Below the pieces are notes generated by a model. That model was not told the origin of the DNA. It saw only the letters and a program-made list of their open reading frames with translations, and made no database searches. A DNA stretch of 64,000 bases, taken from Owenia fusiformis. Its lineage: Eukaryota. Shown piece by piece: positions 1-64,000 of this stretch. The stretch is taken from the NCBI GenBank assembly GCA_903813345.2, contig CAIIXF020000001.1, forward strand, positions 9,796,001-9,860,000, read 5' to 3'. The position numbers were made by a program, and so were the translations under genes. The first letter of the stretch is position 1. Every line of letters starts with the position of its first letter.

Positions 1-2765
1 CAGTGAGCTGAAAGGAACACATGCTAAATGCGTGCTCATTAACTATACAATAACGTCAGAGGAAATATATATACATATATATAAATATATAGAAAGTAGT
101 CCGTATTTCGACGACAAGCTCTGAATGGCTCAGTGAGTTCAGAGATTTATTGTAAACTGAAAGAGTGAAGACAAAGCACTCTTCTAGAAGCGAAGTCAAA
201 CGAATGCAAAGGGTATAAGCTATCAGGTGGTGCATTTGTTACATTCAGTCATATTGATACTCATGACATATTTCTATTTTACCAGAAACATGACTGAGGA
301 GAAATGAGATGTTATCATTTATCATAATGACATTCAGTCAATCTATTGCACCAACTCCCACTACATCGTCTCAAGTTAGATAATTTTTGTGACCAGGCCA
401 AGCGGCAAAGTGAGGAATGAACATTGAAGTAGCAAAATTAAGCATGGTACAAAATTCACCTGCTGTTTGTCACAATTATAACTACTTTATCATTTTATGT
501 ATGATTTCACCACAAATTAGTTATGACTCTTTGCCACATATGACAATAATGTCTGTGATTTGTTACAGAAGCCAACCTCTGACCACCAAGCCAAACATCG
601 ACCACTAAAAATCGACCTCCAAACAAAAAGGGTAAAACTACATTTATTCAAGATATATTTTGTATTGATTACCTTGATGCAGATTCATCAATTATCCCAT
701 ATTAAGAGGTCAGCAAGATCAATAAACAGTTATTACCACTATAAAAAACATGTTTATATGACATGTCCTTAAAACGAGAATCAATTGTTTTTAATAATTT
801 GTTTTGATATATGGGAGGGTCAAGGGACTGATTTAAGGTGAGTATGCACTGAAAATAAGGACATCATATACTACAGAATGAATGCACTTAAAATTCATAA
901 AAAATGAAGTGGCATAACTGTTTCAAAAACGTTTATGTATAAGACACGATATCAGTTTGACTCCAACCGAGATAGACTTTTAACACCAGACCTTCTGACT
1001 TTCCAGTCATCAAACATATACTTCAGTCAAGTGATCATTTGAATACAGGCCAAAATAGCAATATGATATACCTATATATTCATTTTACATATTGAAGTGT
1101 ATGTAATTTGTGCTTCTGTAGATGTGACCCAACCTTATTTGGCAAGAAGATAGGTTAAATGTCAGGAATGCGAGAAGGAATCAAGTATAGCCAAAGCTGT
1201 CTATCTGAATGCCATTGGGACTGGTCAAAAGTAAGCAGGTGTTGAAACATGAAAACATGAAACATATGAAAATATGTTGAAAAAATCACAAACAAGCATA
1301 ATGCTTGTTTGAAATATCAAAATTAGAACAAATAAATACCAAAATAATATGTTCCATTACTGCTGCTAAAATGCGCCAAAATTTACAATTGTATGCAAAA
1401 TAAAATGCACAAATTACCTTCAAGCAGCACAAACTGCACATAAGCCTTTTTGTGCAATGTTCTAACAAATGAGAAGAGAAAGAACTAAGACTTGAACATC
1501 TGAGTATTTTATATAACAGGACTGCATCTTTAACTTTTTACATGTATGCTGATCGGTCAATTGAGCACTTCATTTAAATCCAATCGTTTGATACTACCAT
1601 TCAGTAAATTAACCCTTAAACAAGTATTCAATGTCTATTAACACAGTTTTATCAGAATTTCTTCTCAAAGCATGCTGAATAACTTGGTTTGTATGTACTT
1701 GAAATACACAGTAATGTGTATCTGTAGTAAATAGTATAAGAAAACAGATGCATGATTTCCCATGCATGATTTATGACATCATCATTGTGCCACATGGCAA
1801 TCAATGTTACATTCCATTATAACTGTAATCTTTGTACTTTGGTAAGCCTCTACTGATCTTGTCTCTCGCTTGTTATTTTCCCATTCCTACCGAGCCAATT
1901 CTTTTCACTTCGCTGACTGGTTGAGAAAGGGTCAGCGTCGTATATTTGAAATGATTTGTTAACCAGGATTTTCACAGGTGCCAATCTTTAGGGCGGGGCC
2001 GCTAAACTGTAATATAGTCTATACTAGGCAGAGGGTAGTTTATAACTGGACTCTGCGCACAGGGTACCATTACTAGAACTATTGGGAGAAAATAAAGAAA
2101 AGAGGGGATCTTAATTTTAAATAAAGAGAAGAGAGGGATTTTACACGATGCTTGCTTATAGAGCCAAAACATGTGATGAGAATCAGAATAAACTGCAAAG
2201 ACATCAACGAGGGGGATTAATTAGACAATTTTTTGCCAATTGCCAATCCTAAATTGTAGCAGAAGTGTTCAGATTAGCGAGGTGTTCAGATATACAGGTT
2301 TCACTGTATATACATCATTTATCAATCTGCGAAAACTTATAAGAAGTGATCCATCAACGTAAGCAAAATAGAACAATTGCATCTTTGAAAAGGCGTAACA
2401 AAACACGATGCTATTAGCCATCGATATAATACCAGACAGGATTAGTTCAGATTATTCCAGAAAAACCATCTTGACATTGTCTTTAATCCTTTAATGTCAA
2501 TCTCAGGTGAAAGCTTCTAATGTCAAGCTAACACAGAGTATGTTACTTATTTATACGACAATGTAGGTTGGTATGGACTATAGTAAGCCCCACCTACTTC
2601 ACCTACTAAGACATTGCATACTTAATATATAGCCGTTTCAGGCAGCGTTCACAAAACATTCACATCATAATCACATATCTATCTTCTAATTTCAAATTCC
2701 CAGTATAAGTATAACCTGTTCACAATGCTATAATTTTGAAAGGATTTTATCAAACAGTGGTTGTC

Positions 2766-2908
2766 AACAAAGAAAGAACAAGGTCACCACCTGCCATTTG
2801 TTTCAGATGCCAAACACCAACTGTCAAATACAAACTGCCAAACATCATCCACAAAAAAGTTGAAGACCATAACAATATATCACCTCTTGTGGTAATGACA
2901 TAAAAAAA
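2766..2908 (-). mobile_element. ~150-bp mini-HINE-like family; copies at ~19263-19426, 31801-31918, 37001-37495 (interrupted), 38226-38355, 38518-38653
   Basis: Shared GTCACCACCTGCCATTTGTTACAGAT...CCACAAAA...AACAATATGTCACC...GTGACATAAAAA body, found in both orientations. Confidence 0.65.
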
Positions 2909-5900
2909 CTAAGCTACTAGATCCCATGATGTCTCTTACACATATTCTGTGCAAGGCATACATATTTTATATGCAAGTCAAACTTGGGAGGGACCCTGAT
3001 GAACCTATTTACAGAATCCCAAAAGAACCCAAAAACTACAAGTTTACTGAACTACAAAACACTAGCTGTACATGTGTGGTAGAGTAAAGCTGCTGCATAC
3101 CAGTGAACCACCTACACCTAATTGATCAAACCAATAAAAGAAATAGTGAATAACATAATATCTTATCTTATAGTACTTGATATCAATCATTCACATATAA
3201 CGAGAAGCTATTGAATGTATAATAGTTACAGTGATGGATTAATCAAGAGTTATTATATTGATTGCTCCACAAATATTTAACTTTGAACGTCCTTATATAT
3301 GGATTTTCTCTAAATGTCATTTCTGGTATAATACTCATACTTAAAGCTGTTTACGAGATGCTATGGCAGAAATCAATAGGGGATATAATCCAGATCTTAT
3401 ATTCATAATGTTACGATTTTCTTGAATGCCATTCCAATTATTATCATGCACAACGAAGTCACCATTAAAGTGTATTCATATGAGTTGCAACCAATAAACA
3501 TGCACATGTGAAAGTATATCTCAAAATATATCAATTCTTGGAAATTCCTTTATACTTAAACAAAATAAATGATTTCATGCGAGAGCTCTTGAAATCTATC
3601 AATTCAGTTAGATTTAGAGCTTTGAGAGGTATCAAAAATCCTGTCTAGAAACAAGATTGCTTAGAATTTAGATGATTCATATGAATTCTGTTATGAGATA
3701 TTATAGCTCCTCACACAAGCAAAATTGCTATTAGTGCTGGTCTAAAAATATACTATTAATCGCTTTGCCCTGACCTAAAGGCAATTTATTTTTTATTGAA
3801 TATCTGATGCTGTGAGAAACTCAGAACAAGAAACTTTGATGAAAGAAAACTCAACTCAAGTCTTTCTTTCAAAAGTTCTTATATGGCCAATATCATATTT
3901 TCCCTCAGAATAAAATCTATAATCCATTCCTCCCATTAAATAACCTCTTTATCTCAAAAGTTCTAATAAGGTCAATGTAATATTTTCCATCAGAATAAAA
4001 TTCATATACCATCCCTCCCATTTAATAACCTCCATACTCAAAAGAATTGATATTCTGTTCCTATGTTTCATAAATATACATGTACTTTGCTTTGTATAAA
4101 ACAAGGCTGTCCAGTACATTGTTACAGAATGAATTTAGTGTTGAACAAGTGTTGAATATTCAATAATGAAATATGGGGTACCTACTTGATTTTCTTTCTA
4201 TATATCTCCTTATCAGATTAACTGCTTAGTGACACGATATAACAATTGCATAGATGTCTAAAAAGCTCCTCTTTATCCAGCAGGTGGCCTAATATTGATA
4301 AATCTTTATATCCATAAAATATAAATAAAATTGGTATATGTACAAGATGTTCACTGTCTGCGTTCCAATACTCAGTGTCTAACAGTGCCTAAATACAACG
4401 TAAGTGAGTTTATTAATTTAGCCTGCAAATGTAATAGCACAGCAGCAGTACTGACGATATCGTCCCTTGAGAATCATTTAGAATTTTATATTCATCTATT
4501 CATCAACCCGCACCATTTGTAACATATCATAAACTGTTCCATTAAGGAAAACCCATAAATTAATGTTTTATTATATAAATTGGTTGATTGTGGGATATTG
4601 CAAAAATTATTTGTAAATATTGGAATTTAAACTGCAAGGTTATTGCTTGGTCTATTGCGCATGGGCGAGAGTGATGCAGTGGGAGAAATCAATATTGGGA
4701 ATAGCTCCGTTAGATTTACTCCCATCTAATCAATCAGTCACTTTATTCTTATGATAAAGAATACAGCGAGTAAGCCACAATTATCTAGGTAACCTCAGGC
4801 AATGCGAGTAAATATATAGCCAATCTATCAATACAAGGAGAACCGAGTGAAGGCAATTTCTTGTACGATATACTCATTTATTCTAGCACCGTACATTCTA
4901 TACTATACGTCAAGGCATCTTACAAGTGCATTCTTCCGGATGAACAAAATGTTGGATTTCACCCGTGAAGATGATTTGAAAAATATTTTTCTAACAAATG
5001 TGGAATTCTTTTTCCGTGTGAACTTGTCTAATTGAACTATACAATGGCAACACCAGGGCAAAGTATATCCTACCAAACTGTAATAAACACGAACATTTTG
5101 CACAAATTAGCTTTGGAACCAAACATCTCTACACCCCAGGCCTGAAGTCTGAGGGGAGGAATTAGGTGGTTCAAAATCATGCAGTTTTTCTGAGCAATTT
5201 ACAGGTGATTTTGGGACAAAATCTTCAAAATATATTACTCTCCGAAATTTGCTTGATTGAATAACTGTAGAATTCTCTATAAAACAGAATATTGGGCACT
5301 ATTTAAAAGGATTATTCTCCAGCACACGATACTACTAAATACCCATATTGCCAAATGAGAATTTCATTCCCAAGTTATTACATTTATAGATCCTTTACCC
5401 TTAGAGAACAATTATTTGAAGTATTATATTAGAGTTTGGCATCGAGATATGAGCTGGTATAATTGTACTCTATATTGGTTGTCAGTGCAATATATAAGTC
5501 AGTGTATGTATACTGTTCAACTGTATTGATTCACTGAGGTCCAAATGAATTTAGCCAGAATCGCATGGACCAGAGAGACTATAATATACCATCTGTTACT
5601 TGGTTCTGACAACATTCCATTCTATAAATGCAGATTAGAGAAAATTGTTCAAGATGAAACATTTGTTCCAGTAATTATAATAAGTATATAGGAATTCTAC
5701 TTATTCTGAATATCCTAGTTCGGTTTGTACTCATAAAAGCTAAATTATTACAAACAGCAATGACGTGATCTTAATCAAAGCACATTAAAAGAAAGATCAA
5801 TCAAAAATTACATCACACACTTAACGATCCGTTTCTTTAATTTTTTGACTGGTTGACTTGGATGGCTCCAGAATAACAAGCAGAAAATGTAAATTAGTGT

Positions 5901-6117
5901 AAGAATTGAGGCATAGAAATCTAAAAGTGTGGTAGAGGATGTTCAATATCTCGGTCTAAATATACAGAGTGTTCAAAAAGTATTGCTAATAACACTGTGA
6001 CTTTTGACCTATTGTTTCATTCTTCATGACAGTCTCACAACAGAAAGTACATCTTATTCCACAAAGGTCAGATATATGTTACTTATAGCGTGTCAATTCC
6101 ATGAAGGATTAGCATTA

Positions 6118-6307
6118 CAGTGATCTCCCCAGCATTAAAGCAAGTGGGCCAGCACATGTGATTTAAGTAACAGGCTTGCACCCACCAGAAAATCTATTTG
6201 CACTTACTTGAAAATGAGAGAAATTGGGATATTTTGACCAATTTTGGTCTAAATTATGAAATTGAGAATTTGCACCAACTTGAGAAAAAATCCTGTGGAA
6301 AGCACTG
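6118..6307. mobile_element. MITE with CAGTG ends and 5-bp TSD (hAT5-like)
   Basis: CAGTGATCTCCCCA ... TGTGGAAAGCACTG; TSD CATTA/CATTA; homologous to 49021-49226. Confidence 0.75.
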
Positions 6308-7661
6308 CATTACAAGCAATACCTATTGAACACCATGTACACATGTATTAATATACTTTGTATTGTAAACACATTAAGAAATAAAGAAAATATATATACT
6401 GCAAAACAGGTTATGGATGTTGGACGACTGACTCTAGGTATACTTGATCAAAGATAAATAAAGTTATCAAACCTCATCTTCAATTTGAGTTTCAGTTGCT
6501 ACAATTTCAAATATAAGACATCAAATAACAAAGTACTATTTGGACACTTGTGATTGGTTTCGGAAAGATCTTGCTGTATAACACACCACTAAGTACCAGC
6601 ACAGAAAAATAAGCATGTACATCCAAGGTATATTACAAACTACTGTAATTGAAGTTGAAGACGAGTCAATACCCTTTGCATTAGTTTGACTTCACTTCTT
6701 AAAAGAGAGCTTCGTCTTCGTGTAGTTTAACTAGACTCTGCGCACAGGGTAACGAGTCAACCTACTGCCCATTGAAATTATCCTTGAGTCTGAGATGGAG
6801 CCAGAGCCTAATTATGTTACATAAAATTGCCACTTTCAAATACCAATATTTTCCTATTTTAACAAGAGAACTAATTGATTCAACCAACCAGCAATGAGGG
6901 GTGAAATTAGTCTCCTACATCATCAATAGTAGATGTAGAGGTTCACCAATGACTTTCAAATCATACATGGAAGACAGACCACAATACTAAAAATATGGTT
7001 AATGGCTAATGGGCTTGAATGAAAACACTTTAATTAACTTGAAAGTGGCCTGCATATTTCATCATATACATTTTGTAAATATGTCCTGATAACCAAAACA
7101 TGATAATGTATTGGATGTTATGTTGATGAATTTCCTATGTTTCCTTATATTATTAGTAAGGTCAAAAATGGGAGAAATACAGGCAAACTGTATATATAAT
7201 CAAAAACAAGATGATTTAACTCCTGGTATTTCAAAAGATAAATGAATTATGAATGAGATTGGAAAAACAAAGGAAATAAACGAGATGTCCAATCTGTCAT
7301 AAAGAGAGGAACAAAGGCAGCACCCATAATGAGAAAATAAGCCTTATTTACATGTACATGTCCACGTATGCACATATTAAAGTAAGTATTTGTACATACA
7401 ATGTTATTATCTAAGCAGATGGCCCCTTAAATTCTCATGTCTAATTTTCTATAACTGATGAAAATTAGGTCAATTAGGGTTGAAAACTGGAGAGACTCAC
7501 AATCACAACATAACTGAAAATCTACTTGTACCATTAAAAGAATGAGATAAGGATTTCTAAATTCATGAAGGAGAACTAGCAGTTAGAACTGAAGAGAACA
7601 TACTGTACTATAAAAGTTATTATAGAATATACAACCTCACCCCAGCTTTGTCGTAAACAAT

Positions 7662-7770
7662 ACACCCCTGCTTTATTATACACTACACCCCTGCTTTATT
7701 ATACACTATTACACCCCTGCTTTATTATACCCTATTACACCCCTGCTTTATTATACACTATACGCCCCTG
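7662..7770. repeat. Minisatellite, 23-26 bp unit, ~4.3 copies
   Basis: ACACCCCTGCTTTATTATACACT(ATT) repeated. Confidence 0.9.
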
Positions 7771-9559
7771 TTTCTCCTACTGAAACTGAATATTATGGAA
7801 ATTCTCCATTTATCTGCCTTGTATTATCGTTGTATAAAACAGAATGAGTTACTTCCAAAGAATTAATAGAAAGAATTGATTAGGTACACAATAAAAATTC
7901 CGGAAGCTATAGGCATGTGTGTAGGAGGGGTTACACTCTTATCTTACAGTCATTTAAATTGATAGTTGCTACTGTACGTACTCACAAACCAGGAAAATTA
8001 ATAAAAAGTATATTTTTGGGTAATAAAGATATCAACTTTAGTTTATTTTTCATAACGAATAAACATTAGATGTAATCTATGGAGAAAACATGATGATATA
8101 TTTATAACATTTTTTGAGAGGTATCATGACATACTAAAGCTCTGATAAAATGAGTGCTTTGGTTGGTAATAGGGGCTTTATCATTCCGCCTCTGTTTTCA
8201 TATCATTCGTAATTAAGCTATTGTAATGTGAGGCTGTCTCCTCTCATTTTGTATAATCCATGTTCAAATATCGTCTCTAAACTGACAATATGACTTCATA
8301 CAATACCATCCATACTATTGGGGTCTTATACTAAACCAATATATTTCAGTCAACACGAAATACCCTGATAAACAGGACCAAGTAGGAGGTCTTTTAGAAG
8401 ACAGTAAAATATAATGCACCCACGTGTATTTTTGGCCAACTGTGGTGGGTTACCACTCTACTAAGTTCTTATGCAATAGAAAGCTATATACATCAGGCAA
8501 TGTAATCAATGAACATAAACAGGAAAAAAGTCCATGGGGTGCTCTGTCCTCCCTGTGTTTTTAACCCCTAATTGATGACTTCACTTTGAATTGCCTTGCC
8601 AATTTAACTTTAACTTGGGCAATAAACAAATTGCATTATCAAAATTACTGTTAATCACTGAAAAACTGTCTTTAGAAAAATATTGCTACAAAATCTGGAC
8701 CAAATCTGTGAACTGGTTTTTGATTAATAATTTTTTGTAAAATGTGGCAGTCCTTTTAAAATGAGCAGTCATATAAGCCATATAAGAAGTGCCTTCTGGA
8801 ACAGAGGTCTATAGAGTACTATTTCTATAAAATAATAGCCTATAAAATTTGAACCAAATCCAATAACTGGTACTAGATGTAAATGGTGGCCATCTCAAAT
8901 TAAGCTGCACAAATCTTACTATTCCTCAGAATGTGGCTGTGACAAATCTATACCCAGACATAGGTAGAGGTGTCACAGTTTCTCGATATTCAGTGAAATC
9001 AGGGAAATCAGTGTCAAGGACGTTTGAGTTCATGAGATCCAAACGAGATATGCAAATTTATGAACTTTGACTTTTAACTTCAAACACATGACCACTTGAT
9101 TAGCTTAGCCTTCTTCATGAATATTCCCGCTCTATTTACTATAAATGACGAAAATCAATCAGGATAATGATAATAAATTACTGATAAATTCCTGCACAAA
9201 TTGAATTGATAAATATCTGGTCCACATATGTGTTTATCAATGACAAACATTTTTTGCTTCATTCTTTTGCAGGTTATTTGAATGAAATCGGACTACAAAA
9301 TCCTGAAATATAGCAACTTTCATAGATCCTGTCCATCGTTATAGAATTTTTTTATTTTATGCTTTCATACATTGAATACCCCAGGACTTCAACATAAATA
9401 CACTTTCAACAACTGCAAAAGCACATATTAAAAGCTTAAATATATACTAGTTCAGAAATTAAAAAGACCACAATGTATACTTAATATTTGCCGAGATAGG
9501 CTACTTTGGGTGTCTGAAATAATTGTCAGTGTCCGCAACGCAAAGATTTCTTTAAATAC

Positions 9560-10170
9560 TGGGCACAGGCAAGACATTGTTTGGTGGTGTTTTATAGAGT
9601 GTATTGGGACGATCAATTACCACCAATAATAGCTTCAGTAACTGCAACCTTACATAGCATTTGGGCATATAACAGGGATCTTATTCAGTGCCCAACAAGA
9701 TTCAGTGTCCGCAACAGAATTATTAACCAATGTTTCATGCTTAATGAACACCAAAAAATCCTTAAACTTATTTAAACTGTTTATAAATGGTGTTTTGATA
9801 TCTTTTAAGATGATGAAGACGAAAATTTAGATATGAAAATTGATGCCAGGACACTGAAAATAGTAAATTTACAGTGTTTGATGTTAATATTGGTGGTAAT
9901 TGATAATCCTAGAATACTTTATGAATAACCACCAAACAATGTCTTGCCTATAAGTTTAGAAGGTTTAAGAATTTTCTAGGTGTTCTCTACTGGCAAATAT
10001 TTGATAATGATTCTGTTGTGGACACTGAAATTTGTTGCGGACACTGAAAACAGTACATCATGTGCCCAAATGCTATGTAAGGTTTCGGTGATTGAAGTTA
10101 TTATTGGTGATAATTGATCATCCCAACAAACTTTACAAATAACCAACAGACAAACTTTACCATGTGCCCA
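9560..10170. repeat. Degenerate ~170-bp inverted repeat
   Basis: 9560-9730 matches the reverse complement of 10001-10170; a third partial copy lies at 9888-9949. Confidence 0.75.
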
Positions 10171-13100
10171 GATCGTTTTGTAGTAGGATCTCACAGGCTC
10201 AAAGAATAATTCAGAAGATGCGTCACTAAATTGGAAAATTTCCAACAAATTGAACACCTTTCAAAATATTCATTATACAAAATGGTACCTGCTTCCCTGT
10301 GACAGATTTTGCACTTAATTTACAGCTGAGATCTTCATCTTTCTATTTCTACTTGTTTGGTTTGAATAAATAACCTATGGACGCAGTATTTTGACTTTTA
10401 ATACGGCAAATATTTTTGACTTGATCCGGGCTCTTGTGTGTCCAAATATCATTGTAATCCTGACGTCACATTTCTGGAATGACGGAAGCACCATTCAGAT
10501 TTGGACAGACAAGAGCCCGGCGATATAATATCACTATTTTGGCCTCTTATCAATGCATTAGTAATCAGAAAGGTAAAGAATAACAAGACGCTACGAATGA
10601 GGTATGATTTGTCTCATATTTTTCAGAAATGGCTGCACAATCGTCATTTATTGAGGAATATTTATTGAGCAACTGATCCTACTACAAAAGAATCTGGCCA
10701 GGATCTATGTCAAAATACCCCGTATTTCCACACCTTTTTAAATGACTATATCTTTGTCAAATATTGACCGATTTTTATTTTGTTTACAGTTTCATAAAGC
10801 CGAGGCAGAGCTCTAGCTGATGTAATATACTAATACTGTATGCCTTATTTAAAAGAACATTACATTAAAAATCATGTAAATGCCCTAGCATGGACATTAT
10901 TCATATTGAAGATTGCCCAAATGCCCATATGTGTTCTAGCTAAATTGATAAGTTATACAATATTACAAATAATCAGCGGACAACAAATGATTGATTAGAA
11001 GTCTAGAGTCTATTCTGATCTCATTCAAGACCTAGCCTGAGCTTATTTTGCACTTGACTTGCACTTTGCGTTTCCAGAGCATGAGAGTTCAGCTGACAAA
11101 AATAAAAACAAGAGCTTCAATCAATTTTTTCTTCAGTTTTGAGGCAATTTGACAGTTCACACTTTATATTTAACTGAAGTATATTATCATACAAAACATA
11201 CATACCTTATTTAATGCCTTTAGTGTGTATTTTCCTTGAAATCAGCACAAATGTTGACCAACGATTAATTTATTAACACATCGATCGTTCTCCAATACCC
11301 GGATGTGTGTAATGAGAAGTTCAAAGTGCGTCAACTCGGCTATATCTTACGTCGCCAAAACTACTTACTTTATGATGCCTATTGTCTAATAATTACTTGT
11401 ACATGAAACACTTCTTTTTGCACTATCGAATCTCTCAATATCTGATCTAATTTCATCTCTTAAATTTGCTTTACTTTGCACGTCAGGTGGTTCAATGAGT
11501 TGTGGACCCGGGGGTTTCGGACGATTGCATTTACAGTGTATGTCTTGTATCAAGACTTTGAATAAGATCCGTTAGCACTTTGAAGCCTCTGATACAAGAC
11601 AAACGTCAGAACGAATCAAGTCCATTGTGTGATCCACAATGTGTGCTATTTCTTGAAATACACAGGCTATACTGCAAAATCTGTTTCCTTCAGCTGAATT
11701 GAAGGCACCAACTTGTTAGAGATCAATTACCCATATGTACTCATAGGAAGGCATTGCGGCTTACTTTGCATTAATGAGTCAAACAAACCCCCCCCCCCCA
11801 CTGTGTAGAGTATTGTTATGATAATTTTGTTTATTGAAAACAATAACATGATCAGCAAAAGGAACATTGTAAACAGTAAGAATGATATTAAAGATTAGAA
11901 TAATGGTGACCTTCCCAGTGCTGTGATCAAACTAAAGCGTGGTTAGACATTTCTTGATTGAAGACCTCAGGCCATTTTCACTCAAGCACAAAATGCTCGT
12001 TGCATCGTCATTCTGCAAAATTGCTTTGACATATACGAGGGGAGTAAGTCACCCCCTCTCTAATATTCTATATAATGGCATTAGGGTCCACTCACTTATT
12101 TCAAAATTCGCTATATTAAATGAGGTCATTTGGGGAAACTCGGCTATTTCAAAAACTTTAACAGAAAAGGATATTTTTCGAAGGAGCTTTAGGTCTTGAA
12201 TATTCAAGTGAGCAACCTATGTCCAAGTCCATTGATTATGCAAGCCATATATATTCTCATGAATTGATAATACTTCAGGGTTATTTAGGGTGAGAAACAA
12301 ATTAACTGTAAGCCCTTTCATTTTTTGTGTGAAATAACAAAAAACAATAACAAATGATTACAATTTTAATTTTTTATGTTTTTGTATTTCATTTTAGTAT
12401 TTCTTGTTAACTTTGTTTGTACATGGTATGTGTCACACATTCACAAGCTTATTGAATCTCATGCACACCACTGATATTGTCACTAAAACCAGCACACACT
12501 TACACCATGTAGCCCCTAGAGGGGGAGCACGTTATGTAAACCCCAAAAATTGTAATGCATATCTTGCTTGATTATCGGGCCTTGTAAAAATATTGCCTAT
12601 CAACCATTCATACCATTATATGCTTCTGTTTTAGAACATTTTTACATATTTTTTCAAAAATAAAGTACAACTTTCTAAAAGCATATCAGGCATTCTGTAA
12701 TATTTTAGTATATATATCTATATAACCAAAATTATGTCAATTAATACCAGGATTCAGCAGTAAAGACGAATAAGGTGACAGTAATCTCTATACACAATAG
12801 ATCATTTTGACAAAATAAAACTATATGAAATAGTGTTGGCACGTTCACAGTAGTGTATGCTATTTGACCAATTCATACCTTCTTTTGGCCTCTCTCTCAA
12901 TGTAAAGTTCAACGATTATATTATCTCAACAGTTCAGTTCTTCATTAGTTTTCCATACTATCGTATCTTTAAAAATGGCATCAATTGTGTATTCAGCTTA
13001 CTCCATTTTAAATCAAAAATAAACAAATCTCAAATGATTAGATCGCCAAGTTTAACACAGCATAAATTAATTAAACAACCAATAGCCAGACATTATAAAG

Positions 13101-13385
13101 TACAGTGTTGTGTACTATGTAGGTATGATATCTGACAATTACACAAATACATCAACTGAATTACAGTATTAAGATCTCATTCATAATGAACCAGAACATA
13201 CAGTCCATCACTTTTATTGTGGAAACTCTGTACCATTCAATCCACCAGAAATGTCCTTGTTAACACAGGAAAATACAGTCCAGTTCTAAACGCTGTATAA
13301 AATCACACAAAACTAAGCATTCAAGTAGGTACATCACAATGACGTGATGAAATATTCAGTGAAATATTCAAAAAAGTGTTTTACT

Positions 13386-16300
13386 TTATTGAACACCTTC
13401 CAGTGTGTCTATTTCTCCTACATTGACACGATCTGGAGCCGCGTGAACAGAGAATCCCAAGATGCTTGGATCTAATTTTTGCATTTTTGACTTTTTCTTC
13501 TTATTTTTGACTGCCTTGTCATCATTATTGTTTTGTGTTTGACGGCCCTCATTAGGATTAACTGCAGGCGCTGGTCCCCACATGTTCTCCTGCAAAATGC
13601 AAAGACTTGTTTTAATAATCTTATGCATTGATATGTCAGTATGTGGTAAATCATATAATGAGTCGTATACCTTGAATTGTACTCAATATACAGTGTGATG
13701 ATCTGGACAGAACAAATTCTATCTTTAGACATAATACATATAACAAACAAACCTCAAAGGCAGATTACAATATCCAGAAACTTGATATCATTACAAGGTG
13801 AATGCTCTAAGCTTTACTAATGTGCTTTTTGTGTAAATGTGCTCGTCTCTGTAGAACTACAGTAAAACCTGTGTAAGTGGAACTCCAATGGTAACTCAAA
13901 AATAATGTTCCATTTGTTACACTTGCAGAGGTTCATTTTACATTAAGATTTGGGTAACTGGACTTCATTGAAGTATTCAACTCATTGAAGTGTTCAACTC
14001 ATTGAAGTGTTCCACTTACAGAGGTGTCCCACTACAGTGGTGTTCCACTTAACAGGTTTTACTCTTCAAACAATTCTCAAAATTACTTATTCTTTTAACA
14101 TTATTTAAATTGTATAGATTCATTCCCGATTACTAACCTCACTCTGATTCCTCTCCTGGTTGCGGCACTGACTACGTTTCTCCAGGAACGCTGTTGCGAA
14201 TGCCTGCGTGTCTCCAGTCTCACCCAGGTATGACTTCACATAATCGTGAACTTCATATGGAGAGTCCACATCTTGTAGAAATGCAACAAATGTGGGGACT
14301 GTAAACAAAGAGAACATTTTATGATTTACATTTTTGCTTTCTATAACTGATAAAATACAATCCAAATTACTTATTAACTCCTACTTATTGCTCTATTTCG
14401 TCTATTTCCCAAATATTGAATAGTGAATGTAACGTTATATACGCTGTATTATATTGTAATTTGTTCACAACTCATTTGGACTTTGGAGTATATGTTCCAT
14501 ATTTTATGCATGTAATAATGGAAGACAGACCAAGACCCTTTTATATGCAATTAAACAATTACACATCAGAACCTGTTACTACTCAGTTATTCATCCTTAA
14601 ACTTCTTGACGCAACAAGTAAAGTAGTCTTGCCTTGACCTGATCTAGCTTCCACTGAGCTAGAGGGTGGTGTGGTAACACACATCCTAGTCAAACTGGAG
14701 TTCATACACCAGATAGAGATAAAACACTCTTGCATGCTACCAGGTAAACAGGGCGTTTGGAACAGCCATGTACATAATACATGTAGGTACCTTATATACA
14801 TCATAAAGACCTACTATCAACAGAAGCATTTAATCCTTTCAGAGCATTGTGGCACCATTGTGTGAAATCATCCTGGGGTGGGGACCGAGCCTGGAATAAC
14901 CTCTGCACCATTTCTTCCTCCTTCTTTGACCTTGAAGGCCCTTTAGACTTATTGCTGGTATTCACTGGCCCATTAGATGAATTACTCAATGACTGTAGAC
15001 TCGGGAATCCAGTTTTTCTGAAAATTATTACGGTAGTGTGTTAAGCACATAATCACAATGCATGTATGACTTACTGCACTTAGCATACTGCACTTTTACA
15101 CCTAGCATTATTTGACTTCAAACAGAAGTGAAGGTTATCCACAAATGATAAACTCATTGCACTGAGTAGTTAATTTCCTTTGGAATAACAAAAAAAAACA
15201 TATGAGTTAAAAGTTTTCTTACAGGTGTTTTTATGAAAAATAGCATGCTCCATCAAGCTGGACAAATTCTTCGATGACAACCCATGCTTCTATGCATTCC
15301 ATTGTTTAAACATTAGTACTTACCCTGTATTATTTTTCTGCTGTTGACTACTATTGCTGACCTCCCAGAAGCCGCCAGCATTTGCTTTATTGGCCCCCCA
15401 AGCACCTTCACTGGCCCAAGTAGCTGCATTAGCTCCACTATTCCATGTAGCTGCTGCAGCTATAGACATCTGTGCCTGCAATGTCACAAAGTAACAAATA
15501 ACAAGTCAAACATAGAAATAAATTTCACTATACATTCATTTTTGTTAGGTTAATTTGACATGACAAAGTTTTTAAGGGTTGAATAGTCAGATTAATGCTT
15601 GCGAGCTTAATATACAGATTTACAGTAATTCACATATAAATATAATAGGACCTTATAGTTGTTGGAGACCCATTGCAGTTGTAATGTGCCAATGTATGTT
15701 TGTTGAACTGGATGGTTGGGTGTAGCTTACCTTGTTAGCTTGGGCTTGTTGTTGCTGCTGCTTACGCTGGTGATCAGCTTGCAACTGGCGCGCCTGCTCC
15801 TCTTGTATCTCTAACAGGGACTTACCAGAGTTTGCCCTAGAATATATAAAAGTTTTAGTTGCTCAGATATGGATATGATAAATATCATATGAAATGTTAT
15901 CAGTTTCAAAGATTGCATTTTCAAGTAAAATGATGTATTTTTTTATTAATTGAACAGCTATATTGAATATTCATTCTGGTGCAGAGATCTTATGCCATAT
16001 AATAAGGCATCAGCTTATAAAACTTGAACCAAATCCGTCAAATGGTATTTGAGCTATCACCCAGACAGACGAATGGATGGATGGCTTCTCTACATCTGTA
16101 TTCAAACTTCATACAGTCGGATAATAAAGAATTAATTGATTTGTTTAGAGAATAAGAAGACATGCTTTCATATACATTTTAATGTAAGAACTTACTGCGC
16201 CTGTGCAGCTGCCCAAGACTTCTGCTGCTGGGCCTGTACTATTGCCTGGAGCTGCTGCCTCTGTATGTCTATCTGTCGCTGTCGCTGAAAGTAAATAACA

Positions 16301-19300
16301 TTTTGGAACATGAATGGGAAGACTATCTTACTACTACGAAACTATGCATTTACTGAAGTTAAATACTAATAATCAGAAAGGGTCTTACAATCTTGATTTG
16401 CATAAGGGTTTTTTGGTGAAGTAATCAAAAGAAGCTTGTTACAGGATTCAATCCAATGTGTTGATTCCTTGAAAACAGAGCTCTGTTATGAAATCTTAAT
16501 TTATGTTCTTATTGAAATCTAAATTTTCAGTGAGGTTCATTGGTATCGATAATGATCAGCTCAAGCCTGGCAGAACATTTTCTGACATCTAGCTGATATT
16601 TTTGTAATCTAAGTTCTCACCTCCTCCTGTTCATTCCTCTCTTTTTCCTCTTGCAGTTTCTGTATCTGTGCAAGTGAGAGAGCCTGACTGCCTGCAGGGG
16701 GAGACACTCCTTTGCCCCACTGGGCAGATGTAGGAAGCTGAAATATGCAACATAGAGACAATATTAGACACTGTCAATGAGGGAACCTGCCTGCAGGGGG
16801 AGACACTCCTTTGCCCCACTGGGCAGATGTAGGAAGCTGAAATATGCAACATATAGACAATATTAGACACTGTCAATGAGGGAACCTGTCCGCAGGGGGA
16901 CAATTGTTGTGATTTACTGTTGATAACCCTCACATATCAAGTCAGCATCAAATCAAGCTTAACATGCTATCATGCAGAACCGAAGGGAATAATACGTAAA
17001 CATAGAACAACCAATGAAAGCAACCCGTCTTGCAAAATGTTAATAATAAATGTTCTACTCACCTGTATGTTAGCTAACTGTTCTTGTTGCAGCCTTTGTA
17101 AGGCTTCTTGCTGCTGTTGCCTTTGTAATTCTTGAGCTTTTTGTATCTCCTACACAATACATAGCACTGTTAGTAAGTAATAACAAGCAGTGATGCATCA
17201 TAGCTACACATGTGAAGTATAGACAGGAATACCTGTCATATAAGCGCAATTGAAACTGCAGAACCAATGCTAAGGTTTGGAAATGACAAAATGGCAGTTT
17301 TCTAAACAACAAAACTTTGACTTTTTCAAGATTTTTCGGAACGATCGTATGCACTATATTCAAGACTTCAAGAGCTCTTTATGCTCCACCCATTGGGGTT
17401 CATATTGCATGGCTCCTCCTTGAGTGCTTTAGTTGGAATAATACCAAGGGGGATATTGTGCAATATTTTACCAACATTTATTTTACTTGTGATAGCCATT
17501 TTGCATTTTAATAAAAAAAAAAATAGTGGAGAATCTGAACAGTGCAAAAGGAGTAACATGAAATGGACATGCTCAAGATTAGAATCAAATTGAAAAACTA
17601 ATCTTAAAACCATGCAATAAAGCACTGTATAGCACTGACCTTCCTGGGAATATTTACTTCAACCGAAACACAAATATTAGCATAAAGAATTGTCAATATG
17701 TATCAATGATATTGTGTTTTCAGTTCAGTTAAAGTGATAATTCCCAAGAAGTGAATATATTGGCCTCTGGTCCTATGGCGTTTCAATGTACAGTGTACAT
17801 GTATACTGCACCCACCTGGACTTGTCTCCTTTGTATTTCAAGCTGCCTTTGTTCCTCTTGTCTTCTCTGCATCTCAGCCTGTCTCTGCATCTCTTGCTTC
17901 CTTGCCATCTCCTCCTGTTGTTGCTGTTGCTGTCTCTGGAGTTCAATCCGCCTCATCTCCTCCTCTCTTTCCTGCCTGATACGCTCTTCCTCAAGCTTCC
18001 TTCTCTCTTCTTGCTTCTATAAACAGTCAATGTGTATACTTCACATGTGTAGCTATGATGCATCACTGCTTGTTATTACTTACTAATTTAAAGCCTAGAA
18101 ATATCAAAACATATCCCACCACAGAGCAAGAAACACTATACACTTAGATAATCATAATATTGATAAGATGTGAATATATTCTGTTTATGAAACTGAAAGG
18201 TCTGCTGTATATTCTTGAACAAAGGACTCCAAAGGAGCTAGAATGGTGTTTACCTGTTGTTCAATGAGGTGTTGTCTCTCAGCCTCTTGTCTCTGGGCCT
18301 CCTCTAATCTCCTTCTCTCCTCTTCTTGTCTTCTTGCATTCTCTTGCCTCTCTTCCTCTTCCTGCACATACAACACATTATGATGGATTTATATTTCATT
18401 CTAATTGCAAGTCTCAGCATTACTAGAGAATCTAACTTTCCCATCTTGATACCATGTAAACTTAGGCGGACATGATATGTACTAAATCTCTTTTATTTCA
18501 ATTTTTGATGATGGGCGATCATATCTGTGCCACATTTTGAATGTTGACTAGTTTTAGGTTTAACTGAGGTTCGGCAAAATCACTTGTTTCTAAAATATTT
18601 TAGAAATTTGAAGATTTACCTTTTGAGCTTTGTCTCTTTCAAGTCTTCTCATTTCTTCAGTATTTTGTGACTTGGTTGGATTCAGATCCCAGACACTGTT
18701 AGGTTGTGACCATGCCGCTCCTGGAGATCATGGCATAATACATTCACAATATTTCAATATTATAACACTTTAAAATGCCTTAAACTTCACACTAATTAAA
18801 TAGAGTAAACCACAGCTGTTTTTGTAATCTAATCCTCAGTCAAGATTTAACATGATTTATATTTTTTCTTTAACAATTGTTTATTCTAAGTCACTCACTG
18901 ATTGTCGCCTTGAATGCCCAATAGTAAACATACAGACAACTTTCATAGAGAAGAAGAGAAGTCAGAAGAGTACCACCATGAGTTACATAGAGGGTGTACT
19001 AGATATAGTATAAAGAGCCTAACCTGATGTTGGTGGGTTCTGCCAGTTGTTTGCATTGTTTTCCTCCAAAGAGGGTTGGGACAGGGAGCGCTGGAATGCA
19101 GGGTGGTCAGGATCTGCAGGCTGAGACACTGACCTCTGGAGGCCTGGGTGATCAACAGATCTGAAACACATACATTGCAAATAACACATTACACATTACA
19201 ATGCAAAAAGATGCAAACAAAAAGTAAAACTGGTTATTTCAAAGATCTCTCGTGGTAATGCAAACAAGGCACTGACATGTTAAATGTCACCACCTGCCAT

Positions 19301-22300
19301 TTGTTACAGATGCTGAACACCAACTGCCGAATGCCAACAACCAAATGCTGACAATCAACCGCCAAACACAATCCACAAAAAGTAGGAGACTATAACAATA
19401 TGTCCCCATTTCTATTGGTGACATAATCAAATGACAGTATGAACTATTATGTTGAGCGCTAAATCCATGAATAAACTGTTATTATTGTAACACACAGTAG
19501 AACCCACCTTGGTGAGACTTTTTGTGGCTGTGGTTTACCCGTATTATTCTGAGGAGTTTGCTGGGCTGCCTGTGGTAGCAGACCTGTCTGCTGTTTCAGG
19601 AGCAACTGCAGAGCCAGCTGCTGTTGTTGCTGAGGGTTCAGCTTGGCAAACGCCTCCTGTTGGCCCAACTGTTGAAGTAATGCCTGCATCTGGAGTTGCC
19701 TGTAAGTACACAAGAAAACTAGGCATTAACATCCAAAATGTCACCTCTTGCCATTTGCTACCGACACCAACTTACATAATAATAATTATAAAATTTAAGG
19801 GAAAATATACATACAAATATTGACTGTATCTGGTTGTCCAGCAGTACAGGATCCTATCAAGCTCCTCTTTGATTTATAGAAATGACTGATGTGCAACTAT
19901 ATATGGTTGGTTGATGGGAGTTTCATGGGAGGAAATTACATCAAACAACACTAAGTCCATGTCACAATAATTGATGTTGTATGCCATTGGATACATATTG
20001 ATTCGATATACTGTTACAGTAATCTCATACAATACAGTGCAAATAAGTTCATGTATCTGTACAGGTATATCAATATCAGAGATTAGGAAGAGCCTTTAAC
20101 CCAACTGTATCTGCATTGCATATTGCTTTTTTGCTGTGTATACAAACATTGAATCAATAATTATTTGTCAAGCACCTTTAAATCACACATGTACTCCGAC
20201 AAAACAAAAGGAGTATTCTTCATTAGTCTAGAATAACAATGTTCACAATGACATCTAAATTATCATTAGTCCGTACTGTGCATGCATATGTACATGTATA
20301 TCAAGATTGAAAATCTGCATGTAGCATATTGCCATGTATACAAATAAACAATGAAAGGTCAGTATAACATTGTATGTCATGTCATTCATTACAGCTGACA
20401 AAGTGGAAGTAATATACATCGCCTGATCGATTTGTGCAGACCCAGGCGATGTCAGACAGTGTCACTCATTGCACAGTGTCAAGTAGGCAAAATAGATATG
20501 TTTTTCATAATTTGATGCAAATGAAGTCGTGAAACCTGTAAAATTGAACACCTCTAGAAGTGGAACACCTCTGCTAGTGGAACACCTCTGCTAGTGGAAC
20601 ACTTTTCAGGGTCCCAAGTCCAACTGACTTAATGACACCTCCAAAGTGCAACACTTTTAAGAGGTACCAAAGGTGTTCCAATGTTTAACTGTACAGGAAT
20701 AGAAAGGGAGTTTTTACCCCTCTCTGTTACATTTTAATGTGTTTTGAATTAGTCTGAACTGATTACCCAGTAGCGTTTTATATGACACCCATTTTGAGAG
20801 GTGGAAAAAGTCATTCACCTGTCTGTATTTTTTAAAACATGCTAGTGCATTGCAGGACAACACAATCTACAAGCGACAAACCAGAATATTGATCCACCTT
20901 TCCAATGAATTTATAAATCACTTGTGAACATTATACAGACTGAACGTGCAGAATATATTGTACAGATAACACAAGCTTTGGGGAAGGTATGGTGTAGGTG
21001 TATATATTCAAATATTCAAACATACTTTCGGAATGTACATCCAATGGTAGAACTCTATCTGGTATTTATAAATGAAAGGGGAATCATATAAAGCAAAAAG
21101 TTTTTTTTGAAGTACCTACCTCATTAGGGCTTGTTGTTGTATGAGCTGCTGTTGCATGAGATATTGTTGCTGCAGGGCCCTCACTTGGTCTGGAGTGACA
21201 GCTGAGGGTGTGGGGCCACTGGGGGCAGCCACAGATGTTGGGGCGGTCTGTTGCTGGGGTTGTTGTTGTTGCTGCTGCACCGGGTCGGGTTGGTCCTTAC
21301 TGTCAGCCTCAGTATTAGGATTATTCTAAAATAAAAATGTAAAAGATCTTTAAAGTTCAGATTTTATCATGATTGATTAAATCAAAAAATGACGAAGGGA
21401 ATTCAAAAATAAACAAACCTTTTTTGAAAAATTTATGTCTCGCTACAGATACTGTAATGCAGGCTATAATGCTCCCGTGACTAGCATAATTTACAAGTGT
21501 GCACAGATACAGAGAAGAAAATTTGATCTACAGAATTTGTTCTTGCACCCTTAGGTGCTATGATAATGTGATCAGTGTTTATTATTTGTTGGAGATATTA
21601 AAAGGCTACTCACAAGTAAAGGTGGAGGTGGCGGACCAGGAAGGAAGGGTACTCGATTCCAACGTTTTATAAGTTCCCCTTAAACACAAAAGACGAAACT
21701 GCTACAGAATACAACATACATGTTACATATTTGAATGTATATATTTCTAGAAGGCATGCAACTTGAAATATAGGTTTTTAAGAAAATCACAAGTGACAAC
21801 TGAAATGTCCATTTGAGCAATTACAACATGATTGCGCTTCCACTGTTGTACAAACGTTTAAAATAGGATTATAAAATTAAAACAAATGAAGTCAAAGATT
21901 TTCTTCTATATGTCTAGCATTTGTGTATAATTAGGTGACAAACATATTCCCTTGGAGATCAGACATCTATACAATTGGTAAGGTAGACATTTATCTTACC
22001 TAGTGGTTGGAATCGTTCATCACAGCCTCGTTTGATTAGCAGATTCATTGTAAAATAACCCGCACTAAACCATTCAGCCATCTCATCACTGGTGAATGGT
22101 CCTAAAATATGACAATTAAATAAATATGTATGCATCATTGTAATTATCTTCAAGGAGTGGAGCTCATGAAAGTTTGTTGCTTGATTTGATATTATTTGTT
22201 ACATAAAAGGTGTTCTCGGCAATACTGAGTAGTATTACATACATAGCGAAGCATTTGTATGGAAGTCAATGGGAAAGTAAGCAGGCTGGGCTATATCCAC

Positions 22301-25300
22301 AGAGGTTATGTCACTATGACGTTCTTGCCCAAATATAGAGCCTCCCAAGATCGGCCTATATTGGGAGGGGGAGAACTCAGGCATACTTCACATCATAGTG
22401 ACATATTTTTCACATCATAGTGACATATTTTTCACATCATCACGCCCGGTGATCGTGAAAATGGGACGGAAGGGGGGGAGCAAGCAATTTCTGGTAGAAA
22501 AATGAACAAATCTGCAAAAATTATTTTTTCAAGAAAAGGTTTATGATTTAATTGCTAAACGAATAGGCGCACGGTATGGTAAAATATGTCACGTATTCTA
22601 CGAATTTTTTTTAGCCGATTCTATTCTTAGGTATAAGATCTATTAAAAAAGGCGCAACGCCGCCAACGTGCAAAAGTCAATGTTTTTGCTTTAAATCAAG
22701 CATCAACGGTCTACACAACCTGCAATAAATATTTGTAAGTGACATTATCATTATAAAATTAATGACCTTAATGACATTACAAAATACGTTTCCATATGTT
22801 GTATAAAAAATAATCGAAAATAATTAAAATGGGACGGAGGGGGGAGGGGACGGAGGGGGAGCAATATGTCTATAAGTTATGATATGAGATGTTACTTGAT
22901 ACTTTATATCCAGATTTTCCCATTATCTCCTCAATTACAAAGGGTCAGGAATTGATAACATGTTGTACTTGTTAGGTTTAGTTAGAGGGGTCAAATTAAG
23001 GTTGGCAAAATATTCCAGGAGACTGTTTATCTATAAATGTTTACCTGTCTTAATGTTTTTACTTGCTGATTTGTAGGCATATCATACACAGCACATCACA
23101 CTTTGGACATGTAAGTTTCAGCGAAAATGTAAGTTATTCACAGCGAAGTAACAATCTACTTGATATTAATTATGCGATATATTTTAATTATGCAGAATTG
23201 AATAAATACAAGAAGCTCACGCGTCTCCAACTCACGACCTGATGGTTATGACGTCTTTGTCTAGCTGAGATTCTGGCGCTGTAGACTGCTCGGCCAACTG
23301 GCAATGCCAAAAAAAACATGTTCCATCAGCCGATCTGACTAGAGAATTTACACTTAATAGTCTGCTAGGAAGGTTCCCAGTCAATGTGCCACATTCATGC
23401 CATGGGTGCAACCCCTATTACGCCAAAGAAGCGTAACAAGTCATTTTTTGAAAATGAAATAAAAATTTGTTAATTATTTGAAAATTGTTTTGTGTGCTTA
23501 TTAAATCAGTAAGCCATATCTCATCCGGTTTCCATTGGGACAGGCTCAAATCGTTCTGATATCAATGTTTTTGCATGCTCAAGATTCTCTATTTTGAAGA
23601 AATACAAATGCATTGTCAATGTATGTTAATAATTTCACTGTCCACATAATTTTAAATCTAAGCAATATAGTTTCTATATGCATGGATTGTCGCTTGGTGC
23701 TATGGTCTCTCATCATGTCGTATAGACATTTTGCTCCCCCCCTCCGTCCCCTCCCCCCTCCGTCCCATTTTAATTATTTTCGATTATTTTTTATACAACG
23801 TATGGAAACGTATATTGTAAAGTCATTAATTTTATGATGATAATGTCACTTACAAATATTTATTGCAGGTTGTGTAGACCGTTCCATTTTCACGATCACC
23901 GGGCGTGATCATAGTGACATAACCTCTAAAGTCTAAATGCATGAATGTAACACATATTACCAGTGCGCGAAATAGACGTCCGACATCGGCCATTGGCCTG
24001 ACAAAATTATAGATGGCTTGTTTTGATAAAAACACCCAGACATTTTGGCCTGCCAGACATTTGTGGCATTCGTTAGATTGCCCATGAATAGAACCCACAT
24101 TTCAGTCCGGAAATCCTCTGAATTCCCCGCGATTTCGGCTTATTCCATGACTTTTGTTGAAGATTTAAAAAATTTCAAATATTTTTGTTTTCATACTGAA
24201 GCCCAAGATATAACGTGACTTTTGATTGGCTGTTGTTGTTTGTTGAAATTACGGTGATTTTGATTGGCTATGGATGACTCATTTCTTCATCGTCGTTCGC
24301 AAATCGAGTGCATTATCAGTATGCCGGATGTAGAAAAGAAATTGAAAAATCGAGCCGGCATCTAAGTCCAAAAAGTCGGCAGTTTGGAAGTATTTTGGGA
24401 CTCCGATATCACAAGGTAAACGAATTGGTGATAGTTCACCATGCAGACTATGTGAAATGCCGATCACATTCACGGCAGATGCTTTATATTCGATTTTAAT
24501 TGACGTATTTCTGAATATGATTTTGAAAAGTGAAACTGAAAGTGAAACTGTCATCATCAGACATTGTATCATTTTTAATGTTCTGTCCCGTCCTGTCTCG
24601 AAAGTATCGTGTCCCGAGACCATTTGTACCATTCCGTACCGTACCGAAATTTATTTGGACCGTGACACCTCTAATATATACCTTGAATTTTAGTCTGTTA
24701 GTGGAGTCTGTGTACATAGTATGTGTTTTTGAATACCTTGAAGCTTCTGAGAGCAATTCTAAACCGACCAAAATCAGTACAATTTAGTTTGATCAATATG
24801 TACATGTTCCTCATGTTTTTGTAAGGTGAATCTAGGGGGGAATCAACACACCCAGGCTGTTGGTTAAGTCATCAAGTACAGTATAGTGAATGATACATGA
24901 CATGCAATGGAATTAGTTTTACTTTGTTAATATTGTACTAAACTAAATCTCATTTTAGAGTGGTTGTGGAGAAATATGGAAAATGAAATTTTTGGCCAGA
25001 GAAGTAAGAAACAGGCTGCAAAAAATTGGCCTGAGAAAAAATGATATGGCTGGTTAAAATCTGGCTGGCCTGCCAAAATGTCTAGGTTAAAAAAATCCTT
25101 ATTTCACGCACTGATTACATATCCAAATACCTTGGAGATCTTGTTGAGGGTCCTTATAGAACCATTTCTTAGCATCTTCATGGGCTAAAGGCACTGCTCC
25201 ATTCTCTATCTGTGCTTTTTTATCTGATTTCTCGTCCTCCTGAAAATGGACATTTAGTTAGTAAAATACTTCAAAATTGTACATTCAATGATGTAACTAA

Positions 25301-28300
25301 CCGTTTTAATTAGGGCCTTTCTTTATGGCCATGTTACAAACGTATAATAAAATAAAAAATACCTCTGCTGTCCAAGTGGCTACAAGATTCTCAGCTGCCT
25401 CTTCGAGATGATGGAAATCAGCCTCAGACATTGATATATTCTGATCCACATCATCATTAGCCCCTCCATCCTTACTAATCCCTTCTCCTGGCACAATACC
25501 ATTTGACTTAGAAGATTCATTGACAACAGGTTGGACATCTTGAGGAGCAACCCTATCACATGTTTCAGTGTCCACAGATTTTTCCTCAATTTTATTTTGC
25601 ACCTTTTTATTTGTAGTCTTTTTAGTTTTACCCACTGGTTCCTTATCTTTATTTATATTGTCTTTGGCTATCTCAGGGGTGGGGGATACAGAGATTTTCT
25701 CTTGCTTGGCAATGTCAGATTTACTAACTGGTTTCTTAAGTTTATCAGTTTTGGTTGGACCAGAGTTTTTATTTTTATTGTTTTTGTTAGTAGATTCCTC
25801 TTGTTGTTGTTGCTGCTGTTCCTCTTTGTCTTTCTCTGGTGATTTAGATACAGACTGAAAGTGAACAAGACACACAGTGATAAATATCGCACTTTGAAGA
25901 GCAAACTGGCCACCATGCAATTTACCCAGCATGGCCAAAACCTAATCAGACCTTGGCACTAGTCTGCTCTTGCATCTGTAAACATTTCAAGTTGACAAGG
26001 TTAGCGGTTTTCCTGCAATTTTGATGACAAGAATTTATTTGTAGTCTTGAACTTTGGGAAAATTTAGATAACATTGTTTGTGACCTAATTTGATGACCTT
26101 CGACCTCGAAAATTTCACTTTTTCAGACCTCAGTAGGTCTTTTGTAATTAAGCTGACCTAAATTTAAATCCAAAATATCAATTTAGAAAATCAAATTTTT
26201 GACCTTTTCAAGGTCACTGAAGGTGAACGAAAGGTCAAATCTGAAATCTAAGGTCAGATTTGAACTTCTGAGAACTTGTAGATGTTTTTAAAAAAAAATT
26301 TGGTCAATTTGGAGCAAGTTGAAAAATTCAAAATGGCCGCCAAATTGAAAAATTCAAAATGGCCACCATGTAATTCAGCCAGCATACCAAAAACCTAATC
26401 AGATCTTGGCAATAGTCTGCTCTTGCATCTGTAAAAATTTCAAGTTGAACGGATAAGTGGTTTTCCTGGAATTTTGATGACAAGATTTTTTGAAAAATTC
26501 AAAATGGCCGCCACGTAGTTTACCCAGCATGCCCTAAACCTAATCAGATGTTGGCACTAGTCTGCTATTCCATGTGTGAAAATTTCAAGTTGAACAGGTT
26601 AGCGGTTTTCTTGGAATTTTGATGACAAGAATTGATTTGTAGTCTCAAACTTTGAGAAACTTGGATAACATCATTTGTGACCTAGTTTAATGACCTTGAC
26701 CTTCGACCTTGAAAATTTCACTTTTTCAGACCTCAGTAGGTCTTTTGTAATTAAGCTGACCTAAATTTAAATCCAAAATATCAATTTAGAAAATCAACTT
26801 TTTGACCTTTTCAAGGTCACTGAAGGTGAATGAAAGGTCAAATCTGTGACCTAGTTTAATGACCTTGACCTTCGACCTTGAAAATTTCACTTTTTCAGAC
26901 CTCAGTTGGTGTTTTGTAATAAAGCTGACCTAAATTTAAATCCAAAATATAAATTTAGACAAGAACACAAATGTGTACAAAATGTCCCCACCAATGGGTG
27001 ATCCCATCAAATGGTTATCCTGAAAATGAGTAGACAAGACTTTACCAACACAATTTTAATTGATCCACGACACACAGTTAACTAGAAAACATGTAAACAA
27101 GACTTTACAGACAAGATTTTAGGATGGAAAATCCAAAATGGCTGCCTTGACATTTACCCAGAATGTCAAAAAACTAATCTGTTCCTAGATTTTCATACTA
27201 AGAATCATCCCTGAAAATATGACATTGATCTACCAAATGGTTCACCTGAAAACGCGTAGACAAGACTTTACAGACAAGATTTTAGGACAGAAAATCCAAA
27301 ATGGCTGCCATGACATTTACACAGAATGCCAAAAAACTAATCAGATGTAGATTTTCACACTAAGAATCATCCCTGAAAATTTGAAATTGATCTACCAAAC
27401 GGTTCACCTAAAAACGCGTAGACAAGACTTTACAGGCAAGATTTTAAGACGGAAAATCCAAAATGGCTGCCTTGACATTTATCCAGAATGCCAAAAAACT
27501 AATCAGATCTAGATTTTCATACTAAGAATCATCCCTAAAAATTTAAAATTGATCTACAGAACAGTTCACCTGGAAATGCATAGACAAGACTTTACAGACA
27601 AGATTTTAGGACAGAAAATCCAAAATGGCTGCCTTGACATTTGCCCAGAATGCCAAAAAACTAATCAGTTCTACATTTTCATACTAAGAATCATCTCTGA
27701 AAATTTGAAATTGATCTACCAAACGGTTCACCTGAAAACACGTAGACAAGACTTTACAGACACGATTTTAGGACGGAAAATCCAAAATGGCTGCCTTGAC
27801 ATTTACCCAGAATGCCAAAAAACAAATCAGATCTAGATTTTTATACTAAGAATCATCCCTGAAAATTTGAAATTGATCCACCAAACGGTTCACCTGAAAA
27901 CACGTAGACAAGACTTCACAGACAAGATTTTAGGACTGAAAAATCCAAAATGGCCGACAATAAAAAAGTGATTATGTGTTTTTGCTGATTTCTTCTTACA
28001 AAATTATCACATATTACTACTGTTAACAATAACATAGGCTTTTACAACAAAGTAGATCTGAAATTATTTATAAAGCTACTAAATAGTTAAAGTATGAAAA
28101 CTCAAAAACACCATTCAATATGATACAAAGTATTATCGTGCGCTAACTTTTCTTAAGACATTCAAAATGGCTGACATGACTGAGCTAACAGTTCCAAAAC
28201 CTAATCAGATCTAGAATGAAGTGAGCTGAACAAGATGTTAAAGTTTTAAAAGCAACTGTGAAGCCGTTTTTCTTAAAGTTTGCAGACAAGGATTTTAGCA

Positions 28301-31300
28301 TTTGACTTCAAAATGGCCGACAGGAAGTAGGTATCGAGTTAAAATTTTTTCATCCACATCTGTATGCACTCATAAGTTATCCCTGAAAATTTGAAGGTGA
28401 TATCTGTAGCGGTTTTGGAGAAAACTCCCGGACGTACAGACAGACGGACGGACGTCCAGACGGACGCGCCTAGGCCGACAATATGGCCCCACACTATGTG
28501 GTGGGGACATAAAAATCAACTTTTTTGACCTTTTCAAGGTCACTAAAGGTGAACGAAAGGTCAGATTTGAACTTGTGAGAACTTGTAGATGTTTTTTTTA
28601 AAAAATGTGGTCAATTTGGAGCAAATTGAAAAATTCAAAATGGCCGCCAAATTGAAAAATTCAAAATGGCCACCATGTAATTCAGCCAGCACACCCAAAA
28701 CCTAAACAGATCTTGGCAATAGTCTGCTCTTGCATCTGTAAAAATTTCAAGTTGAACGGATGAGTGGTTTTCCTGGAATTTTGATGACAAGATTTGTTGA
28801 AAAATTCAAAATGGCCACCACGTAGTTTACCCAGCATGCCCTTAACCTAATCAGATCTTGGTACTAGTCTGCTCTTGCATCTGTAAAAATTTCAAGTTGA
28901 ACAGGTAAGCAGTTATCCTGGAAATTTGATGACAAGATTTGGTTTATGTGCCGCCCGCACGCCCGCCCGCCCAACAGCACAAGACGACGATAATATAGCA
29001 CTTTTTCAAAGTGCGATAAAAATTAACTTATAAAAAACACAACACACCCACAATAGTTTTATCTTATAGCTTATTGGATATGAAATTTATGAACCATTTG
29101 CTCTAAATAGTCTGATCAATTTTGTAGGGTTTCCAACTGTACTATCATATGTATAGTATACTCATTATACAACTCCAAAGCGTGTGCCCATTTGATGAGT
29201 TATCACACCCTTTGAATGAAAACAAGATTTAATTTTGCAGTTAACTCTTAGTTTAAAACTCAGATGGTGGGAACATTTACGAAATATTTATAGATGAACT
29301 AAATACTTTTTCTTTGTTTTCCTTGTTAACCTCCTTGGAATCATGATTGGCCTCTGGAGGCTGCTTGGATTGTAGTTTAATACCCGCTTTCGATTTACCA
29401 CCCTCATCATTGGGTTTAGTCTTTTTCTCCTTCGCTTCTAGCTCCTGGAATATAACATGAATACTGATTCATTAACGACATATAACATGAATATGGATTC
29501 ATAAACGACATATAACATGAATACTGATTCATTAACAACAGGTTCAGAGAAGAGTATTACCCGAAGATTGTAAATTCCAGACATTGAGTAAATATTTCTT
29601 TCTTTAACAGTACCAACATAATTTATTGGTTAAATACCAGGCAATATCATTCTGTGTTATGATTATTTTCTAAAAGATATCAATCAAAGTATAGCATAGT
29701 TTCTTATCAAGATACACTTGAATTCTTTTTTAAAACTGGCGAATTCAAACATATTGACAACATATAGCCTTCACACTTTTATTTTCATACATAGTAATAT
29801 TTAAGGTGATGCTCATACGAATATTATGAGAAAGGCCAGTGACTCTTATCTAAAATAACAGTTAAATTCACTCTATCCAAAATTACAGTGAGTCAAAGGC
29901 CACATTGGTATCAAACCAACCAAGATTCACCTACCTCAAGTGACATGAAGGCCCCACTAGCATCAAAGCCACCAAGATTGTCCATATCACCACCATCATC
30001 CATACTCCATTCTGGAAGATCCTCTCCACCTAAAAACATCCATACATGACTAAATAATGAATTGTGTAAAGGTCTGTGTGTTAGTAGCATAAATGGGCAT
30101 TTTGAACATCAGCCAATTCCAAAAATTCATATAAAACTTTTTTTACCTACCAATGATTTAGTGCACAAAGATAAGCTTGGTATACACAAAACATACAATG
30201 AAGTGAATAAATAAGATACATAGAAAGTGCAAGGTTATAATGTGACATGTACCGTCATCATTAGTACCAGGATAGGACTCACTACGTCTGAACCCTCGAT
30301 CTCCATAACTATTGTTCCGCGTACGTTCAAAGCCACGTGGACGTTCATAATCTGCATCGCCCCTGTCTCTGTCTCTCCAACTGGTACCCCCTCCTCGACC
30401 TTCAAGTAATGAACAAATAGAATAGAAAAAATGTAATTGTATATGTAATTGAATAAGGTCATTTTTCATTATAGTACACGTCATAGGGTGACCAAAAATG
30501 GAGCCCTCTAATTTTGGAATGTCTTTCTCTCTACTTTAGTATTTTCTGAAATAAGCATTTCTGTTTTTGTCTTTTTTAGTCAATTTTAGATCGATGACAT
30601 GTTCTATTTCAACACTTTCTTGGAATGAATTTGTCTAGCAATAATGATAAATTAACAGGCTTATTTGATACAAAATGACAAATAATTTCTGATATTCCCT
30701 TCTGAATGATTTTGTGAGAGAACATGCATTGACATATACACATCTACACAAAAAAATCTACCATAATTGTGGATATTGGTCTAAAATTCTAACCTGTAAT
30801 ATATTGTTTAAGGATGGAGACAAAATGTCAATATTTTTGCTTACCCCATGATCTTTCATGCCTAGTTCCACCAGCTCTCCTCCAACTATCACCATCTTCC
30901 TCAGCATCCCGAGGATCACGGGGGTCTCGTATGTCCCTTGGGTCACGCGGTGACTCGCGTTCACTCAGAGTCTTAGCATCTCGCCAATTACTGCTACTCA
31001 TTGACCGTGAAAATTCTCTACGTGGTGATTCATCAGGATCGTCAAATGTCCTTGGTGTAAACCCAGGCCTTCTAAATGCAAACATATAGTACCATCAAAA
31101 TAAATAATTGAATCTTAGTGATTACCCCTTCTCACCCTCAATCGGTCACTCTCCTGACACTCATGTATATATCTAATAATTCAACTACAGTACATCAATT
31201 TGTCATTACTTTACACCGCAATGATTCAAAATATGAATGATATTTGCAGTCAGAATTCTTTCATAAAATTATATCTTACGTACCCATCTTCCCAACTCTC

Positions 31301-32611
31301 ACTCCTGTTATGTGCTCTGCCTCTACCGTAAGTATCGTAACCTGCCCCATCTTCAAATGATGTCCCTCTCTGGAAGTACCCCTCCCCTCTGCCGCGACCT
31401 AACAAATATACAACAGCAATACTAAATACCAATAAATACCAACAACTATGAAATTAATGAAAGGTTCATTATTACTTTAGGATTTAAGTCAGGATTTAAG
31501 TTATTTGCTTACAACTTACAAAAGAAGTTATAATTTGCTGAATGCATTGGTATTGGCAGTAAAACTTTGGTAAGGGAACAGATTGCTATCATAAATCACA
31601 AATATATTAACCATACCTCTCCCTCGCCCTCTATCAGATGGGCCCCCACCCCTGCCCCCACGGACACCAGGAGGGGGGCCTCCTCGGCCCATCAACCTTA
31701 ATACTGCACTACTGTTCACTGACTGAGACATTAACCTCTGAAAACAAACACATATGAAACTGACTCATGTTAAAATGTTGATGTGTGACTATTCTAAATA
31801 AGACAGGGCACTAACATGGAAAATGTCACCACCTGTCATTTGTTACATACACTGCTGGGCATCAACCGGTATATTGAGACCATAACAATATGTCACAAAT
31901 TTTGACGATGATACCATAACAATTTATTATCAAAGAAGATTTATTTTGAAAATGCAATAATTTATGATAAAAATCCAACATACATTTTCTTCCTCTGTAA
32001 GTGGTATTACTGCCAAAAGTGGCTGTGACTGCTCCACTACAATGGAGGGATGTTTGGCTAGTTCTTCTGGGACTTCTTTCTTGGGAACATACAGAGCTAA
32101 CATCTCTTCCCGTCCATACCGATAATCTGCTAGCTTGTATTTAGTGAAGCCCGCAGGAGAAGGGGGAGGAGATTTAACATTGTTTCCATCTGATAAGGCT
32201 CTGAGCCTGCAACATTTAAAGGAACACAAGAACTTCATTATTGGTAATATGACTTATTACACACATGCATTAGCAAAATTAACACCACCTCAGAATAGCT
32301 TGCAATATGGTATACACTGATTAAACTCATGTCGAGTAGAGGTATTAATTATTACAGAAAAGTGAAACTGGTTGAGAATTAGTCATGACAAATTGTGGTA
32401 CTGATAGATAGTATACACACTTTCTTCTCTCTGTAGGAAGACCATTTGAGGAAAAATGCGGAAAGACTTGATATAATTATGGATATAACACTAACTTTCC
32501 TTAATAAAGTAATTATTTCCAGAAAGTTTTCATCAATTCATACTAGGAAATGAAAAATATCTTCATGAATAGTTTAACTTACCATTCTGGTCCAAAGTTC
32601 AAGTCTGTCAT
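13386..32611 (-). CDS. GIGYF2: GIGYF-family protein (GRB10-interacting GYF protein, GIGYF1/2-like), 26 coding exons, ~1308 aa
   Basis: Manually spliced GT-AG exons, phases all consistent (3927 nt): 32611-32583, 32206-31984, 31737-31617, 31398-31284, 31071-30845, 30399-30253, 30029-29935, 29444-29307 (alt in-frame donor 29281), 25854-25363, 25239-25131, 22101-22000, 21678-21614, 21325-21120, 19699-19508, 19160-19024, 18720-18620, 18361-18254, 18016-17816, 17149-17063, 16737-16621, 16284-16196, 15836-15731, 15475-15324, 15017-14815, 14298-14138, 13589-13386. Motifs: N-terminal MTDLNFGPEWLRALS; YRYGREEML (4EHP-binding YxYx4L); LPEW...GGFDASGAF (DDX6/Me31B-binding); GYF domain WFYKDPQ..QGPFTSDEMAEWFSAGYFTMNLLIKRGCD; Q/E/R-rich coiled coil; C-terminal KMQKLDPSILGFSV..RVNVGEI. 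Probably the single invertebrate ortholog of GIGYF1/2. Confidence 0.96.
16688..16900. repeat. 99-bp tandem duplication spanning a GIGYF splice acceptor
   Basis: Unit starts at 16688 and 16787, with a partial copy at 16886; the full copies differ at about one base. Confidence 0.92.
22301..23927. mobile_element. Foldback-type element with long, interrupted inverted arms
   Basis: Perfect 19-bp terminal IR AGAGGTTATGTCACTATGA (22301 / 23909-23927); inner IR blocks 22439-22466 vs 23884-23909 and ~22706-22872 vs ~23722-23883. No TSD seen. Confidence 0.7.
23961..25113. mobile_element. 1.15-kb non-autonomous TIR element with 5-bp TSD (hAT5-like)
   Basis: TIR CAGTGCGCGAAATA / TATTTCACGCACTG; TSD ATTAC/ATTAC; TGGCC(A/T)G subterminal motifs at both ends. 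Confidence 0.8.
26959..28515 (-). mobile_element. Nested HINE-like element with satellite core
   Basis: Inserted into the A run of TTTAG-AAAA-TCAACT of the host repeat with no TSD. ATGTCCCCACCA / TGGTGGGGACAT subterminal IR; (GACG/GACA)n microsatellite at ~28430-28466. Confidence 0.75.
27098..27958. repeat. 162-bp tandem satellite, ~5.3 copies
   Basis: CAAGACTTTACAGACAAGATTTTAGG-like anchor recurs at 27098, 27261, 27423, 27585, 27747 and 27909. Confidence 0.92.
29451..29540. repeat. 30-bp tandem repeat, 3 copies
   Basis: TATAACATGAATACTGATTCATTAACGACA variants, directly beside a GIGYF acceptor. Confidence 0.85.
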
Positions 32612-33338
32612 TTTTCCTATAAAACAAAAAAAACTTACATCTTAGATTCATTGATAAATCTGAAAAAGCAACAATATGATTTTACAGTTCTCCAGTTTGC
32701 CATTTATTCCCTGTTTATACATTTACAGAATTTAATTTCCGTATCTCAATTCTTAAACAGTCAAAATAACTCCAGAGCATTGGGCCATGTTGCAGTTATG
32801 GGTCAATACGGTAGTCTTGCGTCTGGCCGTATAATAGGGCCGGGGGTGCTCTGGATGTGATGTTAATACTGATTACATTCTTAACATGTTTAGAATATAT
32901 ATACATGTATAACTTTTTATCAATTTATATTCTTTAATAAGAAATTGTACTCTTCAGAATTAGAGGAAATAAAAAGATACAAACATAAAATACACACACA
33001 CCAAAAGGGCATACAAACCCATGAAGCCTAAGTCAAGGAAGGCAAATATGATAAATATAGACATATCAAGAATAGTAAATTTAAAATAGATTTAAAACTA
33101 AACTTTTTTTATGTGAAATAGAATTATCATTTACTTTGCAATTATAACTACTCCTCATAAGAAATTGTAGAAACAGTATTAATGTTGGGTCATTTTTCAT
33201 AAGTGCACCCTGCTTTGTTTTGTTTATTTTGTGTTTTTTATCATCAAAAGACTGTACATGAAGTGAAATTGTTATGACTTGAAGCTAAATATGCTGAAAA
33301 CCCCCAAATAATATGTCTGTATATCTTGGATTGCTTGC

Positions 33339-33727
33339 ACAGTAAAATTTTAAATGTTTGGAACTACTTTGAATTAAAAAAATAAGCAATCAAAGGACCA
33401 TATTGAAACAGTATATGTAAAAATAGAAACATTTATACATGTCCTAACTTTTGTATATTTTAGTTTGTTTTTTAATTTAGCTTTCATTTCTGTGGCTTCT
33501 TATATTTTGATGCTTCTCTGCCATGTTATTTATGGAAAAATTACCATGGCTGAAACTCCCTAAATTACAAAAGGCCAAAGCTTTACTGCACATTATACAT
33601 AACTATCTGAAATATACAAAAGTTAGGACAAGTACATGTTTCTATTTTTATATACTGTTGCAATATAGTCATTTAATTGCTTATTTTTTAAATTCAAAAT
33701 AGTTCCAAACATTTAAAATTTTACTGT
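33339..33727. repeat. ~120-bp inverted repeat within a decayed AT-rich repeat array (33200-34500)
   Basis: 33339-33460 matches the reverse complement of 33610-33727. Confidence 0.75.
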
Positions 33728-34608
33728 AGTTTGAATAACAAATATGTGACCTATTAATGTATTTTGATGCTTCTCCGCCATGTTATTTTTGAATATATCA
33801 TAGCTGAAACGTCCCAAATTACAAGAGGTCACAGTTTTAGTGCACATAAAACTAACTATCTGAAATATACGAAGTTATGTATCCAATTTGAAGTAATCCA
33901 GTCCCCTCATTACTTATTTTTAGCTTTGATATAGACAAATCACTTTTCCTGTATATATCAAACTTAAAAAATCAGCAACCAAAGGACTATAGTGCAATTT
34001 TATATCGAAAAAGAAGACATTCATATTTTTTATGCAATATTTTTGTATATATATTGGATTGTTTGTGGTTCGGCTGATAAAATATGGTGATGTTTCTCTG
34101 ATATGTTATTTTCTAAAAAATATGTGCCTGAAACTCCTTGAAGTACAAGAACCCAAATAAAAGGTTTGCAACTAATTTATCTGAATTAATATAATGCATT
34201 GTATCTAAAACATGAATGTATTTTTCAAAATAATATTATATTATAGAACCACATTGCAACAATAAAGTGACAAGTAGAAACATATATGCTGCTAACCCTA
34301 ACTTTTACGTATTTCAGATAGTTAGGTAGTATAGAGTAAAGCTGCAGCCTTTTGTAATTTAGGGGATTTCAGCTAATGTGGAAAAATAATAGAGGACAAT
34401 ATGATAGACAAACAAACAAATCAAAAAGTACAAAAGTTAGGGCAGGTGCATAAATCTCAGTATGTTTTTATTTTTCAATATAATGTTGCAATGTGGTCCT
34501 TTGACATCACTTATTTCTACATTCTTCATCTTCATATACAGTGCATACTCCTTATCACAGGCATCAGAATAGATAGTAGAGTTGTACTGAAAAATCCCCC
34601 GATCTCTA

Positions 34609-34845
34609 CAGTTGGGGACATAAATAAATGACAGGTGGATTTGCTGAAGTGAGGATTTCCCATGTTAAAAATAAGAGAATTTACAAGAGGCCATAAATCA
34701 GTGGATGAGATTATACAAAATGTAAAATATACAAATTTTAAGGGATATGTATCTAGACAATATTGGAAATTATGGGCTTTCAGACCACCATAATTAGGAA
34801 ATGGTGTTTGAAAATCGACCTGTCATTTATTTTTGTCCCCAACTG
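34609..34845. mobile_element. Tc1/mariner-type MITE
   Basis: TA|CAGTTGGGGACATAAATAAATGACAGGT ... ACCTGTCATTTATTTTTGTCCCCAACTG|TA. Confidence 0.8.
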
Positions 34846-35321
34846 TATGAAAAATTTTCACTGCCCCAGACAGTATCCAGTTTTTCATTGAAAATATGAT
34901 AAAAAGGGGGTGTGGAAATAATCATTTTGAGTTCATGTTTTAACTACACAGAGAAGCAACCTTGATTTGAAAGTGAAATCCCAACATATGCCAAATTATT
35001 GTGCAAAAAAACAAGTCAGGCACCTAATGACTTTCTTGTCATGAAACGAAAGATAAAAGAATTTTAGACAATAAGTGGCCTAACCGTCTGGAATAGTGTG
35101 ACTCATGTCACATTCAGATTGAAAACATATTCCATTTGGAAAAATTGCACCGAAAAATATTTTCTCGTGGAAAAATAAAAATGCTTTACATTTATATGCG
35201 GATTTCTCCCTGAAAGTACGAGGGAATTGATGCAAAAAGTTGAGAGAATGAAACTTTATATCACAAAGGTAATTTCTGTTAGTAAGGAGATGTTTAATAA
35301 ATCAAAGAAATATTAGTTTAC

Positions 35322-35400
35322 CTCGTTTATTTGAGAGATATCTGCTTGAGAACACGAATACACAAAACCAATATGGCCGTCTTGTGTGTATCACGTGATC
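35322..35400 (-). promoter_or_regulatory. Probable non-coding exon 1 and core promoter of the GIGYF gene
   Basis: Minus-strand donor GAG|GTAAAC at 35322/35321; YY1-like GGCCATATT at ~35370-35378; palindromic E-box ATCACGTGAT at 35390-35399; CCAAT box at 35542-35546. The first coding exon has an acceptor only 5 nt before the ATG, so an upstream UTR exon is needed. Confidence 0.6.
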
Positions 35401-36639
35401 AAAATGCCCGGATAAAGAAAAGAAAACCATTGATTTAGATTGAATGAAGGGATGTAGCAGGACTTGTGTGGTTTTACTAGTGATACATCTAGGATATCAA
35501 ACTGATAACAAGGTAGTACATTAATAATTCTATAAGATTTGATTGGCAGCCACCAAAATACGCAGAGTTTTTCACAAATACCACTAATATGAAACAAAAC
35601 TTGCATCAATTTTTGTCATCTCAAAAAGTTTGAGACCTCATCCCAATGAATGAGTTACACTTTTTTAAAAAATTAACATTTTTTGCACACCCTTTATATG
35701 GGGGCCTATCACCCCATCAGGTCTTATCTAGTATAAACCTTAACATGTCATATTATAAATAGTGGCACAATAAAGCAGATCTATTCTTATTCCTCAGCCC
35801 GGGTTCTTCAGTCACATTACGTGCTGGTGTGGACTACACTCAAAGTACGAATCGACCAGCTTCCTTCCTCGGCATGCTGGTCGCTTGGGACTTTTTTGGA
35901 TGTCTGGGATTCACTGTAAGTCACATTACATTCACTGTAAGTCACATTAGATACATGCTTGTGGCTTGAAATCTTGCGATTAAAAATAAGCTGGATTATA
36001 GTGATAGATAAAATTCAAATTTTGTTACAACTACCGACAACATTTGAAAAATCAACCCCACAATTATTATGGTATGCATTCTCTTAGCCTATGGTCTATA
36101 GAGCTATAGGATACCTTTGAGGCGAGCAAGTAATATTGTCCAAAAACCAATAAGTTTTGGGAAGATGGCAGCAGCAGTAGAATCCAATTAATATATAAAT
36201 AAACAGAGTTGATAGGCCTGCCCTCTTTATTTAAAAATTATTTCTATCGTCCTTTAGGCAATGCAAAAACCCATGTATGGGAGACCCTGCTGGCTAGGTT
36301 CCAATGAATTTGGGCTGGAAAAATAGGGACATCTGCAACTTTTCTGCACTAAAAGGTCCTAGCAACCCGTGCAACATCTAAAAATTGGCTGATTAAATTT
36401 GGGCTCCCTTTATGGTTCCCTTGCTTGCTGGCTGGCTGATTTTGGTCAAAAAACTGTGTGGAAATTTGATATCATATCACTCATTAGATCTATTCTTACT
36501 GATCAATATATTCTAATATGTTTAGGTACATTTCAAACTAAGGTAACTCCGCATGTTCAGAAATTTTAAAGTATTTTGTATATTCAGAAAGGACAAGTCT
36601 CGGTTTGGAGAACAGTCTCCTGGGATAATAATTTTTTCA

Positions 36640-36709
36640 TTATTTTAAGATGGCGACACTTCAACACTATGTGTGGTACAAACAACTTCGCCATCTTTCA
36701 TTGACGTTG
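36640..36709 (+). promoter_or_regulatory. Probable exon 1 / start region of the JmjC gene
   Basis: YY1 consensus AAGATGGCG at 36647-36655 and its reverse complement CGCCATCTT at 36689-36697; donor TTG|GTAAAA at 36709; downstream acceptor TTTCAG|G at 37503/37504. Confidence 0.5.
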
Positions 36710-37553
36710 GTAAAAACTTGATATATATATAACTAGACAGATGGAAAATATTTTTTGGTAATATATAGTAAGCTCTGATGTGGCCCATTTCAGCTGTTTT
36801 TGGTGTCTAATAAAAGATAAAGTACATATCAATCCACTGGAAATATTATGAAGTCAAAAGATTAGTCTTTATTTTGCCAAAGAATTTTGAAAGTAGACCT
36901 TTAAATTTTCTTGAAAGTTCATATGCTTTAGGGATTTGTACTATCAACATTTGCTTTACTGTCAAAATTAGCTCATAGCCAAAGTAGAAGTTTATGCAAA
37001 TTTTTATGCCACCACCAAAAGTGGTGACATATTGTTATGTATTTCATACCTACTGAGGTTCTAGGTACATAACGAGCGGGAATATATACTGTATCTAGCC
37101 AAGGCCCGGGCGGGATGGATACACGCTGTATCCATCCCGGTCCCGCTCCTGAATTTTTTTCACAATTTTTTCAAATTTTTTTTTGAATTTTTTTCAAATT
37201 CTTTTTTTCAAATTTTTTTTTCCCATTTTTTCCAAAAAACGTTTTCACATTCTTTTTAAAAAAAAACTTAAAAAAACACTTTATAACACCAAGAAAATTG
37301 GATATACACATATCTCCCTTGGGATAAAACCTGTATCCAAAACCTCCCAGTACATAACCCTTATGTCTCCCAAATTTTTGTGGACAACAGTTGTTTGACG
37401 GTCAGTATCTGCTGAGACTAACATTAGTCTCAGGTATCTGTAACAAATGGCAGCTATTGACATTTTGCATGTTAACGCCTTTTTTAATTTTCTTATCTTT
37501 CAGGCTCTATGTGGTGGCTTGAGAAAACTTAAAGCTTGAAGAATATTTATAAA

Positions 37554-40500
37554 ATGAGTGAAGATGATCCAAAGTCATCAAAGGATGGGAAACCTAACAG
37601 GACATTCAATCCAAAATGTTTGTTTCTAATGATCACCATAACAACAATTGTAGTGATCATGACAATGGCTTTTATAATATTCATGGCACACATACTCATG
37701 GTAGCAGCGTTGATCCCCAAAAGAACATATAGCTCTTACTTCATGCCATACAAAATGAATTTTGATGCTTTACTAGCAAATAGGAGAGTGAACATGAAAA
37801 AATATGAATATGAGCATAGTACGAAAGGTATCGATCGGAGATTTGGACTTACTGTAGATGAGTACTATGATGTGTATGATGGCAAATGGTAAGTATCATC
37901 AATTATGACAAAGGAAATTATCCTTAGAGACATTCTAAATTGTGAATCTAGACATGCATCTTTAAACCTACAAATAAAAGAATCCAGTTTATTTTCCTCC
38001 AGTTCCTATATATTGAAATGCTGAAGTAATTTCTCTTTCAGGCCAGTGATAATAACAGATTTGGTTCCCAATTGGCCTGCCATGAATTGGAATAAAGGCT
38101 TCTTTATAAAATATTATGGTAAAACTCTTGTGACTACAAGGACAACATTAACAGTGAGTAAATAAAACTTAATGTATGTTGAATAAAGAATGGAAAAGAC
38201 TGTTTAATAGCCATTTATGCAATCCAAACAAGGCATTATCATGCAAAATATCACCACCTAACATTTGTTACAGATCCCAAACTCTGAACGCTGACTGCCA
38301 AACACCGTCCACAAAAAATGTATATATATCACCACCTGTGGAAGTGACATAAAAAGCCAAATGGAATTTTTGAAGCAGTTGAGGTGCATTGCATTGCATT
38401 GCATTGTGCACATATGAACACTCTTCTCAGTTTGTATGCAACTCTAGAGGTTGAAAATACCTAAACTATGTATTTATTATGTGTTTTACCTTTTAACCTT
38501 TTAAGAGGACCATATCATTTTTATGTCACCACCACAAGTGGTGACATATAGTCTCCAGCTTTGCTGTGGATGGTGTTCGGTGTTTGGCAGTCAGTGTTCA
38601 TCATCTGTAACAACTGGGAGGTGGTGACATTTTGCATGTTTATGCTTTGTTAGTTTTAGTGAAGCATATATAGTACAAAATGTGTTTAGATCTAGGGTAG
38701 AATAATTATTAAACATTGTCTTAAATTTTTCAAGGGAAAACTAAAAGATGCCAGTGGTACAGCAATAGAGTTAGAGAACTATCTTGCCCACTCTCACGAA
38801 GGCACAGATGAAAGTTGGAGTTATTTTGAAGATGAGCTGTTCTTGTATATGCGTCCAGACCTTCTAAAAGACATTATATCACCTGTAAGTTGTTTTGTTT
38901 TCTTCAAGAAATATTTTGATGTATACACTGTGCAGTGTTTAACTTTACAACCAGAGTTTATGAAATATTTATACGATGAGTTGAAATGAATAAGTATATA
39001 CATGTAATGGGATTGTTAGTCACATTAATTATCAGTATTGTACTAATAGGAATCTCTCAAAAAATTTGGGTTTGTTGGGATTTTATTATTTGTGGAATTG
39101 GTATTTTCTTAGTTTTTTACTGACAGATAACAATTCATCAATCAGAGGAAATCTGCAATATGTAAATTCTTGCTTCAGCACCAAATCTCTTCCTAACACA
39201 GCACAAGGGTTCGATGCAAGACTTTCTTTCTGATAGATCAGAATTCATCAATCTGAGGAACATCTGTAACATGTTAATCCTTGCTTCGGCACCAAATCTC
39301 TCCCCAACACAGCACAAGGGTTTGATGCTAGACTATCTTTCTAGTGACTAGCTCTGAATACTTACCCCGTCATATTTCTTGATTTAGGTTTATCTGAAGG
39401 ATGATCTCTTCATGTTATTCCCAGAGGTTCTACGTCCATATAATGCTATGTTACTATGGGGTAGTCCATATTCCCGATCCACCCTTCACATGGATCCTTA
39501 CAACTGGACTGGTACCAATGCAGTATTAAAGGGACAGAAAAATTGGAAGGTATGTACAGGGTTAACTAATGAAGAGGGTTTGAAGTCAGACAAAAATTAC
39601 TCACAAAATTTAAAATTTTTGTAATGGAAAAATTACTAAGTGGTCCACAAGAATTGTTGCTCAGAACTATATTTCCATATGTACAAGCTATTCAATATTT
39701 GTTATTACAAAAAATCTAAAGGGATAAAATCAAAATACTGTACCTTGCACTTTTGTCATGAAAAAGTATTTCTTGAGCCATATTATTCAGGAATCATAAT
39801 TTCACTTAAAAATGATTATCACAAGAGCACAAAAAATATATACCATGTGAGCCCAGCACCAATGGTACTATTTTATGATTCCAGAGAGTAAAATAATCAG
39901 CCAGAAATTTAACATCCAAAATTGGATTTTTTGTCATACAATGGAAATTGTTTATTCAAACACCTCTCTAATATGAACACCTCCTAATGTGAACATTTTT
40001 TCTGGGTCCAAAATTTGTCCCATAGACTCATATCTAACAAAATCAAAATGTGAACACCTGCTAATGGGAACACTTGGCTGGTGGTATTACGAGGTTTATT
40101 GTATCATGTCTCAACCACATTGTTTGGGGCCATATTGTTGGCCCAGGTGTTCGTCCACCCATCCGTCCATACGTATATGTATGTCCAGTAGTTTTCTCCA
40201 AAACGGCTACAGATATCACCTTCAAATTTTCAGGGATAATCTATGAGTCTGCCCTGTCAACCCTCACACATTAGGCGTGATTGTCACGCATTTGCTGGAA
40301 AAATAGAAATCACGCATCAATTTAGCGTGGATGATCAAGTATCACGCAAATCACGCATTTAGTTGATATTTTTAAAAAATCGTCTTTTGTGAAATGCCGA
40401 CCAGAAAATACCGAACAGCGAAAAAAAGCAAACGCATTCCATTCAGTCATTGCATGCGACTGCTGCTTATAGCCTTATTTTGTACAAAATATGTGTATAT

Positions 40501-43500
40501 ATCACGCATTTGTTTCGAAAATATATAAATTATTTACACCTTCAACATCTTGTTCAACTCACTTCATTCTATATCTGAACAGGTTTTCAAATTAACAGGG
40601 ATGATTCACAGTATGAAAATTATCTAGAACATTCTGGAATTCTGGAATCCAGCATTCTGGAATTCTGGGTGAATGTCAAGGAAGCCATTTTGGATTATCC
40701 GTCCTAAAATCTTGTCTGTAATTGTTTTCAATGTTCAGATGATTAGACAGTCCTACTTTATTTGCCGTTAAGAGTATCAGAATGAAAATGTATTTTTCTG
40801 GCTACTAGAGGGAACTATGCAACTTTTTCTTGCAGCATCAAAAACAATAGTTACATGACGACTATCTACCCCCTTGATTTAATTAATTTAAACAATCGAT
40901 GCACCCAGTAACATACTGACAGAAATGTATTTATAATTAAAAAATGTAAAATCATTTAATTGTCAGTATTATTGTTTAATCAATAATCATTTCTAATGTT
41001 GCATGAATCCTGGCATTTAATTCTACAGCTAATGTATGTCATATTTTCACTATTTCACAAATTGCGTAATTTTGGTCTACCAGGTTTACCAGACCCCCTC
41101 TTATCTTTCGTTTGGAAAGATTAAGACAAAGGGGGCACGATGGAACTGCATGTCATTGTTGAGTCTCATTGTTATGCCATATCCAAAGGTTTCCTGTCAA
41201 ACCAAATATATTCCATAGCTTGCCGAAGAAGAGACTCTGACGGCAAATCTGGAATTTTTTCTGGACTGTCAGGAACAGTCAAAAGACGTTGCCATACATG
41301 AATAGAGTAATTATTCTCCCAGACATATTTTATTCTTCTCTTGTCCATGTAAACACTTGGTTTTGGTTTTATCAGGGTTTGCGACTCTATGTGCACAAGG
41401 TGCGGATATATTGTGAGTAGCATCCTAGGAATGTGGATTGAATAGTATCCCCATAGACGGATGTTATTTCTGATGTCAGACTTACCAAATGTTTTATATG
41501 TCCTGTATGCCTCTATCCAAAGATTGAAAAGAATGGATTCCTTTTTTGCGATAATGGCGCCATTTGAGAGACCATCACCATGGAGACCTATACCTTGAGT
41601 GTGATCGTAGTGTCGAAGGGGTTCAATGCTTTTCAATGCTAAGATGTCATTGTCTATGTATATTCCTCCATGCTCTGAAATAATATGAAAATACATGATT
41701 TGGGGTGTCAGGCTGAAACATTCTCTTGTTTGAAAGATTGACGAACATTTAGAATGGAACCGTGGATTCTGGTCACTCTTCTCATATTTTGTGTAATTTT
41801 TCTAATATAACAGTCCTCCACCTACATGATGCAGCATGAGCAGACTTGAAAATCCAGAGGGGGAGATGCAGATTTTGGGCCCTAAAATATTTTTTGGGGG
41901 GCACCAAAGGAGGAGGGGCCCTGGTCCCCCTCCCTTCCATATCCGCCACGGATCTCTGTAATATAACAACATTTATCCTATGCCAAGTTGAGTTTTAGGG
42001 AGATAAGTTGGTAAGATATATCCCGTATCCTGATTTTGAGGTTGCCATATCCAGAACCTCCATATCTCCCGCCATATCTCCCGCTTCAGTGCATATCTTC
42101 CTGCTTCGGTGCATATCTTCCCGCTTCCAGTAATTTCACTGAAAACTCTACTTGGTATAGGATAAAGCAGTTATGTACGGTCGGTTTGGATATTGGGTTC
42201 ATCCCTCGTGAGATATGCACATCTACCTTCGGTCCCTACGGTCCCTCAGGTAGATATGCATATCTCCCTCTGGATAAAACCCATATCCAAAACCTCCCAG
42301 TACATAACCCTTATGTATATTGTTAAATACAAACCTTGTAATACATGGATGCGCAGAAAGTCAGACATGTGTTCTACACGTCGTGGTACAAAACCAAAAA
42401 TTGTGAGTTCTGTCATGTTATGCTCAACTATTTGTATTCCACTAACATTTTTTTGTACGTAATCCCACCAAATCCCTCTTGGATAGTGTTTTTGAAAAAC
42501 ATGAACAAGAATCTTGTCTGCCTTCCAGAATTTGTGAACACTAATATAACTAACAGCATTTAAAAATTTGAATTCAAAATTATTTTCCATGTCTAACCAA
42601 ACATAATGTACAATATTTGGCACCAGATCTGTTTGTTGATTTGCATTGAATGCATCATTTCTACTTTCTTGACTGTTTAAATCAGCTTGTTTTGTATCAA
42701 TCTCATCAAGACGTTTTATACTGTTTTGATCTAGTCCAAAATGAGTTGTTTTTGTCTGTATCCCTTTAGATAAATTTGCATCCCTGTTTGTCATAATTTT
42801 ATTCTTTATCTCGTTCACTTCCTCATGGTTGAGTAATGAGAATAAAGTGATGTATAAAGCAGTAGATATTAAGCTTGCAGAAATCCATTTCATTTGCCAC
42901 ATTGTAACTGCACATACAGTGTAGCTTTTATTGAAACATCTATTAAGTACCAGATTGGATCTATATATTATGGTCTGGTTTAATTATTTGCAGTACCTGC
43001 ATATAGGGTTGTTTTATGGTAGATTTAATAAATGTAGTTTTTCTCAAAGATTTTTTTTATCCCACCGAACAAAGTTTGTGGGGATAAAAAGAAACAATCC
43101 ATCCGTCTGTCCATCCGTCCGATCGTTCATTTGTCTGTCTGTCCAGGTGATAACTCCAAAACTGATTGACAGATTTGATTCAAACTTTATAGGCCTATAT
43201 GCGTTATGGGTATAGGACCTCATCCCTGTAAGAAATTTTCAATATGGCCACTCAATTTAAAATGGCCACCATTTTTCGTAAAAAACTTAATCTTTTATAA
43301 CTCAAATACCAGTGGATGGATTTGGTTCAAATTTTATATTTTGATACTTAGGGATATAAGAGCTCTGCTTGAGAAGGAATTTTCAAGATGGCAGCTGAAT
43401 TCCAAAATGTCCACCATTTTTCGTAAAAGAACATTATCTTTGATAACTCAAATACGTATTTTGTTCAAATTGTATATGCTGATGCTCAGAAATAAATGAG

Positions 43501-46500
43501 CTATGCTGAAGAAGGGATTTTCAAGATGGCCGCTATTTATCAAAATGGCTGCCATTTGTCGTTAAAAATGTAATCTTTGATAAGCCAAATACCAGTTGAG
43601 GGATTTACAGGCCTGTCAACTGTCCCGCAATTTGCGTATTTGTCACGCATTTGCTGAAGAATTTGAAGTCACGCCAGTTTTTTTTGCGTGACAGAAAATG
43701 TCACGCAAATACGCATTTTACCTGGTAATTGTCAAGCAGAAATATTTCTGTAGAAAATTTTTCAAAATATGTTTACGATACGGTAAAAATACGAACGTCG
43801 GAAAAAACCGAACGCAATTTGTTCGGATTTGTCACGCGAATCCCGTATAAATCACGCATGTTCATTGGAAATTTTCGTACCTAATTTTCAAGATGGTCGC
43901 TATTTATCAAAACATATTTTGTTTGGTAGGATTTGCTACTCTGTGCAGTTGCTGTTTTCTAGTTATAATAGGGTGATGGGGGGAGGGGTTTCGCTAGCCA
44001 AAAATTATTTTACTCAGGCATTGAGTACTTTTCAAGTGATTTTGGATCAGAAAATTGTTAAAGGACCGTGAGTTGTTTTTAGAATGAATCGAGGGAGTTT
44101 TCTAATGCATTTCTCTCAGGCCAGTAGCCAGGATTTGTCAAGGGGGGCTCAGTTTTCAAAAATTTCCAGGGAGGGTTCACATTTGACAATTTTTGCCCAA
44201 ATATGACTAAAATCACTTGAGAAGTGCTCAAAATTGTGAAAAACTGCATGATTTTGAAAGAATATTTGGCCAGGGGGGAACAATTTGTTCGCCAGAACCC
44301 TGCAAGAAGTTTGATAAGACATCAATAAAGGTAGAAATGTAGATATTTAGGAAACATGTATCTTGAAAAATGGTGCCCATTACATGCTATTTTATGATTT
44401 TCGCTATTACTTGAAAAGTAGTGGAGTGATTTTTCTCACTTTGGCTTGTAGGTGGCCATTCTGAAATTTATGTTTTTTACAATAACACAAAATATAATAG
44501 AGCGATTTTGTTCATATATATGATGAACTATAAGCATGTCACACTGTTTAGTACACCTTGACTAGTACATGGTCATTTTAAAAATGGCTGCCAAAAAGTA
44601 ATAGAACGATTTTGTTCATATTCACAGGTCGTAATAAAACAGCACTCTCTTGCAAAATCTGCGCAATCTGGTTAAAAATCGCACTCTCAAAGTAAAAATC
44701 ACATACAGGTAGGTCATAAAGCTGCATCTAAACCACAATTTACTGTAATTAACCTATCTGTTTATTAAGTCGAATCACATATTTACCTCCCCTATTCACT
44801 CATTGCTGACATCAGCATATCTCAAGTTTCTTCATAAACTGGCACACAGTCGAGATGTCAATTTGTGTGCAGTCTCAACAACAACCTCAGAAGCACTCGT
44901 TGCCATAAGTCGCGCCCTCAAAACCCGGGTTTGCCGTCATCCAAACCCGCCTTTGCAAAAAAACGAACGGTGCATTATTTGACTCGTTCGTGTTATTTTC
45001 GAGAGTTTTCAAACCAGAATTTTCATTGCTTTTATTAGAAGGGTTCCTCGTAATTAACTCTTAACTATGGATATGTTGACTTAAATGCAACTGACTTTTA
45101 AAGAGATGTTTTGCGCATAGGGTTATGAATGAAGTAACTAGTATGATGAACAAGCTCACTGGCGGATCTGGGGGGGGGGGGGGAGACAGCCCCCCCCTCC
45201 TTGGGTGGGCCCAGAAAAAAGTTAAGCCCCAAAAAGCCCAAAACGAGTGGGCCTTTTTGGGCATTACTGGGCCTTTTTTACTGTTTTGTCAGCCTTGAAA
45301 TTTGCACCCCCCCCCCTCCCCCTTTGTTGGTTTGTGGATCTGCCCCTGAAGGCAGTGGCCCTGAAGGCAAGGGGGGGGATTTTAGTCTGTAAAAAAATTT
45401 CTTAGCTTGCACCCTTAAAACCAAAAATTGGGTCCAATTTTTAAAACAAAGTTAAGGCCCATTTTTGATAAATTGGTCAAAAATGCCCTATAAAGGCCAA
45501 ATTATGCCCAAAATACCCATTTCTTAAGGCCTTCCCAAAAATTTTGGGTCCAAAAAGTAAAAAAAATCTGGGGGGCAGGTCCTAGTGTTTTTTAGTGCAA
45601 TTAGTAAATACATTGCCAGGTTTGTGAAATGGATTAATTTTAGCAAAATCAAGTATATCTGTTGGCACAATCAAGCACAATTGTCACAATCAATCTCTAT
45701 CTAAAATCACTATATCATGTCATGCCATATCATGATCAAATCCCTTCAAGAGATCTTTTTATTGGATCTAGTAATGCAAATGAGTTGTACATTTAAAATT
45801 GAATCATGTTTAATCATGTTAATGGGAATGAATTGAAGAGATGAAGAGAACATTAACAAGTAAATACAATATCAAGTCATTTGGGAGTTGAACCCAAACC
45901 AAAGAATATTACTTCCTTGGTGAAGCCCACACAACTTTGAACAATATTGTAAAAACATATTTATGTTCATTTTTGACAAACTTGCCCTCTGCTTTTACAA
46001 GGACTTGGGACCTTCTAGCTAGGCTAGGTAGCATTACAAGTTTGTCGGTCTTCACTCTTCACTAAACTTGGACACTCTATTGCTTAGTGGCTTTGCCCTC
46101 CATTTTGTTCTTCTCCACTCTTTTCCTATAGGATTTTGTACTCCTGGGTATCGCAACTTTAGGAACAAAGGCCAGATTAACCAGGACACAGCTAGTCCCT
46201 GGAGTAGGAGCAATCATAACATACCTTGGAGCAGGAGCTGGAGGAGCACTTGCACTGGAGGTGAATGAAATCAAGTTGGAAGTTGGTTGAGGTTGAAAGG
46301 CAAGCGTATCAGGAAGAATCCTCCTGTTCACTCGTGACATTCCTTCACCAGCTGTGTTCTTGGGAAGATCGAACATGTGGGGATCATCCACGTTGGCTGA
46401 GGGCAATGCTGCCAACTTCTTATCCTACGGGAAGGGATCTGCTGATGAAGCACTTGCACTTGACAGGGGTATCCTATCCTAGAGTGTTTCACCAGTTTCA

Positions 46501-49500
46501 ACTAATTTTTCAAATCAAGATGGAGTTTTGCCTAGTTGGTCTCCTGGTAAGGAGACAATTTTTGTGCTTGCTTTCCTCCACAAGGAGATCAACTGGGCAA
46601 AACTCCATCTTGATCTGAAAAAACGTTAACAAGACACACAGTGATAAATATCGCACTTTGAAGAGCAAACTGGCCACCATGCAATTTACCCAGCATGGCC
46701 AAAACCTAATCAGACCTTGGCACTAGTCTGCTCTTGCATCTGTAAACATTTCAAGTTGACAAGGTTAGCGGTTTTCCTGCAATTTTGATGACAAGAATTT
46801 ATTTGTAGTCTTGAACTTTGGGAAAATTTAGATAACATTGTTTGTGACCTAATTTGATGACCTTCGACCTTGAAAATTTCCTTAATTTAAATCCAAAATA
46901 TCAATTTAGAAAATCAACTTTTTTGACCTTTTCAAGGTCACTGAAGGTGAATGAAAGGTCAAATCTGTTACCTAGATTTGAACTTCTGAGAACTTGTAGA
47001 TGTTTTTTAAAAAAAATTGGTCAATTTGGAGCAAGTTGAAAAATTCAAAATGGCCGCCAAATTGAAAAATTCAAAATGGCCACCATGTAATTCAGCCAGC
47101 ATACCCAAAACCTAATCAGATCTTGGCAATAGCCTGCTCTTGCATCTGTAAAAATTTCAAGTTGAACGGATAAGTGGTTATCCTGGAATTTTGATGACAA
47201 GATTTGTTGAAAAATTCAAAATGGCCGCCACTTAGTTTACCCAGCATGCCCTTAACCTAATCAGATCTTGGTACTAGTCTGCTCTTGCATCTGTAAAAAT
47301 TTCAAGTTGAACAGGTAAGCAGTTATCCTGAAAATTTGATGACAAGATTTGGTTTATGTGCCGTCCGCCCGCCCGCCCGCCCAACAGCACAAGACGACGA
47401 CAATATAGCACTTTTTCAAAGTGCGATAAAAAGGGACACACTCTAGGGTATCCCCTGTTCTGTCCTATGTCATTCCTTTCATGTCTATTTTCTAAAAATC
47501 CACAAAGTGTACACTTTATTTCAGGAAAACTAAAGATATTTAAAATAATCTATTATTTGGGAGAATTTAAACATTTTTCACTCATTTTTGCATTTTGAAT
47601 CCATTTTAACTTTACCAATTTATAACATATCGTGAATCTTCTGGGAATATCGTATTTGGAATTGTAAGGAATAGATTGGTAGGTCAACTGTACATGTTGC
47701 TAGTAATTTTTTCATCCCTATAGATCTTATTCTGCCTTTAAGTACAGCAACACTCTCCTTCCTTTTCTTATCATCAATCCTGAAAAATAGTGTAATGTAA
47801 CATTAGACTGAATGAATATTTTAATATAGCGGTTGATAAAAAAAAACTAATTTGCTACAATATCACAATTTACTCTAGATTGTGGCTACAGAGTTGTGGT
47901 ATCATTTTTCAACATGTTCAATGAACAATAATTCATTATTTTTTCTTTAAAATTAATGTTTTTCAATGCGAAAGACTGTAATTGGTTTAAATGAATGATG
48001 TACTTCCATAAAGTCAATGTGGCATTGTTGATGTGAAACAGCTGAATCTGTGTTCTGCTCATAACATCTGCATCTTTCACTACCTTTCTTCTAATCTCAT
48101 TGTAGGATTTTACAATGAGGTTCAACCTCATCTCCTTCACACCAGCCACCTGGGTGGATCCAGGGTGAATTCCCAAGAGGTGTCTCATTACAGCCTCCAT
48201 ATATCTGTTGTGGTCTGGTGATCTGGCTACAACACCTTGGGTCAAGAATGCCCTAAAAAAGAACAAGTGATGAGTTTAAGGATGGCATTTAACTTTAACT
48301 AAGAATGCAAAAATCTACGATGTATAAAACATAAAATTTAATTTCTCTGCTATATATATTATAAGACCCATCAAAGCAGTATTCACATATGCTAATATTA
48401 AAAAAATTCTCTGAGACAGTCTGCATTGTCAGACACTACAAAATTATTTATCAAATAGATAAAGGCCCCATGTCAAGTTTGGATATTTAGTTTTAATCAT
48501 TTAAATATTACTTTTAATGACTTAAAAAACTATTTAGATAGGTTGCTCACTTTGTACTTTTCAAATATTTGAATTTTAAATGGGGCCTTTAATTTCTTCA
48601 GAATATTCCAAATAAGAAACTCACCTGGTATGATTGTGAAAAGACGCAAGCAATGTTGAGCCCCGGGGACATCTGTAGATGGGAAGTGTTACCCTACCTT
48701 TCACTAATGTCCCAACCTCCATGTACAGAGGAACAGGTTCTCAGATCTAGGTCCAGAAGTTGTGCTCGATAGTATTGCGTCCATCTCTACCTTTAAAGGT
48801 ATTGAATGCTTAAAATAATTATCCGACCTTGGGGGACTTTGGGATTTGGGAAACGATTGAAGGACCACATCTCCTGTTGCTTGCAGCAGCTCTGTATCTG
48901 TCACATCATCTGTGAAAAGATCCTCTTGCTGCCCTTTCTTCACTCCACTGTAAATAAAATAGGTCCATTTCAAAAGATTAATGTGAAAAATATGTATTAT
49001 GATGAGTATAACATACAATGCAGTGATCTCCCCAGCATTAAAGCAAGTGGGCGCAGCACCCACCTGAGATTTTGAAAATAGGCTTGCACCCACCTGAAAA
49101 TCCATATGCACCCACTTGAAAATGAGAAAAATCATGAAAAATTTGCATATATTGACCAATTTTGGTCTGAATTGTGAAAATGAACATTTTGTACCCACCT
49201 GAGAAAAAATTGTGGGGAGATCACTGCAATGCATTTGCCAGTTTGATCACTTGTGTGCAACAAAGGGTTAGGCTGACCTGAGTGGAAAACTCTGGAGAAG
49301 CCCCTAGGATCATTAGTGCATTCATTAATAAAATCATTATATATCGGACTCAAGATATTATTTGATTTTTAAGATATGTTGACAGGCAAGAGGCAATTTT
49401 CACCTGTTGTTTTCACAAAATCGCCAGTTGTTTTCAGGGATTTTTCAACTTTTCCATGTTAAATTTATGATTTCCATAAATTTTTCCTGTTTTCTTTTAT

Positions 49501-52500
49501 TTAGCCTGTTGTGAGAAATTCTAGTGAAACCCCTGTGTTTATGTAATACTATAGAGTTCACATTAGCTTCGTCAGGTTTCAAAATAATTTTATAACATGT
49601 TTGTACATACTAGGAAACATACTGTAACAATTATTTTTATACCTCAATCAAACATTTAAACACTAATATATTCACTGTAACAGTGAATATCTTTCAGTGT
49701 TTGAATGTTTGTATGTACATGCTAGAAATAAAGTTAGAGATCTTACATATTGTGGATCAAAAAAAATTTTGCATGTGTAAAAACTTGAAATAATACTGGG
49801 GCCATTCAGAATAATGCTAGAAATAAGACTAGAGCTCTTAACAGCTCCAAAATATTTTTAGCATGTACGCACATAAACATATAAGAATATTGCTCAGGCT
49901 ATTAAGAAAATTTTTACTGCGATTTCCCTGAAATGTTTTACATGTACGTACATGAGAAAATGGATCTATATACTTAATCAGCTTCTGGGGTCTTTTCTTG
50001 GAACCCTTTAACTTCTTCATCTCTAAGGCCTCTTTGCCCTCCAGAAATGCCATAAGGTACTTGACCAGGGTTGCCTTGTTCTGGCTCAGGGATGCAGGAG
50101 TTGCACACTCTCTGTCGACAGATTCTACAATGTATGCAGCATACCCAAAGAATTCTTTACAAGCCACTTGAAGGTCTGGCCTCTGAAGGCAGCAAACTGT
50201 AACATGAAGTGAGGGAGCCAATCCCACTCTTCCTTCGCACCAGGTCCAGTTTTCTTTGCTTGTGCCAGCACCTCAGCTAGGACCATGGCCCTCCCAACAG
50301 GCTTCCTCGCCTTATTGACTTGGGCAGCTTTTGCAGCTTTCTTGTTCAGACACGGGTGCACCCCAGTTGTCCGAAACCCAGTTGTCCGAAACCGAAACCC
50401 AGTTGTTGTCCGAAACCCAGTTCTCCGAAACCCATTTTTCCGAAACCCAGTTCTCCGAAACCCAGTTGTCCGAAACCCAGTTGTCCGAAAAATTTAGTCA
50501 TAATTTACCAGATAAAGGGGGACGCACCTCAAGCCAGTTTCATGTCATGTATTTGGCAAAATTAATGGCATGGACGCATTCTGATGTATAGATCTCTCTC
50601 TCACTTTGAATTGCATACATTACACGGCGTTACCAGAATGACAGGAACGGGGGATTTATTTTACATTGTGATTCTAAAAAAGGTCATCAAAACACAATAT
50701 ATATTACGGAACAGTTGATCTTATCTTATTCAATACATTTTATATAGGCAAAATAAAATGAAACATTTTGAAACCGATAAAATAAGTTAACGCATAAAAC
50801 TTTAAGAATAAACAGTACACATATTACGTTGTCAAAATGTTTCGTCGCATTTAATTTCTTAGTCTCTGTCTCTTATCAAATCGTAAAATGTAAAAGAACA
50901 AAACATTCTAAACGTAATCACTTGGGATTAACTGGAAACGAAGACAGGCTGTCCTCGTATCAAATTGGATGTTCTCCCATTCGCAAGAAGTTTCATTTTC
51001 GCCATGTACTCACTTCATCTTTTTGAATTTAATCTCTATTTCTCGAACAGAGTACCTAAATGAAGAATAATTTTTGGTTTCAAAAGATGTACACGACGTC
51101 GACTTTACTAAATAAATGCCCACTGGCTTGGGAAAACTATTTCCCTTTTATGAACGCCCATCACACATTGGAAAAATGTTGTTCCCTCTCAAAAAGCCCC
51201 ATGGGGCATAAAGAAAATTGGTTTAAAAATTGTAGACCCCTATGTATGTTAATATGTAAACGCCACTTTGCAATGAGAATAGCATAATTTAACTTTGTTT
51301 ATTTGAAGATCTGTATCACCTGTATTTTCATCTTTCGACAATTTTTATTAGGCTAAATACTAGCCCATGGAGGAATCGTTCAGTTGATATTTACTCTCAA
51401 ATACACCCTTTACCAATGAAAGAGTGCTCGTTCATAGAGCTAGATGGATTGGAGTGAAATATGTCAAGTGGAACATTTCAGAGTGCCAAGACCAACTCAT
51501 TAATGTTAAATGGACCTCTATAAGTGGGATACCTCCCATCCCACTTCATCCATTAACGATTAAGTCATTAACATTTACATTGTTACAGCCTGCCATTTGT
51601 TACAAACACCGGGTGATGACCCCTTAAATATAGGGTCTGAAGCTCAAATCTAGGGTCAAACGGATGGCAGAATATATAACTGTTAATCAATCTTTGCCAT
51701 TTCAATATATAGTTAAAATATTTAGTGAGGCAAGCAGATGTACGTATATGTTAATACAAATGTAAGTTTAAGGTTTTATGACTGTAAATTGAAGCATTAT
51801 AGATTTTTGGATAAACATGCAAGTCCTAGAGACATATATTGAATCTTGCTGGAACTTATAGCAGCTAAACATATTTGGAATCATTTTGAATTAATCTTTG
51901 TGAAATTCAAAATAGTCAAATGCTGTTTCAACATACTTGGATTCTTTTAAAGCAATCCAAAAATAAAAAGTGGCCAATTTCAAATAAAAACTTTTACATT
52001 ACATTCTACCATGCAAACAATTACTTCCAGGGGCGGATCTGGGAACCAACAAGGGGGGCAAATTCAGGTCAGAGAAAAAACTTCCCTAAAACCCAAAAGT
52101 TGGCCAAAATTTTGAAATTTTGAGGACCGTTTTCTTAAAAATTTGGCCTGAAATTGAAAAATAAGGCCTTAAAAGGCCCAGTATTGACCAAAAGGGTCTT
52201 TTTAGGCTTTTTTCTGGGTTCGCCAGTGACTCCTAAGATCATGATGGAAACTAATTGTTAATGACAAGTGTGATATTTTCAGACAAGTAGAATCAGGCCC
52301 GTAGCCAGGATTTGCTATTGTAATAATGTTTTAAATAATTGCAATTGTATCTATTTAAAAAACAATATTGCAATATTGTAAAATGACCTGATGTATACAA
52401 AGTTATAAAATAAGAAATATATACATGATTTAAAAAGAAAAAAGGAGTGCTGTCTCTGACTTTCTGCAATCACGCGGTCTTCGACCGTTAATAGGAATTT

Positions 52501-55500
52501 TTGACCTACCAGATGCTTGAAAATCAAGCGTTTTGGTCCCCACTCCCCAGCTGTTAGAAGGCCTTCTTACAGCTGGGGACCAAAATTACGCTGGAAGTAG
52601 GAACTCTGTTTAAGATAATAACGTACATTCAGAAAGAGATTTTTGTCATGCTTTGAATGGAACAAGTTTGAAGAAAAACGGTGCAGTATGAGACTCGTAA
52701 TTGATTTTCAAATATCCGGTAGGTCAAAAATTCAAATTAACGGTCGAAGTTAGGACCGAGTGGCAATAGGATAGTTTCTAAATAGCAGAAAAATCAATGA
52801 AATCTCGTGCTGCCATCTTTTATTCAGCTTTTAACTTGGGCTAGAGCTCCATTCATTTACATGTTAAAATCTTGGAAAATGGCTTAAAGTGTGCGCCCGA
52901 CCTGGCTACGTATATAACAGAGTTTATACTGGCGGATTAGACTAGTTCATTTTTTATATGTGTGTGAAAGCTTTCTCTTATTTGCGTTTTTTTCGTTTAG
53001 TACGGTTTTGTTATAATTGCCGAGGTCATATAACCGGGATAAAACTGCGCACACACAAAACATTTACGTCGACGTGAACAGTGTTATTAAAAACAACAAG
53101 CTTTAGAATACAAAGCCCAGTAGTGTGATAATAAGCTGTACACTACCACTGCTGCATGTACATATTAGGGCTCATAAAGAGTGGATAGGGAGGTTGTGTT
53201 TGTCACTTTTAATTAAATTTTACATTTCAAAATTGCCATTTTACATGTCATAATTTCTTGGTTTCATTCGTTTAGCCGATCAAAACATTGTAAAACAATA
53301 AATCGTCTATTACGTATGATCAATTTTGTTCGTTTTTAATTAGTTGTCAGAATGAAGTTACGTTCATCTGAATCCATGTTTCAAAACAAAAATCATATTT
53401 TCTTCACTTCAAAATACAAGTACTTCAGTGAGATGAATGCTCGGAATTGTCGTCTGCAATAACTTATTGTCGTATTCGTTCTTTTATCTACTCATAGAAG
53501 CATTTAGTCGTACATTTGATGCCAGGTCACCTTCTCGCGTACCTCTTGGGGAGCCCCACATTTGTGTCTGTCCTCATGGAAGTAAATTCCCCGGTGTAGC
53601 CGAGAGCCACAAACTTTCAACAGGTTCGAAATGGCCAATTTCTCTCATATATACTCATATTTTATTAATTATCACCTACAAAGTATTGCTAATAACTATA
53701 TGTAATTTCAATAAGGAAACTTATCTGGCTACATGTAAATTCAATATCAACACTAGATGTTCGCTCAACACGTCCTGGCTTACCTTGTGATGACAAACCC
53801 TGGGTTTTCGCTATTTATAGTTTATCAACACCTGGACGCATGCGCATTTTATAGTTTATCAGGCAGGCACTTTAATTTCATGATTTATCAAAGTGTGTTT
53901 GTTGAATCTGTATAAAACTTTATAATGATATACCACATGATGACCCTGTTTATGTACATGATGTGATTAAACATGCAAATGTTGATTGACATACAAATAA
54001 TCCACGGATTTAAAGAATTTTAGCATTGCATCTATGGACATTTGGCCCAAGTTTTTTTAAATTGTCATAGAAAATTATTCAAATTACATAACTGTGTAAA
54101 TCAAAGCTATTAAAGGAGAAAACATTTCACTGAATTCAAATATGCCATTTAAAAGAAGGTAACGTAAGTCATTAGAGGTCTAATATGCAAGTCTCTTAAA
54201 ATCTCACGAAAAACGAGATTTAGCGAGATTTCAAAAACTATATGGAAACTATACTATTATATCGAGTGACAACATACTAACGACGAACAGGACGTGGGGC
54301 AGAGGTTGAACTGTCTCAGAATGTATAAGGAACGAGGTAGAAATAAAGAATTCATATGAACGAGTCATGCAAGATACTAAAGAGATACAAATGCATTTTG
54401 ATACTCCGTTTTTGGGCAATTAAAACTCCCTGTCTGCATTGAGTATAGTTATTTATTGTCCGGTGTATAACTTTTGAAACATTATCCTAATTTTTCACAA
54501 AACTTTTTTTGATTCTGCAATAGTTAATGGTTGACATCTATGGCACACTAAAAACGAATTTTTTTATGCATGGTACGTACATGATACAGATCAAATCTTG
54601 GCTCTACTACAAACTATTACACACTTACTTCAACAGTTCAATATATCGCAAAAACAAAAACACAGTTTTGATTTTGAACAATATCACCAATGGGAGAAAT
54701 TCTTAAATCTAAATGTTTGGAAAGGAATACGTTTCTACTAAAACATACAAACCTCTTATATTATGACGAAAAAAGGATAGACATCTGATATGTATATATG
54801 CCACATAAGTTATACGAAATGAGCATATTTTATTGATTTATCGAAAATTTGGACGAAATCAATGGATGGTACTGAACAACCAAAATCTTCTTTTTAGATA
54901 TTTTTCAGGGTAGAAATATTATCAATTGATATTGGAAAACATAATTAACCATATTTTATTGAGAAAAGGGAATGAAAAAAATTATCAAATGAATATATAT
55001 AATTGTCACGGACGTCCATACGTTATTCTAATGAGATAGATATTCCTTTCGCCAGAATATTCTCTTAGACTGTGATAATTGTCTAAAATGTTGGCGGCAG
55101 TCTTGAATTTTCACCAAGAAGGAGTGCGATTCGTGCTGGACAATGCGGTTCAAAATTTGTAGAATGTCCATATAAGTCTATGTGCCGAGAAGCTAGTAAG
55201 AATATATATATGATCGTGAACTTTCGGACCCATTATTGACCGGGCTAACCGATGTCAACGTGATACCAATGTTATGCTGTCCTGATTGCGACAAGATTCG
55301 TTACTAATTAAGACATTTAATTTTTTAATTTTCGGAGAACTGGGTTTCGGACAACTGGGTTTCGGAGAACTGGGTTTCGGACAACTGGGTTTCGGACAAC
55401 TGGGTTTCGGACAACTGGGTTTCGGACAACTGGGTTGACCCCTTCAGACACAGCTTTCCACTTGATAGTCTCACGAAGAAGCTAGACATATTCTGAAACA

Positions 55501-58500
55501 TACCCCCAGGTTATTCTTATTATTTGAGGTCTCTTAGTTCTACATTTCAAAAGTCTGAGAAAAATAAACATCAAAACTACGACTTGAAACCCGCATATAT
55601 ATTTTTTGAAAAAATGAAAGAATGTTTCCTGCTACAATGAAGCTGTCTATACCCTCTCAGTTCGTCAGAAATCGCCGATGAGTTTTCAAAGTACCAGTAG
55701 ATCAAAAAAAATCTGTTTTTTGAAATATTTCAAAATTCGATCGATCATTTCGTAGAGAAATACTTCGATTTTAGAGTGGAGACTTACCTCGTCTCTGGGT
55801 AGATATTCTTCAAAATATATCATGGTTTTGCTATGAAAAGCAGTTATCACGGAGTAAATCCAACTCAAAGTACGCATTTTCTTCATTTCAAACTAGTTGA
55901 AAACAAAGATGGCTGAACTATGAAGTGACAAGTTAGAGTAGAAGGGGTCTTTTGACTTTTGGTATTTTAGGCCACTGATAAAAATAACTGATTTTCATGT
56001 GTTTAACATTTACTAAGTACAAAATACCAGGTATATCATTCTAATTAAGCACATTTTTCTATTTCTTAGCCTCATTAAACACTTATTTAGTTTGGAATGC
56101 CCTTAAACCCTGCTAAACCCTGGTCTGAGAAACAAAGATCTAAATAAGGCCAAAGAGCACCCGGGTTCACTGTTAAACCTCCTGCTCACTGTAGTATGAA
56201 TCATGAATGTACTTTCACACAGGGTTTAACAGAAAGAAACAGTGAACCCTGGTCTAACGAATCCGTGTTTCCAGGGTTCGCCTAGCATGCCTTCGACTCT
56301 TTCTCAACAACCTAGACAAATGTAAGTATCCTAAAACACACAGATGATGTGAAACACATTCCTCTAGCTGAATATACTAACAAGACCAAGCTAGGTCGAT
56401 GAACTTCATCCTACTGAGCAGGTATCCAGAATCCGTACCTCCTTCTTCCCCCCTGCTATAACCAATTTGGAAGCGCCCGATTAAACTGAATCACGTGATC
56501 TTATTATGCGCAATGACTTATACATGATTTCTGTCGCAGTGTTGAGACAGCCAATCAGATTACGAGTTCTTAATCGGGGAAAGGCTAACTGCTTATCGCA
56601 GGGGGTAAAAAGAAAGAATATATTCTGGATTTTGAAGCCCTGTGATCGGAGGATGATGAACTTACAAGATGGATCCTTTGTTTTGAAAAAAAATTCAAAT
56701 TAACGACTTTTTACCAGAATCTGCAGATTTTGCATGAGAGTGCTGTTTGATTACAACCTCTGTGATATTATATCTGATATGTGACTAATTATAGGCATGG
56801 TACACTGTTTTTTTTACAATTGTGCACGAAATCTGCCATTTCGAAAAAAGTTGTTTTATGAAGTTTGCTGTTACTAAAAGGAATGTTATAAAAACCCTTT
56901 GACCTTTGACCTGCACTTTTGACCTTCAGCTTCGACCTACAGGGTGCCCAAAAAGCGGGCCAAAAAGAAAGTTATAAAAACCCTTCGACCTGCACCTTTG
57001 ACTTTTCTTATGAAAATTGTCAAAGTCCAAAAATATTTCTTTGAAAAACGACTAAGTCCAACTTCACATAGATTTAATGAAATTGAACGGAGCTCTGTCC
57101 TCGTCGAAAGCTAGCTGTCATCTCTTGAGTTTACATCGGCGAAATACTTTATAGGCCTGGTGACGTCATCACTTTTCGGACAAGATTTCAAAGTTAAATA
57201 ACAAGTTATTGACGCCATATCCCGTTTTAATATTGATCAACAAGACTATAATTGGAACTCAATAAATAGAACAGTAATAGGTCGCTACTTACTCTAATTT
57301 TACTTCGATTCAATCGAATCAAAACCAGGAAGTAAGTTCTAAAAAGGGAAACTTCCATTTAAACTAGACCCGATTGACTACCCGATCAACATCAACAGAA
57401 TCTTAATTTGATAACATGAAAACGCTATTTCACCCCTGTAACTAAACCTAGAGTACTGCAAACGTTGCTACAATTTAAGATCTTAATGATCTCACCTGTG
57501 AACCACAAATCAAGTGACTCTTGCGTGGTCTGAGATCGGCAAAAATAGCTTCTATAATATTTTCTTTTTGGACACCCTGTAAGTCGAAGGTGAAGGTCGA
57601 AGGTACAGGTCGAAGGTCGAAGGGTTTTTATAACATTCCTTACTAAAATCGTAGAGAGGCAATTTTGTGAAGAGATTTAATGGGATTTGCCATGCCTTGG
57701 CATTGCTGTTGTCTAGTTGGATCTGTTTTTCTCTTTAGACACAACATATGGTACATATTACTGCCTAATATCTATACAAATCACCATAATGAATTGCTCT
57801 TTTGTGTATTTAAAATGACACAATATTTTTCAAAAAAATTAATTTTGTGTTTATATGTATTGATTGACCTTAAAATAATTGTAAAATGTCAGTTCAGTCC
57901 AAAGTCAACTTGATCTGGCTGGCCATAACAGTGGATTTTTCTAAGCTCAAGTTGCTATTTATTTGCATAATTTTGTTTAACAATATTTCAAATGCCAAGA
58001 AGGCATAAGGAACACAGTATTGGCCTCCCTCGTATCTTTGTGCAAATTGAACATTTATAGATTTGGTTTCAGACATGACATATTGTTTATAAAAGTGAAA
58101 GTGACCTTAATGAGATGATAATGATATGTCATTTGATACAAAATGTTTAAATGATTGAGTCGATAAAGCTTGCTGTTAAAGAGGGATATTGCAATAGGAG
58201 AGCACAATTAAGACTCCCTAGACTTTTTTGCATGTTGAGTTTTATGACATATTCACCTATCTACTTAGCAACAAAGTAGTTCCAAAACTGCCGCTTTATA
58301 TCCTTATTTTGCGATTGTACTGACTGGTCGAATTATTTTCGTTGAAATTAATTAATCTGAAGTCTGGGAAAATCCTCTCTTATCTGGTTGTTAAATTTGT
58401 TAATGATGAACTTGATTGGCTGCCTGGTTCAAGGTGTGTTGGCACTCGCGTCAAGTGATGGGGATTCCCCTCTGTGGCCGAGGAATCTATTGTCTTCAAT

Positions 58501-59774
58501 TCTGACAGTTGGTTGTTCTGTTGATTATTTTAATATATCGGCAATGATATACCCATAAGTTGGTCTCAAGATATATCTTAGATATTATGTAAACCTGATG
58601 GTATGCCCTATACCGCAACTTTAAATTCTCCCACTCCCTGGTAGAACTTGTGAATGAGTTCTGTAGCCTTATATTGTTTGGAGTATTTGACTGGTCAGGT
58701 ATTTCTCTGGGATATGTTTCACATTACAGTAAAACATGTCTTAGTGAACATCTTTCTCTAGTGAACACTTTTCTTCATCACATTCTCAACTGACCACTGT
58801 ATAAATTATTCCCTCTGTAATGAACACCTACTGTAGGTGTTCAATGTTTACAGGTTTCACTGTATAAAGAATGTGATTATCTTTCAGTTATATCCTCCTG
58901 GACAAGATCATCTGCTTGATGTCAAAACTGATGAAAAGTCAGGATTCCCTCTGAACTGTAAAAAATATCACAGGTGAGTCAATAGTTTCTATGAATAGGA
59001 TCTGAGAAACAATGGTATTCTTAATACTGAAAGGGAGTAAAACATAATATGAACACAGAAACTGTTGTCATTATCTTTGTATAGTTGACGGTCGAACTTT
59101 AATAGACAACGTGTGAAAGTGGTCTTAACATTTGAAAGTACTAATAGTTTTCATTGCAGCATTGTATTCATTTTCTGATTATAGGGCTGATATAATGCAA
59201 TGATGCCAATGATAGTCGTAGTAGCATATTATTATAGTCTATTGACTGTACAGATAAAAACCTTTGAACCTAATGTTATTTCAAATATTTTAGTTCAAAA
59301 GATGGCAGTTTGAATGTACAAATTAAGTATAGGGAATGGAAAATATGAGTTCATCAAAACAGCCATGTAACCAGTCCCACTCCTATTATTGGCTTGAAAA
59401 ATGTTCACCTACTTCAAAATTAGTTATATAAAGTTTGGGCAAGATGTCCAATTTTTATTTTCCCTGAAAATTATGCTTCTTCGGATTTTTGTCAAGACTG
59501 AGAAAATTTTTTAATTAATAACAAAATTGAAATCTAATAAATAAATTTTATTCTACCTTTGTAAGTACATTTTGAGTGCCCACATTTGAAAAAAGTCAAG
59601 TGACCCTTTTGAAAAGAATTGGCTGTAGGCATGAAAATGATTTTTTTCAGTTTGATTGATGCTTTTGATCCTGGTGATGTGAGAGCAAATCCTAAGATAA
59701 AGGAAGCTAAAGTTGTAGAGTTTGTGCAGTACCCTGGAGAGTTGCTACTCATCCCCACCGGTTGGTTGCACCAG
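37554..59774 (+). CDS. JmjC/cupin-8 2-oxoglutarate-Fe(II) oxygenase (JMJD4/6/8-like group) with N-terminal transmembrane segment; 3'-partial
   Basis: Exons 37554-37888, 38042-38153, 38735-38884, 39388-39549, 58888-58973, 59651-59774 splice in frame (323 codons). Motifs: KWPVIITDLVPNWPAMNW; LLWGSPYSRSTLHMDPYNW..NAVLKGQKNWKLYPP (HxD iron motif and 2OG-binding Lys); QYPGELLLIPTGWLHQ (distal His). Hydrophobic stretch CLFLMITITTIVVIMTMAFIIFMAHILMVAALI near the N-terminus. No following exon found inside the window. Confidence 0.9.
39124..39342. repeat. ~110-bp tandem duplication
   Basis: AATTCATCAATC..GCACCAAATCTC..AACACAGCACAAGGGTT occurs twice. Confidence 0.8.
41172..42902 (-). CDS. GT32 / DXD glycosyltransferase (alpha-1,4-GlcNAc/Gal transferase-like), 2 coding exons, 356 aa, nested antisense in the JmjC intron
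   Basis: Exons 42902-42335 and 41674-41172 join in frame (CAAG|gt...ag|AGCAT, 1071 nt). N-terminal signal anchor, stem, VPNIVHYVW, HMSDFLRIHVLQEHGGIYIDND (DxD), LSNGAIIAKK, YSIHVW: typical A4GALT/A4GNT-family motifs. Confidence 0.9.
41960..42320. repeat. Double-hairpin interspersed element; related copy at ~37040-37364
   Basis: TTATCCTATGCCAAGTTGAGTTTT / AAAACTCTACTTGGTATAGGATAA and GAGATATGCACATCTACCT / AGGTAGATATGCATATCTC. The last ~55 bp are shared with 37310-37364. Confidence 0.7.
46628..47432 (-). mobile_element. HINE, same family as 25864-29022
   Basis: Near-identical start (AACAAGACACACAGTGATAAATATCGCACTTTG) and end (AATATAGCACTTTTTCAAAGTGCGATAAAAA); fewer core repeats. Confidence 0.8.
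49021..49226. mobile_element. MITE with CAGTG ends and 5-bp TSD (hAT5-like)
   Basis: Perfect 14-bp TIR CAGTGATCTCCCCA/TGGGGAGATCACTG; TSD CAATG/CAATG. Confidence 0.85.
50354..55442. mobile_element. Mutator-like (MULE/foldback-type) element with tandem-repeat TIRs, 5089 bp, no intact transposase
   Basis: Exact 9-bp TSD TTCAGACAC (50345-50353 and 55443-55451). Termini GGGTGCACCCCAGTTGTCCG and (rc) GGGGTCAACCCAGTTGTCCG. TIRs consist of 15-bp units CCCAGTTGTCCGAAA, about 8 on the left and 7 inverted on the right. Confidence 0.9.
56880..57639. mobile_element. MULE-type MITE, 760 bp
   Basis: ~75-bp TIRs starting GGAATGTTATAAAAACCCTT with internal GACCTT repeats; exact 9-bp TSD TTACTAAAA (56871-56879 and 57640-57648). 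Confidence 0.85.
58727..58862. mobile_element. pogo/Tigger-type MITE; related decayed copies at ~13860-14064 and ~20529-20692
   Basis: TA|CAGTAAAACATGT ... ACAGGTTTCACTG|TA with internal GAACAC repeats. Confidence 0.65.
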
Positions 59775-60938
59775 GTATGTGTGTATCATGTAAGAAAATT
59801 AATTTTACACCTCATGAAGAAGCGATGCTAGATTTCTACTGTTCAGCCATTCAACATACCCAAACATTAAATTGATCTTTTGTATTTGATGACATTTATG
59901 GATTGAATGAAACGCCTTTCACTTTTAATTGTCCCATTGAATGAATTTATGGGGATATAGAGAACTGCTCTGTCCATCCGTATGTCTGTCCGGGTTTAAG
60001 TCTGTCCATCTGGGCAATAACCCAAAGTAGGTATAAAAAGTTTCGAGACAAATGTGTGACATATACGGAATTCCCATGAAATTTCCGAACAAAATGTGTG
60101 CCTTTTTCTTCGCCGTCTGTTTTTTTTTTTGATGTATCGGCATTCATTCATTCTACAGAAATATTTTTGCTTGACAATTATCATGTATAATGCGTAAAAA
60201 GCTGGCGTGACTTCAATTACTTCAGCAAATACGTGACAAGTACGCAAATTGCGGGACAGTTGGATGGCCTGGGATTTGCTACGTCTTGGCATTGCTATTA
60301 TCTATTATGTTTCTATCATGTTGTATTGAATATGATGAGTAACATGATAAAGTAAGTTTCGTTCAGTGTTTCTTAACTCCCTGTGTTGCGTTTTTTCTTG
60401 TTTATTTATTTTAAGTTTTCAATTTGAAATAAGCTATGGTGTGTGCTTTTCTTTTTTTATGATTCGTATTTGTATTGTTTTTTATTGAAGTGTCACAGGC
60501 TTAATTTCATACATGTACATCTATACAATCATCCAAAAAGCCCCGAGCCAGCAATGGCTTATGAGACACTGCTAATCAAAATGAATCATATAATATTATA
60601 TAATAACATGCATAATATAATATGAGTCAGTTGCAGAAATGGGATTATGAATAAAGCAAAGTTCATGACCTCTACTACCAATATTGATTGATGAACTGAT
60701 CACTCAGTCAGTTGTTGATCATATGCAAATGTGGTCAGGTTATAAATATAAGTACAATTTAAGTCCATGATATTTTCACATATTGAACATAACACTCAGT
60801 TCACAAAGAGATGTATACAAATCTAATCCACAAGTAGAAATGATTGTTTCATGCTGTTTATGCATTGTGTATAAACTGTAATCCAAAACATGAATAACGT
60901 TGGCAAGAGGTGGTTGTATGATGGCCCATAAAATCACA

Positions 60939-61745
60939 TTATGTAACACCGGCACCCTGGTTCAAGTTATAGTGCAGTGGCCCATGTTTGTAGATTTTGT
61001 GTATATTCCTTAAAACATACTCCGTTTCCAATTGTTCCCTGGTCTTCTTAGTTTCGATATAGACATTACTGTAATCCTTAGATTGCTTCAACTTTATTTT
61101 GGACCTCAAAATTCGGGATTTATCGTTGTCAGACTTCAGTGTTACGAGCACAATACCTGCATTGGCATTCCTTTTTGGCAGTCTTTTTACGTCATTTGGG
61201 GACACTCGAATCGGATCATCACAAACAATTTCAGAAAATACATTACTAACCATATCTGCATCCTCTTTAGCTGATGTTTCTGGCAAATTCTTGATGACAA
61301 TAATCGGTACTGTTTCATTACTTCTTTTGTCTGCATGTTTACACATTGAGTTTTCCAAAACGTCAACACGGTCTTGTAAGTCCTTGATCTTTTCACAAAC
61401 TGTATTTACATGTTGTAACATCACATTTCTCTGCTGTTCAATTTTTGTGTCAAAATAACTAACCAGTTCATTTCGTTGTTGTTCCAGCTGTTTAATGAGT
61501 CCGCTATTGTGATCCAATATTCTAGTCATTTGCCCCTGCAACGTTTGGATAGAAGATCCTAGTGTCATTATAGAGGCCGACGTGTTTGCATCCATTTGAG
61601 GTCCCTTTGTACTGTATCCAAATAAATTTTCAATGTTGTCAGCCATATTGGATTTTTCAATTTTTGACTTCGTTCCTGTCAAAGTTTTCATACTCTGTTG
61701 CTGATTATCCAGTTTAGGTTTTCTTGTTGGTTTTGGTTTACCCAT
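60939..61745 (-). CDS. LINE ORF1-like protein (coiled coil + RRM-like region), 268 aa, no ORF2
   Basis: Intronless ORF; heptad region (IKDLQDRVDVLEN) followed by IVIKNLPE...KRLP...IVLVTLKS..DKSRILRSKIKLK...NVYIE..T..Q, a pattern typical of CR1/L2/L1-type ORF1p. Confidence 0.75.
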   Translation of the reverse strand: MGKPKPTRKPKLDNQQQSMKTLTGTKSKIEKSNMADNIENLFGYSTKGPQMDANTSASIMTLGSSIQTLQGQMTRILDHNSGLIKQLEQQRNELVSYFDTKIEQQRNVMLQHVNTVCEKIKDLQDRVDVLENSMCKHADKRSNETVPIIVIKNLPETSAKEDADMVSNVFSEIVCDDPIRVSPNDVKRLPKRNANAGIVLVTLKSDNDKSRILRSKIKLKQSKDYSNVYIETKKTREQLETEYVLRNIHKIYKHGPLHYNLNQGAGVT

Positions 61746-62226
61746 TCTCTCCGAATATTCCAGTGTACCTTGATACTGTTATTAGTCCTTGTGAACGTTA
61801 CGAAATCATAAAAAAGTCGAATTTGCTAGGAGCTGTTTAGAACCTTGTGCTAGTGGTACGATGGCCCATGTTATACTATGATACAGTTAACCAAGAACTC
61901 AAAAAGAAACATTTAATTTTTTTTTATATGTCATCTTCAATTGAAAAGGCAAGCATCAAATATAAAAAATAAACTGTTCAGGTTTCATTGTAATACAGAA
62001 TAGAAATAAAGTATAAGTAAGTGACCATAATGAAGGTTAAGGTGACCATGATATTTTCTACTTCAAAAAGTAAACTATCATGCGATAAGGCCTACATTAA
62101 CATGTAATTTTGCTGTATACTACCTTGTCTTTGACATTGCTGTTATCTAGTTCTATTTTAACAAGAAACATACTATATTACATCCATACATGATAATTTT
62201 GCTGTACGCTGAAGACTGACATCAAA

Positions 62227-63054
62227 ATGAGATTTTCTGGTAAAGGAGTTATAGTCACTGGATCAAACAGTGGTATTGGGAAGGCCACTGCCCTGTTGAT
62301 GGCAAAAGAAGGAGCCAGTGTTGTCATACATTGAAGAGACATGAAAACACTGGAACAGACTATTTAAGAATGCAGGGAAGTTGGTGCACAAAATGCCAAG
62401 TTTCCTATTGTTCAGGGAGACTTTAACAGTGACAAGACATTGATACAGCGATTATATGACACTGCTATGGAGACATTTGGGCGAATTGATGTCCTAGTGA
62501 ACAATGCCTGTACAGCTGAAATCTGCACATTTGAGAACGTCATAGAGGAACAGTTTGACAAGCAGATCAATGTTGCTCTTAAAGCGCCTGTATTTTTATC
62601 TCAGAAATGTTTCCCAGAGCTAAAGAAAAACAAAGGAAACATTGTGAATGTATCAAGCATTGCTGCAGCAAGACCCCCCTCTCTTGGACATGCAATTTAT
62701 TCTGTTTCAAAAGCAGCATTGAATCAGTTTACTCAATGCGCAGGGATAGAATATGGTTCTGAGGGTGTCAGAGTTAATGTAGTATGCCCAGGGTTGGTTG
62801 CCACTGGATTCTTTATCAAAGCTGGAATTGTTGACACGGAGGCTGAGCAAGATGAACATTATAAGAAACTCACACGTTGTACCCCATTAAAGAAACCTGG
62901 TACTCCTGAGGAGACGGCTAAGCTGATTGCGTATCTGGCATCAGATGATGCATCTATGATGAATGGTGCTAACATTATACATGATGGAGGACTAACTCTT
63001 ATGGGACTTGATACAAAAACAATTGAGAATGCTGCAAAGTGTGCCAGCGAATAA
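62227..63054 (+). pseudogene. Intronless classical short-chain dehydrogenase/reductase (FabG-like) pseudogene
   Basis: ATG 62227 is in frame with the 62440 ORF. Motifs TGSNSGIG, DVLVNNA, NVSS, YSVSK, VRVNVVCPG. Two in-frame stops: TGA 62332 (in the H-G-R position) and TAA 62365. Confidence 0.88.
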
Positions 63055-64000
63055 ATTTTGACTGTCTAACTGGCCGTGAAACAAACATTTTTTGCTTGCT
63101 ACCAAACAGCTTTCCCTTTTCAGCTTGTTATTTGCCGCCATCAAGTAGTTGTCGTGTCATATAATATAAATGTATTTTACAGGTATTTTTAGAGATTTTG
63201 AAGAATTTATTGAGCTGGGGTCTGATAAGTGATAATTTTCTTTAATTTATTTGTCTAATAAAGATGATAAAAAGATCTACTGTTTAGATATTTTGAAGAA
63301 TTAATTGAGCTGGGGTCATATGATCCATGATGACTGATGTTTTTTTTAAAGGATAGGTATCGATATGGTGAACTGAATTCAACAATGTTTTTCTCTTAAA
63401 CCAAACTGTTTTTTAACATTTTTTTTTTAGTGCAATTGTTTTTGTTCCTTTCTATCAATTCTTGAGAATGAAATAAAATGTCTTTCCGAACCTTATTAGA
63501 ACAAAATAGCATATACAACATTTTCTTAGACCTCTCAATATTATAGTTATACAAAGGAAATGGTTGATTTAAAAAAAAAGTATGCAAAAACTTAAAACAA
63601 ATGAAAACAAACAAAACAGTCCTTATGCACAGTACAAAATATTTTGTATTCAGTTCGAAAATCAGGAGACAAAAGTAACAAAACACACATGTGTTTTCTA
63701 TTGTCTATGAGTATGTGGTAGAAGAGACAGTCTACTAATACATGTAAATGTTTAAAATTAGATAACCAACAGTAAAGAACATGAAACAAGGTTCAATTGT
63801 GCCAAATATGACTTAAAACCCATTCTTGATGTCTTTGTTATTAAGATTTGTTTGGGTTACCTTTTTGGCTCATCCTATATTTTTCTTTTATAGTCTTTAA
63901 ATTTATTGCTTGTAGAATTGCATTTTATTCACTGACCTCAATTAATGTGTGAAATAAAAATCTGCATCTGATGTTTTAGTATTGAAATTATTTGTGTCAT

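Follow-up and report, generated by a model that had tools for sequence, protein, structure and literature searches.

Three nested DNA transposons in the window

The window, i.e., the whole analysed stretch of 64,000 nucleotides of Owenia fusiformis DNA (contig CAIIXF020000001.1, positions 9,796,001 to 9,860,000), contains three DNA transposons nested in one another: an outer host MITE of 716 bp, a probable Dada element within it, and an innermost element with a 9-bp TSD, which interrupts the first exon of the Dada element. The features, in window coordinates, are as follows.

44618..44622, plus strand: left copy of the 5-bp TSD of the outer MITE, ATATT (from the sequence; the family TSD is 5 bp)
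44623..44887, plus strand: left part of the outer MITE, including the TIR 44623-44681, family end CACAGGTAG
44880..44887, plus strand: first copy of the Dada element's 8-bp TSD, AACAACCT, present singly in uninterrupted MITE paralogues
44888..56305, minus strand: probable non-autonomous Dada element, 11,418 bp including nested insertions, delimited by the DNA shared with sister copies and the TSD
44888..45148, minus strand: 3' terminal 260 bp, ending in GAGTGCTTCTG, common with the 0.7-1.4-kb short derivatives
45981..46040, minus strand: twister-P1-like RNA motif in a passenger repeat (59.5 bits against a gathering score of 67.2)
46080..46424, minus strand: C-terminal coding remnant, LPKNTAG ... 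RKRVEKNK
48006..48254, minus strand: coding exon, PDHNRYMEA ... LFHINNATLTLW, corresponding to P0153 residues 997-1081 (41%)
48630..48740, minus strand: end of the catalytic domain, YRCPRGSTLLASFH, with the deletion junction just upstream
49985..50353, minus strand: N-terminal coding remnant, QFAAFRGQTFKWLVKN, a frameshift, GYAAYIV
50345..50353, plus strand: left copy of the 9-bp TSD of the innermost element, TTCAGACAC; right copy at 55443-55451
50354..55442, no strand assigned: nested element of 5,089 bp with GGG ends, 15-bp inverted subterminal tandem repeats and the 9-bp TSD
55443..55491, minus strand: beginning of the coding frame (MSSFFVRLSSG, putative start codon), which runs on directly into 50353 in sister copies
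55936..56305, minus strand: 5' terminal 370 bp, starting with GAGAAAGAGTCG, common to three subfamilies
56306..56313, plus strand: second copy of the 8-bp TSD of the Dada element
56306..56764, plus strand: right part of the outer MITE, including the TIR 56704-56764
56765..56769, plus strand: right copy of the 5-bp TSD of the outer MITE, ATATT (from the sequence)

The nesting suggests an order of events in which the MITE would have entered a host repeat, the Dada element the MITE, and the 9-bp-TSD element the first Dada exon. An earlier note on this DNA had described a single enclosed element. The inverted repeats, the 5-bp duplication and the peptides on which it was based do exist, but they belong to different elements, and the 5,089-bp insertion at 50354-55442 had been overlooked. 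The left part of this innermost element occurs in at least 40 copies at 96-100%, and by its GGG ends, subterminal repeats and 9-bp TSD the element is presumably Mutator/Foldback-like.

The outer MITE

The terminal inverted repeats, reported as 60 bp, were recovered at 44623-44681 and 56704-56762 (59 nt, 85% identity); counting a duplication of 2 bp within the right arm moves the end to 56764, and the flanks then read ATATT/ATATT. When the outer flanks are rejoined, the product resembles the host repeat unit at 44486-44549, as had been proposed. The 5-bp TSD stands here, but not the alternative 7-bp reading, which has at least three mismatches in 10/10 paired MITE copies; 5 bp match exactly in 4/10.

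The same note took the CACAG termini to be the ends of the DUF6729 coding element, flanked by a TSD of 5 or 7 bp. The repeats do surround the exons in this one window, but all seven sister copies of the exons terminate elsewhere, in 18/28 MITE loci the alignment continues through the insertion point with no Dada element there, and paired MITE copies are just 0.3-1.3 kb long. CACAG repeats lie at the ends of 0/7 sister copies, and nowhere among these seven does the TIR flank the homologous ORFs. The CACAG termini are those of a distinct host MITE; their assignment to the coding element is refuted. A CAC terminus and a 5-bp TSD are marks of Transib/RAG-type families. The outer MITE shares both, although its targets are A/T-rich; the Transib-type assignment, drawn from these two traits, is a lead only.

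Remnants of a Dada transposase gene

All four peptides noted earlier were found on the minus strand, and the window exons match the homologues P0153, P0025 and P0166. The candidate catalytic Glu indeed reads as Ala (GCG, 48645-48647), and the suspected central deletion is real, as P0153 residues 143 to 699 have no match. The catalytic core is missing, with the same deletion, in 23/23 long copies of the window family; a 31-kb copy shows it in the parts compared (all but about 1.4 kb). Neither Asp residue survives in the family, nor do the zinc finger and DxxH, and the Glu has changed to Ala or Gly.

That the peptides come from a defunct DDE transposase, a member of the DUF6729 family, is borne out by the nearest fuller copy in the same genome, which matches PF20499 (DUF6729) with 160 bits (6.5e-47), and by the fold match of a homologue described below. 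This copy retains the second Asp, DxxH and the Glu, and PF20499 was above the cut-off in 4/4 homologues. Six pieces of the window gave no PF20499 match, this domain lying in the deleted part, and no other relevant Pfam match; a word-index protein search with the 97-aa exon of the window also returned no match. In a quick tree, the nearest fuller copy, the one row from this genome to pass the length filter, sits on a long unplaced branch.

Contrary to what had been supposed, the superfamily is not open: the DUF6729 protein family is the Dada transposase, whose superfamily was described in 2013. Passages of the published Dada dataset, translated by eye, encode RCARGSTSLESFHLH, and one of them reads as P0198. 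The spacing in P0198 (D-D 68, D-E 176, CCCC +5/+35/+3, CCHC +3/+10/+9) equals the numbers published for Dada-U6_DR. Three of 20 homologue loci adjoin half U6 genes (U6 positions 1-68), with the junction as published. In 6/6 homologues the DDE triad is present and its second Asp is followed by DxxH; by pattern match, the CCHC finger occurs in 6/6 and the CCCC finger in 2/6, whereas the window family has lost both fingers. Cyprinid si:ch73-112l6.1 proteins carry the dDada signature, with DxxQ in 3/4 and the first Asp missing in 4/4. The term DUF6729 did not occur in the literature searched. Leads from the ESM Atlas comprised MULE, ISL3 and IS66 only.

The region coding for the C-terminal zinc finger is replaced by a passenger repeat with a candidate twister P1 motif (RF03160; 59.5 bits, gathering 67.2, E 1.4e-11), which matches the full model with no mispaired positions. 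The motif was rejected as a native Dada feature: neither the nearest fuller copy nor any of six further loci gave a match, and it is found at about 12 places outside the family.

Limits and TSD of the probable Dada element

Sister copies of the Dada element measure 4.3-12.6 kb. The DNA common to the window and the sister copies of the exons extends only from 44888 to about 56305 (7/7), so that the ends lie 265 and 459 bases inside the CACAG repeat ends. Among 50 paired copies, the 8-bp TSD was exact in 42, near-exact in 6 and absent in 2; the exact matches came from sets of 8/8, 28/32 and 5/8 and from one 31-kb copy, and a third-subfamily copy had one mismatch. In the set of eight pairs, every one exact at 8 bp, no pair gave an exact 6- or 7-bp match. 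These counts come from genome searches, each of which scored the best 40 of its 151-185 candidates. The termini pair weakly (8/12 and 16/30 bases, counted from the ends), with no true TIR. Both gene termini survive in their original order, roughly 0.8 and 1.2 kb inside the element ends, and the element picks up foreign inserts freely. A 10-kb third-subfamily copy carries a reverse-transcriptase-like frame, and no transposase frame was recognised in it by eye.

Target sites

No tRNA gene was found in 41 rebuilt insertion sites, no snRNA, tRNA or 5S match (Rfam) in 19 loci or the window stretch, and no RNA-gene halves around the coding remnant of the window. The genome contains at least 48 U6 genes. 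The TSDs at 36 sites are 36 different sequences. The sites follow a loose pattern, CC-N8-GG (C, C/A, then eight bases that are mostly A/T, then G, G/C), which fits 36/41 sites, 36 of the 41 having served to derive it and the 5 later ones all fitting, versus 9.7% of 3000 background draws.

The insertion sites are not fully random, and the family could be imagined to target a multicopy host repeat instead of an RNA gene. About 10/36 flanks resemble one GC-rich repeat, whose motif occurs at 3/41 sites versus 16/3000 in the background (p 0.002), and two short copies, L079 and L084, share a near-identical 50-bp site. However, the positions within the GC-rich repeat vary, most flanks are unrelated, all 36 TSDs differ, and the enrichment is compatible with a liking for CC/GG. 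Such repeat targeting is very unlikely.

Origin of the 8-bp footprints

We consider 44888-56305 to be, probably, an internally deleted, non-autonomous Dada transposon. An intact Dada transposase acting in trans would have spread it, binding two unlike ends through subterminal sequence, making an 8-bp staggered cut and reading a loose palindromic target and not a small-RNA gene. As all 23 long copies lack the core and no autonomous partner was found, the Dada authorship of the footprints is inferred: protein and family searches of the genome gave degenerate loci only, and end profiles around six loci with fuller Dada remains had no match (best E 0.06). The element ends showed no likeness to the published Dada ends compared or to any of 80 metagenome loci. 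A tRNA scan of 52 of these 80 loci made one call, in L189. No joint skipping 44888-56305, i.e., an empty allele, appeared among the 15 joints listed (867 more unlisted) from four public runs.

Alternatively, the ends and the 8-bp TSD may derive from another superfamily (hAT, P, KDZ/Zisupton or Merlin), with the dead Dada gene as captured cargo. The ends recur in 25 paired short copies and two third-subfamily copies, in which the comparisons made showed no DNA of the Dada gene, so it is one subfamily that links the ends to the gene; moreover, the element gathers passengers freely, one end begins with CAG, and this genome contains young KDZ transposases. Yet hAT and P elements need proper TIRs, and this element has none. 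Both gene termini lie at normal distances from the ends, and RNA-gene halves are missing around the remnant. 8-bp TSDs are stated for hAT and P (PMC3706591), which is compatible with such capture. As for KDZ, the defined end of the young local family, seen in 4/7 loci, differs from both element ends, and the end profiles miss all seven KDZ loci, so that KDZ is not supported as the owner of the ends. Altogether, capture appears improbable, and the Dada transposon remains our preferred reading.

Implications for the Dada superfamily

Dada is the cited model of a strictly target-specific DNA transposon, and according to a 2026 review each family resides in genes for tRNA, rRNA or snRNA. How long its TSD is had been left uncertain in the published work, as an unchanging target obscures where the element ends. 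The new element here is a dispersed family with a Dada gene and an 8-bp TSD outside RNA genes, and the group would have to be defined more broadly to include it. From its 42 exact and mostly unrelated footprints, a TSD of 8 bp can be read without ambiguity, together with a baseline target preference. Where the specificity of Dada comes from can thereby be tested, by setting targeted against untargeted transposases. Pfam DUF6729, the label on hundreds of "uncharacterized" animal proteins, is tied to a named superfamily. The copies found are all dead, which qualifies this meaning, and untargeted families of the kind may already be in Repbase.

A bolder and rather doubtful idea is that Dada is fundamentally a transposon of general, IS256-like type, which cuts loosely defined CC-N8-GG sites with an 8-bp stagger. 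RNA-gene targeting would then be a tightened form, and the published 6-7-bp TSDs and 6-base "replacements" of flanking sequence would be donor bases from an IS256-type circle junction. The U6 target site reads CC-CTGCGAAA-GG, the 8-mer CTGCGAAT "appears" to be the TSD of Dada-U1, and the best spacer of an IS256-type circle junction is 6 bp. If true, Dada would be a eukaryotic copy-out/paste-in element.

Comparison with known systems

Zisupton/KDZ elements have an 8-bp TSD and are large and multi-exon. The window family resembles them in these respects, but the ends of the local KDZ family differ, and the KDZ Pfam domain had no match in four full-length Dada homologues. The best fold match of the predicted full-length homologue model is the ISCth4 transposase (IS256 family, PDB 6XG8; E 2.1e-4, TM 0.50 on the target). 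Like ISCth4 and eukaryotic Mutator/MuDR, the homologue appears to combine a DDE triad and DxxH with a helical insertion. ISCth4 also produces A/T-rich 8-bp TSDs (PMC7780238). It shares 9% identity with the homologue, however, has about 400 residues without zinc fingers of the Dada kind, and, unlike the Dada element, has near-identical TIRs; copy-out/paste-in was shown for ISCth4.

The closest system is Dada itself (Kojima & Jurka 2013, PMC3706591; Kojima 2022, PMC8869645), examples being Dada-U6_DR and Dada-U6N1_DR, which derives from it by deletion. The window family agrees with it in transposase family, motifs, D-D-DxxH-E spacing and, in homologues, CCCC/CCHC fingers, as well as in introns, size range, the lack of a true TIR and the occurrence of non-autonomous deletion derivatives. 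Published families with defined ends occupy U6, U1, 5S or tRNA genes with 6-7-bp TSDs (PMC3706591; PMC8869645), whereas the TSD here is 8 bp, exact in 42/50, and no fixed small-RNA-gene site was seen in the 19 loci and the window scanned with Rfam. The window family is instead dispersed, with 8-bp TSDs differing at every site, and has its own crop of 0.7-1.4-kb derivatives.

Limits of the gene-bearing element and the outer MITE

The inverted repeat from which an earlier note drew the ends of a transposase family is present in the window (44623-44681/56704-56762; 59 nt, 85% in self-comparison), but it is the terminus of a separate host MITE family and not of the transposase element. One window exon detected seven more copies at 97-98% and two distant ones in the same genome. 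In all seven of these long sister copies, the DNA in common with the window is confined to the interval between 44888 and about 56305, and the outer repeats with their CACAG ends are thus not part of the gene-bearing element. Its ends are identical in each of the eight copies (GAGAAAGAGTCG... and ...GAGTGCTTCTG), and all eight show an exact 8-bp target site duplication (TSD) at these limits.

Searching the window's genome with the outer repeat gave 36 matches, and the consensus end of the repeat, CACAGGTAG, occurs on both sides of the MITE family. The right arm of the window MITE carries a 2-bp duplication, which places the end at 56764 and gives ATATT as the TSD. In ten paired MITE copies of 0.3-1.3 kb, a 5-bp TSD was exact in four, had one mismatch in one and at least two mismatches in five; the 7-bp alternative proposed previously fitted none of them. 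Three additional pairs comprised one exact 5-mer, one with a single mismatch and one without a match. With the inner element removed, alignment of the outer 716 bp spanned the junction in 18 of 28 MITE loci, most of the 18 having a single AACAACCT-like 8-mer; therefore, the gene-bearing element sits inserted in the MITE.

Both ends were paired for 50 copies of the gene-bearing family: 24 long copies of 4.3-31 kb, 25 short ones of 0.7-1.4 kb and, from a third subfamily, one of 1.8 kb. The 8-bp TSD was exact in 42, near in six and absent in two, a count from the best 40 of 151-185 candidates scored per search that leaves out loci showing one end only (seven plus one), save a 31-kb copy whose second end came separately. 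The first 12 terminal bases of the two ends pair at 8/12 positions and form no true TIR. What the short copies have in common is confined to the first 362 bp (about 77%) and the last 170-260 bp (83-97%). Copies are tightly clustered at 27.94-27.96 Mb of G000:C1 and 1.137-1.151 Mb of G000:C7, two contigs of this genome, each copy with its own TSD; three lie within 21 kb, and two stand head to head, 130 bp apart. Such clusters with separate TSDs suggest local hopping.

Identity of the protein family

The earlier note described the peptides, the GCG codon and the central deletion correctly, but its view of the family as unclassified was wrong: zinc-finger and catalytic spacings, a dataset motif and U6 junctions identify the protein as Dada. 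The published Dada transposase has D567, D635 and E811 as catalytic residues, with CCCC (389/394/429/432) and CCHC (1359/1362/1372/1381) fingers (Kojima & Jurka 2013, PMC3706591). The homologue P0198 of Danio aesculapii has exactly these spacings, for the catalytic residues and both fingers, and five other homologues show D-D 68 and D-E 185-190. In the Dada dataset of Kojima 2022 (PMC8869645), the motif under four codon guesses gave 25 matches; eight of these passages, translated by eye, encode RCARGSTSLESFHLH, and one passage, between the headers Dada-U6_DaAe and Dada-U6_DaCh, equals P0198 in the same kind of translation. Three of 20 metagenome homologue loci adjoin U6 positions 1-68, with the junction as printed in Fig. 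S2 of PMC3706591:

Unnamed Dada-U6 insertions with the canonical U6 junction in metagenome contigs
L127:1-68
L173:4485-4554
L185:4789-4857

The cyprinid gene si:ch73-112l6.1 clusters with P0198, has DxxQ in three of four sequences and lacks the first Asp in all four, the marks with which domesticated dDada was described (PMC8869645). Because the dDada gene id was not found in the accessible part of that paper's supplement, we infer, rather than assert, that the two are the same gene.

Among fuller copies in the genome, the nearest (L045) is 45-88% identical to the window family over coding pieces; it carries YVDRDCC, LDIWH and GSTSLESFH and matches Pfam DUF6729. A search with its protein returned 1,514 clusters at E 0.001, the named relatives being 'uncharacterized' proteins of crinoid, amphioxus, sea urchin, hemichordate and fishes. 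A confidently predicted structure of the homologue P0001 (pLDDT 83) has the IS256-family ISCth4 transposase as its nearest fold, to which both matches at E 0.001 or better belong.

Decay and passengers

Among the 23 long copies that were compared, the median difference is 2.0%, and the burst is therefore young. All 23 are without residues about 145-695 of the homologue P0153, and all 22 long copies retaining the site have Ala or Gly in place of the catalytic Glu. The window copy holds further sequences:

50354-55442, third element with a 9-bp TSD and inverted subterminal 15-bp tandem repeats; interrupts the first exon; not present in sister copies
45981-46040, minus strand, twister-P1-like motif (E 1.4e-11, with a score under the gathering threshold; self-cleavage putative)
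49021-49226, 206-bp MITE that sister copies lack; inverted CAGTGATCTC ends, 5-bp duplication
46506-46622, passenger common to sister copies
46656-47351, passenger common to sister copies
45157-45360, passenger common to sister copies

The third element, 5.1 kb long, is young and high-copy, and neither of its strands contains a long ORF. Searching the genome gave 547 candidates, with at least 40 copies of the element's left part, and related insertions may lie inside other long copies. About 27 copies of the twister-like motif lie within the Dada family. Outside it there are about 12, of which three occur in tandem units of 1.1-1.5 kb (L108). In variants at loci L106, L108 and L109, the closing stem has a paired change from T-A to G-C. 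Passenger content includes a 43-bp hairpin element, three 145-bp repeats and a GC-rich GGCGGATC repeat.

The genome also harbours a young Zisupton/KDZ-type family longer than 13 kb, which starts CAGTCAATACTCC, the only end reached; among the KDZ loci L216-L229, five of seven are one family, 97-99% identical. At 27.21 Mb of G000:C4 (L047/L103), three kinds of frames, seen by eye, lie upstream of a distant Dada fragment; we take them to be helicase-like, OTU-like and transposase-like.

Insertion sites and ownership of the ends

In 2013, every Dada with clearly definable termini lay in small-RNA genes with a TSD of 6-7 bp, although 8 bp could not be excluded for Dada-U1 and Dada-1 families were listed without a named target in Table 1 (PMC3706591). 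The 2022 survey retained RNA-gene-flanked families only, and its statement on specificity is worded 'many of which' (PMC8869645). In contrast, the window family is dispersed: 36 insertion sites gave 36 different TSDs; none of 41 rebuilt target sites contained a tRNA gene, and the single match to a published target 6-mer was chance-like. Rfam found no snRNA, tRNA or 5S pieces in 19 loci or the window stretch, though the genome has U6 arrays. One tandem U6 array, on G000:C800, has a 746-bp period, and 44 listed units are full-length. The 41 rebuilt sites have an A/T-rich core, with target C at -2 (76% vs 16%), G at +1 (66% vs 18%) and G/C at +2 (93% vs 37%). Insertion is not fully random, since about 10 of 36 flanks are similar to a single GC-rich repeat, at differing positions in it. 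The window element belongs to a Dada family that is dispersed and has an unambiguous 8-bp TSD; all copies of the family known so far are dead. Literature searches showed neither an untargeted nor an 8-bp Dada family, nor any link between DUF6729 and Dada; Repbase, Dfam, reviews and supplements may hold such families.

The ends are quite likely native to the Dada gene, since the two termini of the gene still lie near them in order, the remnant is not bordered by halves of RNA genes, the ends form no true TIR, and they differ from the end of the local KDZ family. Their ownership is the weak point, because no intact autonomous copy was found, the end profiles had no match around six loci with fuller Dada remains, nor in 80 metagenome loci, and the short copies contain no detected gene DNA.

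The limits, TSD, nesting order, Dada identity and loss of catalysis are established from sequence. An intact Dada transposase would act in trans on the two unlike ends, presumably making an 8-bp staggered cut and reading the target as a loose palindrome. Such a stagger and target reading would resemble those of a related IS256 enzyme, for which PMC7780238 gives A/T-rich 8-bp TSDs.
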